A stretch of DNA of 64,000 bases, taken from the NCBI GenBank assembly GCA_965216755.1, contig CBDCGL010000011.1, forward strand, positions 512,001 to 576,000, read 5' to 3'. The notes below the pieces were generated by a model, which was not told the DNA's origin, ran no database searches, and saw nothing but the letters and a program-made list of their open reading frames with translations. The position numbers and the translations under genes are program-made. This document shows positions 1-64,000 of the stretch, piece after piece. Within the stretch, counting starts at the first letter, position 1. The number at the start of each line of letters is the position of its first letter. The DNA is from Alphaproteobacteria bacterium (GTDB lineage Bacteria; Pseudomonadota; Alphaproteobacteria; UBA7887).

Positions 1-1202
1 CCCACATGCAGGAGGAGATCCGCGATTCCGCGGCGTTCGGCTGGACCATTCCCGCGCCGGCGTTTGATTGGTCGAAACTGATCGCCAACAAAGACGCCGA
101 ACTCGATCGCTTGAACGGCATCTATGAGCAGATGCTGGCGAACGCAAATGTCGACCTGCTGATGGGACGCGGCCGCCTGTTGGACCCACATACCGTCCGC
201 ATCGACGGCCCGGATGGCAGCCGCGATGTGACTGCCGAGACAATCCTGATTGCAACCGGCGGGTGGCCCGAACTACCGCAGTTGCCAGGCATCGAGCATG
301 CCATTTCGTCGAATGAGGCACTCGACTTGGCACATTTGCCCGAACGAATCGTGATTGTCGGTGGCGGCTACATCGCGGTTGAGTTTGCCGGTATCTTTCA
401 TCACCTGGGCGTTGATGTGACGGTTGTCATCCGGCGCGATTTGTTGCTGCGTGGTTTCGACCACGATGTGCGGGTCCACTTGCAGGCGGAGCTTGTACGC
501 CAAGGCATTGACGTGAAACAGGCCTGCAAAATCACGGCGATCCGCCGCCAGGGCGATGTTCTCGTCTTTGACAACACCGACGGTGTGCATTTGGAAGCGG
601 ATGCGGTTTTGTTCGCCACCGGCCGCGCGCCACGGACAAGCAATATGGGGTTGGAAGCGGCAGGTGTTGCCGTGCGCGATACCGGTGCAATTGTGGTCGA
701 TGCGCGGTCCCGTACGACGGTGGAGAATATCTACGCCGTGGGCGATTGCACCGATCGGGTCAATCTGACCCCGGTGGCGATTGCCGAAGGTCGAGCGCTG
801 GTCGAAACGCTGTATAACGACAATTCACAGATTTTCGACTATGACAATATCCCGTCTGCCGTTTTCAGCCAGCCGCCGATCGGGCAGGTTGGCTTGACCG
901 AGGAGCAAGCGCGCCTAAGATACGAGAATATTTCGATTTATCGGGCAGCGTTTCGACCGCTCAAGAATACTATCAGTGGCAATAAGGGACGCGTCTTGAT
1001 GAAGATGGTCGTCGATGCCGATGGCGACCGCGTTCTTGGCTGCCATATGGTTGGAAACGACGCGCCGGAGATCATTCAGGGGATCGCGGTCGCCCTGAAA
1101 AGTGGTGCGACAAAGGCCGATTTCGATGAAACCATCGGCATACATCCGACGGCCGCCGAGGAATTTGTCACAATGTACCAGGCTGACGAAGCGGCGGAGT
1201 AG
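1..1202 (+). CDS. gor: Glutathione-disulfide reductase (5' end lies outside the window)
   Basis: GGGYIAVEFAG NADPH-binding motif, AVGD motif and C-terminal HPTAAEE dimerisation motif. The N-terminal CxxxxC is not in the window. Confidence 0.93.
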   Translation, partial: HMQEEIRDSAAFGWTIPAPAFDWSKLIANKDAELDRLNGIYEQMLANANVDLLMGRGRLLDPHTVRIDGPDGSRDVTAETILIATGGWPELPQLPGIEHAISSNEALDLAHLPERIVIVGGGYIAVEFAGIFHHLGVDVTVVIRRDLLLRGFDHDVRVHLQAELVRQGIDVKQACKITAIRRQGDVLVFDNTDGVHLEADAVLFATGRAPRTSNMGLEAAGVAVRDTGAIVVDARSRTTVENIYAVGDCTDRVNLTPVAIAEGRALVETLYNDNSQIFDYDNIPSAVFSQPPIGQVGLTEEQARLRYENISIYRAAFRPLKNTISGNKGRVLMKMVVDADGDRVLGCHMVGNDAPEIIQGIAVALKSGATKADFDETIGIHPTAAEEFVTMYQADEAAE

Positions 1203-1289
1203 GCGAGCGGTCGCCCATCTTCGATGTTGGCAAATCCTTCATTGGCGCATTATACGTGTGCCATATCGGCATGATGTGTGCCGGAGGAC

Positions 1290-2672
1290 ATGATGAACGA
1301 TAGCTGGACCCCAGAAAGTTGGCGTGGTCTGCCGATCCGCCAACAGCCGACCTATGAAGACCTGACGCGTCAGGTGGATGTCGAACAACGACTACGCAGC
1401 TACCCCCCCTTGGTATTTGCCGGCGAAGCGCGTCAACTGCGCGCCGAACTTGCAGAAGTGGCGGCGGGCAACGCGTTCTTATTGCAGGGTGGCGATTGCG
1501 CCGAGAGCTTCGCTGAGTTCCATCCCGACAACATACGCGACATGTTCCGTGTGCTGTTGCAAATGGCGATTGTGCTGACCTATGGCGCGGCCATGCCCGT
1601 GGTCAAAGTGGGCCGCATGGCCGGTCAGTTTGCCAAACCGCGCTCGGCCGATACCGAGCAGCAAGGCGAAATCTCACTACCCAGCTATCGCGGTGATATC
1701 GTCAATCACATCGATTTTTCCGCCGCAGCGCGTCGGCCAGACGCCGAAAGGATGGTACAAGCCTACGCCCAATCGGCTGCGACCTTGAACTTGTTGCGCG
1801 CGTTTTCCCAGGGTGGCTACGCAGATTTGCATCAGGTGCACCGATGGAATCTCGACTTTGTTGCCAGTAGTCCCCAGGGCGCCCGCTACCGTGATTTGGC
1901 GGATCGATTGAGCGAATGTTTGGCGTTCATGGAAGCGTGCGGACTGACCGCCGAGACCGTGCCGCAAATCCGGCAGACCAGCTTCTACACTAGCCATGAA
2001 GCGTTGCTACTGGGGTATGAAGAAGCGCTGACGCGGATCGATAGTACATCTGGCGATTGGTATGACTGCTCCGCGCACATGTTGTGGATTGGCGACCGGA
2101 CGCGCGATCTCGAGGAAGCTCACGTCGAATTCTTGAGTGGCGTCGGCAATCCGATTGGCGTCAAAGTCGGTCCGACGACCACGGAGGACGACCTGATCCG
2201 GCTGATCGATGTACTCAATCCGACCGATGAACCGGGGCGCCTGACGCTGATCGCGCGCATGGGCAGCGACAAGGTCGGCACTTTGTTGCCGCCTCTGGTG
2301 CGCCGGGTACGAAACGAGGGCCGCTCCGTTGTTTGGTCATGCGACCCCATGCATGGCAACACGGTCAAGTCGCATAGTGGCTACAAGACACGCCCATTCG
2401 ATCGGATCTTGATGGAAACGCGCGGCTTTTTCGCGGTGCATGAAGCTGAGGGAACTTACGCCGGTGGCGTGCATTTCGAGATGACCGGCCAAGATGTGAC
2501 CGAGTGTATCGGCGGGGCGCAAGCGATTACCGAGGATGCCTTATCGGCCCGCTATCACACGCATTGTGACCCGCGCCTTAATGCGTCCCAAAGCTTGGAA
2601 TTGGCCTTCCTGATCGCGGAAGCGTTGAAATCCGCGTGCGTAGGCCAGCACCAGACCGCTGCCGCGTCGTAA
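1290..2672 (+). CDS. Class II DAHP synthase
   Basis: [38 protein letters not shown] and CDPRLN motifs. ATG at 1290 follows a GGAGGA Shine-Dalgarno (SD) sequence. Confidence 0.95.
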
Positions 2673-2797
2673 CCAGCTGATGCCAAGGAATCCGGAGTTG
2701 CAAGCGCCCGTGTCTTGCGCCGCCGGCCGAGCTCGTCGCCCCCGTTTGGCCGTGTCTTGGTGGCGGTTTCGTGTGACATCAAAGCTCGCGAATCGTC

Positions 2798-3925
2798 ATG
2801 TCTGCGTTTGAAGACTTTGTCGCGAGACAAACCGACCACTACTTCAAGCGGACCCGCCAAATTGTTGAACAATATGGTGATCGCCGTGTCACCTATGCCG
2901 TGTTCATGCGTCGGCCGGTGATGTTTTGCCCGAGACTGGCGGTGGCCTGGCTCGAAGAAGCCTCGCGTGCGCGAGATGCGTCGTTTGAAATAGAGCCCCA
3001 GTTTGACGAGGGCGCTTGGGTCGGCGCAGGTGAGCCACTTATATACGTTTCCGGGCCATTGGTTCATTTGGCCGATCTGGAAACCATCTATTTGCAACGG
3101 ATAGGGGCACCGAGCGTCGCAGCCTACAATGCTTATGCGATGTGTGTCGATTTGCCAAATGTTGCTTTTCTGGCCATGGATGCACGCCATTGCGCCGGCG
3201 CCGAAATGGCCGAGATGATGGCCTATGGAGCCAGCGTCGGCTCGCGTAAGGCGCAACAAGATGCTGGCGCAAAGGGATTTATCGGCTCCGCGAATGACGC
3301 CACTGCGCGCTATTTCGGCCGTGACCGTGGCCTTGGCACCATGCCCCATGCCTTGATCGGCTACGCCGGTTCGACAGTGCGCGCGGCCGAAATGTTCCAC
3401 GACACTTTTCCCGACGACCCATTGACCGTCTTGGTCGATTATTTCGGCCGCGAGGTCAGCGATAGTTTGGAGGTTTGCCGTCGGTTTCCGGATCTAGCCA
3501 CGGCTGGTACACTGGCGGTTCGGGTTGACACCCATGGTGGCCGGTTCATCGAGGGCTTGGATACCGCGCAATCTTACGCGGTTCTGGAAACCCACGCGCC
3601 CGAGGTCCTGCGCACCTATCGCAGCGAAACCGAATTGCGCTGGCTGGTGGGTACCGGCGTCACGGCGGCCGCGATATGGTATCTGCGCGACGCTCTTGAT
3701 CGCGCCGGGTTCGACAAAGTGAAGATTGTCGCCAGTTCCGGTTTCAGTCCGGCCAAATGCAAGTTGATGGCCAGTGTCGCCGCACCCATCGATATTGTCG
3801 GGACGGGATCTTATTTGCCCGAAAAATGGTCCGAGACCTATGCCACGGCTGACATCGTCGCCTATGACGACGAGCCCATGGTCAAGGTCGGGCGCGAATT
3901 TCTGCTGCGTAAACCATCGTCATGA
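2798..3925 (+). CDS. pncB: Nicotinate phosphoribosyltransferase
   Basis: TDHYF, GTMPHALIG, VRVDT, IVASSGF and DIVGTG motifs; overlaps the nadE start (ATGA). Confidence 0.85.
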   Translation: MSAFEDFVARQTDHYFKRTRQIVEQYGDRRVTYAVFMRRPVMFCPRLAVAWLEEASRARDASFEIEPQFDEGAWVGAGEPLIYVSGPLVHLADLETIYLQRIGAPSVAAYNAYAMCVDLPNVAFLAMDARHCAGAEMAEMMAYGASVGSRKAQQDAGAKGFIGSANDATARYFGRDRGLGTMPHALIGYAGSTVRAAEMFHDTFPDDPLTVLVDYFGREVSDSLEVCRRFPDLATAGTLAVRVDTHGGRFIEGLDTAQSYAVLETHAPEVLRTYRSETELRWLVGTGVTAAAIWYLRDALDRAGFDKVKIVASSGFSPAKCKLMASVAAPIDIVGTGSYLPEKWSETYATADIVAYDDEPMVKVGREFLLRKPSS

Positions 3926-5586
3926 GCAAGCTTCTGCGCGTCGCGCTTGGCCAGGTCAACCCGACCGTTGGTGATATTCCGCGCAATGTCGCGCTGATTC
4001 GCAAGGCGCGCGCGGTGGCGGCCAAAGATGGCGCCGACTTGCTGGTGTTTCCAGAGCTGGTCCTGACCGGCTACCCGCCGGAGGACCTGGTTCTTAGGCC
4101 AGTGTTTCAGGAAACCGCTGAGGGCGCGGTCCAGGATTTGGCGGCCGACACCGCCGACGGTGGCCCGGCGCTATTAATTGGCAGCCCGTGGCGCGACAAT
4201 GGCAAACTCTACAACTCTGCCATATTGCTGGACGGCGGCAAGATAGTAGCGCGGCGCGACAAGGTGCTGCTCCCGAACTACGGCGTGTTCGACGAACAGC
4301 GCTTGTTTGCTACGGGCGACTTATCCGGCCCAATCGCGTTTCGCGACGTGCGGCTTGGCGTGCTGGTTTGCGAGGATATGTGGGGCCCGGATGTGGCGGA
4401 GACGCTCCAAGAAAGTGGCGCCCAAATCTTACTCGTGATGAACGGCTCGCCATTTGAACTCGACAAGGACGATGTGCGTTTGAACCACGCGGTGGCCAGG
4501 ATCACCGAGACTGGCTTGCCGTTGGCCTATGTCAACCAGGTCGGCGGTCAAGACGAGTTGGCGTTCGATGGCAGCTCATTCGTCCTGGCCAAGGACTGCC
4601 GGCGCGTTGTGCAGGCGTCGTCGTGGCGTGAGCAAGTTCTGACCACCGAATGGCAGCGCGACGCCGATGATTCGTGGGCTTGTACCACGGCCGTGACCGC
4701 GGCCGAACCGAGCCGATTTGAATCGATTTACCACGCCATGGTGATCGGTCTACGCGACTATGTCGGCAAGAACGGCTTTCCTGGTGTGATTGTCGGCCTA
4801 TCGGGTGGAATTGATTCGGCGCTATCGGCAGCGGTTGCTGCCGACGCGTTGGGGCCTGAAAACGTCTGGTGTGTGCGGATGCCGTCGCGGTTTTCATCGC
4901 AGCACAGCTTGGATGACGCGGCTGAATGCGCGCGACTTCTGGGTGTGCGCTGCGACACCGTGCCGATCGGGGCCGCACATGACGCTTTCGAAGGCATGCT
5001 TGGCGATCTGTTTGCTGGCCAAGAACCGGATGAAGCGGAGGAGAATATTCAGGCGCGTGCGCGGGGCATCGTGCTGATGGCTTTGTCAAACAAATTCGGT
5101 GAGATGGTCTTGACGACCGGCAACAAGTCCGAAATGTCGGTCGGATACGCAACGCTCTATGGGGACATGTGTGGCGGATTTTCGGTCCTGAAAGACGTTT
5201 ACAAGAGTACCGTGTTTGCGCTTTCAAGGTGGCGCAATCAGCATCATACCGACGATTTGCTGGGGCCGAAAGGGCGCGTGATCCCAGAAAACATCATTAC
5301 CAAGCCGCCATCCGCGGAACTGCGACCCGATCAGACCGATCAAGACAGCCTGCCGCCCTACGATATCCTCGACGATATTCTGAACGGCTTGGTCGAGAAG
5401 GAACTGTCGATTGACGATCTGGTCGCCCATGGTCACGATCGGGCAATTGTGCGACGGGTGCGTCGCTTGCTGTATCGCGCCGAATATAAGCGGCGGCAAG
5501 CGCCACCGGGCGTCAAGATTACACGCCGGGCCTTTGGTCGCGACCGGCGATATCCGATCACGAATGGGTTCTTGGGTGTCGAGTAG
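3922..5586 (+). CDS. nadE: Glutamine-dependent NAD+ synthetase
   Basis: N-terminal nitrilase-type domain (FPELVLTGYPPED, LPNYGVFDE, VCEDMW) plus synthetase domain (SGGIDS, TGNKSE, PSAEL, AEYKRRQ). Confidence 0.96.
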   Translation: MSKLLRVALGQVNPTVGDIPRNVALIRKARAVAAKDGADLLVFPELVLTGYPPEDLVLRPVFQETAEGAVQDLAADTADGGPALLIGSPWRDNGKLYNSAILLDGGKIVARRDKVLLPNYGVFDEQRLFATGDLSGPIAFRDVRLGVLVCEDMWGPDVAETLQESGAQILLVMNGSPFELDKDDVRLNHAVARITETGLPLAYVNQVGGQDELAFDGSSFVLAKDCRRVVQASSWREQVLTTEWQRDADDSWACTTAVTAAEPSRFESIYHAMVIGLRDYVGKNGFPGVIVGLSGGIDSALSAAVAADALGPENVWCVRMPSRFSSQHSLDDAAECARLLGVRCDTVPIGAAHDAFEGMLGDLFAGQEPDEAEENIQARARGIVLMALSNKFGEMVLTTGNKSEMSVGYATLYGDMCGGFSVLKDVYKSTVFALSRWRNQHHTDDLLGPKGRVIPENIITKPPSAELRPDQTDQDSLPPYDILDDILNGLVEKELSIDDLVAHGHDRAIVRRVRRLLYRAEYKRRQAPPGVKITRRAFGRDRRYPITNGFLGVE

Positions 5587-5624
5587 GAAAAAGATGTGTC
5601 ACAATTGATTAGTTCACCTAGGAA

Positions 5625-6998
5625 ATGAATATACAGCTCTACAATACGGCTAGCCGCCAGAAAGAAATATTCGAGCCTTTGGATCCGGCACATGTACGCA
5701 TGTATGTGTGTGGGCCAACAGTCTATGACCGCGCGCATATCGGCAACGCGCGGCCTGTCATCGTGTTCGATGTATTGTACCAGCTGTTGAAACGGCACTA
5801 CGACAACGTGACCTATGTGCGCAACATCACGGACGTCGATGACAAGATCATGGAAACGGCGCGCGAAAACGATGAGCCTATTGGAGCGCTCACCGCGCGC
5901 ACGATCGAGATGTTTCACACCGACATGGCCGCGCTCAATACGGCGCCCCCGGATGTTGAGCCGCGGGCAACGGCGCATATCAATGAGATGATCGAACTCA
6001 TCGGCGTCTTGATTGAAAAAGGGCATGCTTATGCCGCGCAGGGCTGCGTGCTTTTTCACGTTCCGAGTATGCCCGACTATGGAAAACTGTCCGGGCGAAA
6101 TCGGGAAGAAATGATCGCGGGTGCGCGCGTCGAAGTCGCACCCTACAAGAAAGACCCGGCCGATTTTGTCCTTTGGAAGCCGTCCGACACTGATCAACCG
6201 GGGTGGGAAGCTCCCTGGGGTCGCGGCCGGCCGGGCTGGCATATTGAGTGCTCGGCGATGAGTGCGGCGCATCTCGGAGAAGAGTTCGACATTCACGGCG
6301 GTGGCCGGGATCTGATCTTTCCACACCACGAGAATGAGATGGCGCAAAGTGAGTGCGCGCACGACGGCCAGCAATTTGCGCGCTATTGGGTGCACAATGG
6401 CTATGTGACCGTGAACGGCGAGAAGATGTCGAAGTCGTTGGGCAATTTCTTCACCGTCCATGACCTTTTGGACCAGGCACCAGGGGAGGCGATCCGGTTC
6501 CTGATGCTGAAGACCCACTATCGCCACCCGCTTGATTGGAGTCTGCAGGCCTTGGTCGATGCCAAGGCGGAATTGGATCGACTCTACCTCGCGCTGCGCC
6601 ATGGTGTCGGCAACCAAATCGGCGACACCAGCGCCGTCGAAGCGGCATTGTGCGACGATCTCAATACGCCGCTGGCATTGAGTGCTCTTCACGCTTTGGC
6701 GGGCGACGTGAACAGGGCTGGTGGCGATAGCGCCCGCGCCGCGGCGGCCGCGACCCTGCGCGCCGCCGGTGCGTTGTTGGGTTTGCTGCAGCAGGACCCC
6801 GAGAATTGGCTCAAGGGCGCCGCGGATCGGACAGGCGATGAAGACGCCGCCGAAATCGAAGCGCTGATCGCGCAACGGGCCGCGGCGCGCAAGGCGCGCG
6901 ACTTTGCTGGCGCCGATCGAATCCGCGACTCGCTTGCGGCGCGGGGCATCGTCCTAGAGGATGGGGCCGGCGGGACCACCTGGCGCCGCGGCGGATAA
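5625..6998 (+). CDS. cysS: Cysteinyl-tRNA synthetase
   Basis: YVCGPTVY, HIGN, GWHIECSAM, DLIFPHHENE and KMSKS motifs. Confidence 0.97.
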   Translation: MNIQLYNTASRQKEIFEPLDPAHVRMYVCGPTVYDRAHIGNARPVIVFDVLYQLLKRHYDNVTYVRNITDVDDKIMETARENDEPIGALTARTIEMFHTDMAALNTAPPDVEPRATAHINEMIELIGVLIEKGHAYAAQGCVLFHVPSMPDYGKLSGRNREEMIAGARVEVAPYKKDPADFVLWKPSDTDQPGWEAPWGRGRPGWHIECSAMSAAHLGEEFDIHGGGRDLIFPHHENEMAQSECAHDGQQFARYWVHNGYVTVNGEKMSKSLGNFFTVHDLLDQAPGEAIRFLMLKTHYRHPLDWSLQALVDAKAELDRLYLALRHGVGNQIGDTSAVEAALCDDLNTPLALSALHALAGDVNRAGGDSARAAAAATLRAAGALLGLLQQDPENWLKGAADRTGDEDAAEIEALIAQRAAARKARDFAGADRIRDSLAARGIVLEDGAGGTTWRRGG

Positions 6999-7028
6999 GA
7001 CAAGCGTTTCGAAAGGCGCGAGCAGATC

Positions 7029-8618
7029 ATGGCCGATCGCGTTTATCTTTACGACACGACGTTGCGGGACGGCGGCCAAACGCAGGGGGTCGATTTCGGC
7101 GTGGCCGATAAAATCGCGATCGCGCGTGAGCTGGACGCACTTGGCGTCGACTATATCGAGGCCGGCTGGCCTGGTGCCAACCCGACCGACGACGCCATTT
7201 TCGAAGGACCACCGGCCCTCAAAACGGCCAAGCTGGTCGCTTTCGGCATGACCCGTCGCACCGGGCGCAGCGCCGACAACGATCCGTCATTGGCGGCGGT
7301 CATAAATGGTAGTCCCGGGCGTGCGTGTTTGGTCGGCAAAGCATGGGACTATCAGGTCACCACCGCGCTCGGCGTGGATATCGAGGAAAACTTGGCAATG
7401 ATCCGCGACAGCGTGGCACTGGCGGCACAACGCCTTGACGAAGCCATGTACGACGCCGAGCATTTCTTCGATGGTTACAAGGCCAATCCAGACTATGCGC
7501 TCGCGTGTTTGAAGGCGGCCCATGAGGCAGGCGCGAGATGGATCATTTTATGCGATACCAATGGCGGGACTTTGCCGCACGAGGTTGAGTCAATCGTGTC
7601 GGAGGTGGTCAAGCACATTCCCGGTGATTGCTTGGGCATTCATTGCCACAACGACAGCGACACTGCGGTGGCCAGTTCTTTGGCTGCGGTCCGCGCGGGC
7701 GTGCGCCAGGTTCAAGCGACCATGAATGGTCTTGGCGAGCGATGCGGCAACGCCAATCTCGTTTCCATCGCCGCCAATCTGGCGCTCAAGACGGACTATG
7801 AGATCGGCATCGATGAACAGGGCCTTCAAAGGCTGACACATGTTTCGCGACTCGTCGACGAGCGGCTCAATCGCAGCCACGATCGCGGCGCGCCGTTCGT
7901 TGGTGAATCAGCATTCGCCCACAAGGGCGGATTGCACGTTTCCGCCGTCGCACGCGATCCACGCACCTATGAGCACGTCACCCCCGAAGCGATTGGCAAT
8001 CAACGCGCAGTCGTAGTTTCGGACCAGGCGGGCCGGTCGAATATCGTCATGCGTTTGGCGGAACTCGGGGTCGACGTGGATCCAAAAAGCGATGCGCTCG
8101 GCAGGTTGGTCGAAGCCGTCAAAGGTCTGGAAGCGGAGGGATATTCGTACGATGGCGCAGACGCCAGTTTTGAGTTGTTGGCGCGGCGCACTTTGGGCAC
8201 TGTGCCCGACTATTTTCGTCTGATCTCGTTTCGCGTTCTCGACGAGCATCGCACGGACAAGGGCGGCAGCTTGGACTCACTGTCAGAAGCGACCTTGAAG
8301 ATCGAAATCGGCGACCAGCAAATCATGACCGTGGCCGAAGGCAAGGGCCCGGTCGACGCGCTGGCCGCCAGCTTGCGTAAGGCGCTCATCGACTCGTACC
8401 AGGAATTGGCGGGTATGCATTTGATCGATTACAAAGTGCGTATCCTTACACCGGAGGCGGGCACGCAAGCTGTTGTCCGCGTGATGATCGAAAGTGCCGA
8501 TCGCGGTGACCTCAATTGGTCGACGGTTGGCGTATCCGACAATGTGATACGGGCATCCTATGACGCGCTCCGCGACGCGATCAATTGGCGCTTGATGCAT
8601 GCCGACCGCACGGCCTGA
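7029..8618 (+). CDS. cimA: Citramalate synthase (DRE-TIM family, LeuA-type regulatory domain)
   Basis: DTTLRDGGQ, DAEHFFDGY, LCDTNGG, IHCHND, GERCGNANL and AFAHKGGLH motifs. Confidence 0.9.
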   Translation: MADRVYLYDTTLRDGGQTQGVDFGVADKIAIARELDALGVDYIEAGWPGANPTDDAIFEGPPALKTAKLVAFGMTRRTGRSADNDPSLAAVINGSPGRACLVGKAWDYQVTTALGVDIEENLAMIRDSVALAAQRLDEAMYDAEHFFDGYKANPDYALACLKAAHEAGARWIILCDTNGGTLPHEVESIVSEVVKHIPGDCLGIHCHNDSDTAVASSLAAVRAGVRQVQATMNGLGERCGNANLVSIAANLALKTDYEIGIDEQGLQRLTHVSRLVDERLNRSHDRGAPFVGESAFAHKGGLHVSAVARDPRTYEHVTPEAIGNQRAVVVSDQAGRSNIVMRLAELGVDVDPKSDALGRLVEAVKGLEAEGYSYDGADASFELLARRTLGTVPDYFRLISFRVLDEHRTDKGGSLDSLSEATLKIEIGDQQIMTVAEGKGPVDALAASLRKALIDSYQELAGMHLIDYKVRILTPEAGTQAVVRVMIESADRGDLNWSTVGVSDNVIRASYDALRDAINWRLMHADRTA

Positions 8619-8623
8619 CTCTC

Positions 8624-9433
8624 TTGGCCGGCACTGATCACACGGGGACTAGGGCGCAGGACACGGACGTGCCGCCGCTGGCGCCGGTCGTCATTTTGGT
8701 TGGCCCGCAGCTTGGGGAAAACATCGGCACGGCGGCCCGAGCCATGCTCAATTTCGGTCTCACGGATCTGCGATTGGTCAGGCCGCGTGATGGTTGGCCC
8801 AACGACAAGGCACGCGGTGCATCATCGGGTGCGACCGCCGTTATCGACGGCGCCAAGTTGTTTGACAATACCGAGAGGGCGATCGCCGACCTCGACTACG
8901 TACTGGCGTGCACCGCACGGCCCCGCGACATGACCAAGGCGGTGCAAACCCCGGGCCGCGCGGCGGAAAACTGTCGTATGCGCGCAGTGCGGGGGATTGC
9001 GACCGGTCTCTTGTTCGGACCTGAGAAACATGGCCTGGACAATGACGACGTGACGCTGGCGGACGCCATTGTCAGCATTCCAACCAATCCTGGCTTCGCT
9101 TCGCTAAACTTGGCGATGTCCGTCTTGCTGCTGGGGTATGAGTGGCTTCGAACTGCCGAAGCGACGCCCGCCGAACGACTTGACTATGGCGCAAATACGC
9201 GGCCGGCAACGAAGCAAGAGCTGTTGGGATTCTTCGGCCATTTGGAACGCGAGCTGGATGTTTGCGGGTTTCTGCGCGTTCGTGAGATGCGGCCGCGCAT
9301 GGTCCGCAATATCCGCAATATCTTTCAGCGGGCAAGCTTGTCCGAACAAGAAGTGCGGACGTTGCGTGGCATCGTTGCCGGTTTGACCCGCCGGCCGCGT
9401 CGGGCCGATGGTTGCGACCAGGATACGGTTTGA
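8624..9433 (+). CDS. trmJ: TrmJ/TrmH-family SPOUT RNA methyltransferase
   Basis: PQLGENIGTAARAMLNFG, LFGPE and SLNLA motifs. Start is uncertain: TTG 8624 gives MAGTDHT; GTG 8669 is the alternative. Confidence 0.85.
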   Translation: MAGTDHTGTRAQDTDVPPLAPVVILVGPQLGENIGTAARAMLNFGLTDLRLVRPRDGWPNDKARGASSGATAVIDGAKLFDNTERAIADLDYVLACTARPRDMTKAVQTPGRAAENCRMRAVRGIATGLLFGPEKHGLDNDDVTLADAIVSIPTNPGFASLNLAMSVLLLGYEWLRTAEATPAERLDYGANTRPATKQELLGFFGHLERELDVCGFLRVREMRPRMVRNIRNIFQRASLSEQEVRTLRGIVAGLTRRPRRADGCDQDTV

Positions 9434-9457
9434 CTTGGTCGGGGCGCCGAGTATAGT
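9430..9457 (+). promoter_or_regulatory. Sigma70-like promoter for rpsD
   Basis: TTGACT (9430-9435, overlapping the trmJ stop) - 16 nt - TATAGT (9452-9457). Confidence 0.6.
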
Positions 9458-9517
9458 ACCGCGCCTTAACTCAGCCGGCCGGGACGCGGCCGGCTTTGCA
9501 ATGTTTTCGGATGTACA

Positions 9518-10132
9518 ATGAGTAAAAGACTCGGGTCGAAGTATAAAATCGACCGGCGCTTGTCACTAAACCTGTGGGGCCGGCCGAAAAGTCCGATCAA
9601 TCGCAGGGAGTATGGCCCCGGCGAACATGGTCAGCGCCGGCGCAAGGTGTCGGACTTTGGTACGCAGCTGCGCGCGAAACAAAGGCTCCGTTTCTATTAC
9701 GGCAACATCACCGAAAAACAGTTCCGCCGGATCTACAAGGAGGCTGTCAAGGCACGTGGCGATACGGGCGAGCATCTTATCGGCCTTTTGGAACGACGGC
9801 TCGACGCCGTGGTATATCGGATGCAGTTGGTGCCGACTGTGTTCGCTGCCCGGCAGTTGATCAACCACGGCCATATTCAGGTAAATGGCCGGCGGGTGAC
9901 GATTCCGAGCTATCGCCTCCGCGAGGGTGACGAGATCGAAGTTCGCGCAAAGTCAAAGCAACATCCCCTGGTTCTGGAGTCGGTCCAAAACCCCGAGAGG
10001 GACGTTCCTGACTATATCGAGATCGATTTCGATAAGCTCAAAGGCCGCATGATCCGCATACCCATGCTGGCCGATGTGCCGTATCCCGTGCAAATGGAAC
10101 CCAATCTGGTGATCGAGTATTACTCGCGCTGA
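9518..10132 (+). CDS. rpsD: 30S ribosomal protein S4
   Basis: [26 protein letters not shown] and [10 protein letters not shown] motifs; ends EYYSR. Confidence 0.98.
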
Positions 10133-10158
10133 TTGGGACTTTTGTCGATGTCAACTCG

Positions 10159-10183
10159 CGCCCGCGCTTGCCGCGGGCGTTTT
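10159..10183 (+). terminator. Intrinsic terminator after rpsD
   Basis: CGCCCGCG-cttgc-CGCGGGCG followed by TTTT. Confidence 0.7.
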
Positions 10184-10220
10184 AGCATGAGCCTCGGTCT
10201 CAATTGCGGGTCTCGATTCA

Positions 10221-10253
10221 TCGTGTTAGATTTCTGAACGATCAGTTTGGTAT
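10221..10253. repeat. Left copy of an imperfect inverted repeat / TetR operator (core CTGAACGATCAG)
   Basis: Its reverse complement ATACCAAACTGATCGTTCAGAAATCTAACACGA aligns with 10901-10936 at 30 of 36 columns. Confidence 0.7.
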
Positions 10254-10261
10254 TTGAAGGA

Positions 10262-10888
10262 ATGCCGCGCAAAAAGGAATTCGTCCCGGAGGTCGCGCTG
10301 GAAGCCGCGATGAGGCTGTTTTGGCAGAAAGGGTATGCGGCGACTTCGGTTCAAGAGCTAACCGACGTCATGGGTATCAATCGTTTCAGCCTCTATGACA
10401 CGTTCGGTGACAAACACACCCTCTATCTCGCAGCGATAGACCTCTATTGCACGGAGGTAACGTCGGCTTTGCTTGTGACACTGGACGCCGATGATGGTGT
10501 GGTGGCCATTCGCTCCTATTTTCGGCAGCTAGTGAGAGCGTTGGCCACCGAAATCGGCCGCGACGGTTGTCTCGTTCAAAATGCGACGCTGGAACTTGCG
10601 GTGCGCGATCGTGCCGTGTCAGAGAAAACGAAGGCAATAAACCGGCTGGTTGAGCACAAATTCGAAGCCGCAATTAGGCGCGCGCAGAAGCATGGCGCGA
10701 TCGACAAGAAACTGAATGCGGGTGTTGGTGCGATTTCTTTGTTTGCGCTGGCACAGGGGCTAATTGTCCTGGCCAAGGACGGTCGGGACGCTGACGCGAT
10801 GGGCCGAATCCTCGGGTTCGTCCAAGAAGAACTCGATCGCTGGCGGTCGTTCGATTGTCCGCCGGGCACCGGTGGAAAAGGGGCATAA
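10262..10888 (+). CDS. TetR/AcrR-family regulator (NemR/ComR-like)
   Basis: N-terminal HTH (LFWQKGYAATSVQELTDVMGINRFSLYDTFGDK) and GCL motif in the C-terminal domain. ATG follows GAAGGA. Confidence 0.92.
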   Translation: MPRKKEFVPEVALEAAMRLFWQKGYAATSVQELTDVMGINRFSLYDTFGDKHTLYLAAIDLYCTEVTSALLVTLDADDGVVAIRSYFRQLVRALATEIGRDGCLVQNATLELAVRDRAVSEKTKAINRLVEHKFEAAIRRAQKHGAIDKKLNAGVGAISLFALAQGLIVLAKDGRDADAMGRILGFVQEELDRWRSFDCPPGTGGKGA

Positions 10889-10900
10889 TTTTTTTGTCTC

Positions 10901-10936
10901 ATACCTAACTGAACGTTCCGAAAATCTGTAACACGA
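10901..10936. repeat. Right copy of the inverted repeat / TetR operator (core CTGAACGTTCCG), upstream of the dehalogenase
   Basis: ATACCTAACTGAACGTTCCGAAAATCTGTAACACGA runs into the GAGGAG SD of the next gene. Confidence 0.7.
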
Positions 10937-10947
10937 GGAGCTTAGCA

Positions 10948-11928
10948 ATGTTGAGACTAGACTTACGTAACCTCTCGGTGGCGTTCGGCATCTTTGCAGG
11001 TGCGGGCCTTGCGCACGCCGCCGAGAAGATTCCGCCGTTGGAGATACCTGCGGCATTTCCTTACGCGTCACACCATATCGAGGTGCTGGGGTCGCAAATG
11101 CATTACGCCGATAAGGGTAGCGGCGATCCTATCGTATTTTTGCACGGCCAACCGACGTCTTCCTACCTGTGGCGTAACATCATGCCGCATTTGGAATCAC
11201 AAGGGCGCGTGGTCGCGCCGGACAATATTGGCTTTGGTAAGTCTGACAAGCCAGACATCGCTTACACTTACGCCGACCACTATCGATATTTAGAAGGGTT
11301 CATTGAAGCGCTCGCGCTGCAAAACATCACGTTTGTGGTCCACGATTGGGGTTCGGCGCTTGGCTTTGACTATGCTGCGAACAACCCGGACAACGTCAAA
11401 GCCATTGCTTTTATGGAAGCAATCGTTGCGCCGCTCTTTCCCGCCGAGAGCTACGATGCGATGCCGCCGCAGTTGGCAGAGTTCTTCACGACCATGCGCG
11501 ATCCCGATCAAGGTCCGAACCTGATGGTCGAGCAAAATTACTTCGTCGAAGGTGTGCTACCCAACTTCATTTCCCGTGAGCTAGACCAGGCGGCGCTCGA
11601 TGTGTATCGGGAACCGTTTGTCGAAAAAGAGTCACGGTGGGCGATCAATCAATGGCCGAACGAGATTCCCATAGCCGGCCAGCCGGAGCACGTTGTTGCC
11701 GTGGTCAAAAACTACAATGCTTGGTTGTTGGAAACCGAAAAGCCGCTGTTATTCCTCTATGCGACGCCCGGTGCATTGAACCCGCCGGATTTGGTTGACT
11801 GGTGGGCGGTGCACGCGAAAAACATGGAAACTGCATATATCGGCAATGGCTTACACTTTGTGCAGGAGGATCGGCCATACGCCATAGGGCGAGAAATCGC
11901 GGACTGGTATCGGCGCATCAACAAGTAG
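10948..11928 (+). CDS. Haloalkane dehalogenase (HLD-II type) with a predicted signal peptide
   Basis: FLHGQPTSSYLWRN, GFGKSDKP, VHDWGS nucleophile elbow, FMEA acid and GLHFVQED base. The hydrophobic N-terminus ends in AHA. Confidence 0.88.
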   Translation: MLRLDLRNLSVAFGIFAGAGLAHAAEKIPPLEIPAAFPYASHHIEVLGSQMHYADKGSGDPIVFLHGQPTSSYLWRNIMPHLESQGRVVAPDNIGFGKSDKPDIAYTYADHYRYLEGFIEALALQNITFVVHDWGSALGFDYAANNPDNVKAIAFMEAIVAPLFPAESYDAMPPQLAEFFTTMRDPDQGPNLMVEQNYFVEGVLPNFISRELDQAALDVYREPFVEKESRWAINQWPNEIPIAGQPEHVVAVVKNYNAWLLETEKPLLFLYATPGALNPPDLVDWWAVHAKNMETAYIGNGLHFVQEDRPYAIGREIADWYRRINK

Positions 11929-12083
11929 ATTGGGTTTTGGCGCCGGAGATTTTTTCGTTGTTCCCTAACCCCCCTTTCGGAAGCGCTGCGTGTTTAAGGG
12001 CAGACCGGCAAGACACGGTCACGCCATCACCAACAACGCAACGTCACCAGCAACACATCAACGCTTCTTAGGGGACTTGACCA

Positions 12084-12596
12084 ATGAACGCACTTCTGAA
12101 GATTTCCGCCGCCGTCGCCGCTTTGACTGTGGTTTCCGTTTCGGCCGCCTCGGCTGACGACATCAACTTCGACTTCACCAAAGTTAAGCAAAAAGCCGCC
12201 GTCGTGAACGTTCTGTCGAACAACGACTTCGGCCCCGGTACCGGCGCCAAGAAGGGCGGTTTGACGGTCAACGGTGTGGTCCAGGACGCGGTCATCGCCG
12301 AAGGCAATGCCACGGTCGCGGTCGGCAACTACGCCGAGGCCTACACCCGCATCGGTACGCTCGAGAACGGTGAGGTCAACGGTGTTCTGCAACGTGCCGT
12401 GATCGCCAAGAACAACGTCAACGTCGCCGCCGGCAACTATGCCTACAGCCGCTTGCACATCGGCACGGCGCGTGACTTCGAGATCAACGGTGTCGTCCAG
12501 CAGGCCGTGATCGCCAAGGACAACGCGGTCGTTTCCGTCGGCAACCACACCACCGCTTGCATGGAAATCGGCACGCTCGGCACCCCCACCTGCTAA
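12084..12596 (+). CDS. Secreted hypothetical protein with three 36-aa beta-rich repeats and a C-terminal Cys pair
   Basis: AGGGGA SD at 12070-12075, Sec signal peptide (ASA|DD, 24 aa), repeats at an exact 108-nt period, strongly biased codon usage and its own terminator. Confidence 0.93.
   Translation: MNALLKISAAVAALTVVSVSAASADDINFDFTKVKQKAAVVNVLSNNDFGPGTGAKKGGLTVNGVVQDAVIAEGNATVAVGNYAEAYTRIGTLENGEVNGVLQRAVIAKNNVNVAAGNYAYSRLHIGTARDFEINGVVQQAVIAKDNAVVSVGNHTTACMEIGTLGTPTC
12264..12587 (+). repeat. Three tandem 108-bp (36-codon) coding repeats
   Basis: The Asn codon of the NGV motif falls at 12270, 12378 and 12486; 15 of 36 residues are invariant across the copies. Confidence 0.92.
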
Positions 12597-12621
12597 GCAA
12601 CGCCAAATCCACCGCTTACAC

Positions 12622-12663
12622 GGCGGAACCCGCGGCAAAGTCCCGGGTTCCGCCTTTCCATTT
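12622..12663 (+). terminator. Intrinsic terminator of the repeat-protein gene
   Basis: 11-bp stem GGCGGAACCCG (12622-12632) / CGGGTTCCGCC (12644-12654), then TTTCCATTT. Confidence 0.75.
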
Positions 12664-12719
12664 CGGATCACCGAAGCGCGCCGCCCGTGGGGACGTTGCT
12701 TTCGTCCCCAACAAAAAAA

Positions 12720-12826
12720 CTAGAGCATTTCACGCTCACATGCGTTCGCATGACATGCTCTATTTAACTGATATCGATCAATTTACCTTCGTTCAACCAA
12801 CTCCGTTTGAACGAAGATTGATCTAA
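12720..12826. repeat. Two-hairpin palindromic element (RIME/BRU-RS-like miniature element)
   Basis: Begins CTAG and ends CTAA. Hairpin 1 is TAGAGCATTTCA/TGACATGCTCTA; hairpin 2 is GATCAAT..CTTCGTTCAA/TTGAACGAAG-ATTGATC. The right end overlaps the DUF1272 stop codon. Confidence 0.6.
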
Positions 12827-13068
12827 CCGCTGGCCCGATGCTTCGGGTTGAAAACGCGCTTGGATGACGCTGGCGCCCTTGCCAGCCGATCTGCCGGCCG
12901 GATTGGCCGGCGCACCAATTCACCGCCGCAATTTGGGCAGCGACCTTGCAAAATCGTCGCCGCGCAGTCGCGGCAGAATGTGCACTCGAACGAACAGATC
13001 ACCGCATCGTTTGTGTCTGGTGGCAAGTTGCGGTCGCAACACTCGCAGTTCGGGCGCAGTTCAAGCAT
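12823..13068 (-). CDS. DUF1272 family small Cys-rich protein
   Basis: MLELRPNCECCDR..ICSFECTFC..CPNCGGELVRRP signature. Start trimmed to ATG 13068. Confidence 0.88.
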   Translation of the reverse strand: MLELRPNCECCDRNLPPDTNDAVICSFECTFCRDCAATILQGRCPNCGGELVRRPIRPADRLARAPASSKRVFNPKHRASG

Positions 13069-13499
13069 CGTCCAAGCAATTCCTTCATCCAACACGCGAT
13101 CAGACTCAATCATGGCGATTGTGCCACTGTCCGCCAGGTTCATCACGGCATCAATGTTGGCCTTTGTTTCCCTGCCATGACTTTTGGGCGGCGACATGCA
13201 TCAAATGCTTGGATCGTGGCCGACTCCTTGCTAAGTCATAGGGGCATTGTCCGGGGCCGGGGTCAGCACGGAATGTCGCAACCTGTCGAATGACAGTGTT
13301 CGCCCGATAAACCGTAACGCCTTGCGCCTATGTTTAAGTGCCGGCACAGTGCGCGTGCAAACGCATCCCGCATAGAGGTTTCACGATTGATGGTGCGTTC
13401 GGTGCCATCGCGCAAACGATTGCGGTGGTTACCGGCATGCCGGGTTGATTGAGCAACGCACGCGAGGCGAATCAGAACGCAAGGGGAGGCAATTGGCCC

Positions 13500-14360
13500 A
13501 TGCGATACGAGGCTCCCACAACGGTTGACGACGCGGTAGCGTTGCTCGCAAATGGACAAGGTATGAATAAGGTCCTGTCGGGCGGCACGGATTTGCTCGT
13601 CCAACTACGCGCCGGCTTGATCGAGCCGGATCTTATCGTCGATATCAAGAAAATCGACGAAATGCGGTCGATCAGCGCCGAAGATGGCGGTTTTCGCATT
13701 GGTGCTGGTGTAACCGGTGCCGAGCTCGGCGAACATCAGGCACTAAAGGCAGCTTGGCCCGGAGTCGTTGAGGGCACGGAGCTGATTGGTTCGACGCAGG
13801 TTCAAGGTCGTGCAACCATCGGCGGCAATTTATGCAATGCCTCCCCGGCTGCCGACAGCGTCCCGGCGATGATTGCCGCAGGCGCCATTGCCTCGGTGGC
13901 GGGGCCGAACGGTCGTCGCGATGTGCCAATTGAAGACATCGTCACCGGACCAGGACAGACCTCACTGGCAAGGGATGAAATCGTTGTTTCGTTCTTCCTG
14001 CCGGCGCGACCGGCTCATGCGGGCGACGCCTATCTGCGCTTCATTCCACGGACCGAAATGGATATCGCGGTGGTTGGGGCTGGCGTAAATCTGGTGCTCG
14101 ATGCGGGCGGCACGTGCACCAACGCACGGGTGTCCTTGGGCGCGGTCGCGGCGACGCCTTTGTTGGTTGCAGAAGCGGCCGATGCGCTGATCGGTACCAA
14201 AGTCGATGATGCGGCCTTGGACAAGCTGGCCACGGCAGCGAGCGCGGCTGCCAAGCCGATTGACGACAAACGCGGCACCAAAGAGTTTCGAATTAAGGTT
14301 TCCGGCGTATTGGCTCGAAGGGCGGCAAAGCAAGCGCTTGAGCGGGCGGGGAGTCACTAA
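13500..14360 (+). CDS. Xanthine dehydrogenase-family FAD-binding (medium) subunit
   Basis: SGGTDLL, IGSTQV, ATIGGNLCNASPAADS and DDKRGT motifs. ATG follows GGGGAGG. Confidence 0.92.
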   Translation: MRYEAPTTVDDAVALLANGQGMNKVLSGGTDLLVQLRAGLIEPDLIVDIKKIDEMRSISAEDGGFRIGAGVTGAELGEHQALKAAWPGVVEGTELIGSTQVQGRATIGGNLCNASPAADSVPAMIAAGAIASVAGPNGRRDVPIEDIVTGPGQTSLARDEIVVSFFLPARPAHAGDAYLRFIPRTEMDIAVVGAGVNLVLDAGGTCTNARVSLGAVAATPLLVAEAADALIGTKVDDAALDKLATAASAAAKPIDDKRGTKEFRIKVSGVLARRAAKQALERAGSH

Positions 14361-14836
14361 TGTCTAAAATTCACGTCACGACCACCGTCAATGGTGATGA
14401 GGCCGAGTTCTTGTGCGAGGCCGACGAAACGCTCTTGGACGTGTTGCGCGACCAGTTGCATCTGACCGGCAGCAAAGAGGGTTGCGGCTCGGGCGACTGT
14501 GGCGCATGTAGCGTGATGCTGGACGGCCGATTGGTGTGTTCGTGCTTGGTGCTGGGCGCCGAAGTTGGTGGCCGCGCGGTGGAGACGATCGAAGGCATGG
14601 CCGACGGCGAAAAGCTTCATCCCTTGCAACAGCGCTTCTTGGATCATGCGGCGCTGCAATGCGGTATCTGCACACCTGGTTTCCTGATCGCGGCAAAGGC
14701 ATTGCTGGAAAAGAACCCGGATCCAACCGAGACAGAAGTACGGTATTGGCTGGCCGGGAACCTGTGCCGCTGCACGGGTTATGACAAGATCATAAGGGCC
14801 GTCATGGACACGGCCGCCGAGATGAGAGGATCGTGA
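14360..14836 (+). CDS. Xanthine dehydrogenase-family 2x[2Fe-2S] (small) subunit
   Basis: GCGSGDCGAC...SC and QCGICTPG...NLCRCTGY motifs. Confidence 0.94.
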   Translation: MSKIHVTTTVNGDEAEFLCEADETLLDVLRDQLHLTGSKEGCGSGDCGACSVMLDGRLVCSCLVLGAEVGGRAVETIEGMADGEKLHPLQQRFLDHAALQCGICTPGFLIAAKALLEKNPDPTETEVRYWLAGNLCRCTGYDKIIRAVMDTAAEMRGS

Positions 14837-14838
14837 CC

Positions 14839-17136
14839 ATGGCATCCCAAGTCAGTCCGAAAGAGAAAGATCTGAAATGGGTCGGGACACGCGCGCCGCG
14901 CCCTGATGGCGTGGACAAGGTGACAGGCCGGGCCAAGTTCGGTGCGGATTTGTATCTACCTGGCATGCTGGTCGGCAGGGTGTTGCGCAGTCCGCACGCG
15001 CACGCGCGCATTCGCTCGATCGATATTTCGAAAGCCGAGGCCATACCGGGCGTGAAAGCCATCATCACCCGCGATGACTTTGCGGATATGGAGTCCGAGC
15101 TGGTGCCGGCCGGCGAAATGATGGTCAACTACCGCGACGTCGTTCGCAATGTCATGGCGCGCGAAAAAGCTCTGTACGATGGTCATGCCGTTGCCGCGGT
15201 GGCAGCGACCAGCGCTGCCGCGGCGCGTAAGGCGCTCAAGGCCATCGAAGTTGACTACGAAGTGCTGCCGCACGTCGTCAACGTGTTGGACGCGATGAAA
15301 TCGGATGCCCCAATCCTTCATGAAGACATGATCACCGTGGGCGTCGACCCGGCGCCGGCCAAGGCGTCAAATGTGGCGAAAGTCATCGAGATTGGCATCG
15401 GCGATGTTGCGACCGGATTTGACCAGGCCGATGTCGTTCTGGAGCGCGAATACGATACCGAGGCCGTGCATCAGGGCTATATCGAACCCCACGCCTGCGT
15501 TGCCAGTGTGTCAGAGGACGGACAGGCTGAGTTGTGGTGCTGCACACAGGGCCATTTCGTTGTGCGCGCGTTTTGCGCGCGGCTCCTGGGGATGGACATA
15601 TCCAAGATTCGCGTGACCGCGTCCGAAATCGGCGGCGGTTTCGGCGGCAAGACGGTTGTCTATTTGGAACCACTGGCATTGGCCCTGTCGCGAAAAGCGT
15701 GCCAGCCGGTGAAAATGGTCATGACCCGCGACGAAGTGTTTCGTGCCAGCGGCCCAACTTCGGGCGCCAACGTTTGGGTCAAGATCGGTGCGACCAGGGA
15801 CGGCAAGATGATCGCGGGCGAGGCTGTCCTCAAATATCAAGCTGGCGCATTTCCGGGGTCGCCGGTGCAGCCGGGTGCCATGTGCGCGTTCGCGCCCTAT
15901 GACATGGAGAACGTGAAAGTCGTCGGCTATGACGTCGTCACCAACCGACCGAAAGTGGCGGCATATCGTGCGCCCGGCAGCCCGATCGCGGAATATGCCG
16001 TCGAATCGTTGGTCGATGAGCTGGCGAAGGAACTCGGCAAGGATCCTGTGGCGCTGCGTTTGCAGAATGCGGCGAAGAAGGGCACACAGGCCGCGTATGG
16101 GCCAAAGTTCGGCGATGTCGGCTTGGTCGAGACCCTTGAGGCCGTGAAAGAGCATCCACACTATAAGGCGCCGTTGGGACCGAACCAGGGGCGTGGTATC
16201 GCTTCGGGATTCTGGTTCAACATTGGCGGTGAAACCTGTGCATCAATTAGCATCAATGAAGATGGTTCGGCGATGTTGCAGGTTGGAACACCGGATATCG
16301 GCGGTTCGCGCGCGTCCATGTGCATGATGGCCGCGGAGGAACTGGGTATGGATTTGGACAAGATCCGCCCGGTGATCGCGGATACCAGTGCCCTCGGCTA
16401 CACGTTCTTGACCGGTGGCAGCCGGGTCACGTTTTCCAGTGGCATGGCGGTGGTCCAAGCGGCACGCGACGTTATCGATGAAATGCGTGCCCGAGCAGCC
16501 AAGACATGGGATATACCGGTAGATGCTGTCGAATGGGACGATGGCTACGCCCGGCCAACCAGCAGCAATGCTGGGGATTTCGAACCTTTGTCGCTGGCGG
16601 ACATTGCCATGAACGCGGGAAAAACCGGGGGGCCGATTGCTGGCCATGCGCAAATTAACGCACAAGGTGCTGGGCCAACTTTTGGCACGCACTTGGTTGA
16701 CGTCGAAGTGGACAAAGAGACCGGTCGGGTAACGGTGGTGCGCTACACGGCTGTGCAGGACGCCGGCAAAGCGGTTCATCCAAGTTACGTCGAAGGCCAG
16801 ATCCAAGGTGGGGCCGTGCAAGGTATCGGTTGGGCCTTAAACGAGGAGTACATCTATAACGATGACGGTTGCCTCGATAATCCGGGTTTCCTGGACTATC
16901 GAATCCCCGTTGCGTCGGATGTGCCGATGATCGATGCCGTGATCGTTGAGGTGCCGAATACGCGTCATCCGTATGGCGTGCGCGGCGTTGGCGAGACGCC
17001 CATCGTGCCACCAATGGCAGCCATCGCGAATGCGGTCGCCGACGCGTTGGACATCCGGTTCACGCATTTGCCGATGTCGCCGCCTCATGTTCTGCACGAA
17101 CTTGAACGGAGCGGAACCAAAGTCGGCAACGGCTGA
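14839..17136 (+). CDS. Xanthine dehydrogenase-family molybdopterin-binding (large) subunit; substrate unknown
   Basis: HQGYIEPH, GGGFGGK, AYRAPG, EGQIQGG and GVGE motifs. Confidence 0.92.
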   Translation: MASQVSPKEKDLKWVGTRAPRPDGVDKVTGRAKFGADLYLPGMLVGRVLRSPHAHARIRSIDISKAEAIPGVKAIITRDDFADMESELVPAGEMMVNYRDVVRNVMAREKALYDGHAVAAVAATSAAAARKALKAIEVDYEVLPHVVNVLDAMKSDAPILHEDMITVGVDPAPAKASNVAKVIEIGIGDVATGFDQADVVLEREYDTEAVHQGYIEPHACVASVSEDGQAELWCCTQGHFVVRAFCARLLGMDISKIRVTASEIGGGFGGKTVVYLEPLALALSRKACQPVKMVMTRDEVFRASGPTSGANVWVKIGATRDGKMIAGEAVLKYQAGAFPGSPVQPGAMCAFAPYDMENVKVVGYDVVTNRPKVAAYRAPGSPIAEYAVESLVDELAKELGKDPVALRLQNAAKKGTQAAYGPKFGDVGLVETLEAVKEHPHYKAPLGPNQGRGIASGFWFNIGGETCASISINEDGSAMLQVGTPDIGGSRASMCMMAAEELGMDLDKIRPVIADTSALGYTFLTGGSRVTFSSGMAVVQAARDVIDEMRARAAKTWDIPVDAVEWDDGYARPTSSNAGDFEPLSLADIAMNAGKTGGPIAGHAQINAQGAGPTFGTHLVDVEVDKETGRVTVVRYTAVQDAGKAVHPSYVEGQIQGGAVQGIGWALNEEYIYNDDGCLDNPGFLDYRIPVASDVPMIDAVIVEVPNTRHPYGVRGVGETPIVPPMAAIANAVADALDIRFTHLPMSPPHVLHELERSGTKVGNG

Positions 17137-17154
17137 TAGAGCCTAAATTCAAAC

Positions 17155-17400
17155 ATGGCGCGCGTTGTCCTGCCGAACTCGTTGCGGATTTACACGGACG
17201 GAGAGCTTGAGTTTGATCTCGACGTCCGTGATATCCGCGATTTGTTGGATCAGCTTGGCGCGCGCTATCCGAAATTGAAGCCCCATGTCGAGGAAGGCAT
17301 GGCGGTCGCCATAGACGGTCAGATCTATCAGGATACCTGGCTGGAACCCATCGCGGCCGATAGCGAGGTCTACATTATTCCCAAGATCGCGGGCGGGTAA
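17155..17400 (+). CDS. MoaD/ThiS-family ubiquitin-like sulfur carrier
   Basis: 81 aa with a beta-grasp-like pattern (VAIDG..) and C-terminal IPKIAGG. Confidence 0.88.
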   Translation: MARVVLPNSLRIYTDGELEFDLDVRDIRDLLDQLGARYPKLKPHVEEGMAVAIDGQIYQDTWLEPIAADSEVYIIPKIAGG

Positions 17401-17404
17401 CACA

Positions 17405-17434
17405 ACTCCGCACGACGCATGTTTCGTGCGGAGT
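17405..17434. terminator. Hairpin between convergent genes (possible terminator)
   Basis: 11-bp perfect stem ACTCCGCACGA / TCGTGCGGAGT, with no clear U tract. Confidence 0.45.
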
Positions 17435-17508
17435 CGGAACATCCCAGTGTTCGTTGAAGCTGCCGCGGGTGTGGCTGCAGAAAAAGCATTGCCGGGGTAT
17501 CGCTTAGC

Positions 17509-18723
17509 CTATTCTTTCGGGTGCATGCGCCAGTTGCGGCTGGTCAGGCCAGTCGTTTCTTGCGGAGGATGGGCGCGCAGGCCTTCTTCGTTGGGCTCGG
17601 TGCCCCAACCCGGCGTGTCAGGAACGACCAAATAGCCGTCTTCGATTGGCGGTTCCACAGTAAATAGTTCATGATCCCATTCGAGCCGGTCGATATCGAT
17701 TTCCATGATCCGCAAGTTGGGTACCGCGGCGGCAAAATGCGCGTTCATCATTGTCGACAGATGGCCGTAAAAGTTATGCGGTGCAACGTTGACCTCATGG
17801 GCATCGGCGCAAGCGGCGATCTTCATGGATTGCCAAACTCCGTTCCAGACGGCATCGATAATCGACACGTCGACCGCTTCCTCACGGAAATAAGGCAAGA
17901 ACTCGCGTAGCCCGAGCAACGTTTCACACGAGCTGATCGGGTGCGTGCTTTGCTGGCGAATGTGTGCGAGAGCACGCGGGTTGCGGCTGTCGATTTCAAT
18001 CCAGAACATGTCCAGGTCGGCGATCTCACGCAAGATCTTGATGAAACCTTCGGTCTTGGCGTTGAAATTGAGATCGAGAAGAATGTCCATGTCCGGGCCG
18101 GCGCCATCCCGAAACGCTTCCAGGTGTGTTCTGATGTTGCGCAGTACGCGCCGCTCGACATTGAGCTCGGGCTGGAATGGGAAGCCAAATCCGGGGGCCC
18201 AACCGGCGACCCTGTCGCCTTCGTAAATGAAGATGTTGGTTTTGAGCGCGCCAAAACCCTTTTCGCGCACCTCAGCGCCCAACGATTTCACGCCGTCCAA
18301 ATCGGTGATGGCCGGCTTGTAGAATTGTGGCTGACCTATCCGCCAAGTGGCACAGTGCGACCAATAAAGGCGGATCCGGTCTCGCACCTTGCCGCCCAGC
18401 AATTGGTAGCAGGGCACGCCCAGGCTCTTCGCCTTGGCGTCCAGCATGGCATTCTCTATGGCGCCGAGCCCCTCTGCGACCACGCCACTCGCCGCTGGTC
18501 GGGTCGCGCAATAGAGGTCCGCATAGATCCGCTCATGATCGGCAACTGACTTGCCGACGACCCGCTGGGTCAACCGCTTGACGACGGTGCTCACCCCTGG
18601 CGAGCCAAAGCCTTCGTCATATTCGCTCCAACCGACGATACCGTCGTCGGTTACCAGCTTCACGAAATGGTAGTTCCGCCAACCTGCGTCACAGCTCAGC
18701 GTTTCAATGCTCTCGACTTTCAT
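17509..18723 (-). CDS. Mandelate racemase / muconate lactonizing enzyme family protein
   Basis: FVKLVTDDGIVGWSE, AMLDAKAKSLGVPCYQLLGG, metal ligands in LLDLN / WIE / SCE, APHN and PGWG motifs. Confidence 0.88.
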   Translation of the reverse strand: MKVESIETLSCDAGWRNYHFVKLVTDDGIVGWSEYDEGFGSPGVSTVVKRLTQRVVGKSVADHERIYADLYCATRPAASGVVAEGLGAIENAMLDAKAKSLGVPCYQLLGGKVRDRIRLYWSHCATWRIGQPQFYKPAITDLDGVKSLGAEVREKGFGALKTNIFIYEGDRVAGWAPGFGFPFQPELNVERRVLRNIRTHLEAFRDGAGPDMDILLDLNFNAKTEGFIKILREIADLDMFWIEIDSRNPRALAHIRQQSTHPISSCETLLGLREFLPYFREEAVDVSIIDAVWNGVWQSMKIAACADAHEVNVAPHNFYGHLSTMMNAHFAAAVPNLRIMEIDIDRLEWDHELFTVEPPIEDGYLVVPDTPGWGTEPNEEGLRAHPPQETTGLTSRNWRMHPKE

Positions 18724-18754
18724 AAACGTCTCCTGTCGTCAGCGCGGTCCGGAG

Positions 18755-20242
18755 CTAGCCGGTCAGCGTCCGGCGCACCGCGGCATGCCAGCCGGCCAAT
18801 AATGTTTCCCGCTGCACCGTCGCCATGGCCGGTTCAAATCGCGCGTCGCGACGCCAATGGTCTGCGACGTCATCAAGCGAGCCGATCAACCCAGCACCTA
18901 GCGCGGCCAGATACGCAGCGCCGAGTGCTGTTGTTTCCATGACTTGCGGTCGATCGACGGGCAAGGCCAGAATGTCCGCTAGAAACTGCACCATCCAATC
19001 GTTCGCGACCATGCCCCCGTCGACCCGCAACGTCGACGGGGTGACGCCATCGTCGGCCATCGCGGCGAACAGGTCGTGCGTTTGATAGCAGACAGATTCG
19101 AGCGCCGCCCGTGCAAATTCCGCGCGTCCGGTACCACGGGTCAGACCAAATACCGCGCCGCGCGCATCCGGGTCCCAATGGGGCGCACCAAATCCCGTGA
19201 ATGCGGGCACCAGATACATCCCTCCCGTATGCTCGATGTCTCGCGCCAACGCCTCTGTTTCATGGGCGCTGTCGATGATCTGCAAAGCATCCCGCAACCA
19301 TTGCACGGCTGCACCGGCGACAAAGATCGAGCCTTCTATGGCGTAAGAGGTTTGACCACGGATTCGGTAGGCAATCGTCGTGAGCAGTCGATTGCGCGAG
19401 GCCACCGGCGTGGCGCCCGTGTTCAGAAGCACAAAACAGCCGGTGCCGTATGTACTTTTGATCGTCCCTTTCTCCAAGCAACTCTGACCAACGGCCGCCG
19501 CTTGCTGATCGCCGGCCATGCCCAAAATCGGGACGGCGCGGCCGAACAGGGTCGGTTCGGTTTCGCCGAACTCTGCGACGCATTCTTCGACTGCCGGCAA
19601 GCAAGGCGATGGCACGCGGAATTGGTCGAGCAGGTCGTCGTCCCAGCGATGGTCGTGGATGTTGAACAGGCTGGTGCGACAGGCGTTGGTGACTTCGGTC
19701 TTGTGGGCCCGCCCGCCCGTGAAACGCCACAGCAAGAACGAATCAACTGTTCCGAAGGCGAGTTCGCCATTCTCGGCCCGCGCACGGCCATCGGCGACGT
19801 GGTCCAGGATCCACGCTGCCTTTGTCGCCGAAAAGTAGGGATCCAACAGTAACCCGGTCTTGGCGGTCAGTTTGTTGCCGACGCCTGCCGACTCGAGCTC
19901 TCTGCATATGTCCGCTGTACGGCGGTCTTGCCAAACGATTGCATTGTGGATCGCGGCGCCGGTCGCGCGGTCCCAGATTAGTGTCGTTTCACGTTGGTTC
20001 GTGATGCCGATGGCGACCACGCGGCCGCCGCTCTGCTCGGCCTGTCGAAGAGCGCGCTGCGCGACATTCAGCGTCGTGCGCCATATGTCCTCTGGATCTT
20101 GTTCCACCCAGCCCTCGGCCGGGTAATATTGTGGAAATTCGGATTGAGCCGCCGACACGATGCCGCCCTCGTTGTCGAACACAATCGCCCGGCTACTGGT
20201 CGTGCCTTGGTCGATAGCCAGGATCAAAGGCTTGTCAGACAT
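18755..20242 (-). CDS. glpK: Glycerol kinase
   Basis: [40 protein letters not shown] and ETTALGAA motifs. Confidence 0.96.
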
Positions 20243-20322
20243 GGGTGTCGGGGTAAATTTTCATCGATGGGATCATCGGGGAACAACGGTTCGTTTGGAA
20301 GCACTTTCCGCGGACCACGGCA

Positions 20323-21861
20323 ATGAGCGCGCCTTTCGATATCCTGATTATCGGGGGTGGCATCAATGGCACTGGCATTGCCCGCGATGCCGCTGGACGT
20401 GGTCTCAAGGTGGTGCTGTGCGAGCGCGACGACCTCGCCGCGCACACTTCATCGGCAAGTACCAAGCTGATTCACGGCGGCTTGCGATACCTGGAACATC
20501 TCGAATTTCGCTTGGTCCGCGAAGCCTTGGCCGAACGCGAGGTGCTTCTGCGCAATGCCCCACACATTGTCCGGCCACTACGTTTTGTCTTGCCTCACCA
20601 CAAGGGGCTGCGGCCGGCTGTTTTGCTGCGCCTCGGGTTGTTTCTCTATGACTATTTGGGGCGCCGCCGGACTTTGCCTGGATCTCGCAAGATCGACCTG
20701 CGTGTGCCGCCCCATCGTGATGTCCTGCGTTTTGAACTGACCTTCGGGTTTGAATATGCGGATTGTTGGGTCGATGACGCGCGCCTTGTCGTGCTTACGG
20801 CCCTTGACGCCAAGGAGCGTGGCGCCACGATTTTGACCCGTACGACTGTCCAGTCGGCCCGCCGGATCGACGGATTGTGGGCCGTGCGAACCACGTCGCG
20901 TGACGGCACCGAACAGACGCTTGTCAGCCGGACCGTGGTCAACGCCGGTGGCCCATGGGTCGGACAGGTGTTCGAAAGTCTCGATACCGGCCATCGCCGG
21001 ATCGTGCCGCGACTCGTGAAGGGAAGTCACATCGTCACACGTCGATTGTTTGGCGGCGAACATGCCTACATATTTCAAAACACCGATAAGCGGGTCGTGT
21101 TCGCGATTCCCTATGAAGATGCGTTCACTCTGATTGGCACAACAGACGTGCCCTTCGACGCCGACCTCGGCGCTGTCGGTGTGTCTCAAAATGAAGTGAG
21201 CTATCTTTGCAACGCGGTTGGGGACTACATGAATGTCCCAATCCGACCAGACGACATCGTTTGGCGGTTTGCTGGTGTCCGGCCATTGTTTGATGATCAG
21301 CGACGTGACGCGTCGACCGTAACCCGCGACTATGTTCTGGATTTCGATCGAGGCGCGGGCCATGATCCTTTGTTGCTGTCGGTCGTCGGCGGCAAACTAA
21401 CGACACACCGTGTTCTCGCTGAACAGGCCGTCGACAAACTGGCAGCCGATTTACCAAGAGTTGGCCCGGCCTGGACTCGGCACGCGCCATTACCTGGTGG
21501 CGATCTCGGCGGTGCCAATTTCGCGACCTATGCCAAAAAGGCCGCGGATCGCTACCCTTGGCTATCGTCTCTCGGACGGCAAGGGCTTCTGCGGCGTCAT
21601 GGGTCGCGCCTAGATAGGTTACTTGACGGTGCTCACGGTGTCGGTGGCTTGGGTCACGATTTTGGTGGAGGTCTCTATGAAGCCGAAGTGCGCTACTTGA
21701 TTGACCATGAGTGGGCCCTGACAGTGGAAGATATCCTTTGGCGGCGGACCAAGTGCGGTTTGCATATGACACCCGAGCAGCGTGACCATTTCACCGAATG
21801 GATCGGTCGCCGGGCAATAGCGCGCAATGGGAATCAGGGGACGCCTTTCGCACCAGTCTAG
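20323..21861 (+). CDS. glpD: Aerobic glycerol-3-phosphate dehydrogenase
   Basis: IGGGING, TSSASTKLIHGGLRYLE, VDDARL, GVRPL, GGKLTT and DILWRRTK motifs. Confidence 0.95.
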   Translation: MSAPFDILIIGGGINGTGIARDAAGRGLKVVLCERDDLAAHTSSASTKLIHGGLRYLEHLEFRLVREALAEREVLLRNAPHIVRPLRFVLPHHKGLRPAVLLRLGLFLYDYLGRRRTLPGSRKIDLRVPPHRDVLRFELTFGFEYADCWVDDARLVVLTALDAKERGATILTRTTVQSARRIDGLWAVRTTSRDGTEQTLVSRTVVNAGGPWVGQVFESLDTGHRRIVPRLVKGSHIVTRRLFGGEHAYIFQNTDKRVVFAIPYEDAFTLIGTTDVPFDADLGAVGVSQNEVSYLCNAVGDYMNVPIRPDDIVWRFAGVRPLFDDQRRDASTVTRDYVLDFDRGAGHDPLLLSVVGGKLTTHRVLAEQAVDKLAADLPRVGPAWTRHAPLPGGDLGGANFATYAKKAADRYPWLSSLGRQGLLRRHGSRLDRLLDGAHGVGGLGHDFGGGLYEAEVRYLIDHEWALTVEDILWRRTKCGLHMTPEQRDHFTEWIGRRAIARNGNQGTPFAPV

Positions 21862-22393
21862 CGCTCTTTGACGGGGCGAGAAGGCGGACTCCTGCGCGAT
21901 GCCTGGCGTCACAAGTTTGGTGAGCGGTCTTGAGCAAGTTTGCGCTTGTCGGCCATGTTGCAGAAATGGCCGGCGCCTGTGGGCGGAAGATGGAACAGCC
22001 CGAATCAAAGGTTGTTGAACTGGCCCAGCTTCATAGGAAGCGAGGCAAACACTCATACTGTCCGTTGCATTCGGAAATAATAGAAAGTCAAGAAAAATTG
22101 ATATTTCTTATTTTGATTTTCAACTGTCGATGATAAGTGGCGGCGAATATTAAGAACCTACGGCGGAAAGGGGTAATTACAGGATATTCGTTGTTGAATA
22201 CGAAAGCACTATTTTGCATAATCGATTGCGATCGATTCTCAGTACAGGCTCCCGAACGACCAACCTCCGTTGGCACTTTGGATAACGTGCCCATCGGATC
22301 TGCTCTGAGTTCAGAGTCTGCCGAGCCGGCCAGAACCGGCGCAAAAGCAGCGAAGGATTGCGATACGGCGTTTTGCTACTTGGGACGGGCCAC

Positions 22394-23515
22394 ATGCGTG
22401 AAGTCGCTCTACGATTCTTTGATGGCTTGCCATATTTCGCAAAAGCCGTGAGGGCGAAGCTTGCTGAATGGACGCCGCTGATGGTTGCGCGGCCAATGTC
22501 CGTTACCGTCAGCCCCACCAAAAGATGCAATGCCTTTTGCCCAATGTGTGGCATCGGTAGGGCGAACGCGCGCAAGAGCGTCGTGTCCACCGCTGAGCTG
22601 TCTATGGATCAGGTGACAAGTCTCTATGACGGCTTGGCGAAGCTTGGTGCGAGGGGAACATTCGTTTCATTTGCTGATGGCGAGCCGACACTGTGGAAAC
22701 CACTGGCGGCGGCTGTCCATACCGGTCGCCGCTTGGGGATCGACACCAGCTTGACCACAAATGGGTATACGCTGCGGGGGCGTGTGGCAGATGCCATTAT
22801 CGATGCCGAACCAAGCAATGTGGGCATCTCACTCGAATCTGTGCGCAGCGAAGCAAACGAAACACTGCGGCCACTTGGCGGAAAAGGTACCCAGAAAACG
22901 ATCGACGCAATCGAAGAATTGCTCTGCCGTCGCAAAAGTAAAAACAAGAAATTCCGCGTCAACATTAAGACGGTTATTACTGCAATCAATTATCGATTTA
23001 TGCCCGAGATCGTAGAGAAATATGCTGCGCGGGAAGGTGTCATGTGGACGCCGCAGCCCTACCGCGGACCCGACAAATCCCTTTGGGTCACGGATACTGA
23101 CTCGCTGCAGATGGTCGTCGACCGGCTGTTGGTGCTCAAAAAGAAGGGCTACAAGATCAATGCCAGCGCAGAGAATCTACAGAACTTTGTCGATTACTTT
23201 GCGTCCGGATGGGAGGCGCATGGCGGTTGGACGTTGAAAGACCCGCCCGCGCGCTCGCGTCAGAGCACCGCCAATGGCAGGCGATGTACCATTGGATTTA
23301 CCAGCTTGTTTGTTGGCGTTGATGGCCAGATTAGACTGTGCCCATACAAAGAGCCGATCGGAAAATTGGGCGACGAGCCGTTGGACGAGATGTGGCGCGG
23401 ACGGGCTGCGGCCAATGTTCGCGCAAAGATCCGCGATTGCTCGGTGGACTGCGAACTATCGAACACGCGTCCGAGCTCGCTATGGCACAAGGCAAAACTA
23501 TTTCTTGCCAGTTAG
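22394..23515 (+). CDS. Radical SAM protein with a C-terminal SPASM/Twitch domain
   Basis: CNAFCPMC, DGEP and TTNG motifs; C-terminal CX12GX4C plus CSVDC. Start uncertain (22358, 22394 or 22481). Confidence 0.85.
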   Translation: MREVALRFFDGLPYFAKAVRAKLAEWTPLMVARPMSVTVSPTKRCNAFCPMCGIGRANARKSVVSTAELSMDQVTSLYDGLAKLGARGTFVSFADGEPTLWKPLAAAVHTGRRLGIDTSLTTNGYTLRGRVADAIIDAEPSNVGISLESVRSEANETLRPLGGKGTQKTIDAIEELLCRRKSKNKKFRVNIKTVITAINYRFMPEIVEKYAAREGVMWTPQPYRGPDKSLWVTDTDSLQMVVDRLLVLKKKGYKINASAENLQNFVDYFASGWEAHGGWTLKDPPARSRQSTANGRRCTIGFTSLFVGVDGQIRLCPYKEPIGKLGDEPLDEMWRGRAAANVRAKIRDCSVDCELSNTRPSSLWHKAKLFLAS

Positions 23516-23541
23516 TCTATCCGACACAAACAATATTCGCC

Positions 23542-24294
23542 CTAAACGTGCTGCCCACCATTGATGTGAATCTCGGCGCCGTTGACATAGCTCGATTGCT
23601 CGGTGCACAAAAAGTATATGGTCTTGGCGACTTCTTCGGGTGTGCCCAATCGGTGCATGGGGATTTCGGGAACCAACTCTTTCTCAGTTTCTGGCGACAA
23701 AATTGAAGTCTTGATTTCGCCCGGTGCTATGGCATTGACGCGAATCCCCATGGGCCCGAAGTCTGCCGCCATTTCGCGCGTCAGTGACACTAGCGCCGCC
23801 TTCGACGTCGCGTAGGCAGTACCGGCGAACGGATGCACACGACTTCCGGCAATCGACGTTACGTTGACGATGGCGCCAGGAACTTGGCGGAGCTCGTCAA
23901 CCAATCCGCGCGCCAGCAATATCGGGGCGAAGAAATTTACGCGAAAGACGGTCTGCCAATCGTCCAGATCCGTAGTCAAGGAGTCCAATCGACCGCCGTT
24001 CGCGCCTTTCGGCGAAATACCGGCATTGTTGACCAACGCATGCAATGGTCCGCCCGCCAATCGTTCGCGCAATTCGGTCAACCTGTCGTCCAACCCGGCC
24101 GTATCGGCCAGATCAATTTGCAGATGGTCCTCCGGCCCGGCCTCCCACGGGCAATCCTCCGGAAACGGGTGCCGTGAACACGTAATGACCCGCCAACCGG
24201 CACTCGAAAATCGTTTGACTGTGGCATGGCCAATGCCACGGCTGGCGCCGGTCAGGACAAGCGTCTTGCGTGAGTTTGGACGTGAGTCGGCCAT
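23542..24294 (-). CDS. fixR: SDR oxidoreductase, FixR-like
   Basis: TGASRGIG, NNAG and YATSK motifs; VHPFAG and C-terminal EIHINGGQHV are typical of FixR homologues. Confidence 0.75.
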   Translation of the reverse strand: MADSRPNSRKTLVLTGASRGIGHATVKRFSSAGWRVITCSRHPFPEDCPWEAGPEDHLQIDLADTAGLDDRLTELRERLAGGPLHALVNNAGISPKGANGGRLDSLTTDLDDWQTVFRVNFFAPILLARGLVDELRQVPGAIVNVTSIAGSRVHPFAGTAYATSKAALVSLTREMAADFGPMGIRVNAIAPGEIKTSILSPETEKELVPEIPMHRLGTPEEVAKTIYFLCTEQSSYVNGAEIHINGGQHV

Positions 24295-24347
24295 AAGCGT
24301 TCCTCTCGGACGAAGTTTTGCCGGAGTTTACGCTGTTTCGCTTGTGA

Positions 24348-26144
24348 TTACTCAGCCTTCTGCATCACATAACTCCCGGGCGCCGGCATTAGTGCCGGCA
24401 AATCGCCGTCGCCGGGCGTGCGCGCCCCCACCATGGGCCCGCAAAGCTTGGCATTCCATTTCTGCCAATCGACCCACCATGATTCGTCGTGCTGCTTGGC
24501 ATTGCGTAGCCAGACTTCCGGATCAATTGGCAGTTTGCCGTTGGTCCAATGGCCATACTTCGCGTTGGGCGGCGCGTTGGTCATCCCGGCAATATGCCCA
24601 GAGCCGCCGAGAACAAATCGCTTGGGTCCACCGAAAATCTGGGTTGCCTTATACGCGGACATCCAAGGTGCGATATGGTCTTCCTTGGTCCCCACGACGT
24701 AGACCGGTTGCTTAACCTGCGACAAGTCGATCTTGACGCCGTTGATTTCCAATCCACCCGGCTGTGCCAGCAGGTTCTTTTGATACATATTGCGCAGATA
24801 GAATGAATGCATGCGCGCCGGCATGCGCGTGCTGTCTGAGTTCCAAAACAAGAGATCAAACGGGAACGGATCGCGCCCCATCAGGTAATTGTTGACAACA
24901 AACGACCAAATCAGGTCATTGGCGCGAAGCATGTTGAAAGTGGTGGACATGGCACTGGCTTCCAAAAAACCGCCACTGTCCTCCATTCGCTCTTCGAGCG
25001 CGGTCAATTGTTCTTCGTCGATGAACACAGCCAATTCGCCGGGTGTCTCGAAATCGACTTGCGCCGCCAGGAAAGTCGCACCCTTGACCCGATCATCGCC
25101 CTTTGCCGCCATATAGCCGAGCGCCGTAGCCAGCAACGTGCCGCCCAGGCACAAGCCCAGTGTCGTTACGTCGCGCACCCCGGTGGCTTTTTCGATGGCG
25201 TCGAACGCGGTCAGTAGGCCTTCGATCACATAGGAATCGAAATCCTTGTCAGCGAGACGCACGTCGGGGTTAACCCAGGAAATGATAAAGGTAGTAAAGC
25301 CTTGTTCGGTGGCCCACCGAACGAACGAATTTTTCGGTCTCAGATCTAAAATGTAATATTTATTGATCCATGGCGGCACGACCAACAATGGTATTTTATG
25401 AACTTTTTCGGTCGTGGGCGCATACTGGATCAGCTCAAACAAATCATTGCGAAAGACAACTTGCCCGGGCGTTGCGGCGACGTTCTCGCCGACTTTGAAC
25501 GCCTCCATATCGGTCATCTTAATTCGTAGCTGGCCGTGGTCGTTGTCCAGATCGTCCAAGAGATTGCCCAATCCCTTGACCAAGTTTTGTCCATTTGAAC
25601 TGAAGGTTTCGCGCAGGACCTCCGGGTTGGTCAGCACGAAATTGCTGGGTGCCATGGCGTCCGCAAACTGGCGCGTATAGAAATCCACCTTTTGCGCGGT
25701 CTTGCCGTCCAGCCCGTCGACATCGTTGACTGTTGCCTGCATCCAACGCGCCGTCAGAAGGTATGACTGTTTGATAAAGTCGAACAGGGCGCTCTCTTCC
25801 CAAGCGGCATCCTTGAAGCGGCGATCTCCAGGTTCTGGGGAAACCACGGCGTTTGGGTCTTGGCCGAGCATCCGCTGTGCGGTGTTCTGCCACAAACGCA
25901 TATAGTCCTGCCAAAGCAGCATTTGCGCCTGAACGGCTTTCATGGGGTTCGCCATCATGCGCGTGGTCAATTCAAGAAAGGCGTTGCCGATATTTAATGG
26001 GTCAGCCATGCCAAGGTTGTCTGGCGATTGCCGTTGGATAAATGCTTGAATTAGACGCTGGCTCTGCTCGGCGATCTTGGCCATGTTCTGCGCGAACTCA
26101 GCCGCATCAGGTGTTTCGGTCGTATCGCGGTTCGAATCAACCAT
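24348..26144 (-). CDS. phaC: Class I polyhydroxyalkanoate synthase
   Basis: DRRFKD, PPWINKYYILDL, lipase-like box GLCLGG, DHIAPW and SGHIAG. Start trimmed to ATG 26144. Confidence 0.95.
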   Translation of the reverse strand: MVDSNRDTTETPDAAEFAQNMAKIAEQSQRLIQAFIQRQSPDNLGMADPLNIGNAFLELTTRMMANPMKAVQAQMLLWQDYMRLWQNTAQRMLGQDPNAVVSPEPGDRRFKDAAWEESALFDFIKQSYLLTARWMQATVNDVDGLDGKTAQKVDFYTRQFADAMAPSNFVLTNPEVLRETFSSNGQNLVKGLGNLLDDLDNDHGQLRIKMTDMEAFKVGENVAATPGQVVFRNDLFELIQYAPTTEKVHKIPLLVVPPWINKYYILDLRPKNSFVRWATEQGFTTFIISWVNPDVRLADKDFDSYVIEGLLTAFDAIEKATGVRDVTTLGLCLGGTLLATALGYMAAKGDDRVKGATFLAAQVDFETPGELAVFIDEEQLTALEERMEDSGGFLEASAMSTTFNMLRANDLIWSFVVNNYLMGRDPFPFDLLFWNSDSTRMPARMHSFYLRNMYQKNLLAQPGGLEINGVKIDLSQVKQPVYVVGTKEDHIAPWMSAYKATQIFGGPKRFVLGGSGHIAGMTNAPPNAKYGHWTNGKLPIDPEVWLRNAKQHDESWWVDWQKWNAKLCGPMVGARTPGDGDLPALMPAPGSYVMQKAE

Positions 26145-26201
26145 CGTTCCCTGTTCCATTCCCAACGTGTAGGGCGCGCGCGAACGCCTCGAATATGGCT
26201 T

Positions 26202-26250
26202 TGCTGCACTGCAGCGAAAACTTGTACCAGCTTTTCCTTGCGATGCACCA
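26202..26250. promoter_or_regulatory. Two PhaR-type boxes in the phaC/OmpA divergent region
   Basis: TGCAGTGCAGCA (minus strand, 26202-26213) and TGCGATGCACCA (plus strand, 26239-26250) both fit TGCRNYGCASMA. Confidence 0.65.
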
Positions 26251-26323
26251 GCAGATTTACGATGTTCTGCTTGGTGGTCCGAGTGATCCGGGCCGCGTTG
26301 GACAACCATCGGGTGAGGCAGGA

Positions 26324-27283
26324 ATGCGCGCGTGGAGCAAGGCGCCGGGGCGAACAGCGGCCGGCGACGGCATTGACGCCAGCGACAATGAAGCGACCAG
26401 ATCTTGCCGCTTCAGGCGCGCCCTGTACGCGTGCGTGGCCGTCCTGGCGGTTTCTGGTTGTTCGGCTTTGCCGGAGTCATTGGATCCGGTTTCGTGGTTG
26501 CGGGCGGCAGACGATGCCGTGACCGCAGACCAAAGTGAGGAAGATCGGACACTGGCCGCGCGGGCTGCGAGCGAGAGAGCCGAGCCGATCCCGGGCGCCG
26601 ACCGCCCGTTTCCGAGGCTCGGCGAAGTACCAGGTGCGCCGCCGCCCGTGGCCGATATAGAACGTCGGCGTCAGCTCGCCGATTCCCTGGCAGCTGAGCG
26701 CGCCAACGCGCGATACTCGGAACAGACAATCGCGGCGGCACGCGCGGCTGATGGCAGTGCGCCAAGCGCGCCCATGCCACCCCAATCAGCGCCACCGCCA
26801 CCGCCTTATGAGGCGCAATCAGAGGCTTACGAGAGCACGTACCAGGATGCCTTCGCGCGTTCGGCCGAGACGGCGATGGCCCCGCCGGAGTCTGGCCGGG
26901 TGGCGTCGACCGGTCGGGTTCATGTTGCTGTCATTTATTTTGGCAGCGGGTCGTCAAAGTTGAGTGGTTCGGACAAGGATGTGCTGCGGCAGGTGGTCCA
27001 GCTCTATCGGAATCATGGCGGGCAGTTGCGCGTTGTTGGTCATGCGAGCGGGCCGACTGGCAAGGCCGATATTGCCGAGCAGAAAATACTCAACTACCGG
27101 ATGTCCGAAGATCGCGCCCAAGCGGTCGCGCAGGAGCTTATGCGGTTGGGCGTCCGTCCCGAGCAGGTGATCGTGAATGCAGTGTCCGACACACAACGGA
27201 TTTATGCAGAGGACACGCCCGTCGGCGAAGCAGCGAACCGACGAGCCGACATCTACATAGACGGACCACAGCGGCCGATCTGA
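26324..27283 (+). CDS. OmpA-family peptidoglycan-binding lipoprotein
   Basis: Lipobox AVSGC, Pro-rich linker, and OmpA-C motifs IYFGSGSS, VVGHAS, SEDRAQAV and NRRADIY. Exact start uncertain. Confidence 0.82.
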   Translation: MRAWSKAPGRTAAGDGIDASDNEATRSCRFRRALYACVAVLAVSGCSALPESLDPVSWLRAADDAVTADQSEEDRTLAARAASERAEPIPGADRPFPRLGEVPGAPPPVADIERRRQLADSLAAERANARYSEQTIAAARAADGSAPSAPMPPQSAPPPPPYEAQSEAYESTYQDAFARSAETAMAPPESGRVASTGRVHVAVIYFGSGSSKLSGSDKDVLRQVVQLYRNHGGQLRVVGHASGPTGKADIAEQKILNYRMSEDRAQAVAQELMRLGVRPEQVIVNAVSDTQRIYAEDTPVGEAANRRADIYIDGPQRPI

Positions 27284-27327
27284 GTTAGAGTTAGGTGTCT
27301 GTTTGAATTACGACGAAGCACCATTTC

Positions 27328-28563
27328 ATGGAGAATGAATTTGAGCGGGTAAAGCGATTGCCGCCCTATGTGTTCGCCGAAGTGAACACGATGAAAGCGG
27401 CCGCGCGCGCGGCAGGCCGGGATATTATCGATTTCGGCATGGGAAATCCTGATGCGCCGACGCCGCCGCATATTGTCGAGAAACTGGTCGAAACGGTACG
27501 CAACCCGCGCACCCACCGCTATTCCGTTTCTCGGGGCATTCCCGGATTGCGGCGCGCTTTGGCAGCCTACTACGATCGCCGTTTTGGGGTCGACCTGGAT
27601 CCGGAAACCGAAGCGATCGTGACCCTAGGATCCAAGGAAGGCTTGGCGAATCTGGCCTCGGCTATCGGCGCGCCGGGCGACGTCATATTGGTGCCAAATC
27701 CCAGCTACCCGATCCACCCTTACGGATTTGTCATTGCGGGCGCCGCGGTGCGGCACATCCCGACCGGGCCCGGATTTGACCTTCTCGACGAGATCGACCG
27801 CGCAGTCAAACACAGCGTGCCGCGGCCGCGTGCCTTGGTGTTGAACTATCCGCGCAATCCGACAGCCGAAACGGTAGATCTGGCATTTTACGAAGAGATC
27901 GTGGCGTACGCGCGCAAGCACAATATGTACCTCCTTTCGGATCTCGCCTACGCGGAGATCTATTTCGATATCGATCCGCCGCCGTCGATATTGCAAGTGC
28001 CTGGCGCGCGCGAAGTGGCGGTGGAATTCACATCGTTGAGCAAGACCTACTCCATGCCCGGTTGGCGGATCGGTTTCGCCGCTGGCAATCCAAAGCTGAT
28101 CAATGCGTTGGCACGGATCAAGTCTTACTTGGATTATGGAGCCTTCACGCCGATACAAGTCGCGGCGACGGCGGCATTGAATGGACCGCAAGATTGCGTC
28201 GACGACATTCGCCGGCGCTATCGTGAGCGTCGAGATGTGTTGATAGAAGGACTCAATGCGGCCAATTGGCCCGTGGCACCGCCGCAGGCGACGATGTTTG
28301 TGTGGGCACCAATTCCGGAGCCCTTCTGTGCGATGGGTTCATTAGAGTTTTCGAAACGCCTTTTGCAGGAGGCTGAGGTGGCGGTGTCTCCTGGCTTTGG
28401 TTTTGGCGAATATGGCGAGGGCTTTGTCCGCATCGCCCTGGTCGAGAATCGCCAACGCATTCGCCAAGCAGCCCGTAACATCAGGGCGTTCATGCAAGGC
28501 GCGGACCCGGCGCGCCCGGCGGTGAAAGATCATTCGGGGCCTGGCCAGGCGCTGGCGTCATGA
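27328..28563 (+). CDS. alaC: Class I PLP aminotransferase (AlaC / LL-DAP aminotransferase-like)
   Basis: RLPPYVFAEVN, GSKEG, DLAY, SLSKTYSMPGWRIG and KSYLDYG motifs; coupled to hom. Confidence 0.85.
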   Translation: MENEFERVKRLPPYVFAEVNTMKAAARAAGRDIIDFGMGNPDAPTPPHIVEKLVETVRNPRTHRYSVSRGIPGLRRALAAYYDRRFGVDLDPETEAIVTLGSKEGLANLASAIGAPGDVILVPNPSYPIHPYGFVIAGAAVRHIPTGPGFDLLDEIDRAVKHSVPRPRALVLNYPRNPTAETVDLAFYEEIVAYARKHNMYLLSDLAYAEIYFDIDPPPSILQVPGAREVAVEFTSLSKTYSMPGWRIGFAAGNPKLINALARIKSYLDYGAFTPIQVAATAALNGPQDCVDDIRRRYRERRDVLIEGLNAANWPVAPPQATMFVWAPIPEPFCAMGSLEFSKRLLQEAEVAVSPGFGFGEYGEGFVRIALVENRQRIRQAARNIRAFMQGADPARPAVKDHSGPGQALAS

Positions 28564-29861
28564 CCAAACCTTTGCGCATAGCGATCGCTGGTCTGGGCAC
28601 TGTCGGCGCCGGCACTGTTCGGCTGTTGGACGAGCATCGCGACTTGCTGGGGCTCCATTGCGGTCGCGCCATCGATGTCGTCGCTGTTTCCGCTCGAGAT
28701 CGTAATCGCGATCGCGGCATCGATTTGCGTGACACAACCTGGCACGACAACGCCATGGCACTTGCCGAAGCCGAATGTGATGTTGTTGTTGAATTGATCG
28801 GTGGCGAGGATGGCATTGCCCTGGACTTGGTGAAGGCGGCGTTGTCGCAGGGCAAGCATGTGGTCACCGCGAACAAGGCACTATTGGCGCATCACGGTAC
28901 TGAACTGGCGACGTTGGCCGAAACGAACGGATCGCTCTTGGCATATGAGGCGGCCGTTGCCGGCGGTATTCCGATCATCAAAGCGCTCCGCGAAGGCTTG
29001 GTCGCGAATCGGATCGAGCGCGTCTACGGGATACTCAACGGCACGTGCAACTATATCTTGACCGAGATGGAGCAGACCGGCCGGCCGTTCACTGATGTCC
29101 TGGCTGACGCGCAGGCCCATGGCTACGCCGAAGCGGATCCCAGTTTCGACATCGACGGTATCGACACCGCCCATAAACTGGCGATCATTACGAGTTTGGC
29201 GTTTGGCAGTGAGATCGATTTCGATTCGGTCTATGTCGAAGGAATCCGGGCCGTTACGCCACTCGACATTGTCTTCGCCGACGAACTTGGCTACCGGCTC
29301 AAATTGCTCGGCGTGGCGCGCCGAATCGGCGACCGACTCGAGCAACGCGTTCACCCCTGCATGGTTCCGAAGTCGGCGGCTATCGCCCATGTCAGCGGCG
29401 TGCTCAACGCGGTCGTTGCTGAAGGCGATTTCGTTGGCAATACAGTGTTCGAAGGCGCCGGCGCCGGCGCCGGCCCAACCGCTTCGGCCGTCGTCGCGGA
29501 TTTGGTCGACGTCGCGTCCGGCCGCGCCGGGCTTGCGTTCGGCGTCCGCGCGCGCGATCTGGTGGTTGTCGATCCTCTGCCGATGGACGAACGTTTTGGA
29601 TCCTACTTTGTCCGACTCATGGTCGTTGACCGCCCCGGTGTGATCGCGGACATTACGGCTTGTTTTCGGGATCACGACGTATCAATGGAAGCGATGGTGC
29701 AGCGCGCACGCAAGCCTGGCGAAGCAGTGCCTGTGGTTGTAACAACTCATGAAGTCGTCGAGCGGTCGATGGCTGCCGCGCTGTCTCAGATCGGCCGCCT
29801 CGACACGGTGCTCGAACCGCCGCGGCTTATCCGCATCGAGTCTTTCGACGGACGCTTGTGA
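28560..29861 (+). CDS. hom: Homoserine dehydrogenase with ACT domain
   Basis: GLGTVG, VTANKA, EAAVAGGIP, GILNGTCNYIL and GYAEADP motifs; C-terminal DRPGVIA. Confidence 0.96.
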   Translation: MTKPLRIAIAGLGTVGAGTVRLLDEHRDLLGLHCGRAIDVVAVSARDRNRDRGIDLRDTTWHDNAMALAEAECDVVVELIGGEDGIALDLVKAALSQGKHVVTANKALLAHHGTELATLAETNGSLLAYEAAVAGGIPIIKALREGLVANRIERVYGILNGTCNYILTEMEQTGRPFTDVLADAQAHGYAEADPSFDIDGIDTAHKLAIITSLAFGSEIDFDSVYVEGIRAVTPLDIVFADELGYRLKLLGVARRIGDRLEQRVHPCMVPKSAAIAHVSGVLNAVVAEGDFVGNTVFEGAGAGAGPTASAVVADLVDVASGRAGLAFGVRARDLVVVDPLPMDERFGSYFVRLMVVDRPGVIADITACFRDHDVSMEAMVQRARKPGEAVPVVVTTHEVVERSMAAALSQIGRLDTVLEPPRLIRIESFDGRL

Positions 29862-29899
29862 GCGATAAATTCACCTCGATCATCCAATAGGGAAGAATC

Positions 29900-30886
29900 A
29901 TGGATGAGACCCAAACGCTAGACCGCAATCTGGCTCTGGAGGTCGTGCGGGTTACGGAAGCGGCCGCCTTGTCATGTTCGCGTTTTATGGGGCGCGGCGA
30001 CGAACGCGCGGCGGATCAAGCCGCTGTCGATGCGATGCGCAAGGCTTTGAACGGTTTGTCCATCGACGGCACGGTCGTGATCGGCGAAGGCGAACGTGAT
30101 GAAGCGCCGATGTTGTATGTCGGCGAAAAGGTTGGGGCGGGCGGACCGAAAGTCGATATTGCGTTAGATCCGCTCGAAGGCACGACGATCTGCGCAACTG
30201 GTGGGCCCAATGCCTTGGCGGTCATCGCCATGGCGCAAGAAGGGGGGTTGCTCAACTCGCCAGATGTATACATGGACAAGATCGCGATTGGCGGCGGCTT
30301 GCCGGCTGGCGTTGTCGATTTGGACGAGAGCGTCAAAACCAATCTCGCCAATCTTGCCAAGGCAAAGAAACGTGATGTTTCCGACCTGGTCGCGTGCATT
30401 CTCAATCGTCCGCGCCATGAGGAACTTATCGCCGAGGCGCGCGAGGCGGGTGTGCGGATCCAACTTATCCAGGATGGCGACGTTGCCGGCGTCATCGCGA
30501 CCGCGCTTGAAGACACGGGAATCGACATCTATCTGGGCAGCGGCGGCGCGCCCGAAGGGGTCTTGGCGGCCGCCGCACTGCGCTGCATCGGTGGTCAAAT
30601 GCTTGGGCGGCTGATCTTTCGCAATGACGACGAGAAAAAAAGGGCAGCGCGCGTCGGCATCACCGACTTGAATCGCAAATACTCGATGGAAGAAATGGCC
30701 CATGGCGACGTCATGTTTGCGGCAACCGGCGTAACGGACGGTTCAATGTTGCGGGGCGTGCGACGCACGGGCAATGGCGCGACCACGCAATCGTTGGTCA
30801 TGCGGTCGAAATCCGGCACTGTGCGCGTTATTGACGGCCGACACGATTTCAAGCGGAAGGGTCAGCTTTCGGGTGTGCCCCGCTGA
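29900..30886 (+). CDS. glpX: Class II fructose-1,6-bisphosphatase
   Basis: RVTEAAA, GEGERDEAPML, DPLEGT, GAPEGV and ATGVTDG motifs. Confidence 0.96.
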   Translation: MDETQTLDRNLALEVVRVTEAAALSCSRFMGRGDERAADQAAVDAMRKALNGLSIDGTVVIGEGERDEAPMLYVGEKVGAGGPKVDIALDPLEGTTICATGGPNALAVIAMAQEGGLLNSPDVYMDKIAIGGGLPAGVVDLDESVKTNLANLAKAKKRDVSDLVACILNRPRHEELIAEAREAGVRIQLIQDGDVAGVIATALEDTGIDIYLGSGGAPEGVLAAAALRCIGGQMLGRLIFRNDDEKKRAARVGITDLNRKYSMEEMAHGDVMFAATGVTDGSMLRGVRRTGNGATTQSLVMRSKSGTVRVIDGRHDFKRKGQLSGVPR

Positions 30887-32666
30887 GTGTCAACACGCAA
30901 GCCAGTGTGACGCGTTTCTCGGTGTAGACCGGTCGATCGGTGGGCGCCGATGGCAGGCGCGCTGCAGCGACGAACGGATGGCCTTGGCCATAGCTCAAGC
31001 CATCGACGCACCGGAGATTGTTGGACGCGTTCTGGCCGGCCGTGGCGTCTCGGTAGAGCACGCCGATGGCTATTTGAACCCGAAAATGAAACACCTGATG
31101 CCCGACCCGTCGACGGTACGGGACATGGATGTGGCGGTCCCACATTTGGTCGCGGCGATCGATGCTGGCGAGAAACTTGCCGTGTTTGGTGACTATGACG
31201 TGGACGGCGCCACCTCTTCGGCGTTGCTCGCGTCATATTTCGCGGATTTGGGCGTCGCCTTCGAAGTTTACATCCCGGATCGGCGGCGTGAAGGCTACGG
31301 TCCCAATGTGCCAGCGCTTCAACAACTGCACGCGAAAGGTGTGCGAACCGTGATCACCGTCGATTGCGGTACGACGTCCTATGACGCCCTGACTGCGGCG
31401 CGCGACATGGGGCTGGAGGTCATCGTCGTTGACCACCACTTGGCTGAGACGGCGTTGCCGCGTTGTCGGGCCGTGGTCAACCCAAACCGTCTTGACGACA
31501 ACAGCGGCTTGGGCGCGTTGGCCGCGGTCGGTGTCACATTCCTGTTGGTTGTCGCTCTCAACCGTGCCCTGCGGAAAGGCGGCTATTTTGACAAGCGCGC
31601 TGAGCCCTCTTTGATGCAATGGCTGGATCTGGTGGCGTTGGGCACCGTGTGTGACTTGGTGCCTATGATCGGCCTCAATCGGGCGCTGGTCGTACAGGGG
31701 CTTAAGATTCTAGGCCAGCGTCGCAATGTTGGGCTCGCGGCGCTTGCCGATGTGGCCGGTGCCGCCAACACACCAGATACGTATATGCTGGGATATGTGC
31801 TCGGACCCAGAATTAACGCTGGCGGTCGTGTCGGACAGGCGCGGCTGGGACACGAGCTGATAATGTCTGCATCCGAGGCAACGGCAACAGACATGGCGCG
31901 CCAGCTCGACACTTTGAATGCCGAGCGCAAGGCAATCGAAGCCGACGTGCTCGCACAGGCTGAAACACAGGTTAACCTGGCCGGCGAACTGCCCCCGGTG
32001 CTGATAGCCGCAGGGGACGGCTGGCATGTGGGCGTGCTTGGCCTCGCCGCCAGCCGTCTCACCGAACGCTATGGACGCCCCAGCATCGTTATCGGTTTTG
32101 ACGGCGATGTCGGCAAAGGGTCCGCGCGGTCTGTCCCTGGCGTTGATATCGGTGCCGCGATCGTCGCCGCGCGTCAAGCGGGCACTCTGTCGAGTGGCGG
32201 AGGCCACGTCATGGCGGCTGGGTTGTCTGTGATGCGTAATAATTTCGAAAAATTTGCCACTTACATCCAGAACCGCGTGGCGTCGCTGGCAACCCAAATA
32301 GGGCCTCTGAGATTGGGATTGGACGGCGCGCTGGCGGTGCCGGGCGCGACGTCGGCGTTGATTGATTTGCTCGACAAGGCTGGGCCCTATGGGACCGGCA
32401 ACCCGCAGCCCAGATTTTGTTTTGCCAATCTTAGAGTGACCCGCGCAGACATCGTTGGCGCTGAACACGTTCGTTGCACGCTTGCTGATGCCGCGGGGAC
32501 CAAACTCAACGCGATCGCCTTTCGCAGTGCAAATTCGCAACTGGGCGCCGTTTTGCAGCAAAGCATTCAACGCCCCATACATGCTGCCGGCAAATTACAG
32601 CGTGACAGGTGGCGCGGCCGGGGCGCCGTGCAACTAATTTTGGACGACATCGCTTACGCCGACTAA
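30873..32666 (+). CDS. recJ: Single-stranded-DNA exonuclease RecJ
   Basis: GDYDVDG, EGYG, TVDCG, DHH, ALGTVCD, PRINAGGR and GGGH motifs. Start uncertain; GTG 30873 chosen. Confidence 0.93.
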   Translation: MCPAECQHASQCDAFLGVDRSIGGRRWQARCSDERMALAIAQAIDAPEIVGRVLAGRGVSVEHADGYLNPKMKHLMPDPSTVRDMDVAVPHLVAAIDAGEKLAVFGDYDVDGATSSALLASYFADLGVAFEVYIPDRRREGYGPNVPALQQLHAKGVRTVITVDCGTTSYDALTAARDMGLEVIVVDHHLAETALPRCRAVVNPNRLDDNSGLGALAAVGVTFLLVVALNRALRKGGYFDKRAEPSLMQWLDLVALGTVCDLVPMIGLNRALVVQGLKILGQRRNVGLAALADVAGAANTPDTYMLGYVLGPRINAGGRVGQARLGHELIMSASEATATDMARQLDTLNAERKAIEADVLAQAETQVNLAGELPPVLIAAGDGWHVGVLGLAASRLTERYGRPSIVIGFDGDVGKGSARSVPGVDIGAAIVAARQAGTLSSGGGHVMAAGLSVMRNNFEKFATYIQNRVASLATQIGPLRLGLDGALAVPGATSALIDLLDKAGPYGTGNPQPRFCFANLRVTRADIVGAEHVRCTLADAAGTKLNAIAFRSANSQLGAVLQQSIQRPIHAAGKLQRDRWRGRGAVQLILDDIAYAD

Positions 32667-32742
32667 CGGCCTACATTATCGCTTGGGTCGTTCTTCACTT
32701 CGCGCGCGAATACCAGTAAATATCTGAAAGGACAGCACATAT

Positions 32743-33807
32743 ATGGCAGGTCAGGTAGCGTTGATTACCGGTGTCACGGGCCAAGATGGCGCGTATCTGG
32801 CGGAACTCCTGTTGAACAAAGGTTACGAGGTGCACGGCATTAAACGCCGTTCTTCGTCATTCAATACGGGCCGGGTCGATCACCTCTATACGGATCCCCA
32901 CGAGCAACCGAGCCGCTTCCGTCTGCATTTCGGTGACCTTACTGACGCGACCAATCTGATCCGGCTGATGCAGGAGATAAAGCCCAGTGAAGTGTACAAT
33001 TTGGGCGCCCAAAGCCATGTCCAAGTGAGCTTTGAAACGCCAGAATACACGGCCAACGCAGATGCACTGGGAACATTGCGCTTGCTCGAGGCGATACGGT
33101 TGCTCGGCATGGAAGAATCGTGCCGATTTTATCAGGCCTCGACGTCAGAGCTCTATGGCCTGGTCCAAGAAACGCCGCAACGGGAGACGACTCCCTTTTA
33201 TCCGCGCAGCCCATATGCCGCTGCAAAACTCTATGCCTATTGGATTTGCGTAAATTACCGCGAAGCCTATGGCATTCACGCGTCCAATGGGATTTTGTTC
33301 AATCATGAAAGTCCCTTACGGGGCGAAACCTTTGTGACGCGCAAGATCACCCGGGCCGTCGCCGGGATTCAGCTGGGGCTCCAAAAGCAGCTCTATTTGG
33401 GAAACCTCGACGCATCGCGCGATTGGGGCCACGCCAAGGATTATGTCGACGGGATGTGGATGATCTTGCAGCAACCGAAGCCGGATGATTATGTGCTGGC
33501 AACCGGTGAAACCCACACTGTTCGAGAGTTCGTCGAACTCGCTTTCAAGCAAGTTCAACGCACAATCGCGTGGCGCGGTCATGGTCCCGATGAAGAAGGT
33601 TATGACGAGAACAGCGGCGATGTGCTGGTCAAGATCGACGCGCGTTACTACCGACCCACCGAGGTTGATTTGCTGCTTGGCGACGCGCGCAAGGCGAATC
33701 AAGTGCTGGGATGGCGGCACAAGACCTTGTTTCAGGACCTGGTCGCTGAGATGGTGAGCGCCGATCTCAAACTCATGGCGGCGAACCCGCGTGTCGACAA
33801 CGAATAG
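32743..33807 (+). CDS. gmd: GDP-mannose 4,6-dehydratase
   Basis: [41 protein letters not shown] and RDWG motifs. Confidence 0.97.
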
Positions 33808-33882
33808 TGAAGACGGTTTCGCCTGCGGCCGGCCGCTCGGTCGCGGGAGTCCCAGGTTCACAGCTAGTGAGGAGACGAGCAT

Positions 33883-34770
33883 ATGGAAACGCGTGTGCGC
33901 AAGGCGGTTTTTCCCGTTGGTGGCCTGGGAACGCGTTTCTTGCCGGCGACCAAATCGATGCCCAAAGAGATGTTGCCGGTGGTCGACAAACCCCTTATCC
34001 AATATGCCGTGGAAGAGGCGCAAGCTGCTGGAATTGAAGAGTTTATTTTCGTGACCGGACGTGGCAAGAACGCCATCGAGGACCATTTCGATCGCGTCTA
34101 TGAGCTTGAAGATACGTTGCGCGCCAAAGGCAAGACCGATGCGCTGGAATCCGCCAAGCAGTCACAGCTTCCCCCGGGGTCAATCGCCTACACGCGGCAA
34201 CAAGAGCCACTCGGCCTTGGGCACGCGGTGTGGTGCGCGCGGAACCTGATTGGCGACGAACCTTTCGCAATCTTGCTCGCCGACGATTTGGTCCTTTCCA
34301 CGATGCCGTGCCTTGCGCAGATGACGGCCGCCCACGCGGAGACAGGCGGCAATTTGGTGGCGGTCATGGATGTGCCACGCGAAATGACCAACCGCTACGG
34401 GATACTTGATGTGGGCGCCGAGACCGGGCGCATGGCTCAAGTGCGCGGGTTGGTCGAAAAACCCGATCCGCGCGATGCGCCGTCGACCCTGTCAATCATC
34501 GGCAGATACATTCTGCAACCACAGGTGTTTGACCATCTTTCCAAGCAGGAGCGGGGCTCGGGCAACGAAATCCAGCTGACCGACGCCATGGCGAAAATGA
34601 TCGGTGCCACCCCGTTCCATGGCTACCGTTTTGAAGGGCGCCGTTACGACTGCGGCAGCAAGGTGGGATTTCTCGAGGCGAATCTCGCCTTCGCACTTAA
34701 ACGGCCCGATATCCGTGACGACATGGCGGCGATTGTGTGTGATGCAGCGGCCGCAATTGTCGACGATTAA
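33883..34770 (+). CDS. galU: UTP-glucose-1-phosphate uridylyltransferase
   Basis: GLGTRFLPATK, PKEML, GLGHAV, VEKP and EIQLTDA motifs. Confidence 0.96.
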   Translation: METRVRKAVFPVGGLGTRFLPATKSMPKEMLPVVDKPLIQYAVEEAQAAGIEEFIFVTGRGKNAIEDHFDRVYELEDTLRAKGKTDALESAKQSQLPPGSIAYTRQQEPLGLGHAVWCARNLIGDEPFAILLADDLVLSTMPCLAQMTAAHAETGGNLVAVMDVPREMTNRYGILDVGAETGRMAQVRGLVEKPDPRDAPSTLSIIGRYILQPQVFDHLSKQERGSGNEIQLTDAMAKMIGATPFHGYRFEGRRYDCGSKVGFLEANLAFALKRPDIRDDMAAIVCDAAAAIVDD

Positions 34771-34782
34771 AGGACGAACTCT

Positions 34783-36123
34783 ATGCGCATTGTGATGGTC
34801 GGCACTGGTTATGTTGGTTTGGTGTCAGGCGCCTGCTTTTCGGAATTTGGCGTGGAGGTCGTCTGTGTCGACAAGGACACCCGCAAAATCGAGGGGCTCA
34901 ATCGCGGACGTATTCCGATCTATGAGCCCGGCCTGGATACGTTGGTTGAAAAGAATGTCCGCGCCGATCGGCTGTCTTTTACCGACGATATCAAGGTTGC
35001 TCTCGACGGTGCCGACGCCGCGTTTATTGCGGTCGGAACGCCAAGCCGGCGGGGTGACGGACACGCCGATTTGACCTTTGTGGACGCGGCCGCGCAAGAG
35101 ATCGCTGCGGCCATGAACGGTCGTATGGTGATCGTCTCGAAATCAACGGTGCCTGTTGGGACCGCGAGCCGCTTGGAAGGCATAATCGCCGCGGCGCGCC
35201 CGGGCGCCGAGCCGGGCCGCGATTTTGACGTGGCCTCGAATCCTGAGTTTCTGCGCGAGGGGTCTGCGATCGAGGACTTTATGCGCCCGGACCGCGTGGT
35301 TTGTGGCGTCGCGTCCGAGCATGCGCGCGCGACGTTGAGCGCGCTCTATAGACCGTTGTTTTTGCGGGAGACGCCGATCATTTTCACGTCGCGCGAAACG
35401 GCGGAATTAACCAAATATGCAGCCAATGCTTTTCTTGCTACCAAAATCACGTTTATCAATGAAATGGCCGATTTGTGCGAGATGGTCGGTGCCAACGTCC
35501 AAGACGTTGCGCGCGGCATGGGCCTTGACGGACGCATAGGCAACAAGTTTCTGAACGCCGGACCTGGTTATGGTGGCAGCTGTTTTCCCAAGGACACGCT
35601 GGCGTTGGTGCGCACCGCGCAGGAATTTCAAGCGCCGAGCCGTATCGTCGAAGCCGTTGTTGCCGTAAATGAAGAACGTAAGCGTCGTATGGCCGAAAAG
35701 ATCATCGAGTCGTGTGGTGGATCGGTCGACGGCCAAAGGATTGGGGTGCTGGGTGTCACGTTCAAACCCAATACCGACGACATGCGCGACGCGCCCAGCC
35801 TGAGCATTTTGCCTATTTTGTCCGACGCCGGCGCATCCATCGTGGCCTACGATCCGGCGGGAATGAACGAGGCGCAATCCATAATCGAGAACGTTGATTG
35901 GGCAAATGACACCTACGCGGTCGCCGAAGGCGCGGATGCCCTGGTGATTCTTACCGAGTGGAACGAATTTCGTGCACTCGACTTGGCGCGGCTCAAACGA
36001 TTGATGCGACGCCCGCTGTTGATCGATCTGCGCAATATCTACACGGCTCGTGAGCTTGATGCGGCGGAATTCGCCTATGTCAGCATTGGCCGCTCGCCCG
36101 TTGGCTTAGAACGCCTAGATTGA
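34783..36123 (+). CDS. ugd: UDP-glucose 6-dehydrogenase
   Basis: GTGYVG, IAVGTP, KSTVPVG, NPEFLREG, GYGGSCFPKD and FKPNTDDMRD motifs. Confidence 0.94.
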   Translation: MRIVMVGTGYVGLVSGACFSEFGVEVVCVDKDTRKIEGLNRGRIPIYEPGLDTLVEKNVRADRLSFTDDIKVALDGADAAFIAVGTPSRRGDGHADLTFVDAAAQEIAAAMNGRMVIVSKSTVPVGTASRLEGIIAAARPGAEPGRDFDVASNPEFLREGSAIEDFMRPDRVVCGVASEHARATLSALYRPLFLRETPIIFTSRETAELTKYAANAFLATKITFINEMADLCEMVGANVQDVARGMGLDGRIGNKFLNAGPGYGGSCFPKDTLALVRTAQEFQAPSRIVEAVVAVNEERKRRMAEKIIESCGGSVDGQRIGVLGVTFKPNTDDMRDAPSLSILPILSDAGASIVAYDPAGMNEAQSIIENVDWANDTYAVAEGADALVILTEWNEFRALDLARLKRLMRRPLLIDLRNIYTARELDAAEFAYVSIGRSPVGLERLD

Positions 36124-36136
36124 GGAACGCCGCCGC

Positions 36137-37525
36137 ATGACCGAAGCACGGACTTTGCACTCGCATACATTGCGCGAATATGACATTCGCGGCGTTGTCG
36201 GCGAGACGCTCAAAATCGATGATGCGCGTGCCATAGGGGCAGCGTTCGCCACGATAGTGGCGGATCGAATTCACGCCAATCCCGCCATTTGCCTTGGTTA
36301 TGACGGTCGTCTGACGTCCCCGGAACTGGCCAGTGCGTTGGAGAGCGGCATGATGGGGGCTGGCGCGCAAGTCACGAATGTCGGCTTGGGGCCAACGCCG
36401 ATGCTTTATTTCGCGGCCAAAACGTTGGCGGCCAGCGCTGGCATCATGGTTACGGGATCCCACAATCCACCGGATTTCAACGGCTTTAAGATGGTTTTGG
36501 ACGGCAGGCCGTTTTTTGGCGAGGATATTCAAGCGTTGGGTCGTGTGGCGGCCGCGGGCGAATTTGCCCAGGGTGCAGGGTCTCGTGCCGATCGACACAT
36601 CGAAGCTGACTATGTGGACCGATTGGTATCCGAGTATCGCGCGACGCGTGGCCTGACAATTGTTTGGGACCCGGGCAACGGTGCCGCCGGGCATGCCACC
36701 GAAGAGCTGGCGAAGCGGCTTCCTGGGCGCCATACCGTGATCAACGGACAGGTCGATGGCACTTTTCCCGCCCACCATCCCGATCCGACCGTTCCCGAGA
36801 ACCTTGTTCAGATTATCGAAGCAGTCCGGTCGTCCGGCGCCGACCTTGGCATTGCGTTTGACGGCGACGGCGATCGCATCGGTGTGGTTGACGGCGATGG
36901 TAGGATTTTGTGGGGCGACCAGATTTTGGCGTTGTTGGCGGCCGATGTTTTGGTCGATCTCCCCGGCGCGACCATTATTGCCGACGTAAAGGCCAGCCAG
37001 GCCCTTTTTGACGAGATCGCCGCGCGTGGCGGCGAGCCCTTGATGTGGAAAACCGGCCACTCGCCAATCAAGCAAAAGATGGTTGAAACAGGGGCACCGC
37101 TCGCCGGCGAGATGAGCGGCCACATCTTCTTTGCCGACCGCTATTATGGCTATGACGATGCGCTTTACGCAGCGGTGCGCCTGCTTGATTTGACAGCGCG
37201 GTCGGACCGAACATTGGCCCAGATGCGCGACGCCTTGCCGAAGAAGGTGAACACGCCCGAACTTCGCTTCCCCTGCGCGGATACGGAGAAATTCAAAATC
37301 GTCGCCGATGTCCGTACGCGCCTCGAGGCGCGTGGTGCGACGCTGTCAGCTGTCGACGGCGTCCGCGTCACCACCGACGACGGTTGGTGGCTTCTCCGCG
37401 CTTCGAATACTCAGCCGGTGTTGGTGGCCCGCTGCGAAGCCGCGGATGATGCGGGTCTCGGACGGCTGAAAGCGGCTTTGAGCGCGACTTTGCGCGAGAG
37501 TGGTGTGGAGCCGCCGACAATATAG
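36137..37525 (+). CDS. Phosphomannomutase/phosphoglucomutase (AlgC/ExoC type)
   Basis: REYDIRG, TGSHNP, DGDGDR, GEMSGH and RASNT motifs. Confidence 0.94.
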   Translation: MTEARTLHSHTLREYDIRGVVGETLKIDDARAIGAAFATIVADRIHANPAICLGYDGRLTSPELASALESGMMGAGAQVTNVGLGPTPMLYFAAKTLAASAGIMVTGSHNPPDFNGFKMVLDGRPFFGEDIQALGRVAAAGEFAQGAGSRADRHIEADYVDRLVSEYRATRGLTIVWDPGNGAAGHATEELAKRLPGRHTVINGQVDGTFPAHHPDPTVPENLVQIIEAVRSSGADLGIAFDGDGDRIGVVDGDGRILWGDQILALLAADVLVDLPGATIIADVKASQALFDEIAARGGEPLMWKTGHSPIKQKMVETGAPLAGEMSGHIFFADRYYGYDDALYAAVRLLDLTARSDRTLAQMRDALPKKVNTPELRFPCADTEKFKIVADVRTRLEARGATLSAVDGVRVTTDDGWWLLRASNTQPVLVARCEAADDAGLGRLKAALSATLRESGVEPPTI

Positions 37526-37584
37526 GCGCGACATGGGCGGCCGGGTGCAATCAGTGCCGCGGTGCAGGGAAAGGACATGGAACC

Positions 37585-38340
37585 ATGGCGACACAGGCCA
37601 CTAACGTTGATGCCGTAACTGCTCTCGATGCAATCAGTGCCGCCATGCCTATTGCTTTCGAGACCGTTGGGGTTGCAGGTGCGGTCGGTTTGGTCATCGT
37701 TGATGAGGTCAACGGATTTGCGACGGTCGGCGCGGGGAATTTGGCACCGGCCCAGCAAAATGACCAAGTCGATCGCATGATCTTGGAAACGGACCGACTG
37801 GCGCGCGCGTTCGCCGAACGACAGCAGGCAATTCTGGCTTTTTTGGACACGCACGAGCCCGGTATGCCGGAGCCACCCTATCCGTCCCATTGTGAAGCTG
37901 GGACGGGCGAGGAGGATTTGGTGCCCGCGCTGGCTTGGCTGGCAACCTGCCCGCAGGCAACCTTGGTGCGGAAAGACTGTATCAACGGATTTGTCGGCGC
38001 TATCGACGCCACCAGTGGGCGCAATGGGGTGGTCGACTGGGTCAATGCAGGCGCATTGGAGACGGTTTTGGTCGTCGGCATATGTACGGATATCTGTGTG
38101 ATGGATTTTGTGCTGACATTGCTGTCAGCGCGTAATCACGGCCTGATGCCAGCCTTGCGTGACGTTGTCGTATATGAACCCGGTTGCGCGACATATGACT
38201 TGAGCAGCGGCGTCGCGGAAAGCCTGGGATTGCCCAAGACGGCGATTCACCCGCAGCAGGCGACCCATCATATGGGGCTGTATTTCATGCAGTCGCGCGG
38301 CGCGCGGTTGGCGAGTGGTTACAATTGGGGCGCAAACTGA
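37585..38340 (+). CDS. Isochorismatase-family hydrolase; plant NIC1-like nicotinamidase
   Basis: Asp-Lys-Cys triad contexts IVDEVNGF, RKDCINGF and GICTDICV; metal residues in DTH and SHC. Confidence 0.82.
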   Translation: MATQATNVDAVTALDAISAAMPIAFETVGVAGAVGLVIVDEVNGFATVGAGNLAPAQQNDQVDRMILETDRLARAFAERQQAILAFLDTHEPGMPEPPYPSHCEAGTGEEDLVPALAWLATCPQATLVRKDCINGFVGAIDATSGRNGVVDWVNAGALETVLVVGICTDICVMDFVLTLLSARNHGLMPALRDVVVYEPGCATYDLSSGVAESLGLPKTAIHPQQATHHMGLYFMQSRGARLASGYNWGAN

Positions 38341-38394
38341 CCGCGCGTATAGAGTACGAGCGCATCGCACGCGCTCAGGTTCTTCGCGCATGCA

Positions 38395-38425
38395 GCAATC
38401 CGCTGATCCATATCGGCCGGATTGC
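38395..38425. terminator. Hairpin between convergent genes
   Basis: Outer stem GCAATCCG...CGGATTGC with inner pairing CTGAT/ATCGG. Confidence 0.45.
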
Positions 38426-38445
38426 AACGACGGTTAATTGACAGG

Positions 38446-39771
38446 TTATAGGTCTGATCGGTTGGTCGGCGCGATCAACAGCTTCGGTGGCGCCACCATG
38501 CACGGTACCTTGGCACCTTCCAAGATAGAGCAGGCGCTGCGGGCTTCGGACTCATCCATGCCCGTATATCGGGCTCTGAACAACGTCCCAAACTTATCCT
38601 TGTCGGCAAGGATCACCGGGCTCGAGGCCGCGATCAGTTGGGGAAGGGCTGACGCCGCTTGGTCGAGGGCTGTCCGTGCCGCGTCTTGGCGTGAGAATGC
38701 GCCGACTTGGATGCCCCAGAGTCCCACAGTTTCAAGATCACCAGCCTGGGCGGACGGGATCCGAACATAGTTGGTGATGGCGGCGCCGACAGCGACGGCG
38801 GCCTGTTCAAACTCAGCTGTGAAGCGCGACGCTGATGCTTCCACCGACGTCGCCCCTGGTTTCGGGATCGGTCGGGCGATGCTTTTCAGTCCCAAAGCCG
38901 CTTCCAACAATTGCGGGCGCGCGGTCCCCGGTTTCCGCACGGGCCGTCCGACTTGGGCCATCATTTGGTCCCGGCGCGCCAACGACGCGAAACCACGGTC
39001 CAGCAAGCGGCGCATTTGTCGATCGCGAGATCGGCCCGATTTTCCGCCCAACACGACGGCCACCAGATGGTGGTCGCCACGCGCGACCGAGGCGGCAAGG
39101 TTGTAGCCTGAGGCCCGCGTATAGCCGGTCTTTATGCCATTTGTGCCCTTGTATCGGCCCAGCAGGTTGTTGTGATTCCGGTAGGTGCGGCCACGAAATG
39201 TGAACTTACGGACCGAAAAGAAGTCGATGTATTGAGGGAAGTCGCGAAACAGAGCACGCGCCAATATACTCACGTCATAGGCTGTTGTGAGCTGACCTCT
39301 ATTCGGCAGTCCCGAGGCATTTCTGAATGTCGTCTTAGACATGCCAAGTGCGCGTGCCCGATCGGTCATCATCTTTGCGAACCATTGCTCATTGTCGCCG
39401 AGCGCCTCGGCCACGACGGTTGCCACATCGTTGGCAGATTTGGTCGCCAGGGCCAGAATCGCATTGCGTACCGAGATAGTTTCGCCAGCGCGCAAGCCAA
39501 GCTTCGACGGTGGCTGGCCAGCCGCCTTTCGCGTTACCTTGAGTTTAGTGTCCATGGTCAAATCGCCGCGCTCCAGCGCTTCGAACACCATGAACAGCGT
39601 CATCATTTTGGTTAATGACGCTGGGTAATTTCGCGTGTGCGCATTGGTCTGTCGCAACACAACGCCCGATCGCACATCGATTACATAGTCTGCGTAGCCC
39701 GCTTGTGCCCCGTGTTCAAGCGGTAGGATCACAGACAAGAAAACCAAAAGAATTAACCCGCGCCCTAACAT
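38446..39771 (-). CDS. D-alanyl-D-alanine carboxypeptidase (S11) with C-terminal SPOR domain
   Basis: PASLTK (SxxK), SAND and IKTGYT motifs; C-terminal IQVGAF...FRAR SPOR pattern; signal peptide. Confidence 0.92.
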   Translation of the reverse strand: MLGRGLILLVFLSVILPLEHGAQAGYADYVIDVRSGVVLRQTNAHTRNYPASLTKMMTLFMVFEALERGDLTMDTKLKVTRKAAGQPPSKLGLRAGETISVRNAILALATKSANDVATVVAEALGDNEQWFAKMMTDRARALGMSKTTFRNASGLPNRGQLTTAYDVSILARALFRDFPQYIDFFSVRKFTFRGRTYRNHNNLLGRYKGTNGIKTGYTRASGYNLAASVARGDHHLVAVVLGGKSGRSRDRQMRRLLDRGFASLARRDQMMAQVGRPVRKPGTARPQLLEAALGLKSIARPIPKPGATSVEASASRFTAEFEQAAVAVGAAITNYVRIPSAQAGDLETVGLWGIQVGAFSRQDAARTALDQAASALPQLIAASSPVILADKDKFGTLFRARYTGMDESEARSACSILEGAKVPCMVAPPKLLIAPTNRSDL

Positions 39772-40410
39772 GCCCGTACTCAGTTCTATTTTTCTGCAGG
39801 TTCTTGTTTGTCCGTTGAGAATGATTGGACGTGTTCAATCTTGCCTTCGCGACATCTCCATTTTCCCCGAAAAAAGTCTCTTTATCTATACGGATCTATC
39901 ACGACTCTGTAAAGACTTTATAAAAATGAAGGTTGTTGAAAAGGTCATCAGCTTTTGAGCCAATTTATTACTTACGTACCGCAATCGTAGTTTGTGCGTA
40001 CGCAATTTCAGCTATGTTTCGTTTGTGAAACATTTTGGCGCGTTTGTAGAAACCTACGATTTTCGTGACTTTTTTGACACAGTCTTAGTGGGCGGGATGC
40101 GACGACTGGGTGCGGTCGCCTTGGTCGTGAACGAATCATTACGTTTGATACCGGCTTTGAAACGGCACGAAAGACACGTTGAAAGCCACAGAGGCGCTTG
40201 CCGAGGATCCGATATTGCGACGGTTAATTGGCTTCCAGTCAGTCGGCGCTCCCGAGCTTGCGGTTTGGATCGTGACGCGCCGCCGTTTGTGCAAAGCGCC
40301 AAGCCGTTTGAATACCGGCGGAGCCGAGGTCTAATGGCGAAGCGGCGCAGTCGAGAATTCGGCCTGTGCCCTGCGAACTTGGATGCCAAAACAAGCCCCG
40401 ACGTATTTGC

Positions 40411-40482
40411 TGCGGCGCACAATAATCCCTTGACAGGCGCTGCTCTCGGCCCCTATATCATGACCGTTGTTGCAGTGCAGCA
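40411..40482 (+). promoter_or_regulatory. Phasin promoter flanked by two PhaR-type boxes
   Basis: TGCGGCGCACAA (40411-40422); TTGACA (40430-40435)-N17-CTATAT (40453-40458); TGCAGTGCAGCA (40471-40482). Confidence 0.75.
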
Positions 40483-40588
40483 AAACCCGCGGCGGGAACA
40501 ATAACGGACCGCGCGGGCCGAGACGTTCACGGGCGACAGTTGCAACCGAACGCGGTTGCTTGCGACGGCCCATGGGAGTGCAGGGTTT

Positions 40589-41062
40589 ATGTCTGAGGCA
40601 AAGGAAACCAAAACGCGGACGCCGGCGAAACCGGCGGTCGGGACCGCGTCGTCCAAGACTGGCGCGGCAAATGTCATGGAGAACGTTATGAAGAATGGTA
40701 CCGAGAACTGGGCGAACCAATACGAAAAAATGATCGCGTACGGCAACGGCAACGTTGAAGCGATGGTGAAAGCCAGCGAGATCGCCGCGAATGGCTTTGG
40801 TGAAATCACCCAGGCAGTTATGTCATACGTAAAAGCGCAGATGGACGAGGGCGCGGCGGCGTCGCGTGCGATCATGGGTGCCAAAGACGCGCATGCCATG
40901 GTCGAAGCTCAGAACGAGAATTTCCGTAAGTTTTTCGATCTCTGGATGAACGAGAACAAGAAAATCTCGGAAATGTCATACAAGACCATGTCCGAGGCTT
41001 GGGCGCCGATCACCGAGCGCGTGAACAGCGCGACGGACACGTGGAGCAAGCCGGTGTCCTAA
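40589..41062 (+). CDS. phaP: Phasin (PHA granule-associated protein)
   Basis: Lys/Ala/Pro-rich N-terminus, amphipathic helices with GNVEAMVKAS and APITERV, PhaR boxes, and position upstream of clpS-clpA. Confidence 0.82.
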   Translation: MSEAKETKTRTPAKPAVGTASSKTGAANVMENVMKNGTENWANQYEKMIAYGNGNVEAMVKASEIAANGFGEITQAVMSYVKAQMDEGAAASRAIMGAKDAHAMVEAQNENFRKFFDLWMNENKKISEMSYKTMSEAWAPITERVNSATDTWSKPVS

Positions 41063-41089
41063 GACCCGATTTCACGGCCCCGAGAGACG

Positions 41090-41121
41090 AAGCCCGGTAG
41101 GAATGCGCCGGGCTTTTTTTT
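41090..41121 (+). terminator. Intrinsic terminator after the phasin gene
   Basis: AAGCCCGG...CCGGGCTT stem followed by a T run. Confidence 0.85.
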
Positions 41122-41386
41122 GGCACGATTCATAGCCGAAAAATGGGGCAGACGGACTGCCGCGGCGCAGCCGGCAGCGCGCACCGCGGAGAAACGCTCG
41201 GATTGGGATTGTGTTGATTTCACCCGCCGATTTGCGTGCGTTGGTGCTATTGCGAGTCGCGCACCGGCAAACACTTTGTCAAGCCTTTAACTTGTTGGTG
41301 CAAATTCGATATTATCTATGCGTAAGAGAGCGGCTATCACGGCTGGCACGCGTTCGGTATGGTGGGTTTCCAGAAATGTTTGCGCA

Positions 41387-41710
41387 ATGAGTGACGACCG
41401 AGATCGGGACAATCGTCCAGGTACCAGCGTTGTCACCAGGACAAAAGCGAAGGCCAAAAAGCCTTCAATGTATAAGGTCCTGATGTTGAACGACGACTAC
41501 ACGCCGATGGAGTTCGTTGTTTACTGCTTGGAAAGATTCTTCCAGAAGAGCCGCGAGGAGGCGACGCGTATCATGCTTCACGTGCACCAAAAAGGCGTCG
41601 GCATTTGTGGCGTATTTTCTTATGAAGTGGCTGAAACCAAAGTGACACAGGTGATGGAGTTTGCCCGGCAGAATCAGCATCCACTGCAGTGTACATTGGA
41701 AAAGGAATGA
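41387..41710 (+). CDS. clpS: Clp protease adaptor ClpS
   Basis: [27 protein letters not shown] and HPLQC motifs. Confidence 0.96.
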
Positions 41711-41767
41711 CCCTTATTCGGCTCAATCGTCGGCAATTGAAGCCGCGCCAAATGTTTAGGTCTCGCA

Positions 41768-44092
41768 ATGCTGTCTAAAGCGTTAGAAGAAAGCCTTCAT
41801 CGCGCGCTGGCCTTGGCAAATGCGCACAACCACGAATTCGCGACGCTTGAGCATTTGCTGCTTGCGTTGACGGAGGACCAAGATGCCGTGGCCGTGCTGC
41901 GCGCTTGTAACGTCGATTTGGCCAAGCTGCGCGAATCGCTCGAGGGGTTCGTCGAGTCCCAATTGACCGGGTTGGTGGTCGAAACGAATGTAGCCGATGC
42001 CAAGCCGACGGCGAGTTTCCAACGCGTGATCCAACGCGCGGTGCATCACGTGCAGATGTCGGGGCGCGAAGAAGTGACAGGCGCCAATGTGCTCGTCGCA
42101 TTGTTTTCGGAACGTGAATCCCACGCCGTCTTTTTCTTGCACGAGCAAGATATGACCCGCCTCGATGCGGTCAGCTATATTAGTCATGGCATTGCCAAGG
42201 CGGCAGGACATTCAGACACACGGATTCCGCGCGGAGCAGAGGAAGAAGAAGCTGAAAAGCAAGTCAAACAAGGAAGCGAAGCGCTCGAATCCTATTGTGT
42301 CAATCTCAATGAAAAGGCACTTGCCGGTGGGATCGACCCGCTGATCGGCCGCGAGGCCGAAGTTGAGCGCACGATTCAGGTGCTGTGTCGACGCACCAAG
42401 AACAACCCACTCTATGTCGGTGATCCCGGCGTCGGGAAAACTGCAATCGCCGAGGGATTGGCGCGGCGTATCGTGCATGAAGAAGTTCCTGAGATTTTGC
42501 GCGACGCCACAATCTTTTCGTTGGATATGGGCAGTCTTTTGGCTGGAACGCGCTATCGCGGCGATTTCGAGGAGCGGGTTAAGGCGGTCTTGCAGGAACT
42601 GGAAAGTTACGATGGCGCGATCTTGTTTGTGGACGAAATCCACACCGTGATCGGCGCTGGGGCGACATCGGGCGGGGCGATGGATGCCTCGAATTTGCTG
42701 AAACCGGCACTGCAAAGCGGCGCCTTGCGCTGTATCGGATCGACCACTTATAAGGAATATCGTGGCTATTTCGAGAAAGACCGCGCGCTCGCTCGACGAT
42801 TCCAGAAGATCGACGTAAACGAGCCGTCGATCGAGGACGCGATCAAGATCCTGCACGGCTTAAAGCCTTACTATGAGGAATATCACAGCGTCCGCTATAC
42901 CAGCGAGGCGCTGCGCACGGCGGTGGATCTTTCGGCGCGCTATATCCATGACCGAAAGTTGCCGGACAAGGCGATCGACGTCATCGACGAGGTCGGCGCC
43001 GCGCAAGCACTGCTGCCGGACAGCAAACGCAAAAAGACCATTGCGGTGAAAGACGTGGAAACTGTCATCGCCAAGATGGCGCGGATTCCGCCGAAACGGG
43101 TGAGCAAGGACGACAAGTCCATGCTTGGCAATTTGCGGCGCGACTTGAAAATGGTGGTGTTTGGCCAAGATAAGCCGATCGAAGCATTGGCCAGCGCTAT
43201 CAAGCTGTCGCGCGCGGGTCTCCGCGAACCCGAAAAACCAATAGGGAACTATTTGTTTTCAGGCCCGACCGGGGTGGGAAAAACAGAAGTCGCGCGCCAG
43301 TTGGCACATATCATGGGCATCGAACTGATCCGTTTCGATATGTCCGAATATATGGAGAGGCACTCGATCTCACGGTTGATAGGGGCGCCACCGGGATATG
43401 TCGGATTTGATCAGGGTGGCCTGTTGACCGATGCGATCGATCAGCATCCCCATGCCGTGCTCCTGTTGGACGAGATTGAGAAAGCGCATCCCGACTTGTT
43501 CAACGTCTTGTTACAGGTCATGGATCACGGCAAGCTGACGGATCACAACGGCAAGACCGTGGATTTCCGCAACGTGATACTGATCATGACCACCAATGCG
43601 GGCGCGGCGGATCTCGCCAAGCCGGCCATCGGTTTCGGACGCGACGAGCGGAGTGGCGACGATGAGGATGCTATCAAGCGCATGTTCACGCCCGAGTTTC
43701 GCAATCGGTTGGATGCTGTGATCGCCTTCTCGAACCTGACACCGGAAGTCGTCAGTCGGGTCGTCGATAAATTCGTGCTACAGCTGGAGGGGCAACTGGC
43801 GGACCGCGCGGTCACCATCGAGCTGTCCGATGAGGCACGTACCTGGCTCGCGGACAAGGGCTACGACAAACTCTATGGTGCGCGGCCGCTCTCGCGCGTG
43901 ATCCAGGAACACATCAAAAAGGGTCTGGCGGAAGAATTGCTGTTTGGTCGCCTAGCCAAGGGTGGGCATGTCAAAGTCAATGTCACCGACGGCAAGATCA
44001 CTTTCGAATTTCAGGCTCCGGTCCCGTCGCGCCGGTCGGGAAAGGATTCAGGCAAGGGACGTGGCACAGTCGCCGAATCCGTCAACACGTAA
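41768..44092 (+). CDS. clpA: ATP-dependent Clp protease ATPase ClpA
   Basis: Two AAA+ modules (GDPGVGKT, GPTGVGKT), IGF loop and YGARPL. Confidence 0.97.
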   Translation: MLSKALEESLHRALALANAHNHEFATLEHLLLALTEDQDAVAVLRACNVDLAKLRESLEGFVESQLTGLVVETNVADAKPTASFQRVIQRAVHHVQMSGREEVTGANVLVALFSERESHAVFFLHEQDMTRLDAVSYISHGIAKAAGHSDTRIPRGAEEEEAEKQVKQGSEALESYCVNLNEKALAGGIDPLIGREAEVERTIQVLCRRTKNNPLYVGDPGVGKTAIAEGLARRIVHEEVPEILRDATIFSLDMGSLLAGTRYRGDFEERVKAVLQELESYDGAILFVDEIHTVIGAGATSGGAMDASNLLKPALQSGALRCIGSTTYKEYRGYFEKDRALARRFQKIDVNEPSIEDAIKILHGLKPYYEEYHSVRYTSEALRTAVDLSARYIHDRKLPDKAIDVIDEVGAAQALLPDSKRKKTIAVKDVETVIAKMARIPPKRVSKDDKSMLGNLRRDLKMVVFGQDKPIEALASAIKLSRAGLREPEKPIGNYLFSGPTGVGKTEVARQLAHIMGIELIRFDMSEYMERHSISRLIGAPPGYVGFDQGGLLTDAIDQHPHAVLLLDEIEKAHPDLFNVLLQVMDHGKLTDHNGKTVDFRNVILIMTTNAGAADLAKPAIGFGRDERSGDDEDAIKRMFTPEFRNRLDAVIAFSNLTPEVVSRVVDKFVLQLEGQLADRAVTIELSDEARTWLADKGYDKLYGARPLSRVIQEHIKKGLAEELLFGRLAKGGHVKVNVTDGKITFEFQAPVPSRRSGKDSGKGRGTVAESVNT

Positions 44093-44188
44093 TCGAAGAT
44101 TGTTCGCCGAAAGTGTGGGGCGTGGCCGATCTGGCTGCGCCCCATTTCTTTGCGCCGATAGTATAGTGCCACGAACGCGGAGGAATAG

Positions 44189-45235
44189 ATGGCGGCCATG
44201 ACCGAGATTACCCCGGAACAACAAACCGACCTGATATGGGACTATATCAAGGGATTCCATGCGGTCCATTTGATGGACATTGGCAAGACTCTCGGCCTGT
44301 TCGAGGCAATCAAGAACGCAGAGGACGGACTCACCGCCGCCGCATTGGCCACGGCGCTCGATCTTCATGCGCACTACGTTGATATCTGGTGCAAGACGGC
44401 TTTCGCCTATCGATTGTTGGACGCGGACGGCGACGGGCACTACCGCCTGGCGCCGCATTTCGACACGATCTTGGTTGACCACCGCCATCCACGCTATTTG
44501 GCCCCGTATGTCTCAGGGTCAGTGAGATTCTTCGCCGACGATTTCAAGCGCTACCCCGACCATTTTCGTACCGGCGCCGTACACAGTTTCCAAGCCCACG
44601 GCGAAGATTTTTCAGACGGCATTGCGGCCATGACCGGCGGCTTTCATGCCGTTGTGGCGCGCAAGATGCTGCCTTCTGTATCCGGCCTCAAAGACAATCT
44701 GGCCGCAGGCGCACGTGTGCTCGATATGGGGTGTGGCGCCGCCGGGCTCGTCATGCGGATCGCAGAGGCGTATCCCCAAACCCACTGTGTCGGCGTCGAT
44801 ATCGATCCGCACGGCATTACTTTGGCGCGCCGAAATGTTGCGGCAGCCGGATTGGCCGAGCGTGTGACAATCGAGCAGACTGACGGCGGCACGATCGGCC
44901 ATGAGAATGAATTCGACGTGGTGACGTTGTTTGAGGTGCTCCACGAAATTCCCCTTGATGTGCGGCCGCAGGTGTTGGCGAATTGCCACCGGGCGCTCAA
45001 ACCCGGCGCGCCCTTGTTTATTCTCGACGAGACCTATCCGGCTGATTTGGCGGACCTGCGCGCACGCGAATACGGATTGGCCGTGCAAACGGCATTTAAT
45101 GAGCTGATTTGGGGCAATGTCGTGCCGACCGCCGATGAACAAGATGCGCTTTTGGCCAGTGCCGGCTTCGAACAGGTCGAGCGCATGCAGGTTGCGACCT
45201 ATTTCACGGTTATCACGGCTCGAAAGCCAAATTAG
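44189..45235 (+). CDS. Class I SAM-dependent methyltransferase with N-terminal winged-helix domain
   Basis: VLDMGCGAAG, GVDID, FDVV..EVLHE and ALKPG motifs. Confidence 0.85.
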   Translation: MAAMTEITPEQQTDLIWDYIKGFHAVHLMDIGKTLGLFEAIKNAEDGLTAAALATALDLHAHYVDIWCKTAFAYRLLDADGDGHYRLAPHFDTILVDHRHPRYLAPYVSGSVRFFADDFKRYPDHFRTGAVHSFQAHGEDFSDGIAAMTGGFHAVVARKMLPSVSGLKDNLAAGARVLDMGCGAAGLVMRIAEAYPQTHCVGVDIDPHGITLARRNVAAAGLAERVTIEQTDGGTIGHENEFDVVTLFEVLHEIPLDVRPQVLANCHRALKPGAPLFILDETYPADLADLRAREYGLAVQTAFNELIWGNVVPTADEQDALLASAGFEQVERMQVATYFTVITARKPN

Positions 45236-45283
45236 CGTAGTTAACTAATTAAATGGATCTGATCCAGAACAGCGGCGCCCGTC

Positions 45284-46516
45284 CTATCCCGTAAAGGCCT
45301 GCAGGCCGGTTTGCGCGCGTCCCAGGATCAAGGCATGCACGTCGTGGGTACCTTCGTAGGTATTCACGGCTTCCAAATTCATGACATGGCGTATGACATG
45401 ATATTCGTCGGAGATGCCGTTGCCACCATGCATGTCGCGCGCTGCGCGGGCGATGTCCAAGGCCTTGCCGCATGAGTTTCGTTTGATCAGAGAGATCGTC
45501 TCCGGTGCCAGTTGACCGGCGTCGAACAATCGTCCGGTCCGCAGGCAGGCCTGATAGCCGATCGCGATTTCCGTCTGCATATCGGCAAGCTTTTTCTGGA
45601 TCAGTTGATTGGCCGCCAGCGGTCGGCCGAATTGGACGCGGTCCAACGTGTAGTCACGGGCCGCGTGCCAGCAGAATTCGGCGGCGCCCAACGCACCCCA
45701 GGCAATGCCGTAGCGGGCTCGGTTTAGGCACCCGAACGGGCCCTTCAAACCCTCAACGTTGGGCAACAGGTTTTCGTCAGGCACAAACACGTCGTCCATC
45801 ATGATCATGCCGGTGATAGAGGCCCGCAGCGAAAACTTGCCCTCTATCTTGGGTGTCTCCAGCCCGTCCATCCCACGCTCCAGGACAAAACCGCGAATTT
45901 TGTCGCCGTGGGCTTCTGATTTTGCCCAAACAACGCAGACATCCGCGATTGGACTGTTGGTGATCCAGTTCTTTGATCCTGAGACCCGATAGCCGCCGTC
46001 CACTTTCTTCGCCCGGGTTCTCATGCCACCTGGGTCGGACCCATGGTCGGGTTCCGTCAGGCCGAAGCAGCCGACCATTTCACCGCTCGCAAGCCCTGGC
46101 AGCCATTTCTTGCGTTGGTCCTCGTCGCCATAGGCGTAAATCGGATGCATGACAAGTGACGACTGAACGCTCATCGCCGAGCGATATCCGGAATCAACCC
46201 GCTCCACCTCGCGCGCGATCAGGCCGTAGCTCACATAGTTGGTGCCGGCGCAGCCGTATTCTTCGGGCAACGTCGCTCCAAGAAAGCCAAGCGCGCCAAA
46301 CTCGTTCATGATCTCGCGATCGAAATGCTCATGCCGGTTGGCCTCCAAGACGCGCGGCATCAGTTTTCCCTGACAGAATTCTTGCGCGGCTTCTGCGACC
46401 ATGCGTTCGTCGTCAGTCAGTTGATCGGCGATCAGGAACGGGTCGGTCCAATCAAACGTGCCATGGGTGCCGGATTGGGCTGCTTTGGGGGCCGCCGAAA
46501 CTGCTGCAGGCTGCAT
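45284..46516 (-). CDS. gcdH: Glutaryl-CoA dehydrogenase
   Basis: [35 protein letters not shown] and [10 protein letters not shown] motifs. ATG 46516 follows GAGGA. Confidence 0.92.
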
Positions 46517-46576
46517 GATGTGTCGTCCTCGTCTGATCGGATGGGTCATCCGCTAGTGTCAAGATCCCGGTGCGCC

Positions 46577-47572
46577 TTATGTCGACCGCAACGGTGCATG
46601 ATCGAAGGCCCGACAGAATACCGCCGGGTCGACATTGCCACCAGAGAGCACAACGATCACGGTACGATCGCGGCAATCGAACACGCCACTCAGGGCTGCC
46701 GCCAACGCCACGGCGCCACCGGGTTCCACGACGATTTTCAAGTGTTGATAGGCGGCGTACATGGCCGTCCACACCTGTGACTCGTTCACGACAAGTCCAG
46801 ATGCCAAAAGTCTTTGATTGATCGAAAATGTCAGCTCACCCGGCGTGGGGGCCAACAAGGCGTCGCATATAGAACGTGCGTCTGGGGAATTCTGCTGCCG
46901 TTGGCCCGCGACCAGCGAACGCGCCGTGTCATCGAATCCTTCGGGTTCGACCGCGTGGATCTCAATGCCAGGCGCATGGTGGGTTAGGGCCGTCGCGCAA
47001 CCGGCGATAAGGCCGCCGCCGCCACAACACACCAAGGCCGCGTCCGGTGGGGCGGCCATGGCCATCGCCTGAGCGTACGCTTCCAGTCCCGTCGTGCCCT
47101 GGCCGGCGATGATCTCGGCATCATCATAGGGTGGTACGATTGTGGCGCCCCGCTCCTCAGCCACGCGCCGTCCGATGTCCTCACGAATTTCGGTATGGCG
47201 ATCGTATGAGATGATTTCGGCGCCCCAGCCGCGCGTGCCGTCGACTTTGGCCAGTGGCGCATCGGCGGGCATGACGATAGTTGCTGGTATGCCGAGTAGG
47301 TTCGCGGCTGCGGCCACCCCCTGCGCGTGATTGCCGGACGACCAAGCCACTACGCCTTGGGCTCGTCGGGCCCGGCTAAGTTTCGAAATCTTGTTGTAGG
47401 CGCCGCGAAACTTGAACGATCCGGTGCGCTGGAGCGGCTCAGCCTTGATCAGCAACCGACCCTTCGCCGCCGCGTCCAAGGCCGCGGAGCGTAACAGTGG
47501 CGTGACAACAGCGCGGCCCTTGAGGCGCCGCGCCGCGCCAACCACATCATCGATGGTCGGCGCGTCAGCCAT
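46577..47572 (-). CDS. PLP-dependent threonine/serine dehydratase or serine racemase family (no ACT domain)
   Basis: TGSFKFRGA, SSGNHAQ, GQGT, GGGGL, EPGG and SGGN motifs. Confidence 0.88.
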   Translation of the reverse strand: MADAPTIDDVVGAARRLKGRAVVTPLLRSAALDAAAKGRLLIKAEPLQRTGSFKFRGAYNKISKLSRARRAQGVVAWSSGNHAQGVAAAANLLGIPATIVMPADAPLAKVDGTRGWGAEIISYDRHTEIREDIGRRVAEERGATIVPPYDDAEIIAGQGTTGLEAYAQAMAMAAPPDAALVCCGGGGLIAGCATALTHHAPGIEIHAVEPEGFDDTARSLVAGQRQQNSPDARSICDALLAPTPGELTFSINQRLLASGLVVNESQVWTAMYAAYQHLKIVVEPGGAVALAAALSGVFDCRDRTVIVVLSGGNVDPAVFCRAFDHAPLRST

Positions 47573-47580
47573 GGGATGTA

Positions 47581-49599
47581 CTAGTTGGTAATTTGGGCGC
47601 CGTTGGGACCGGTGATCGTTTCGACCAAGCTTTGGCGCAGCGGTTGCACCTGATCCGACAGCACATAACGATAGACTTCCGTGCTTTCCAGGACCCGCTG
47701 GATATAGTTTCGCGTTTCTTCAAACGGCAACATTTCGATCCAATCGATCGGATCAACGGCGCTGGATCGGGGATCACCAAATGTTTGGACCCATTGATAG
47801 ACTCGCGTGGGACCAGCATTATACGCAGCCAGCGCCATGGCATAAGAGCCATTGTAACGGTCGAGCAGGCCGGCCAGATAGCTCGCACCAAGACGCAGGT
47901 TGTAGAGCGGGTCGGTGGTCAGTCGGCCGCGATCATATTTGATCCGCAACGAGCGCGCGACAGCTTTGGCGGTGGAGGGGCGAAGCTGCATGAGCCCACG
48001 GGCACCGGCGCGGCTAACGGCGCTGTTGTTCATTTCGCTCTCCTGACGAGCGACAGCCAATATCAGTGCCATTTCCGGTGCCGCGGGCAATCCCGCCAGG
48101 TCTTGCGCGCGATACGGGGTCGGATAGCTGTAGGCGGCCAAAACGGTACCTTCCAACGCCGCTTTCTTTGCCGCCGCGATTGAGATGTGCGGCATGCTAT
48201 AGGCAAGTCCGAGGGCCGCTATCAAGGCGTGTTCCTCTGCGCTGGCCGCATCGCGCGCCATATGGCGCACGAATCGGCGCGCCAGGCGGTCCTTGCCGAT
48301 AGCGGCGATGGCGCGCGTTGCTTGCACCAGTTCGCGACTTTCAAATGCCGTGCGGATTTCACTGTTCGGCGTTGGACCCGTGGCCACCACCAAGCCTGGC
48401 TTGCCCGCGGCCCGCGCGGCGAGTTGGCCATAAAACGTGGTTGGATGTTCGGCGGCCAAACGATACCAATGCATGGCTTCGTGCAAGTTACCGCGCGCGC
48501 CTTCGGTCCGCGCGACCCAATAGGCGGCCCGCGCCACGCTGATCGGATAGCGCACCACGCCATACATTCTCTTGAAATGGTCGACGGCGAGATCGGGATC
48601 ATTTAGGAATCGATAGGCAATCCATCCGGCCAACCATTCCGCTTCCGATAATGTCGCTGATTTAGATTGGTGGTGATGTGCCGCCAATCGGTAGGCATCA
48701 GTTATATGGCCCTGACCCAACGCGATGCGCAGTTGAGTCCTCTGTTCCGGCCAAACGCGGACCGCCTCGCGAATAGACTCGGGCGCATCGAGCAGCAGCT
48801 GGCGGGCGCGATCGTCGAACCCCTTACGTCGACGCCAGCGCACACGCTCGAACCACAACCCCGCGTCGCCGCGCAACTCCGCCGGCACTTTCGCGATCGC
48901 GGCATCGACCCCGGGTCGCCGCTGCATCAGGCGCAGGCGCGCTTCGCCGAGTAATGCATATGGCCGCTCAACACGTTTGAGCATGCGGGTGGCGGCATAA
49001 CGCTGGCCGATCCAGATCATCCGATCCAACCGGGCGATGTGATCATCGGCGGTGATCAGCGGCCGGTGGCGCCCGAGGAAATGCTTCTCCTGTGCGGCCG
49101 TAAACGCTTTTTGTCGCCAGGTCTCGCGCAACACTTCGATGCCGGCCGCAGAGTCGCCCAGGCTGATCAGAGCTTCGCCATAGCGTTGTTGGCCAACGCC
49201 GGTTAACGGCGCGTGGGTGCCGTACCAGGCTGCCACGATATCGGCGCCAACCGTCACGGGGAGTGTCTCCTCGGCATGGCGTTGTACCGTCTTCAAGTCA
49301 GGCCACGTGGGATTTCGATCAACGAAGTCGGCGCGGTCGGCAAACGACGCATGCTTTCCTGGTTCGCGCAGAATCGCCCATCGGATAACCTTGCCGACGA
49401 GCGGATTTCCCGTCCGTGCGATCGCGCTCTTGGCGCGCTTCCAGGACTTTTGCTCAATTGCTTCAAAAGCATCTTTGGCGATCGCCACGTCGGCGCCTGA
49501 GATCGGCAGCGGCGCTGGTGACTCAGCCGTCGCGGTGTCGGCCGCGGTCGGCCGGTTAATCGCCAGCAGAACAACCAGACACAAGTAGATTAGGCGCAT
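47581..49599 (-). CDS. Soluble lytic murein transglycosylase (Slt70-like)
   Basis: ARQES, GLMQL, AAYNAG and ETRNYIQRV motifs; signal peptide at MRLIYL. Start trimmed. Confidence 0.92.
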   Translation of the reverse strand: MRLIYLCLVVLLAINRPTAADTATAESPAPLPISGADVAIAKDAFEAIEQKSWKRAKSAIARTGNPLVGKVIRWAILREPGKHASFADRADFVDRNPTWPDLKTVQRHAEETLPVTVGADIVAAWYGTHAPLTGVGQQRYGEALISLGDSAAGIEVLRETWRQKAFTAAQEKHFLGRHRPLITADDHIARLDRMIWIGQRYAATRMLKRVERPYALLGEARLRLMQRRPGVDAAIAKVPAELRGDAGLWFERVRWRRRKGFDDRARQLLLDAPESIREAVRVWPEQRTQLRIALGQGHITDAYRLAAHHHQSKSATLSEAEWLAGWIAYRFLNDPDLAVDHFKRMYGVVRYPISVARAAYWVARTEGARGNLHEAMHWYRLAAEHPTTFYGQLAARAAGKPGLVVATGPTPNSEIRTAFESRELVQATRAIAAIGKDRLARRFVRHMARDAASAEEHALIAALGLAYSMPHISIAAAKKAALEGTVLAAYSYPTPYRAQDLAGLPAAPEMALILAVARQESEMNNSAVSRAGARGLMQLRPSTAKAVARSLRIKYDRGRLTTDPLYNLRLGASYLAGLLDRYNGSYAMALAAYNAGPTRVYQWVQTFGDPRSSAVDPIDWIEMLPFEETRNYIQRVLESTEVYRYVLSDQVQPLRQSLVETITGPNGAQITN

Positions 49600-49897
49600 G
49601 CGGCCAGCTTCCCGCGGTTCCCTTGCTTCGCCGCGCAGCGCCGTTGTGGCTGCGGGGTTGCCATCAATATAGGGTCTCCCGAAATCGCCGCCAAATCCCC
49701 CATTTTTCGAAAAATCGTTGGGGACGATGGATTGTTGCCCGGGCCGCGCAGCGCCGTTATTGTCGTGACACCCCCGACCATTCAAGGGATTGGTGGCGAT
49801 GCGCCGCGGCGGGCGCGCAATCTTTCGCTGACCAGTAGGCGGCCGACGTTCAGACCGAGTTCGGCGCCACTCTGCTTTTGCAGCAGGAGCACGGAGT

Positions 49898-50803
49898 ATG
49901 TTTAGAGGATCAATTACCGCCCTGATCACGCCGTTTCGCGAAGGCCAGGTTGACGAGCCGGCTCTTCAGCGCCTGGTCGACTGGCAGATCAAAGAGGGCA
50001 GCCATGGACTTGTACCATGCGGAACAACCGGCGAGTCACCGACGCTCAACCACGCCGAGCATATGCGCGTCGTTGAAATTTGCATTGAGGCCGCTGCCGG
50101 CCGTGTTCCGGTAATCGCTGGCACTGGGTCCAACTCAACAGAAGAAGCGATCAGCCTCACGCGCCACGCCAAGAAATCTGGCGCTGCTGGCGCCCTAGTA
50201 GTCATGCCCTACTATAATAAGCCGACCGCCGAAGGGCAGTATCAGCACTTTAAAGCCATCGCGGAAGCGGCTGATATGCCGATCATTATTTATAATATTC
50301 CAGGTCGCTCCGTGGTTGACATGTCGGTTGAGACCATGGCCCGCTTGGCGGCCGTACCCAACATCGTCGGGGTCAAAGACGCGACCAGCGATCCGGTTCG
50401 GCCTAGTGTGACGCGCCAGGTTATCGGTCCGGACTTCTGTCAGTTGTCCGGAGAAGATGGTTCGGCGCTGGCTCTGCTGGCCCATGGCGGTCATGGCTGT
50501 ATATCGGTGACGGCGAACGTAGCGCCGCGTTTGTGCGCGGCTTTCCAAGACGCTTGGCACAACAACGACCCAGCGGGCGCTTTGGCGTTACAGGATCGAT
50601 TGTTGCCGCTTCACGCCGCGCTATTCGTCGAGACGAGCCCAGGACCAGTTAAATACGCGGCCAGTCTTTTGGGGCTTTGCACGCCCGATATGCGCTTGCC
50701 GATGACCGAGATCGCGGCGGCAACGAAGGATCGTGTACGCGACGCTCTACATGCGGCCGGAATCGCCATAGAAGATGTGGGGCAGTGGCAAGCGGCCCAG
50801 TAA
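49898..50803 (+). CDS. dapA: 4-hydroxy-tetrahydrodipicolinate synthase
   Basis: ALITPF, GTTGES, PYYNKP, YNIPGR, GVKDA and SGED motifs. Confidence 0.96.
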
Positions 50804-51258
50804 ACCGCAAGGTCGTCGCGCAAAACCGCAAGGCTCGACATAATTACTTCATCGAGGACACGGTCGAAGCGGGCATCATGCTGGTCGGAACAGAAGTGAA
50901 ATCGCTGCGCGAAGGGCGGGCCAATTTAGGCGATGCATACGCGGAACCGCGCGACGGCAACCTCTATTTGGTCAACGCGCACATATCCCCCTATGGCGCG
51001 GCAAATCGGTTCAATCACGATCCGCTGCGGCCGCGAGCGCTGCTCTTGCGACGGCGCGAACTCAACAAATTGACCGGTCTTGTCAATCGCGAGGGTTATA
51101 CGCTGGTACCCCTGTCGATTTATTTCAACGAACGCGGCATCGCAAAAGTAGATCTGGGACTGGCGCGTGGTCGTAAACAACATGATAAGCGTGAGCGAGA
51201 GAAGACACGCGATTGGCAACGCGAAAAGGCGCGGCTATTGCGTCACCGGCACGAGTAA
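50785..51258 (+). CDS. smpB: SsrA-binding protein
   Basis: [16 protein letters not shown] and HDKRE motifs. The GTG start overlaps the dapA end. Confidence 0.95.
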
Positions 51259-51270
51259 GGGCGAGCGGCC

Positions 51271-51849
51271 ATGATACGAACATTGCGACCGGCGGCGAAG
51301 GCCTGGGTGCCTATTCTTGCGTCGATCACCGTTTGCGTCGCGGTTCTTGTGGGGAGGCACGCCATGGCCGCGTCGGCGCATAACTTTGAATTCGATTCAA
51401 TTGACGGGCAAACACTTCCATTGGCGAACTATGCGGGACACCCGGTGTTGATCGTAAATACCGCATCGTTTTGTGGGTTTACGCATCAATATGAGGGCCT
51501 ACAGGCGCTTTGGCAGACATATCGCGACCGCGGCTTGGTCGTGCTCGCCGTGCCGTCGAACGACTTCGGAGGGCAGGAGCCCCATGGCGAAGCCGAGATT
51601 AAGACATTTTGTGAAACCAATTTTAACGTCGATTTTCCACTCACGGCGAAGCAAAAAGTGATCGGTTCGACGGCCCATCCCTTTTATCGATGGATAGCGG
51701 ATGAGCTTGGGGAGGATCACGCGCCGCGCTGGAACTTTCACAAATATCTCGTCGCACCGGACGGTCACTTGGCTGGCGCCTGGCCATCGCAAGTGGCGCC
51801 GGAGTCGGCAGATATAACCGGTGCCATCGAAGCGTTCCTGGCGCGCTGA
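51271..51849 (+). CDS. Cys-type glutathione peroxidase, probably exported
   Basis: VNTASFCG, NDFGGQE and WNFHKYL motifs; hydrophobic N-terminus ending AMA. Confidence 0.9.
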   Translation: MIRTLRPAAKAWVPILASITVCVAVLVGRHAMAASAHNFEFDSIDGQTLPLANYAGHPVLIVNTASFCGFTHQYEGLQALWQTYRDRGLVVLAVPSNDFGGQEPHGEAEIKTFCETNFNVDFPLTAKQKVIGSTAHPFYRWIADELGEDHAPRWNFHKYLVAPDGHLAGAWPSQVAPESADITGAIEAFLAR

Positions 51850-51864
51850 TAGCGAGTCTTTGCG

Positions 51865-52512
51865 CTATTGGGCGGCTGACCCGAGGCGCGCCTGTATCGC
51901 GGCGACAACATCTTCAAACATCGCTTCTGTCAGGCGCCCGGTGTTGGTGTTGTAGCGCGAGCAATGGTAGCTATCGAACAAATCGACGTCTTGACCGAGT
52001 GCGTGGCGTCGGCCATGGCCAAACGGATGCGCCGCCAGGCGGATGCCGAGCGTCTTGAGAACTGCATCATGGGCAATGCGGCCCAGCGCCAACATGGCCC
52101 GCAGCTCCGTCATATGTGTCAGTTCAGCTTTCAAGAAGCTGCCGCATGACCGGATCTCTGAACCAACGGGCTTATTTTCAGGCGGGACACAGCGGACGGC
52201 GTTTGTCACGCGGCAATCGTTCAGAGCCAAGCCATCGTCAGGCGTGGCCTTGTAGCGGCCAACAGCGAAGCCGAATTTCAGCAACGTGGCGTAGAGTAGG
52301 TCGCCGGCGAAATCGCCTGTGAATGGGCGACCTGTCCGGTTAGCGCCGCGCAGCCCAGGTGCAAGCCCGACGATGAGCAGACGCGCGCCGCTTTCCCCGA
52401 AAGAAGCCACCGGCGCATTGTGCCAATCCGGATACAAACGACGGTTCGCGTGCCTAAATGCTTCTAGGCGCGGACAGAAATCACAGTCACGGTCGGGAAG
52501 AAGATCTGCCAA
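51865..52512 (-). CDS. Uracil-DNA glycosylase, family 5 (4Fe-4S)
   Basis: CDFCPRL, GLAPG..GANRTGRPFTGD, AVRCVPPENKP and YHCSRYNTNTG motifs. Confidence 0.9.
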   Translation of the reverse strand: MADLLPDRDCDFCPRLEAFRHANRRLYPDWHNAPVASFGESGARLLIVGLAPGLRGANRTGRPFTGDFAGDLLYATLLKFGFAVGRYKATPDDGLALNDCRVTNAVRCVPPENKPVGSEIRSCGSFLKAELTHMTELRAMLALGRIAHDAVLKTLGIRLAAHPFGHGRRHALGQDVDLFDSYHCSRYNTNTGRLTEAMFEDVVAAIQARLGSAAQ

Positions 52513-52522
52513 GAAGTCCGTT

Positions 52523-53152
52523 TTACGTTAGGACTTCGGTTTCGTCCATTTCCTCAACGTCTTCATAGTCTTCGGCTTCATCATCGTCAAATTGCTGACG
52601 TGTGTATCGGTTCGGCTCTCGTGTCACGTCGCGCGCGATCGACTCGGCAAGGTCCTGCAATTCCACGAACGTATCAGCCTGGCGACGCAACTCATCCGCG
52701 ACCATCGGGGGTTGGGACTTGATCGTCGACACCACCGAGACACGAAGGCCTCGGCGTTGTACGGCCTCGACCAAACGTCGAAAATCTCCATCACCCGAGA
52801 ACAGTACAATGTGGTCGAGCTTGTCCGCCATCTCCATCATGTCGATGGCGAGTTCAATATCCATGTTGCCCTTAAGCTTTCTGCGTCCGTAAGAATCGGT
52901 ATATTCTTTGGTCGGCTTGGTGACCATGGTATAACCATTATAGTCTAACCAATCCACCAATGGTCTTATCGGAGAATATTCCTGATCGTCCAAAAGTGCC
53001 GTATAATAAAAAGCCCGAACCAAGCGGCCTTTGCTCGCAAAGAGTTCTAACAGTCTTTTGTAGTCGATATCGAACTCTAATGATCTCGCGGCGTTATATA
53101 GATTTGATCCATCAATAAATAACGCTATTCGTTCCTCAGGATAGAATTTCAT
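52523..53152 (-). CDS. NYN-domain (LabA/DUF88) protein
   Basis: FIDGSN, KGNMDIELAID, SGDGDF and LRRQAD motifs. Confidence 0.92.
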   Translation of the reverse strand: MKFYPEERIALFIDGSNLYNAARSLEFDIDYKRLLELFASKGRLVRAFYYTALLDDQEYSPIRPLVDWLDYNGYTMVTKPTKEYTDSYGRRKLKGNMDIELAIDMMEMADKLDHIVLFSGDGDFRRLVEAVQRRGLRVSVVSTIKSQPPMVADELRRQADTFVELQDLAESIARDVTREPNRYTRQQFDDDEAEDYEDVEEMDETEVLT

Positions 53153-53303
53153 GATGACCGGTTCCCTTAACCCTCTGGCTTCATCCTACACTATTTCTGC
53201 GATCCGCGTGAATGCCCGATAAAATGTTGTACTTAATTCCTTTCTCGAGCGTAGGCCTTACGTAGCTACGTGCAGAGGATTAACAAGTGAAATTTGTTGC
53301 GAG

Positions 53304-53807
53304 GTGACCGACGGAATATTCATAGCGTTGGGGTCAAATCTACCTGCGCCGGATTTGCCCAGCCCGCTGGCCACGTGTCAGTCGGCAGTTGCTGCGCTGA
53401 TTGATAGTGGTGTCTCAATAAAGCGTCAATCGCGTTGGTACTTGAGCCGCCCATTGCCCGACAGCGATCAGCCGTGGTTCGTCAATGGCGTCGTATCCAT
53501 TGAAACCGATGGCACTCCGGAACTGCTGCTGGCCGATCTACATCGCTTAGAGGCAAGCTTCGGTCGGCGCAGACGTAAGCGTTGGGAGGCACGGATCCTT
53601 GACCTCGATCTCATTTCATTTGGCGACCGCGTGGTTTTGGGCCATGGCGAGGGGCTGTCGCTGCCGCATCCGCGCATGCATCAGCGGGCCTTTGTTTTGC
53701 GCCCTTTGGCCGAGATTGCACCGAATTGGCGTCACCCGCAATTCGGCAATACGGTCGATGACCTTCTGGCAAACTGCGCCGATACGCAAGTTACCGTACG
53801 AATATAG
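53304..53807 (+). CDS. folK: 2-amino-4-hydroxy-6-hydroxymethyldihydropteridine diphosphokinase
   Basis: ALGSNL, FVN, RILDLDL and PHPRMHQRAFVLRPL motifs. Confidence 0.93.
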   Translation: MTDGIFIALGSNLPAPDLPSPLATCQSAVAALIDSGVSIKRQSRWYLSRPLPDSDQPWFVNGVVSIETDGTPELLLADLHRLEASFGRRRRKRWEARILDLDLISFGDRVVLGHGEGLSLPHPRMHQRAFVLRPLAEIAPNWRHPQFGNTVDDLLANCADTQVTVRI

Positions 53808-53904
53808 CGAAATCGTTGGATGCATGGTGTTGAATACCGCCGTGCGGGCCCATATGATCGACTAGGAAACCCATTCCCGTTGAAATGTTGCGGAGAAGTT
53901 GTTT

Positions 53905-54288
53905 ATGGCGCGCGTTACCGTAGAAGACTGTGTACTACGAATCCCAAACCGGTTTGAGCTGGTTATGCTGGCGTCACAAAGGGCACGCGATATTTCGGCG
54001 GGAACGCCACTGACGATTGACCGGGATAACGACAAGAACCCGGTGATTGCGTTGCGGGAAATCGCCGACGACACGGTGGCACCAGACGCGCTGACTGAGA
54101 GCTTGTTGCGTGGGCTTCAAAGGCACGCAGAATCTGATGAGCCAGAAGAAGAACAAATGGCTCTGCCGCAGGCGATCGAAGACGTGTCGCCTGTTCAGCC
54201 GATTGAACCGAATGCACGCGAAGCCGATGCGGCAGGTATCCAAGTAATCGACGTAAATGCCGATGACGGGGTGCTCGACGTCGAATAA
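53905..54288 (+). CDS. rpoZ: RNA polymerase omega subunit
   Basis: [15 protein letters not shown] and [12 protein letters not shown] motifs. Confidence 0.96.
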
Positions 54289-54450
54289 GAGCCGTGGCCG
54301 CGTTCCGATCCGCGTTTTGTCGTTGGCGGGAAGCAGGGCGCGTTGCACACCGGGCGCGCAGATGGACGCGGTTAGGGGCGTACAGGCTGGTGGGCGATGT
54401 GCGCCGGCACCGCGGAACGTTGCCCGCCCGACGAAACAAATCGGCGCCCA

Positions 54451-56613
54451 GTGATACGCCAATACGAGCTCGTTGATCGAGTCCGGGCTTATGACCCGAA
54501 CGCGGATGAAGGCGTTCTGAACCGGGCGTATGTGTTTTCCATGGTGCGCCACGGCGCGCAGACCAGGGCGTCTGGAGACCCGTACTTTTCACACCCGCTT
54601 GAAGTGGCCGGCATTCTGACGGATTTGCGGTTGGACGCCGCGTCCATAGTGACCGCTTTGCTGCATGACACAGTCGAAGACGGTGTCGCCAGCGAGAGTG
54701 AAATAACCTCGTATTTCGGCGACGAGATCGCCCGATTGGTCGATGGCGTCACCAAACTCAGCAAATTGTCTTATCGCGGCAATCCGACCCGCCGGCAGGC
54801 CGAGAACTTTCGAAAACTGCTTGTGGCCATGTCGGAGGACATCCGCGTGCTTTTGGTGAAGCTGGCGGATCGGCTGCACAATATGCGCACCCTGGGGCAT
54901 ATCAATAACCCGGATAAGCGTCGGCGAATTGCCTCGGAGACAATGGAAATCTACGCGCCATTGGCTGAGCGCATTGGCATGCAGACCCTGAAGGACGAAC
55001 TTGAAGATCTGTCATTCGCTGAACTCAATCCCGATGCGCGGCGATCGATTTCTCGACGACTTGAGTTCTTGCGCGAGAGCGAAGGCGCGCGTATCCCCGA
55101 AATTGTCGCTGAGCTCAAGGCGACCCTGGCTTCTGCTGGCATCGAAGCGCGCGTGTATGGGCGCGAAAAGAGGCCGTTCTCCATTTGGCGCAAAATGGAA
55201 CGAAAACACATACCGTTCGAGCAAATCGCGGACGTTATGGCATTTCGCGTGGTCGTGCCGTCGGTTCCCGAATGCTATCAGGCACTTGGGGTTGTGCATC
55301 GCGCCTATCCGATGGTTCCGGGCCGCTTTAAGGACTTCATGTCGACCCCCAAGCCAAACGGCTACGAATCCCTGCACACCGCCGTGATTGGTCCGCAAAG
55401 GCGTCGCATAGAGATTCAGATTCGCGATCAAGAACAGCATGAGATTGCTGAATTTGGCGTCGCGGCACATTGGATCTACAAGCACGCTGATTCCGGTGCT
55501 GCCTTGAAAGATGGAAGAAAATACAGATGGTTACGAGAACTCTTAGAGATTCTAGACCACACGGCCGGACCGGAAGAATTCCTCGAGCATACAAAACTCG
55601 AGATGTATCAAGACCAAGTTTTCTGCTTCACGCCTAAGGGGGATCTTATCGCCTTGCCACATGGCGCCACGCCGGTGGATTTTGCGTATGCGGTTCACTC
55701 AGACGTTGGCGATACCTGCGTCGGGGCTAAGATAAATGGCAGGGTGGCGCCGTTGCGGACGGCTTTGTCCAACGGCGACCAGGTCGAGATATTGGTTTCC
55801 GATGGCCAGACGCCGGATCCGAATTGGGAACGGTTTGTGGTCACGGGTAAGGCTCGCGCTCGGATCCGCCGCTCGGTTCGCAAGCGCGAAGCAGCGGAGT
55901 ATGCGAGCCTTGGTGAGGCAATTCTTGCGAAGACCTTGAGCCAACACGACCAAGAGCTCAAGTCCGAGCTCGTGAGACCACATCTAAAGTCGTTCAAAGT
56001 ACGCTCGTTGCGGGCCTTGTACGGGTTGGTCGGGCGCGGCCAACTGGATCCCGATGCGGTTTATGAAACGCTGTTTCCGTCGGCCCGTCCGGCGGCACAC
56101 CGGAAATCTGGCAACGGCCCGTTTCGGCCGAGCAAATCTCATGATCCATCTTCTGGGGGCTTGGCCGTTCCCATCCGCGGGCTGACGCCCGGTATGGCCT
56201 TGCACTTGGCTGACTGCTGTCATCCATTGCCTGGAGATCGGATCGTCGGGTTGGTGACCGAGGGAAAAGGCGTGACGATTCATACCATCGATTGCGAGAC
56301 GCTGGAGAGCTTTGCGGCAACGCCGGAGCGTTGGCTCGATGTGGCCTGGAATCCCTCCGGCCACCAGGCCGAGATGTATACCGGTCGAATCGAGACAGTG
56401 CTGAACAATGTGCCGGGCAGCCTCAACGCGCTGACTGAGGTCATCGCTCAGTCCCAAGGCAATATCTCGAACCTTCGCGTTACCCATCGATCCCAAGAAT
56501 TCTTTGAGATGGCGGTCGACGTTGAAGTGGCCGATTTAAAACACTTGACCGCCATTATCGCAGCCTTGCGGGCCAATCCATCGATCTATCAAGTCCAGCG
56601 GGCAAATCCGTAA
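54451..56613 (+). CDS. spoT: Bifunctional (p)ppGpp synthetase/hydrolase (Rel/Rsh)
   Basis: RASGDPYFSHP, HDTVED, KLADRLHNMRT and EIQIR motifs, then TGS (FTPKG..DFAYAVH), CC and ACT domains. Start taken as GTG 54451. Confidence 0.95.
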   Translation: MIRQYELVDRVRAYDPNADEGVLNRAYVFSMVRHGAQTRASGDPYFSHPLEVAGILTDLRLDAASIVTALLHDTVEDGVASESEITSYFGDEIARLVDGVTKLSKLSYRGNPTRRQAENFRKLLVAMSEDIRVLLVKLADRLHNMRTLGHINNPDKRRRIASETMEIYAPLAERIGMQTLKDELEDLSFAELNPDARRSISRRLEFLRESEGARIPEIVAELKATLASAGIEARVYGREKRPFSIWRKMERKHIPFEQIADVMAFRVVVPSVPECYQALGVVHRAYPMVPGRFKDFMSTPKPNGYESLHTAVIGPQRRRIEIQIRDQEQHEIAEFGVAAHWIYKHADSGAALKDGRKYRWLRELLEILDHTAGPEEFLEHTKLEMYQDQVFCFTPKGDLIALPHGATPVDFAYAVHSDVGDTCVGAKINGRVAPLRTALSNGDQVEILVSDGQTPDPNWERFVVTGKARARIRRSVRKREAAEYASLGEAILAKTLSQHDQELKSELVRPHLKSFKVRSLRALYGLVGRGQLDPDAVYETLFPSARPAAHRKSGNGPFRPSKSHDPSSGGLAVPIRGLTPGMALHLADCCHPLPGDRIVGLVTEGKGVTIHTIDCETLESFAATPERWLDVAWNPSGHQAEMYTGRIETVLNNVPGSLNALTEVIAQSQGNISNLRVTHRSQEFFEMAVDVEVADLKHLTAIIAALRANPSIYQVQRANP

Positions 56614-56867
56614 GGCCAACAGGTACTTGAAACGACGGATGCAAGTTTCGACAAGCCGCGCGGCCCCGGTCGATGAACCACGCGCCAGCCAGTCCCGCAC
56701 CCAATTGCAACTGTATCAACTCTTGACGTGGCAGCTTTGCGTGCGAGTTTATCTATTTGCAGGCGATGGAAAATATTCAAGTGAGTAGATCCAAAGACAT
56801 GGCGCTGCCGGGCGACGTTCCACGTCGTTGGTTCATTGCTGCCGTTGTCGGCGGTTGAGCACGGACC

Positions 56868-57443
56868 ATGTTTCGAGCACGCCGCGCACCTAATCTGTTG
56901 TCCCGGCTGTTTCGTGTGGTTTGGCCGCGCAAAGGCTGGAGTCGCGGTGTTGCCTATCTTGGTCATCGGGTCGGACGTTTACCGGGCACGCCAAGCAAAA
57001 TCGCAGCAGGGTTCGCGTGCGGTGCGGCCATATCCTTCACCCCATTCATCGGCTTTCATTTTGTGTTGGCCGCATTCTCCTCTTGGTTGTTGGGGGGCAA
57101 TCTTCTGGCGTCGGCGATCGGCACCGTGGTTGGCAATCCGTGGACCTTCCCAATTATCTGGATCAGCAGCTACCGTTTGGGCTGCTGGTTTCTTGGCCAG
57201 AACAGTGTGACCGAGCTCCCGCAAGAGTTGACCATGACGTATATTGTGGACAATCCGGGAGCGGTATTGTTACCCATGGCGATGGGTGGCATTCCCATGG
57301 CCGTCGTCGCCTGGGTAGTATCGTATTGGCTCGTCCGTCGCGCGGTCGACAGATATCAGAAGATGCGGATCGCGCGGCGGCGGCGCCGCTTTTTGCGACG
57401 GCGCCGGCCAGGGAATTTGGGTACGGAGACCCTTGAGCTATGA
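56868..57443 (+). CDS. DUF2062-family membrane protein
   Basis: [26 protein letters not shown] and GNPWTFP motifs; hydrophobic segments. Confidence 0.85.
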
Positions 57444-58198
57444 ATAGCAATAGGCTGCGGCTCGGCGTCAATATCGACCATGTGGCAACGATTCGGAACG
57501 CGCGCGGTGGTCGGCATCCCGACCCGGTGCGGGCCGCGAGACTGGCCGCGGAAAGCGGCGCCGACGGTATTACCGCTCACTTGCGAGAAGACCGCCGTCA
57601 TATTTCGGACGATGACATATCGCGGCTGAAGTCTGAGATCGATTTACCGCTGAACCTAGAGATGGCGGCGACGCCCGAAATGTTGGCCATCGCGTCGGCC
57701 ACCAAGCCGCCGCGTGTGTGCCTGGTTCCGGAGAAGCGTGCCGAATTGACAACCGAAGGTGGCCTGGATGCGGCCGCCCACCACGCACAGTTAGCGCCGT
57801 TTATCGCCAAGCTGCATGATGAAGGCATTCGCGTCTCCTTGTTTGTCGATCCAGAGCCGGTTCAGATAGCCGTCGCGAAGGCCTTGAAGGCGGACGTCGT
57901 CGAATTGCATACGGGGACCTATTCCGAAATTGGCGAGGGCGCGAGCGCCGGGGAACTGGAGCGATTGCGGGTCGCTGCCGTTCAGGCGCAAGCCGCTGGA
58001 TTGGAATGTCATGCCGGGCATGGGCTCAGTTTTGATACCGTTGGCCCAGTGGCGGAGATTGCGGAATTGTCTGAGCTCAACATCGGTCATTTCTTGGTTG
58101 GGGAGGCCATTTTCGGCGGGTTGGACAGCGCAATCCGCAGGATGCGGGCTCTTATGGACCGGGCCAGGGCCGACGTTGACGGACGTCAATCGGCCTAG
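57440..58198 (+). CDS. pdxJ: Pyridoxine 5'-phosphate synthase
   Basis: [34 protein letters not shown] and NIGH motifs. Confidence 0.97.
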
Positions 58199-58234
58199 CA
58201 AGGCGACCGGGGATGGCCTGGTGGGCGCGGTGAC

Positions 58235-58636
58235 ATGATCGTTGGCATCGGTCATGACGTGTGCGACGCACGACGGATAGAGCGCACGTTGGCGCGCTTT
58301 GGCTTGCGATTCACGCACCGGATATTTACCCATGTGGAACGCACAAAATGCGATCGTCGTGCGAAACGGGCGGACAGCTACGCGCGTCGGTTCGCGGCCA
58401 AGGAAGCCTGTTCCAAAGCATTGGGTACGGGATTCCGCCGCGGCGTTTTTTGGCGTGATATTGGCGTGGTCAATCTGCCCGGCGGCAAACCGACGCTGGA
58501 GCTGACAGGCGGGGCACGGGAGCGCCTAGACGCACTGACTCCTGAGGGCATGATGGCCAAGGTTGATTTGACGATGACCGATGATCGCGAATTAGCTCAC
58601 GCCATCGTCATAATATCGGCCATACCAGAGGCGTAG
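58235..58636 (+). CDS. acpS: Holo-ACP synthase
   Basis: [22 protein letters not shown] and GKP motifs. Confidence 0.95.
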
Positions 58637-58795
58637 CGGGCACGAGCCGGTCTGAGCCTTTGCCGGTTTACGATGAATTTGCCGTTGCGTTCCTGCGCCT
58701 AGGCCTTAAATTGAGCCGCCGCCGCGCACCCCGCCGCGGTGTCGTTCATCCATTTATCCCCAGCCATCACTTTGAGTCAGCAGCAAGGCTTCATC

Positions 58796-59566
58796 ATGGC
58801 GCGGCGCGCAAATAGCCTATGGGAATTTCTCAAGACCGTCATCTATGCGGTCATCATCGCGACCGTTATCCGGACTTTCGCTTACGAGCCGTTCAATATT
58901 CCGTCGGGTTCCATGATTCCGACCTTGCTGGTCGGGGATTACCTGTTCGTATCGAAGTTTTCATATGGGTTTAGCCAATACTCGTTTCCTTTTGGAATCG
59001 TGCGCTACAAGGGGCGCTTGCTGTACGATCGTCCCAAACGCGGCGATGTGGCCGTGTTCAAGCTGCCGCGGCCGCGCGCGGGAAGAACACGCGACAACGG
59101 CAATCAGGATTTCGATCAACCGGACTACATCAAGCGGATCGTCGGCCTTCCCGGCGACAAGATCCAAGTGATCAACGGCGTTCTTCATATCAATGCTCAG
59201 CCGGTGCGCCGCGAACAAATCGAGGATTTCGCGTACGATCACAATGGTAGCCAACGCGTGGTGCGGCAGTACCGCGAGACACTGCCGAACGGCGTAAGCT
59301 ACAATGTGCTGGACGAGTTTGAGGCTGGGCGATTGGACAACACAGAAATCTACGATGTGCCCGAAGGTTACTTCTTCGCGATGGGTGATAATCGGGATCG
59401 TTCGGCCGATAGCCGGGTGTTGGACCAGGTCGGATTCATTCCGGCCGAAAACCTGATTGGTCGCGCCGAGATCATATTCTTCTCCACCGATGGCGGCGCG
59501 CGACTTTGGGAATTTTGGCGGTGGCCGTTCGCGACCCGATTTTCGCGTCTCGGTCAATTGTTGTGA
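58796..59566 (+). CDS. lepB: Signal peptidase I
   Basis: IPSGSMIPTL, YIKRIVGLPGD and GDNRDRSADSR motifs. Confidence 0.96.
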   Translation: MARRANSLWEFLKTVIYAVIIATVIRTFAYEPFNIPSGSMIPTLLVGDYLFVSKFSYGFSQYSFPFGIVRYKGRLLYDRPKRGDVAVFKLPRPRAGRTRDNGNQDFDQPDYIKRIVGLPGDKIQVINGVLHINAQPVRREQIEDFAYDHNGSQRVVRQYRETLPNGVSYNVLDEFEAGRLDNTEIYDVPEGYFFAMGDNRDRSADSRVLDQVGFIPAENLIGRAEIIFFSTDGGARLWEFWRWPFATRFSRLGQLL

Positions 59567-60282
59567 CGCAATCGGTTCGGCGGCAGGGCCTTGACGCCGC
59601 CGCCGACGCCCTGGGTGTGACGATGCGGGATCCGGCGCTTTTGCGCATCGCATTGACCCACCCGAGCGCCAGCGACAAGAGTCGGACAGTCAACAACCAG
59701 CGGCTGGAGTTTCTTGGCGATCGAGTCTTAGGCCTGGTCGTCGCAGAGAAACTCTATGACACCTATCCGGATGAAGATGAGGGCGATTTAGCGCGGCGCT
59801 TCGCCGCCTTGGTCAGCGCATCGACCTTGACCGACGTTGCGCGGCGGATCGGACTCGGCGCGCACCTCCGCTTGGGAGCGGGGGAGGAAGCGAGTGACGG
59901 CCGGGATAACCCGGCAAATCTGGCTGATGCTTGTGAGGCGCTAATCGGTGCCCTGTTCCTGGACAGTGGTTTGGACGCGGCGCGGGGTTTCATTGAGCAC
60001 GGTTGGAAGGACATGATCGCTGGGCAGACCCAACCGCCACGCGATCCCAAAACCGAGCTTCAGGAGTGGACCCAGGCGCGTGGCCTTGGATTACCGCGCT
60101 ACAAGTTGGTGTCACAGACCGGCCCAGCCCATGCACCCGGTTTCGTCGTAGCAGTCCATGTCGCGGGCCAGGAACCGGAAAGTGGCGCGGGGCGATCAAA
60201 GCGGGCCGCCGAACACAAGGCAGCCGCGGCCATGGTGGCCCGCTTGGTAGCGAGACCATCCGGTGATGGTGACGACGCGTAA
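59563..60282 (+). CDS. rnc: Ribonuclease III
   Basis: ALTH, QRLEFLGD and ADACEA motifs plus dsRBD (DPKTELQEW, GPAH). GTGA overlap with lepB. Confidence 0.96.
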   Translation: MTQSVRRQGLDAAADALGVTMRDPALLRIALTHPSASDKSRTVNNQRLEFLGDRVLGLVVAEKLYDTYPDEDEGDLARRFAALVSASTLTDVARRIGLGAHLRLGAGEEASDGRDNPANLADACEALIGALFLDSGLDAARGFIEHGWKDMIAGQTQPPRDPKTELQEWTQARGLGLPRYKLVSQTGPAHAPGFVVAVHVAGQEPESGAGRSKRAAEHKAAAAMVARLVARPSGDGDDA

Positions 60283-61189
60283 GGCGGGACCCGCCGACGG
60301 GGCCCGGTGTGGCTTCGTCGCCTTGCTTGGTGCGCCGAATGCCGGAAAGTCGACTTTGCTCAATCAATTGGTTGGTGCCAAGGTGTCGATCGTGACACCG
60401 AAGGTGCAGACCACGCGCAGTCGGGTATTGGGCATTACGATTTGCCGATCGAGCCAAATCGTTTTTGTCGACACACCTGGGATATTCGCGCCCAAGAAAC
60501 GGCTGGAGCGGGCCATGGTCCAGGCGGCATGGAGTGGCGCGCGGGATGCTGACTTGATTGTCGTTATGGTCGACGCGCAGTCCGGCATTACTAAGGATAC
60601 AGAGCGCATTTTCGATGGCCTACGCGAGCGTCGACAGCCGCAAATTTGCGCTGTAAATAAAATCGATCTTGTGCCGCGCCCGTCGCTGCTGACCCTTGCC
60701 GGGCGCGTCGATCAGACCGCGCTGTTCTCCGAGATCTTTATGATATCGGCCTTGAGCGGCGATGGTGTCGGGGACTTGCGGAACCACTTGGCGGCGCGGG
60801 TTCCATCGGGGCCGTGGCTCTATCCGGAGGATCAGATGGCTGACATGCCGATGCGCCTTCTGGCCGCCGAGATCACGCGAGAAAAGCTCTTTCTCGCGCT
60901 GCGCCAGGAATTGCCCTATGCGACCGCCGTCGAGGCCGAGGGGTGGACCGAACGTGACGACGGTAGCGTGCGGATCGATCAAGTGGTTTATGTTCAGCGT
61001 CAGAGCCAGAAGAAAATCGTATTGGGCAGGGCGGGCGCGCAGATCAAAGACATCGGCAGTGCCGCGCGGCGCGAGCTTGAGGGCATGTTTGGTCGCCGCG
61101 TGCATCTGTTCATTCATGTCAAGGTCCGCGAAAATTGGATCGACGATCCCGAGCGCTATCGCGATTTGGGTTTAGATTTCAACGTATAA
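60266..61189 (+). CDS. era: GTPase Era
   Basis: GAPNAGKST, QTTR, DTPG and NKID motifs; KH domain (ELPY). Confidence 0.97.
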   Translation: MVTTRKAGPADGARCGFVALLGAPNAGKSTLLNQLVGAKVSIVTPKVQTTRSRVLGITICRSSQIVFVDTPGIFAPKKRLERAMVQAAWSGARDADLIVVMVDAQSGITKDTERIFDGLRERRQPQICAVNKIDLVPRPSLLTLAGRVDQTALFSEIFMISALSGDGVGDLRNHLAARVPSGPWLYPEDQMADMPMRLLAAEITREKLFLALRQELPYATAVEAEGWTERDDGSVRIDQVVYVQRQSQKKIVLGRAGAQIKDIGSAARRELEGMFGRRVHLFIHVKVRENWIDDPERYRDLGLDFNV

Positions 61190-61190
61190 G

Positions 61191-61360
61191 CTAGAGCAGT
61201 GTCCGATAATATTAAATCAATTCTGTTCGCGGCCCGGCGGGCGACCACATTGTCGGACGACTTGCCCGACGCGCCAGCATCGCGCTGCGCCGCCCTTCGC
61301 GTGGATCGCCACGCCGGGCCGCGAACAGAATTGATTTAATATTATCGGACACTGCTCTAG
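61191..61360. mobile_element. Miniature inverted-repeat transposable element (MITE), 170 bp, CTAG at both ends
   Basis: 61191-61239 is the exact reverse complement of 61312-61360 (49 bp). The core is GC-rich with small hairpins and no ORF. Confidence 0.85.
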
Positions 61361-61364
61361 GGCT

Positions 61365-62078
61365 ATGGAATGGCAGGACGAGGCCGTCATTCTCTCAGCC
61401 AGACGCCATGGCGAGAACGCGGCGATCGTCCATGCGATGACCTCCGCTCATGGTCGCCATGCCGGCTTGGTCAGGGGCGGGACCGGCCGGCGACTGCGCG
61501 GTGTCTTGCAGCCCGGCAATCAAATCACCTGCGTCTGGCGCGGCCGTATGGCCGAGCAGCTGGGCAGCTATGCAATTGAGCTGACACGGGCGCGCGCGGC
61601 GGCGATTTTGGAGGATCGGGCGCGCCTTGCGTGTCTGAGTGCGATTTGCGCGATGTTGGAAGCGCATCTCCCGGAACGTGAACCGCACCAGCCGCTCTAC
61701 GCGGCGACCGTCGCCATGCTCGACACGCTTGAGACAGCCGACCTGTGGCCCGCGGTATACGTACGGTGGGAACTCGGTTTGCTGAACGAGCTCGGTTTCG
61801 GGCTCGATCTGTCACATTGTGCGGCGACCGGCGCCACGGAAAACTTGGTCTGGGTTTCTCCAAAGTCAGGCCGGGCGGTCTCGGAGGCTGCCGGAGCGCC
61901 TTATCGCGGACGTCTGCTGTCGTTGCCCGGCTTCTTGATCGGCTCCGGCGAAGCAAAGTTGGAGGCGATTCGCGATGGTCTGAAGCTGACCGGCCATTTC
62001 CTTGAATTGCATGCGCCTCATCCGGCCGCGCGTGATCGTTTGCACGCACAATTGACACATTTTACCAGCGTGCCGTGA
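61365..62078 (+). CDS. recO: DNA repair protein RecO
   Basis: [19 protein letters not shown] and [24 protein letters not shown] motifs. Confidence 0.95.
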
Positions 62079-62139
62079 GCTTGCGCCGCGTCGCTTCCCG
62101 CATTGTCACCCGACAGACGACTTGTGCTATGAACGGGCC

Positions 62140-64000
62140 ATGAGCAGCAAGACCAAACGAGATGATCCGCCAGCAATCCGGCCGGCACCATTGATTGACG
62201 CGCTGAGCGAACGCTATGTCGCCTATGCGCTGTCGACCATCATGTCCCGCTCGCTGCCGGACGTGCGCGATGGTTTGAAGCCGGTCCATCGGCGGTTGCT
62301 TTATGCCATGCGCGTACTGCGCCTGGATCCGCGTTCGGGCTTCAAGAAGTGTGCCCGCGTCGTTGGCGATGTCATCGGCAAGTTCCATCCCCACGGCGAC
62401 ACGGCCGTGTACGACGCGTTGGTGCGGTTGGCCCAGGATTTTGCCGCGCGATATCCGTTGGTGGAAGGCCAAGGCAATTTCGGCAATATCGACGGCGATA
62501 ACGCGGCGGCTATGCGCTACACCGAAGCGCGGTTGACCGAGGTCGCCGAGGCGCTGCTTGAGGGCATCGACGAAGACACGGTCGATTTCCGCGATACCTA
62601 TGACGGTGAGGATTCGGAACCCGTCGTGTTACCGGCGGCCTTTCCGAACCTACTGGCCAATGGCGCCAGTGGTATCGCGGTGGGCATGGCGACCAGTATT
62701 CCGCCTCATAATGTCGACGAAATCTGCGGCGCGCTTTTGCACCTGTTGAAGTCGCCGAACGCGCGCACGGAAAGTCTGGTCAAACATGTGCCGGGGCCTG
62801 ATTTCCCCACCGGTGGCATCTTGGTCGAACCACGCGAGTCGGTCATTCAGGCCTATGAGACAGGCCGCGGTGCGTTCCGGCTGCGGTGTAAATGGCAGGT
62901 CGAACGACTCAAGCACAGTCAGTATCACATCGTCGTCACCGAGATCCCATATCAGGTCACCAAAGCCCGGCTGATTGAAAAGGTCGCCGAACAGATGTCG
63001 GCCCGCAAGCTGCCGTGGCTCGCGGATATCCGGGACGAGTCGGCCGAAGACGTGCGGATCGTGTTGGAGCCAAAGTCGCGCGGCATCGAGCCCGAGGCAT
63101 TGATGGAAACGCTGTTCCGGCTCACCGATTTCGAGGTCCGCGTCTCGTTGAACCTGAACGTGCTCGACGCCGATCACGTGCCGCGCGTGATGTCGCTGCG
63201 CGAGGCGTTGCAAGCGTTTATCGATCACCGTTTTGTCGTCCTACAGCGTCGCAGCCGATTTCGCCTCGACAAGATCGAGCGTCGCCTTGAGATCTTGGAT
63301 GGGTTGCTCATTGCCTATCTCAATATCGACGAGGTGATCCGGATCATTCGCGAGGAGGACGATCCCAAGGCGGAAATGATCGCGCGCTGGGATCTGACCG
63401 ATTTGCAAGCGGAATCAATCCTCAACATGCGTCTGCGCAATCTGCGCAAACTGGAAGAATTCGAGATCCGCAAGGAGCACAAGGCGCTCAAGAAAGAACG
63501 GACCGAACTCAAGGCTTTGTTGCGCGATTCGGGCAAACAACGCAAGGTGATCGAGGGTGAGTTTCGGGAGATTCGCAAATCATTCGGCGCGAAAACCGAA
63601 CTCGGTCGTCGGCGTACGGAGATCGGCGACGCACCTTCTGCCGAGGTGATCCCCATCGACGCCATGATTGTTGCCGAGCCGGTCACGGTCGTTTGTTCGG
63701 AGAAGGGCTGGATTCGTGTGGTCAAAGGCCATATCGAGCCGGACGCCGAACTGAAATTCAAGGACGGCGATCGCGACCGCTTCCGCCTGCACGCCAAGAC
63801 CAACGACCGCATCGTGGTTTTCGCCACCAATGGCCGATTCTATACGCTGGCGTGTGAACGCCTGCCGGGCGGTCGTGGCTTGGGCGAGCCCTTGCGGATG
63901 ATGATTGACCTCGGCAACGATCATGACGTGGTCACCCTCATGGTGCATCGATCCGGCCGCGGCCTGTTGGTCGCGTCCTCGGAAGGGCGCGGATTCGTGG
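62140..64000 (+). CDS. parC: DNA topoisomerase IV subunit A (runs off the window end; absent from the ORF track)
   Basis: Manual translation from ATG 62140 gives [49 protein letters not shown] and AAAMRYTE. Confidence 0.93.

Follow-up and report, generated by a model that had tools for sequence, protein, structure and literature searches.

To our knowledge, cargo of the CsgG/HfaB channel superfamily has been studied in just two systems, curli and the Caulobacter holdfast anchor. FapC is a secreted fibre subunit with three imperfect repeats of ~37 aa and a C-terminal Cys, and the Fap channel, FapF, is a different kind of barrel from the CsgG/HfaB-type lipoprotein. CsgG exports CsgA and CsgB, and HfaB is required for the surface localization of the amyloid-like HfaA and HfaD (PMC6707917; bioRxiv 10.1101/2022.07.20.500906; PMC4594475); CsgA/B and HfaA/D form SDS-resistant polymers (PMC6707917; bioRxiv 10.1101/2022.07.20.500906). 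The curlin repeat is described as 23 ± 5 aa long with two N-$-Psi-$-Psi-$-Q motifs and a Q-X10-Q kernel (PMC10192328). Peptide translocation by CsgG is reported to need the constriction loop, a Phe ring followed by H-bond donors/acceptors (PMC4594475).

We analysed a repeat protein encoded in a stretch of 64,000 nucleotides (hereafter the window, meaning that whole stretch) from an alphaproteobacterial genome. The protein is probably part of an undescribed, widespread surface-fibre system, because its identical twin adjoins a relative of the curli/holdfast export channel, and we read it as a cargo protein of CsgG/HfaB-type secretion, in a third branch that is so far undescribed. A CsgG-family channel gene lies beside this aa-identical paralogue and beside a repeat gene at 25 to 58 of 80 loci elsewhere, not beside the window copy. 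No description of the module was found in the openly readable main texts of published papers.

The module resembles Hfa (HfaA, HfaB, HfaD, HfaE) in that (i) the N-terminal domain of its lipoprotein is homologous to HfaB, (ii) a small secreted protein is encoded directly upstream of the lipoprotein, as in the hfaA-hfaB order and (iii) both occur in Alphaproteobacteria, Hfa cargo being described as amyloid-like multimers (PMC6707917; bioRxiv 10.1101/2022.07.20.500906). Unlike in Hfa, the lipoprotein carries PG-binding and DUF4384 domains in addition, its loop after D-x-T-G is 9 residues shorter, and the module is also present in Beta- and Gammaproteobacteria. Moreover, the repeat and two-Cys proteins have no detectable kinship to HfaA: when the repeat family, the unit profile and the two-Cys family were compared with a 7-sequence HfaA alignment, matches were confined to signal peptides or had a probability below 1%, and NCBIfam gave no hit either. 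With curli the module shares a CsgG-superfamily lipoprotein as partner, a cargo that is predicted to be Sec-dependent and has imperfect N/Q/G-rich repeats in variable number, and tandem major-type subunit genes together with a smaller accessory secreted protein. However, the period is 36–37 aa here, probably with three strands, whereas curlin has ~23 aa and two strands (PMC10192328); the channel lacks the Phe-ring constriction loop described for CsgG (PMC4594475); and regulation is apparently by an ECF sigma factor here and by CsgD in curli. The cargo has a conserved Cys pair and is without homology to CsgA, B, C, E and F (hhalign probability of at most 2%, or signal-peptide-only matches, for the repeat family and the small two-Cys protein against CsgA/B/C/E/F and HfaA), and no csgE, csgF or csgC homologue was found by hhalign with the small two-Cys protein. 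Profile comparisons, which the first-pass annotation had proposed for CsgA as a check, gave no detectable homology to CsgA, CsgB or HfaA. From Fap (FapB/FapC, FapF) the system is set apart by description only: no curated Pfam/NCBIfam match was obtained here, the linked outer-membrane component is a CsgG/HfaB-type lipoprotein and the repeats are contiguous, without linkers.

The window gene and its flanking elements are as follows:

11963..12083, + strand: upstream region co-duplicated with the gene; identity to the trio-middle paralogue starts at −121
~11983-12022, + strand: conserved upstream element (GCGCTGCGTGTTTA..GGCAGACC..GACACGGTCA), common to 4 of 5 close paralogues
12070-12075, + strand: Shine-Dalgarno-like AGGGGA, inside the duplicated upstream region
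12084..12596, + strand: CDS, stop codon included, of a predicted 170-aa secreted repeat protein; longest frame at this position
12084..12155, + strand: signal peptide, aa 1-24, ending A-S-A, as read from the sequence by eye
12156..12263, + strand: non-repeat mature N-terminal segment, aa 25-60 (DDINFDFTKVKQK..., then a Gly-rich linker)
12264..12371, + strand: Repeat 1, aa 61-96, from the sequence and the unit model
12372..12479, + strand: Repeat 2, aa 97-132, from the sequence and the unit model
12480..12587, + strand: Repeat 3, aa 133-168, which holds Cys159 (unit position 27, codon 12558-12560)
12591..12593, + strand: codon of the terminal Cys170, the presumed disulfide partner of Cys159
12622..12663, + strand: predicted terminator-like hairpin (stem 12622-12654), then UUUCCAUUU

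Judged by eye, the N-terminus of the window protein looks like a Sec signal peptide (Lys, a hydrophobic run and A-S-A before DD), and hydrophobic N-terminal leaders with an A-x-A end line up across members in the family alignment. The segment that follows (aa 25-60) is kept solely among the paralogues of the source genome and is missing in distant family members; one may speculate, by analogy, that it is a targeting segment akin to CsgA N22. The first-pass annotation had described three exact 36-aa repeats. Their period is indeed exact and gap-free, but the sequences are only ~50% identical to each other (17–20 of 36 positions in pairwise comparison). Recounting bore out its 15 invariant columns out of 36, among them three Asn, one Gln and three Gly (..NGV.Q.AVIA..N..V..GN.......IGT....); residue shuffling of the 108-aa core, repeated 100,000 times, gave 5 at most. 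It was also right that Cys is found at 159 and 170 only, that Trp is absent and that no Pro stands inside the repeat cores, Pro51 lying outside them and Pro168 being the final residue of R3, at the repeat edge. Scanning the window protein returned no Pfam family at E ≤ 10 and merely three meaningless sub-threshold NCBIfam matches (HetF, UmuD-like and PRK08296), and a sequence search of the PDB, with the single protein as well as with a 33-sequence family profile, gave nothing below E 0.1.

Repeat anatomy was examined in 59 family proteins with 178 units, many of them near-identical. The spacing between units is 36 in 72 out of 122 cases and 37 in another 38, and the number of units per protein ranges from 1 to 9, most members having 2–3. 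Positions 4 and 31 of the unit are invariant Gly, Ala19 and Gly21 are near-invariant, and each unit consists of three runs of alternating small-hydrophobic and variable positions with G/N-rich turns between them, a pattern that matches what would be expected for a three-stranded solenoid rung. The terminal Cys pair, first noticed in the window protein, turned out to be a feature of the family: exactly two Cys are present in 42 of 54 members and no Cys in the remaining 12, the pair is always in the last repeat, and its two residues are 8–13 apart in 38 of the 42 two-Cys members. In the small protein of ~100 aa the two Cys are instead about one repeat length apart (mode 36 residues). The window protein is a member of a real, conserved and uncurated family of predicted secreted repeat proteins. 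Four of the 17 matches of the representative search (P0004, P0005, P0009 and P0013) were dropped on inspection of their sequences, as they are long, repeat-rich proteins with cadherin/Ig-like or other repeats and lack a 36-aa unit of a similar kind.

The window protein is 100% identical in amino acid sequence to the product of G000:C11:3873285-3873794 (− strand), a gene of the source genome (G000). At the nucleotide level the window copy and this operon copy correspond from −121 through the whole terminator stem, and these 693 nt contain just 2 changes, both synonymous; the duplicated cassette stops at 12654, with its boundary at +571. By this comparison, the window gene is an orphan that arose recently by duplication of the operon's middle subunit gene, as a self-contained unit from promoter to terminator. 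Four of the six genome-wide matches to GTGTTTA.{2,4}GCAG fall upstream of these repeat genes, and the conserved upstream element is a candidate promoter, possibly of ECF type; no promoter of the sigma-70 type was found. The hairpin downstream folds with −28.2 kcal/mol (z = −4.16; no equally stable fold among 200 shuffles), and the hairpin at 12622-12654 is absent from the list of a simple terminator scan. The genes around the window copy comprise a TetR regulator, an alpha/beta hydrolase, DUF1272 and a Mo-hydroxylase operon, with no gene of the lipoprotein system in the flanks examined. The earlier remark on the absence of csg and fap export genes nearby is correct for the window; in whole-genome HMM scans, CsgG-like lipoproteins were found at C11:2.458 and 3.870 Mb only.

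Scanning 58,492 ORFs of the source genome with the family HMM identified seven paralogues of the repeat protein and no stray matches. The operon on contig C11 at 3.87 Mb, as established from Pfam matches and reading of the ORFs, opens with an ECF sigma gene and an anti-sigma-like gene whose product has a DUF4384 domain located after the membrane segment; there follow a subunit gene, a two-Cys gene, a second subunit gene, a second two-Cys gene, a third subunit gene and the gene of a ~500-aa lipoprotein, both two-Cys proteins being ~100 aa long. Among 60 relatives scanned, the repeat family is present in one genome only (G010), where the lipoprotein is found too; it is present in none of the 56 relatives that are without the lipoprotein.

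Linkage was analysed at 80 lipoprotein loci from Alpha-, Beta- and Gammaproteobacteria. A small two-Cys gene is present at 72 of these loci, nearly always ending just upstream of the lipoprotein gene on the same strand, and an ECF sigma gene is present at 25. A repeat gene was detected at 25 loci with the seed HMM and at 58 after iteration, while 22 have no repeat gene within ~7 kb even with the iterated HMM. The iterated HMM ties the 36-aa family to 29–33-aa Q/N-rich repeats of Betaproteobacteria, a tie that is tentative, since repeats of low complexity can make an iterated profile drift. The suggestion to inspect the neighbourhoods of homologues was a fruitful one: the aa-identical paralogue shares an operon with an ECF sigma gene and an HfaB/CsgG-like lipoprotein gene, and the arrangement recurs in three proteobacterial classes. 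These results point to a third module, present in three proteobacterial classes, in which the subunits form a family of their own, a small two-Cys protein is a conserved partner and the channel is built in a different way.

The lipoprotein consists of a CsgG/HfaB-like N-terminal domain, a PG-binding domain and DUF4384. When a 78-sequence profile of the N-terminal domain was compared with a 20-sequence HfaB profile, hhalign gave a probability of 99.1% (E = 9.2e-19, 241 columns), and the HfaB profile in turn matched E. coli CsgG (98.9%, E = 1.5e-17). The direct similarity of the lipoprotein to CsgG is weak (71%, E = 3.7e-5); it is colinear, in an alignment of 229 columns that starts at the lipobox and runs through to the C-terminal helix. 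At least 90% of 81 lipoprotein homologues have the lipobox Cys, and a GTKDMLI block is almost wholly invariant. The lipoprotein thus has the lipobox Cys, the D-x-T-G motif and the colinearity over the whole CsgG domain that are features of the superfamily. Of the same homologues, 65 match NCBIfam HfaB at E ≤ 0.01, with scores far under the curated cut-off (300 bits), and 14 match Pfam CsgG (cut-off 20.8 bits) at E ≤ 0.01. The two lipoproteins of the source genome are under both cut-offs (CsgG, 18 bits or no match; HfaB, 15.5 and 24.4 bits), no HfaB match at E ≤ 1e-5 was found in that genome, and a PDB search with a 4-sequence lipoprotein profile returned PG-binding domains only, the CsgG chain being absent. 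On these profile scores, the lipoproteins are remote relatives of CsgG/HfaB and not equivalogs. The JGI pipeline labels many lipoprotein homologues CsgG. In the segment that follows D-x-T-G, the lipoprotein has 12 residues fewer than E. coli CsgG and 9 fewer than HfaB, and the Y..NF residues of the CsgG constriction loop have no aligned counterpart. Since most of the constriction loop is missing, function as a CsgG-type peptide channel may fail. A CsgG-type pore without this loop would be of interest for secretion mechanisms and for nanopores.

Taking together the gene family, the operon structure, the lipoprotein homology, the cross-taxon linkage and the recent duplication, and arguing by analogy, we infer with a probability of roughly 55% that the window gene is an orphan duplicate encoding a Sec-exported three-repeat protein, that its family provides cargo or structural subunits working with the CsgG/HfaB-type outer-membrane lipoprotein, and that the product would be a surface solenoid fibre or anchor; secretion, fold, polymerisation and regulation are the inferred parts of this reading. 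If it works as curli and the Caulobacter holdfast anchor do, the subunit would be exported by Sec, would form its disulfide in the periplasm and would cross the outer membrane through the oligomeric lipoprotein. At the cell surface each 36-aa repeat would then provide one three-stranded beta-solenoid rung of a fibre or anchor layer, and the ~100-aa two-Cys protein might act as nucleator or adaptor at the pore. It is the periodicity of the sequence that suggests a solenoid fold and stacking of subunits. Surface fibres of these subunits, if they do form, would widen what is known of bacterial functional amyloids and, for uncultured groups, of structures serving in matrix or adhesion. A more elaborate version, unlikely to be right, would make the module a third widespread type VIII-like (CsgG/HfaB) branch in Alpha-, Beta- and Gammaproteobacteria, with a channel whose narrow Phe-ring constriction was lost and to which PG-binding and DUF4384 domains were added. 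Such a channel might export disulfide-stapled subunits with 36-aa three-stranded rungs, possibly partly folded; the ~100-aa protein might be one rung, closed by its disulfide, that serves as template or anchor of the fibre at the pore, and the ECF sigma/anti-sigma pair, with the same DUF4384, might sense the state of the machinery.

The same genetic linkage would be expected if the protein were exported by the lipoprotein and did not polymerise, that is, if it sat at the surface as a beta-solenoid, monomeric or tethered to the lipoprotein, with its last rung capped by the disulfide, and served for instance as an adhesin or bound matrix, polysaccharide or ice. The conserved C-terminal disulfide could equally be a solenoid end cap, which would argue against open-ended polymerisation, and a Cys pair that is confined to the last repeat and consists of two residues or none (42 versus 12 of 54 members) is what an end staple would lead one to expect; most members have 2–3 units, and the non-repeat N-terminal segment of the source-genome paralogues could cap the other end. 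However, that pair is absent altogether in the 12 members, fibre subunits typically vary in unit number (1–9 here) and have tandem paralogues, and the known cargoes of the superfamily, CsgA/B and HfaA/D, are SDS-resistant polymers (PMC6707917; bioRxiv 10.1101/2022.07.20.500906). A solenoid of this kind is possible, though we lean against it.

Rather improbable is a protein that stays in the periplasm and interacts there, as partner or ligand, with the DUF4384 domains found in the lipoprotein and in the anti-sigma-like protein, e.g. as a PG-tied envelope scaffold or an ECF signal. The PG-binding and DUF4384 domains of the lipoprotein would be periplasmic, the anti-sigma-like protein has its DUF4384 beyond the membrane segment, disulfide-bonded proteins are typical residents of the periplasm and, with the CsgG constriction loop mostly gone, the channel function is putative. 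Nevertheless, the colinear homology to HfaB/CsgG spans the regions that form transmembrane hairpins in CsgG, and seven paralogues and up to 9 repeats are hard to fit to a regulatory ligand. Curlin CsgA/CsgB and Pseudomonas FapB/FapC are known families of functional-amyloid subunits, and divergent membership of either would account for a superficial likeness (N/Q/G-rich imperfect repeats, three of them of ~36 aa, and a CsgG-superfamily partner), but the partner is a CsgG/HfaB-type lipoprotein and FapF is a different barrel. We consider such membership very improbable, given no meaningful Pfam or NCBIfam match at E ≤ 10, an hhalign probability below 1% for the repeat-family and single-unit profiles against E. 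coli CsgA and CsgB, and a period of 36–37 aa versus 23 ± 5 in curlin (PMC10192328).

Cultured carriers of the module include Noviherbaspirillum autotrophicum, Methylibium rhizosphaerae and Allohahella marinimesophila. By their record titles, the carriers also include symbionts (Thiodiazotropha), activated-sludge lineages and soil lineages.

The open frame at 12084-12596 (+) reads as a protein of 170 residues, the N-terminus of which, judged by eye, appears to be a Sec signal peptide ending A-S-A. Three contiguous 36-residue units occupy residues 61-96, 97-132 and 133-168. They share 15 invariant columns out of 36, compared with a maximum of 5 when the 108-residue core was shuffled 100 000 times; pairwise identity between units is 17-20 of 36 residues and, at the DNA level, 65-72 of 108 bases. 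Cys occurs only at positions 159 and 170 and Pro at 51 and 168, and Trp is absent. The first-pass annotation had described the frame, the three units, their 15 invariant columns and the Cys pair correctly.

No Pfam family matched this protein at E<=10, three sub-threshold NCBIfam matches were meaningless, and PDB sequences, searched both with the protein and with a 33-sequence profile, gave no credible match. An exhaustive phmmer search of 1.84 billion representatives returned 17 proteins at E<=0.001. Besides one paralogue and one chimeric fragment, they include 11 small secreted proteins of 124-234 aa that carry repeats of this kind, many of them with a C-terminal A-C-x-x-I-G-x-x-G-x-x-x-C; four long repeat proteins were excluded on inspection. 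The public protein P0003 (149 aa, from an 840-bp contig) is 96-98% identical to the N-terminus of the window protein over its first ~55 residues; beyond that point it is a membrane protein carrying a TauE/SafE-type Pfam domain (PF01925). Either assembly or gene calling produced a chimera here, or a related strain has undergone a rearrangement.

Five close paralogues are encoded in the 5.0 Mb genome. Two divergent ones came up in a profile search, which brings the number to seven among 58 492 six-frame ORFs; the search gave no stray matches. The protein at C11:3873285-3873794, on the same contig as the window (C11:512001-576000), is 100% identical to the window protein, and over 693 nt of DNA the two copies are separated by two changes, both synonymous and in third codon positions; this stretch begins at -121 and ends with the final base of a strong terminator-like hairpin. 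The window therefore holds a promoter-to-terminator cassette that was copied or converted recently. The neighbours of the window copy (a TetR regulator, an alpha/beta hydrolase, DUF1272 and a molybdenum hydroxylase operon) are unrelated to it. A conserved element lies upstream of four repeat genes, which account for 4 of the 6 genome-wide matches to its core, and may serve as an ECF-type promoter or operator.

Features around the window copy
11983-12022: conserved ~40-nt element, GCGTGTTTA-N3-GCAGRCC-N-GACACGGTYA; equivalents precede the paralogues at C11:2824502, 3872711 and 3873890
13449-17136 (+): molybdenum hydroxylase operon just downstream, three genes (FAD-binding, 2Fe-2S and Mo-cofactor subunits; CO dehydrogenase/xanthine dehydrogenase type), unrelated to the finding

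The source operon (locus L006, at 3.87 Mb) places three repeat genes between an ECF sigma factor gene and a lipoprotein gene.

Genes of the source locus (minus strand), in order
Operon start: ECF sigma factor
Start overlapping the stop of the sigma gene: 518-aa protein with membrane segment, coiled coil and C-terminal DUF4384
After the 518-aa protein: repeat gene, first of three family members
After the first repeat gene: 102-aa secreted protein, two Cys
Middle of the three: repeat gene, twin of the window gene
After the twin gene: 100-aa secreted protein, two Cys
Before the lipoprotein gene: repeat gene, third family member
After the third repeat gene: ~500-aa lipoprotein, PG_binding_1 and DUF4384
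Downstream of the lipoprotein gene: 121-aa secreted protein
L006:6131-7519, two genes 3' of the lipoprotein gene: autotransporter (beta-domain protein), 462 aa, with a ~180-aa passenger

We call the 518-aa protein anti-sigma-like because of its overlap with the sigma gene; it matches no classical anti-sigma Pfam domain. Its gene (L006:13265-14821 (-), G000:C11 ~3875264-3876820) encodes a cytoplasmic N-terminus of three ~40-45-aa repeats (LYE..DPI.WD..DDAIL.YAK-like), followed by the membrane segment, a Q/N/A-rich coiled coil and the DUF4384 domain. In a second system, at C11:2.458 Mb, a lipoprotein gene is accompanied by a small two-Cys gene and two divergent repeat genes; a satellite locus at 2.82 Mb pairs a repeat gene with a small two-Cys gene.

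Direct evidence for a relationship of the lipoprotein to CsgG was weak: Pfam CsgG gave E 0.0019 and 0.0082, below cut-off, and matched 14 of 81 lipoprotein homologues at E<=0.01, and a profile of the 81 sequences aligned with Escherichia coli CsgG at 71% probability (hhalign, E 3.7e-5). This alignment is colinear over 229 columns, which extend from the lipobox Cys to the C-terminal helix and include D-E-T-G and the two regions corresponding to the transmembrane hairpins of CsgG. For comparison with HfaB, 301 genomes of the class were sampled; 8 HfaB genes scored above the curated cut-off, this genome had no match, and profiles were made from the genes collected. The N-terminal domain of the lipoprotein (78 sequences) aligned with HfaB-like proteins (20 sequences) at 99.1% probability (E 9.2e-19, 241 columns), and HfaB with CsgG at 98.9% (E 1.5e-17). 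The NCBIfam HfaB model matched 65 of the 81 homologues at E<=0.01, all far under its 300-bit cut-off. The JGI pipeline independently names many homologues 'curli ... CsgG'; NCBI names them DUF4384-domain or peptidoglycan-binding proteins. On these profile matches, we regard the N-terminal 280 residues as a true, if distant, member of the CsgG/HfaB superfamily. Unlike CsgG and HfaB, the lipoprotein has additional C-terminal peptidoglycan-binding and DUF4384 domains (PG_binding_1 in 45 and DUF4384 in 75 of the 81 homologues), and its loop after D-x-T-G, which in CsgG bears the Phe-ring constriction (PMC4594475), is 9 residues shorter than that of HfaB and 12 shorter than that of CsgG.

Relatives of the lipoprotein, sought in one genome per species, gave 80 loci in Alpha-, Beta- and Gammaproteobacteria, and the linkage of the module is general.

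Genes found at the 80 lipoprotein loci
Small two-Cys protein (HMM): 72
Repeat family, seed HMM: 25
Repeat family after five HMM rounds: 58
ECF sigma gene: 25
Autotransporter homologue: 7
121-aa protein homologue: 7
Anti-sigma-like homologue: 3

The small two-Cys gene nearly always lies on the lipoprotein strand and ends directly before the lipoprotein start; two of the eight loci lacking it have <460 nt of upstream sequence. Repeat genes found with the seed HMM nearly always share the lipoprotein strand and lie 0.4-3 kb upstream. Among 60 relatives of the source genome, the lipoprotein is present in four, one of which has the repeat family, and the repeat family occurs in none of the 56 others. 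Loci added by iteration carry 29-33-aa Q/N-rich repeats, the link of which to the 36-aa family is tentative since iterated profiles of such repeats can drift. Betaproteobacterial modules have long secreted proteins of many such units (V.Q.QAGLLN.Q.M.IGNA..GGKSNV), on both sides of the lipoprotein (L070:5974-6606, L070:1032-2123, L081:9590-10825 and similar loci), with no Pfam match, curlin included.

In a survey of 178 units from 59 family proteins (1-9 units each), the period was 36 in 72 and 37 in 38 of 122 spacings. Conserved positions form three runs (2-12, 15-21 and 24-33) of alternating small-hydrophobic and variable residues with G/N-rich turns between them; Gly4 and Gly31 are invariant, and Ala19, Gly21, Ala/Ser26 and Ile/Val30 almost so. 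Such a pattern would be expected of a three-stranded solenoid rung, the putative fold of each unit. Exactly two Cys were found in 42 of the 54 members with detected units and none in 12; the last unit always bears the pair, and in 38 of the 42 the first Cys is at position 27, with the second 8-13 residues further on. A relative from the same taxonomic family (G010) has much longer members of 5 and 9 units with the same C-terminal Cys pair (L027:3999-5471 and L027:3209-4072), so unit number is freely variable within one lineage. The small two-Cys protein has exactly two Cys in 75 of 77 members, spaced by 30-41 residues (mode 36); the second is penultimate in 71 of 76, and among the examples listed the final residue is mostly Lys or Arg.

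Our best reading (probability about 0.55) is that the subunit would be exported by Sec, form its disulfide in the periplasm, pass via the oligomeric lipoprotein and build a solenoid fibre or anchor at the cell surface, with the small two-Cys protein as nucleator or adaptor and the ECF pair as regulator. Sharing the conserved upstream element, the window copy would provide an extra dose of the main subunit. The terminal disulfide might act as an end cap, which makes polymerisation in particular uncertain, at slightly worse than even odds. An exported surface module that does not polymerise is an unlikely account. Less probable again is a periplasmic partner of the DUF4384 domains, and a divergent curli or Fap member is very improbable. 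HfaA is CsgA-like and forms SDS-resistant multimers, and HfaB is a CsgG-like lipoprotein required for surface localisation of HfaA and HfaD (PMC6707917; bioRxiv 10.1101/2022.07.20.500906). The repeat family is linked genetically to a channel of the CsgG/HfaB superfamily, just as the curli and Hfa cargoes are, and has no profile match to curlin or HfaA, which suggests that it probably works like these cargoes without belonging to either family. Its period of 36-37 aa differs from that of curlin repeats (23 +/- 5 aa, with two N-$-Psi-$-Psi-$-Q motifs; PMC10192328). No description of the module was found in open-access papers and bioRxiv.

An S41 (C-terminal processing) peptidase gene adjoins the second system of this genome (L031:10850-12379 (-)), and homologues adjoin the lipoprotein in four loci (L045, L046, L047 and L054), all without the small two-Cys gene. 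Other lineages, too, have autotransporter genes related to that of the source locus close to the module (L065, L068, L071, L074, L076, L085 and L110).
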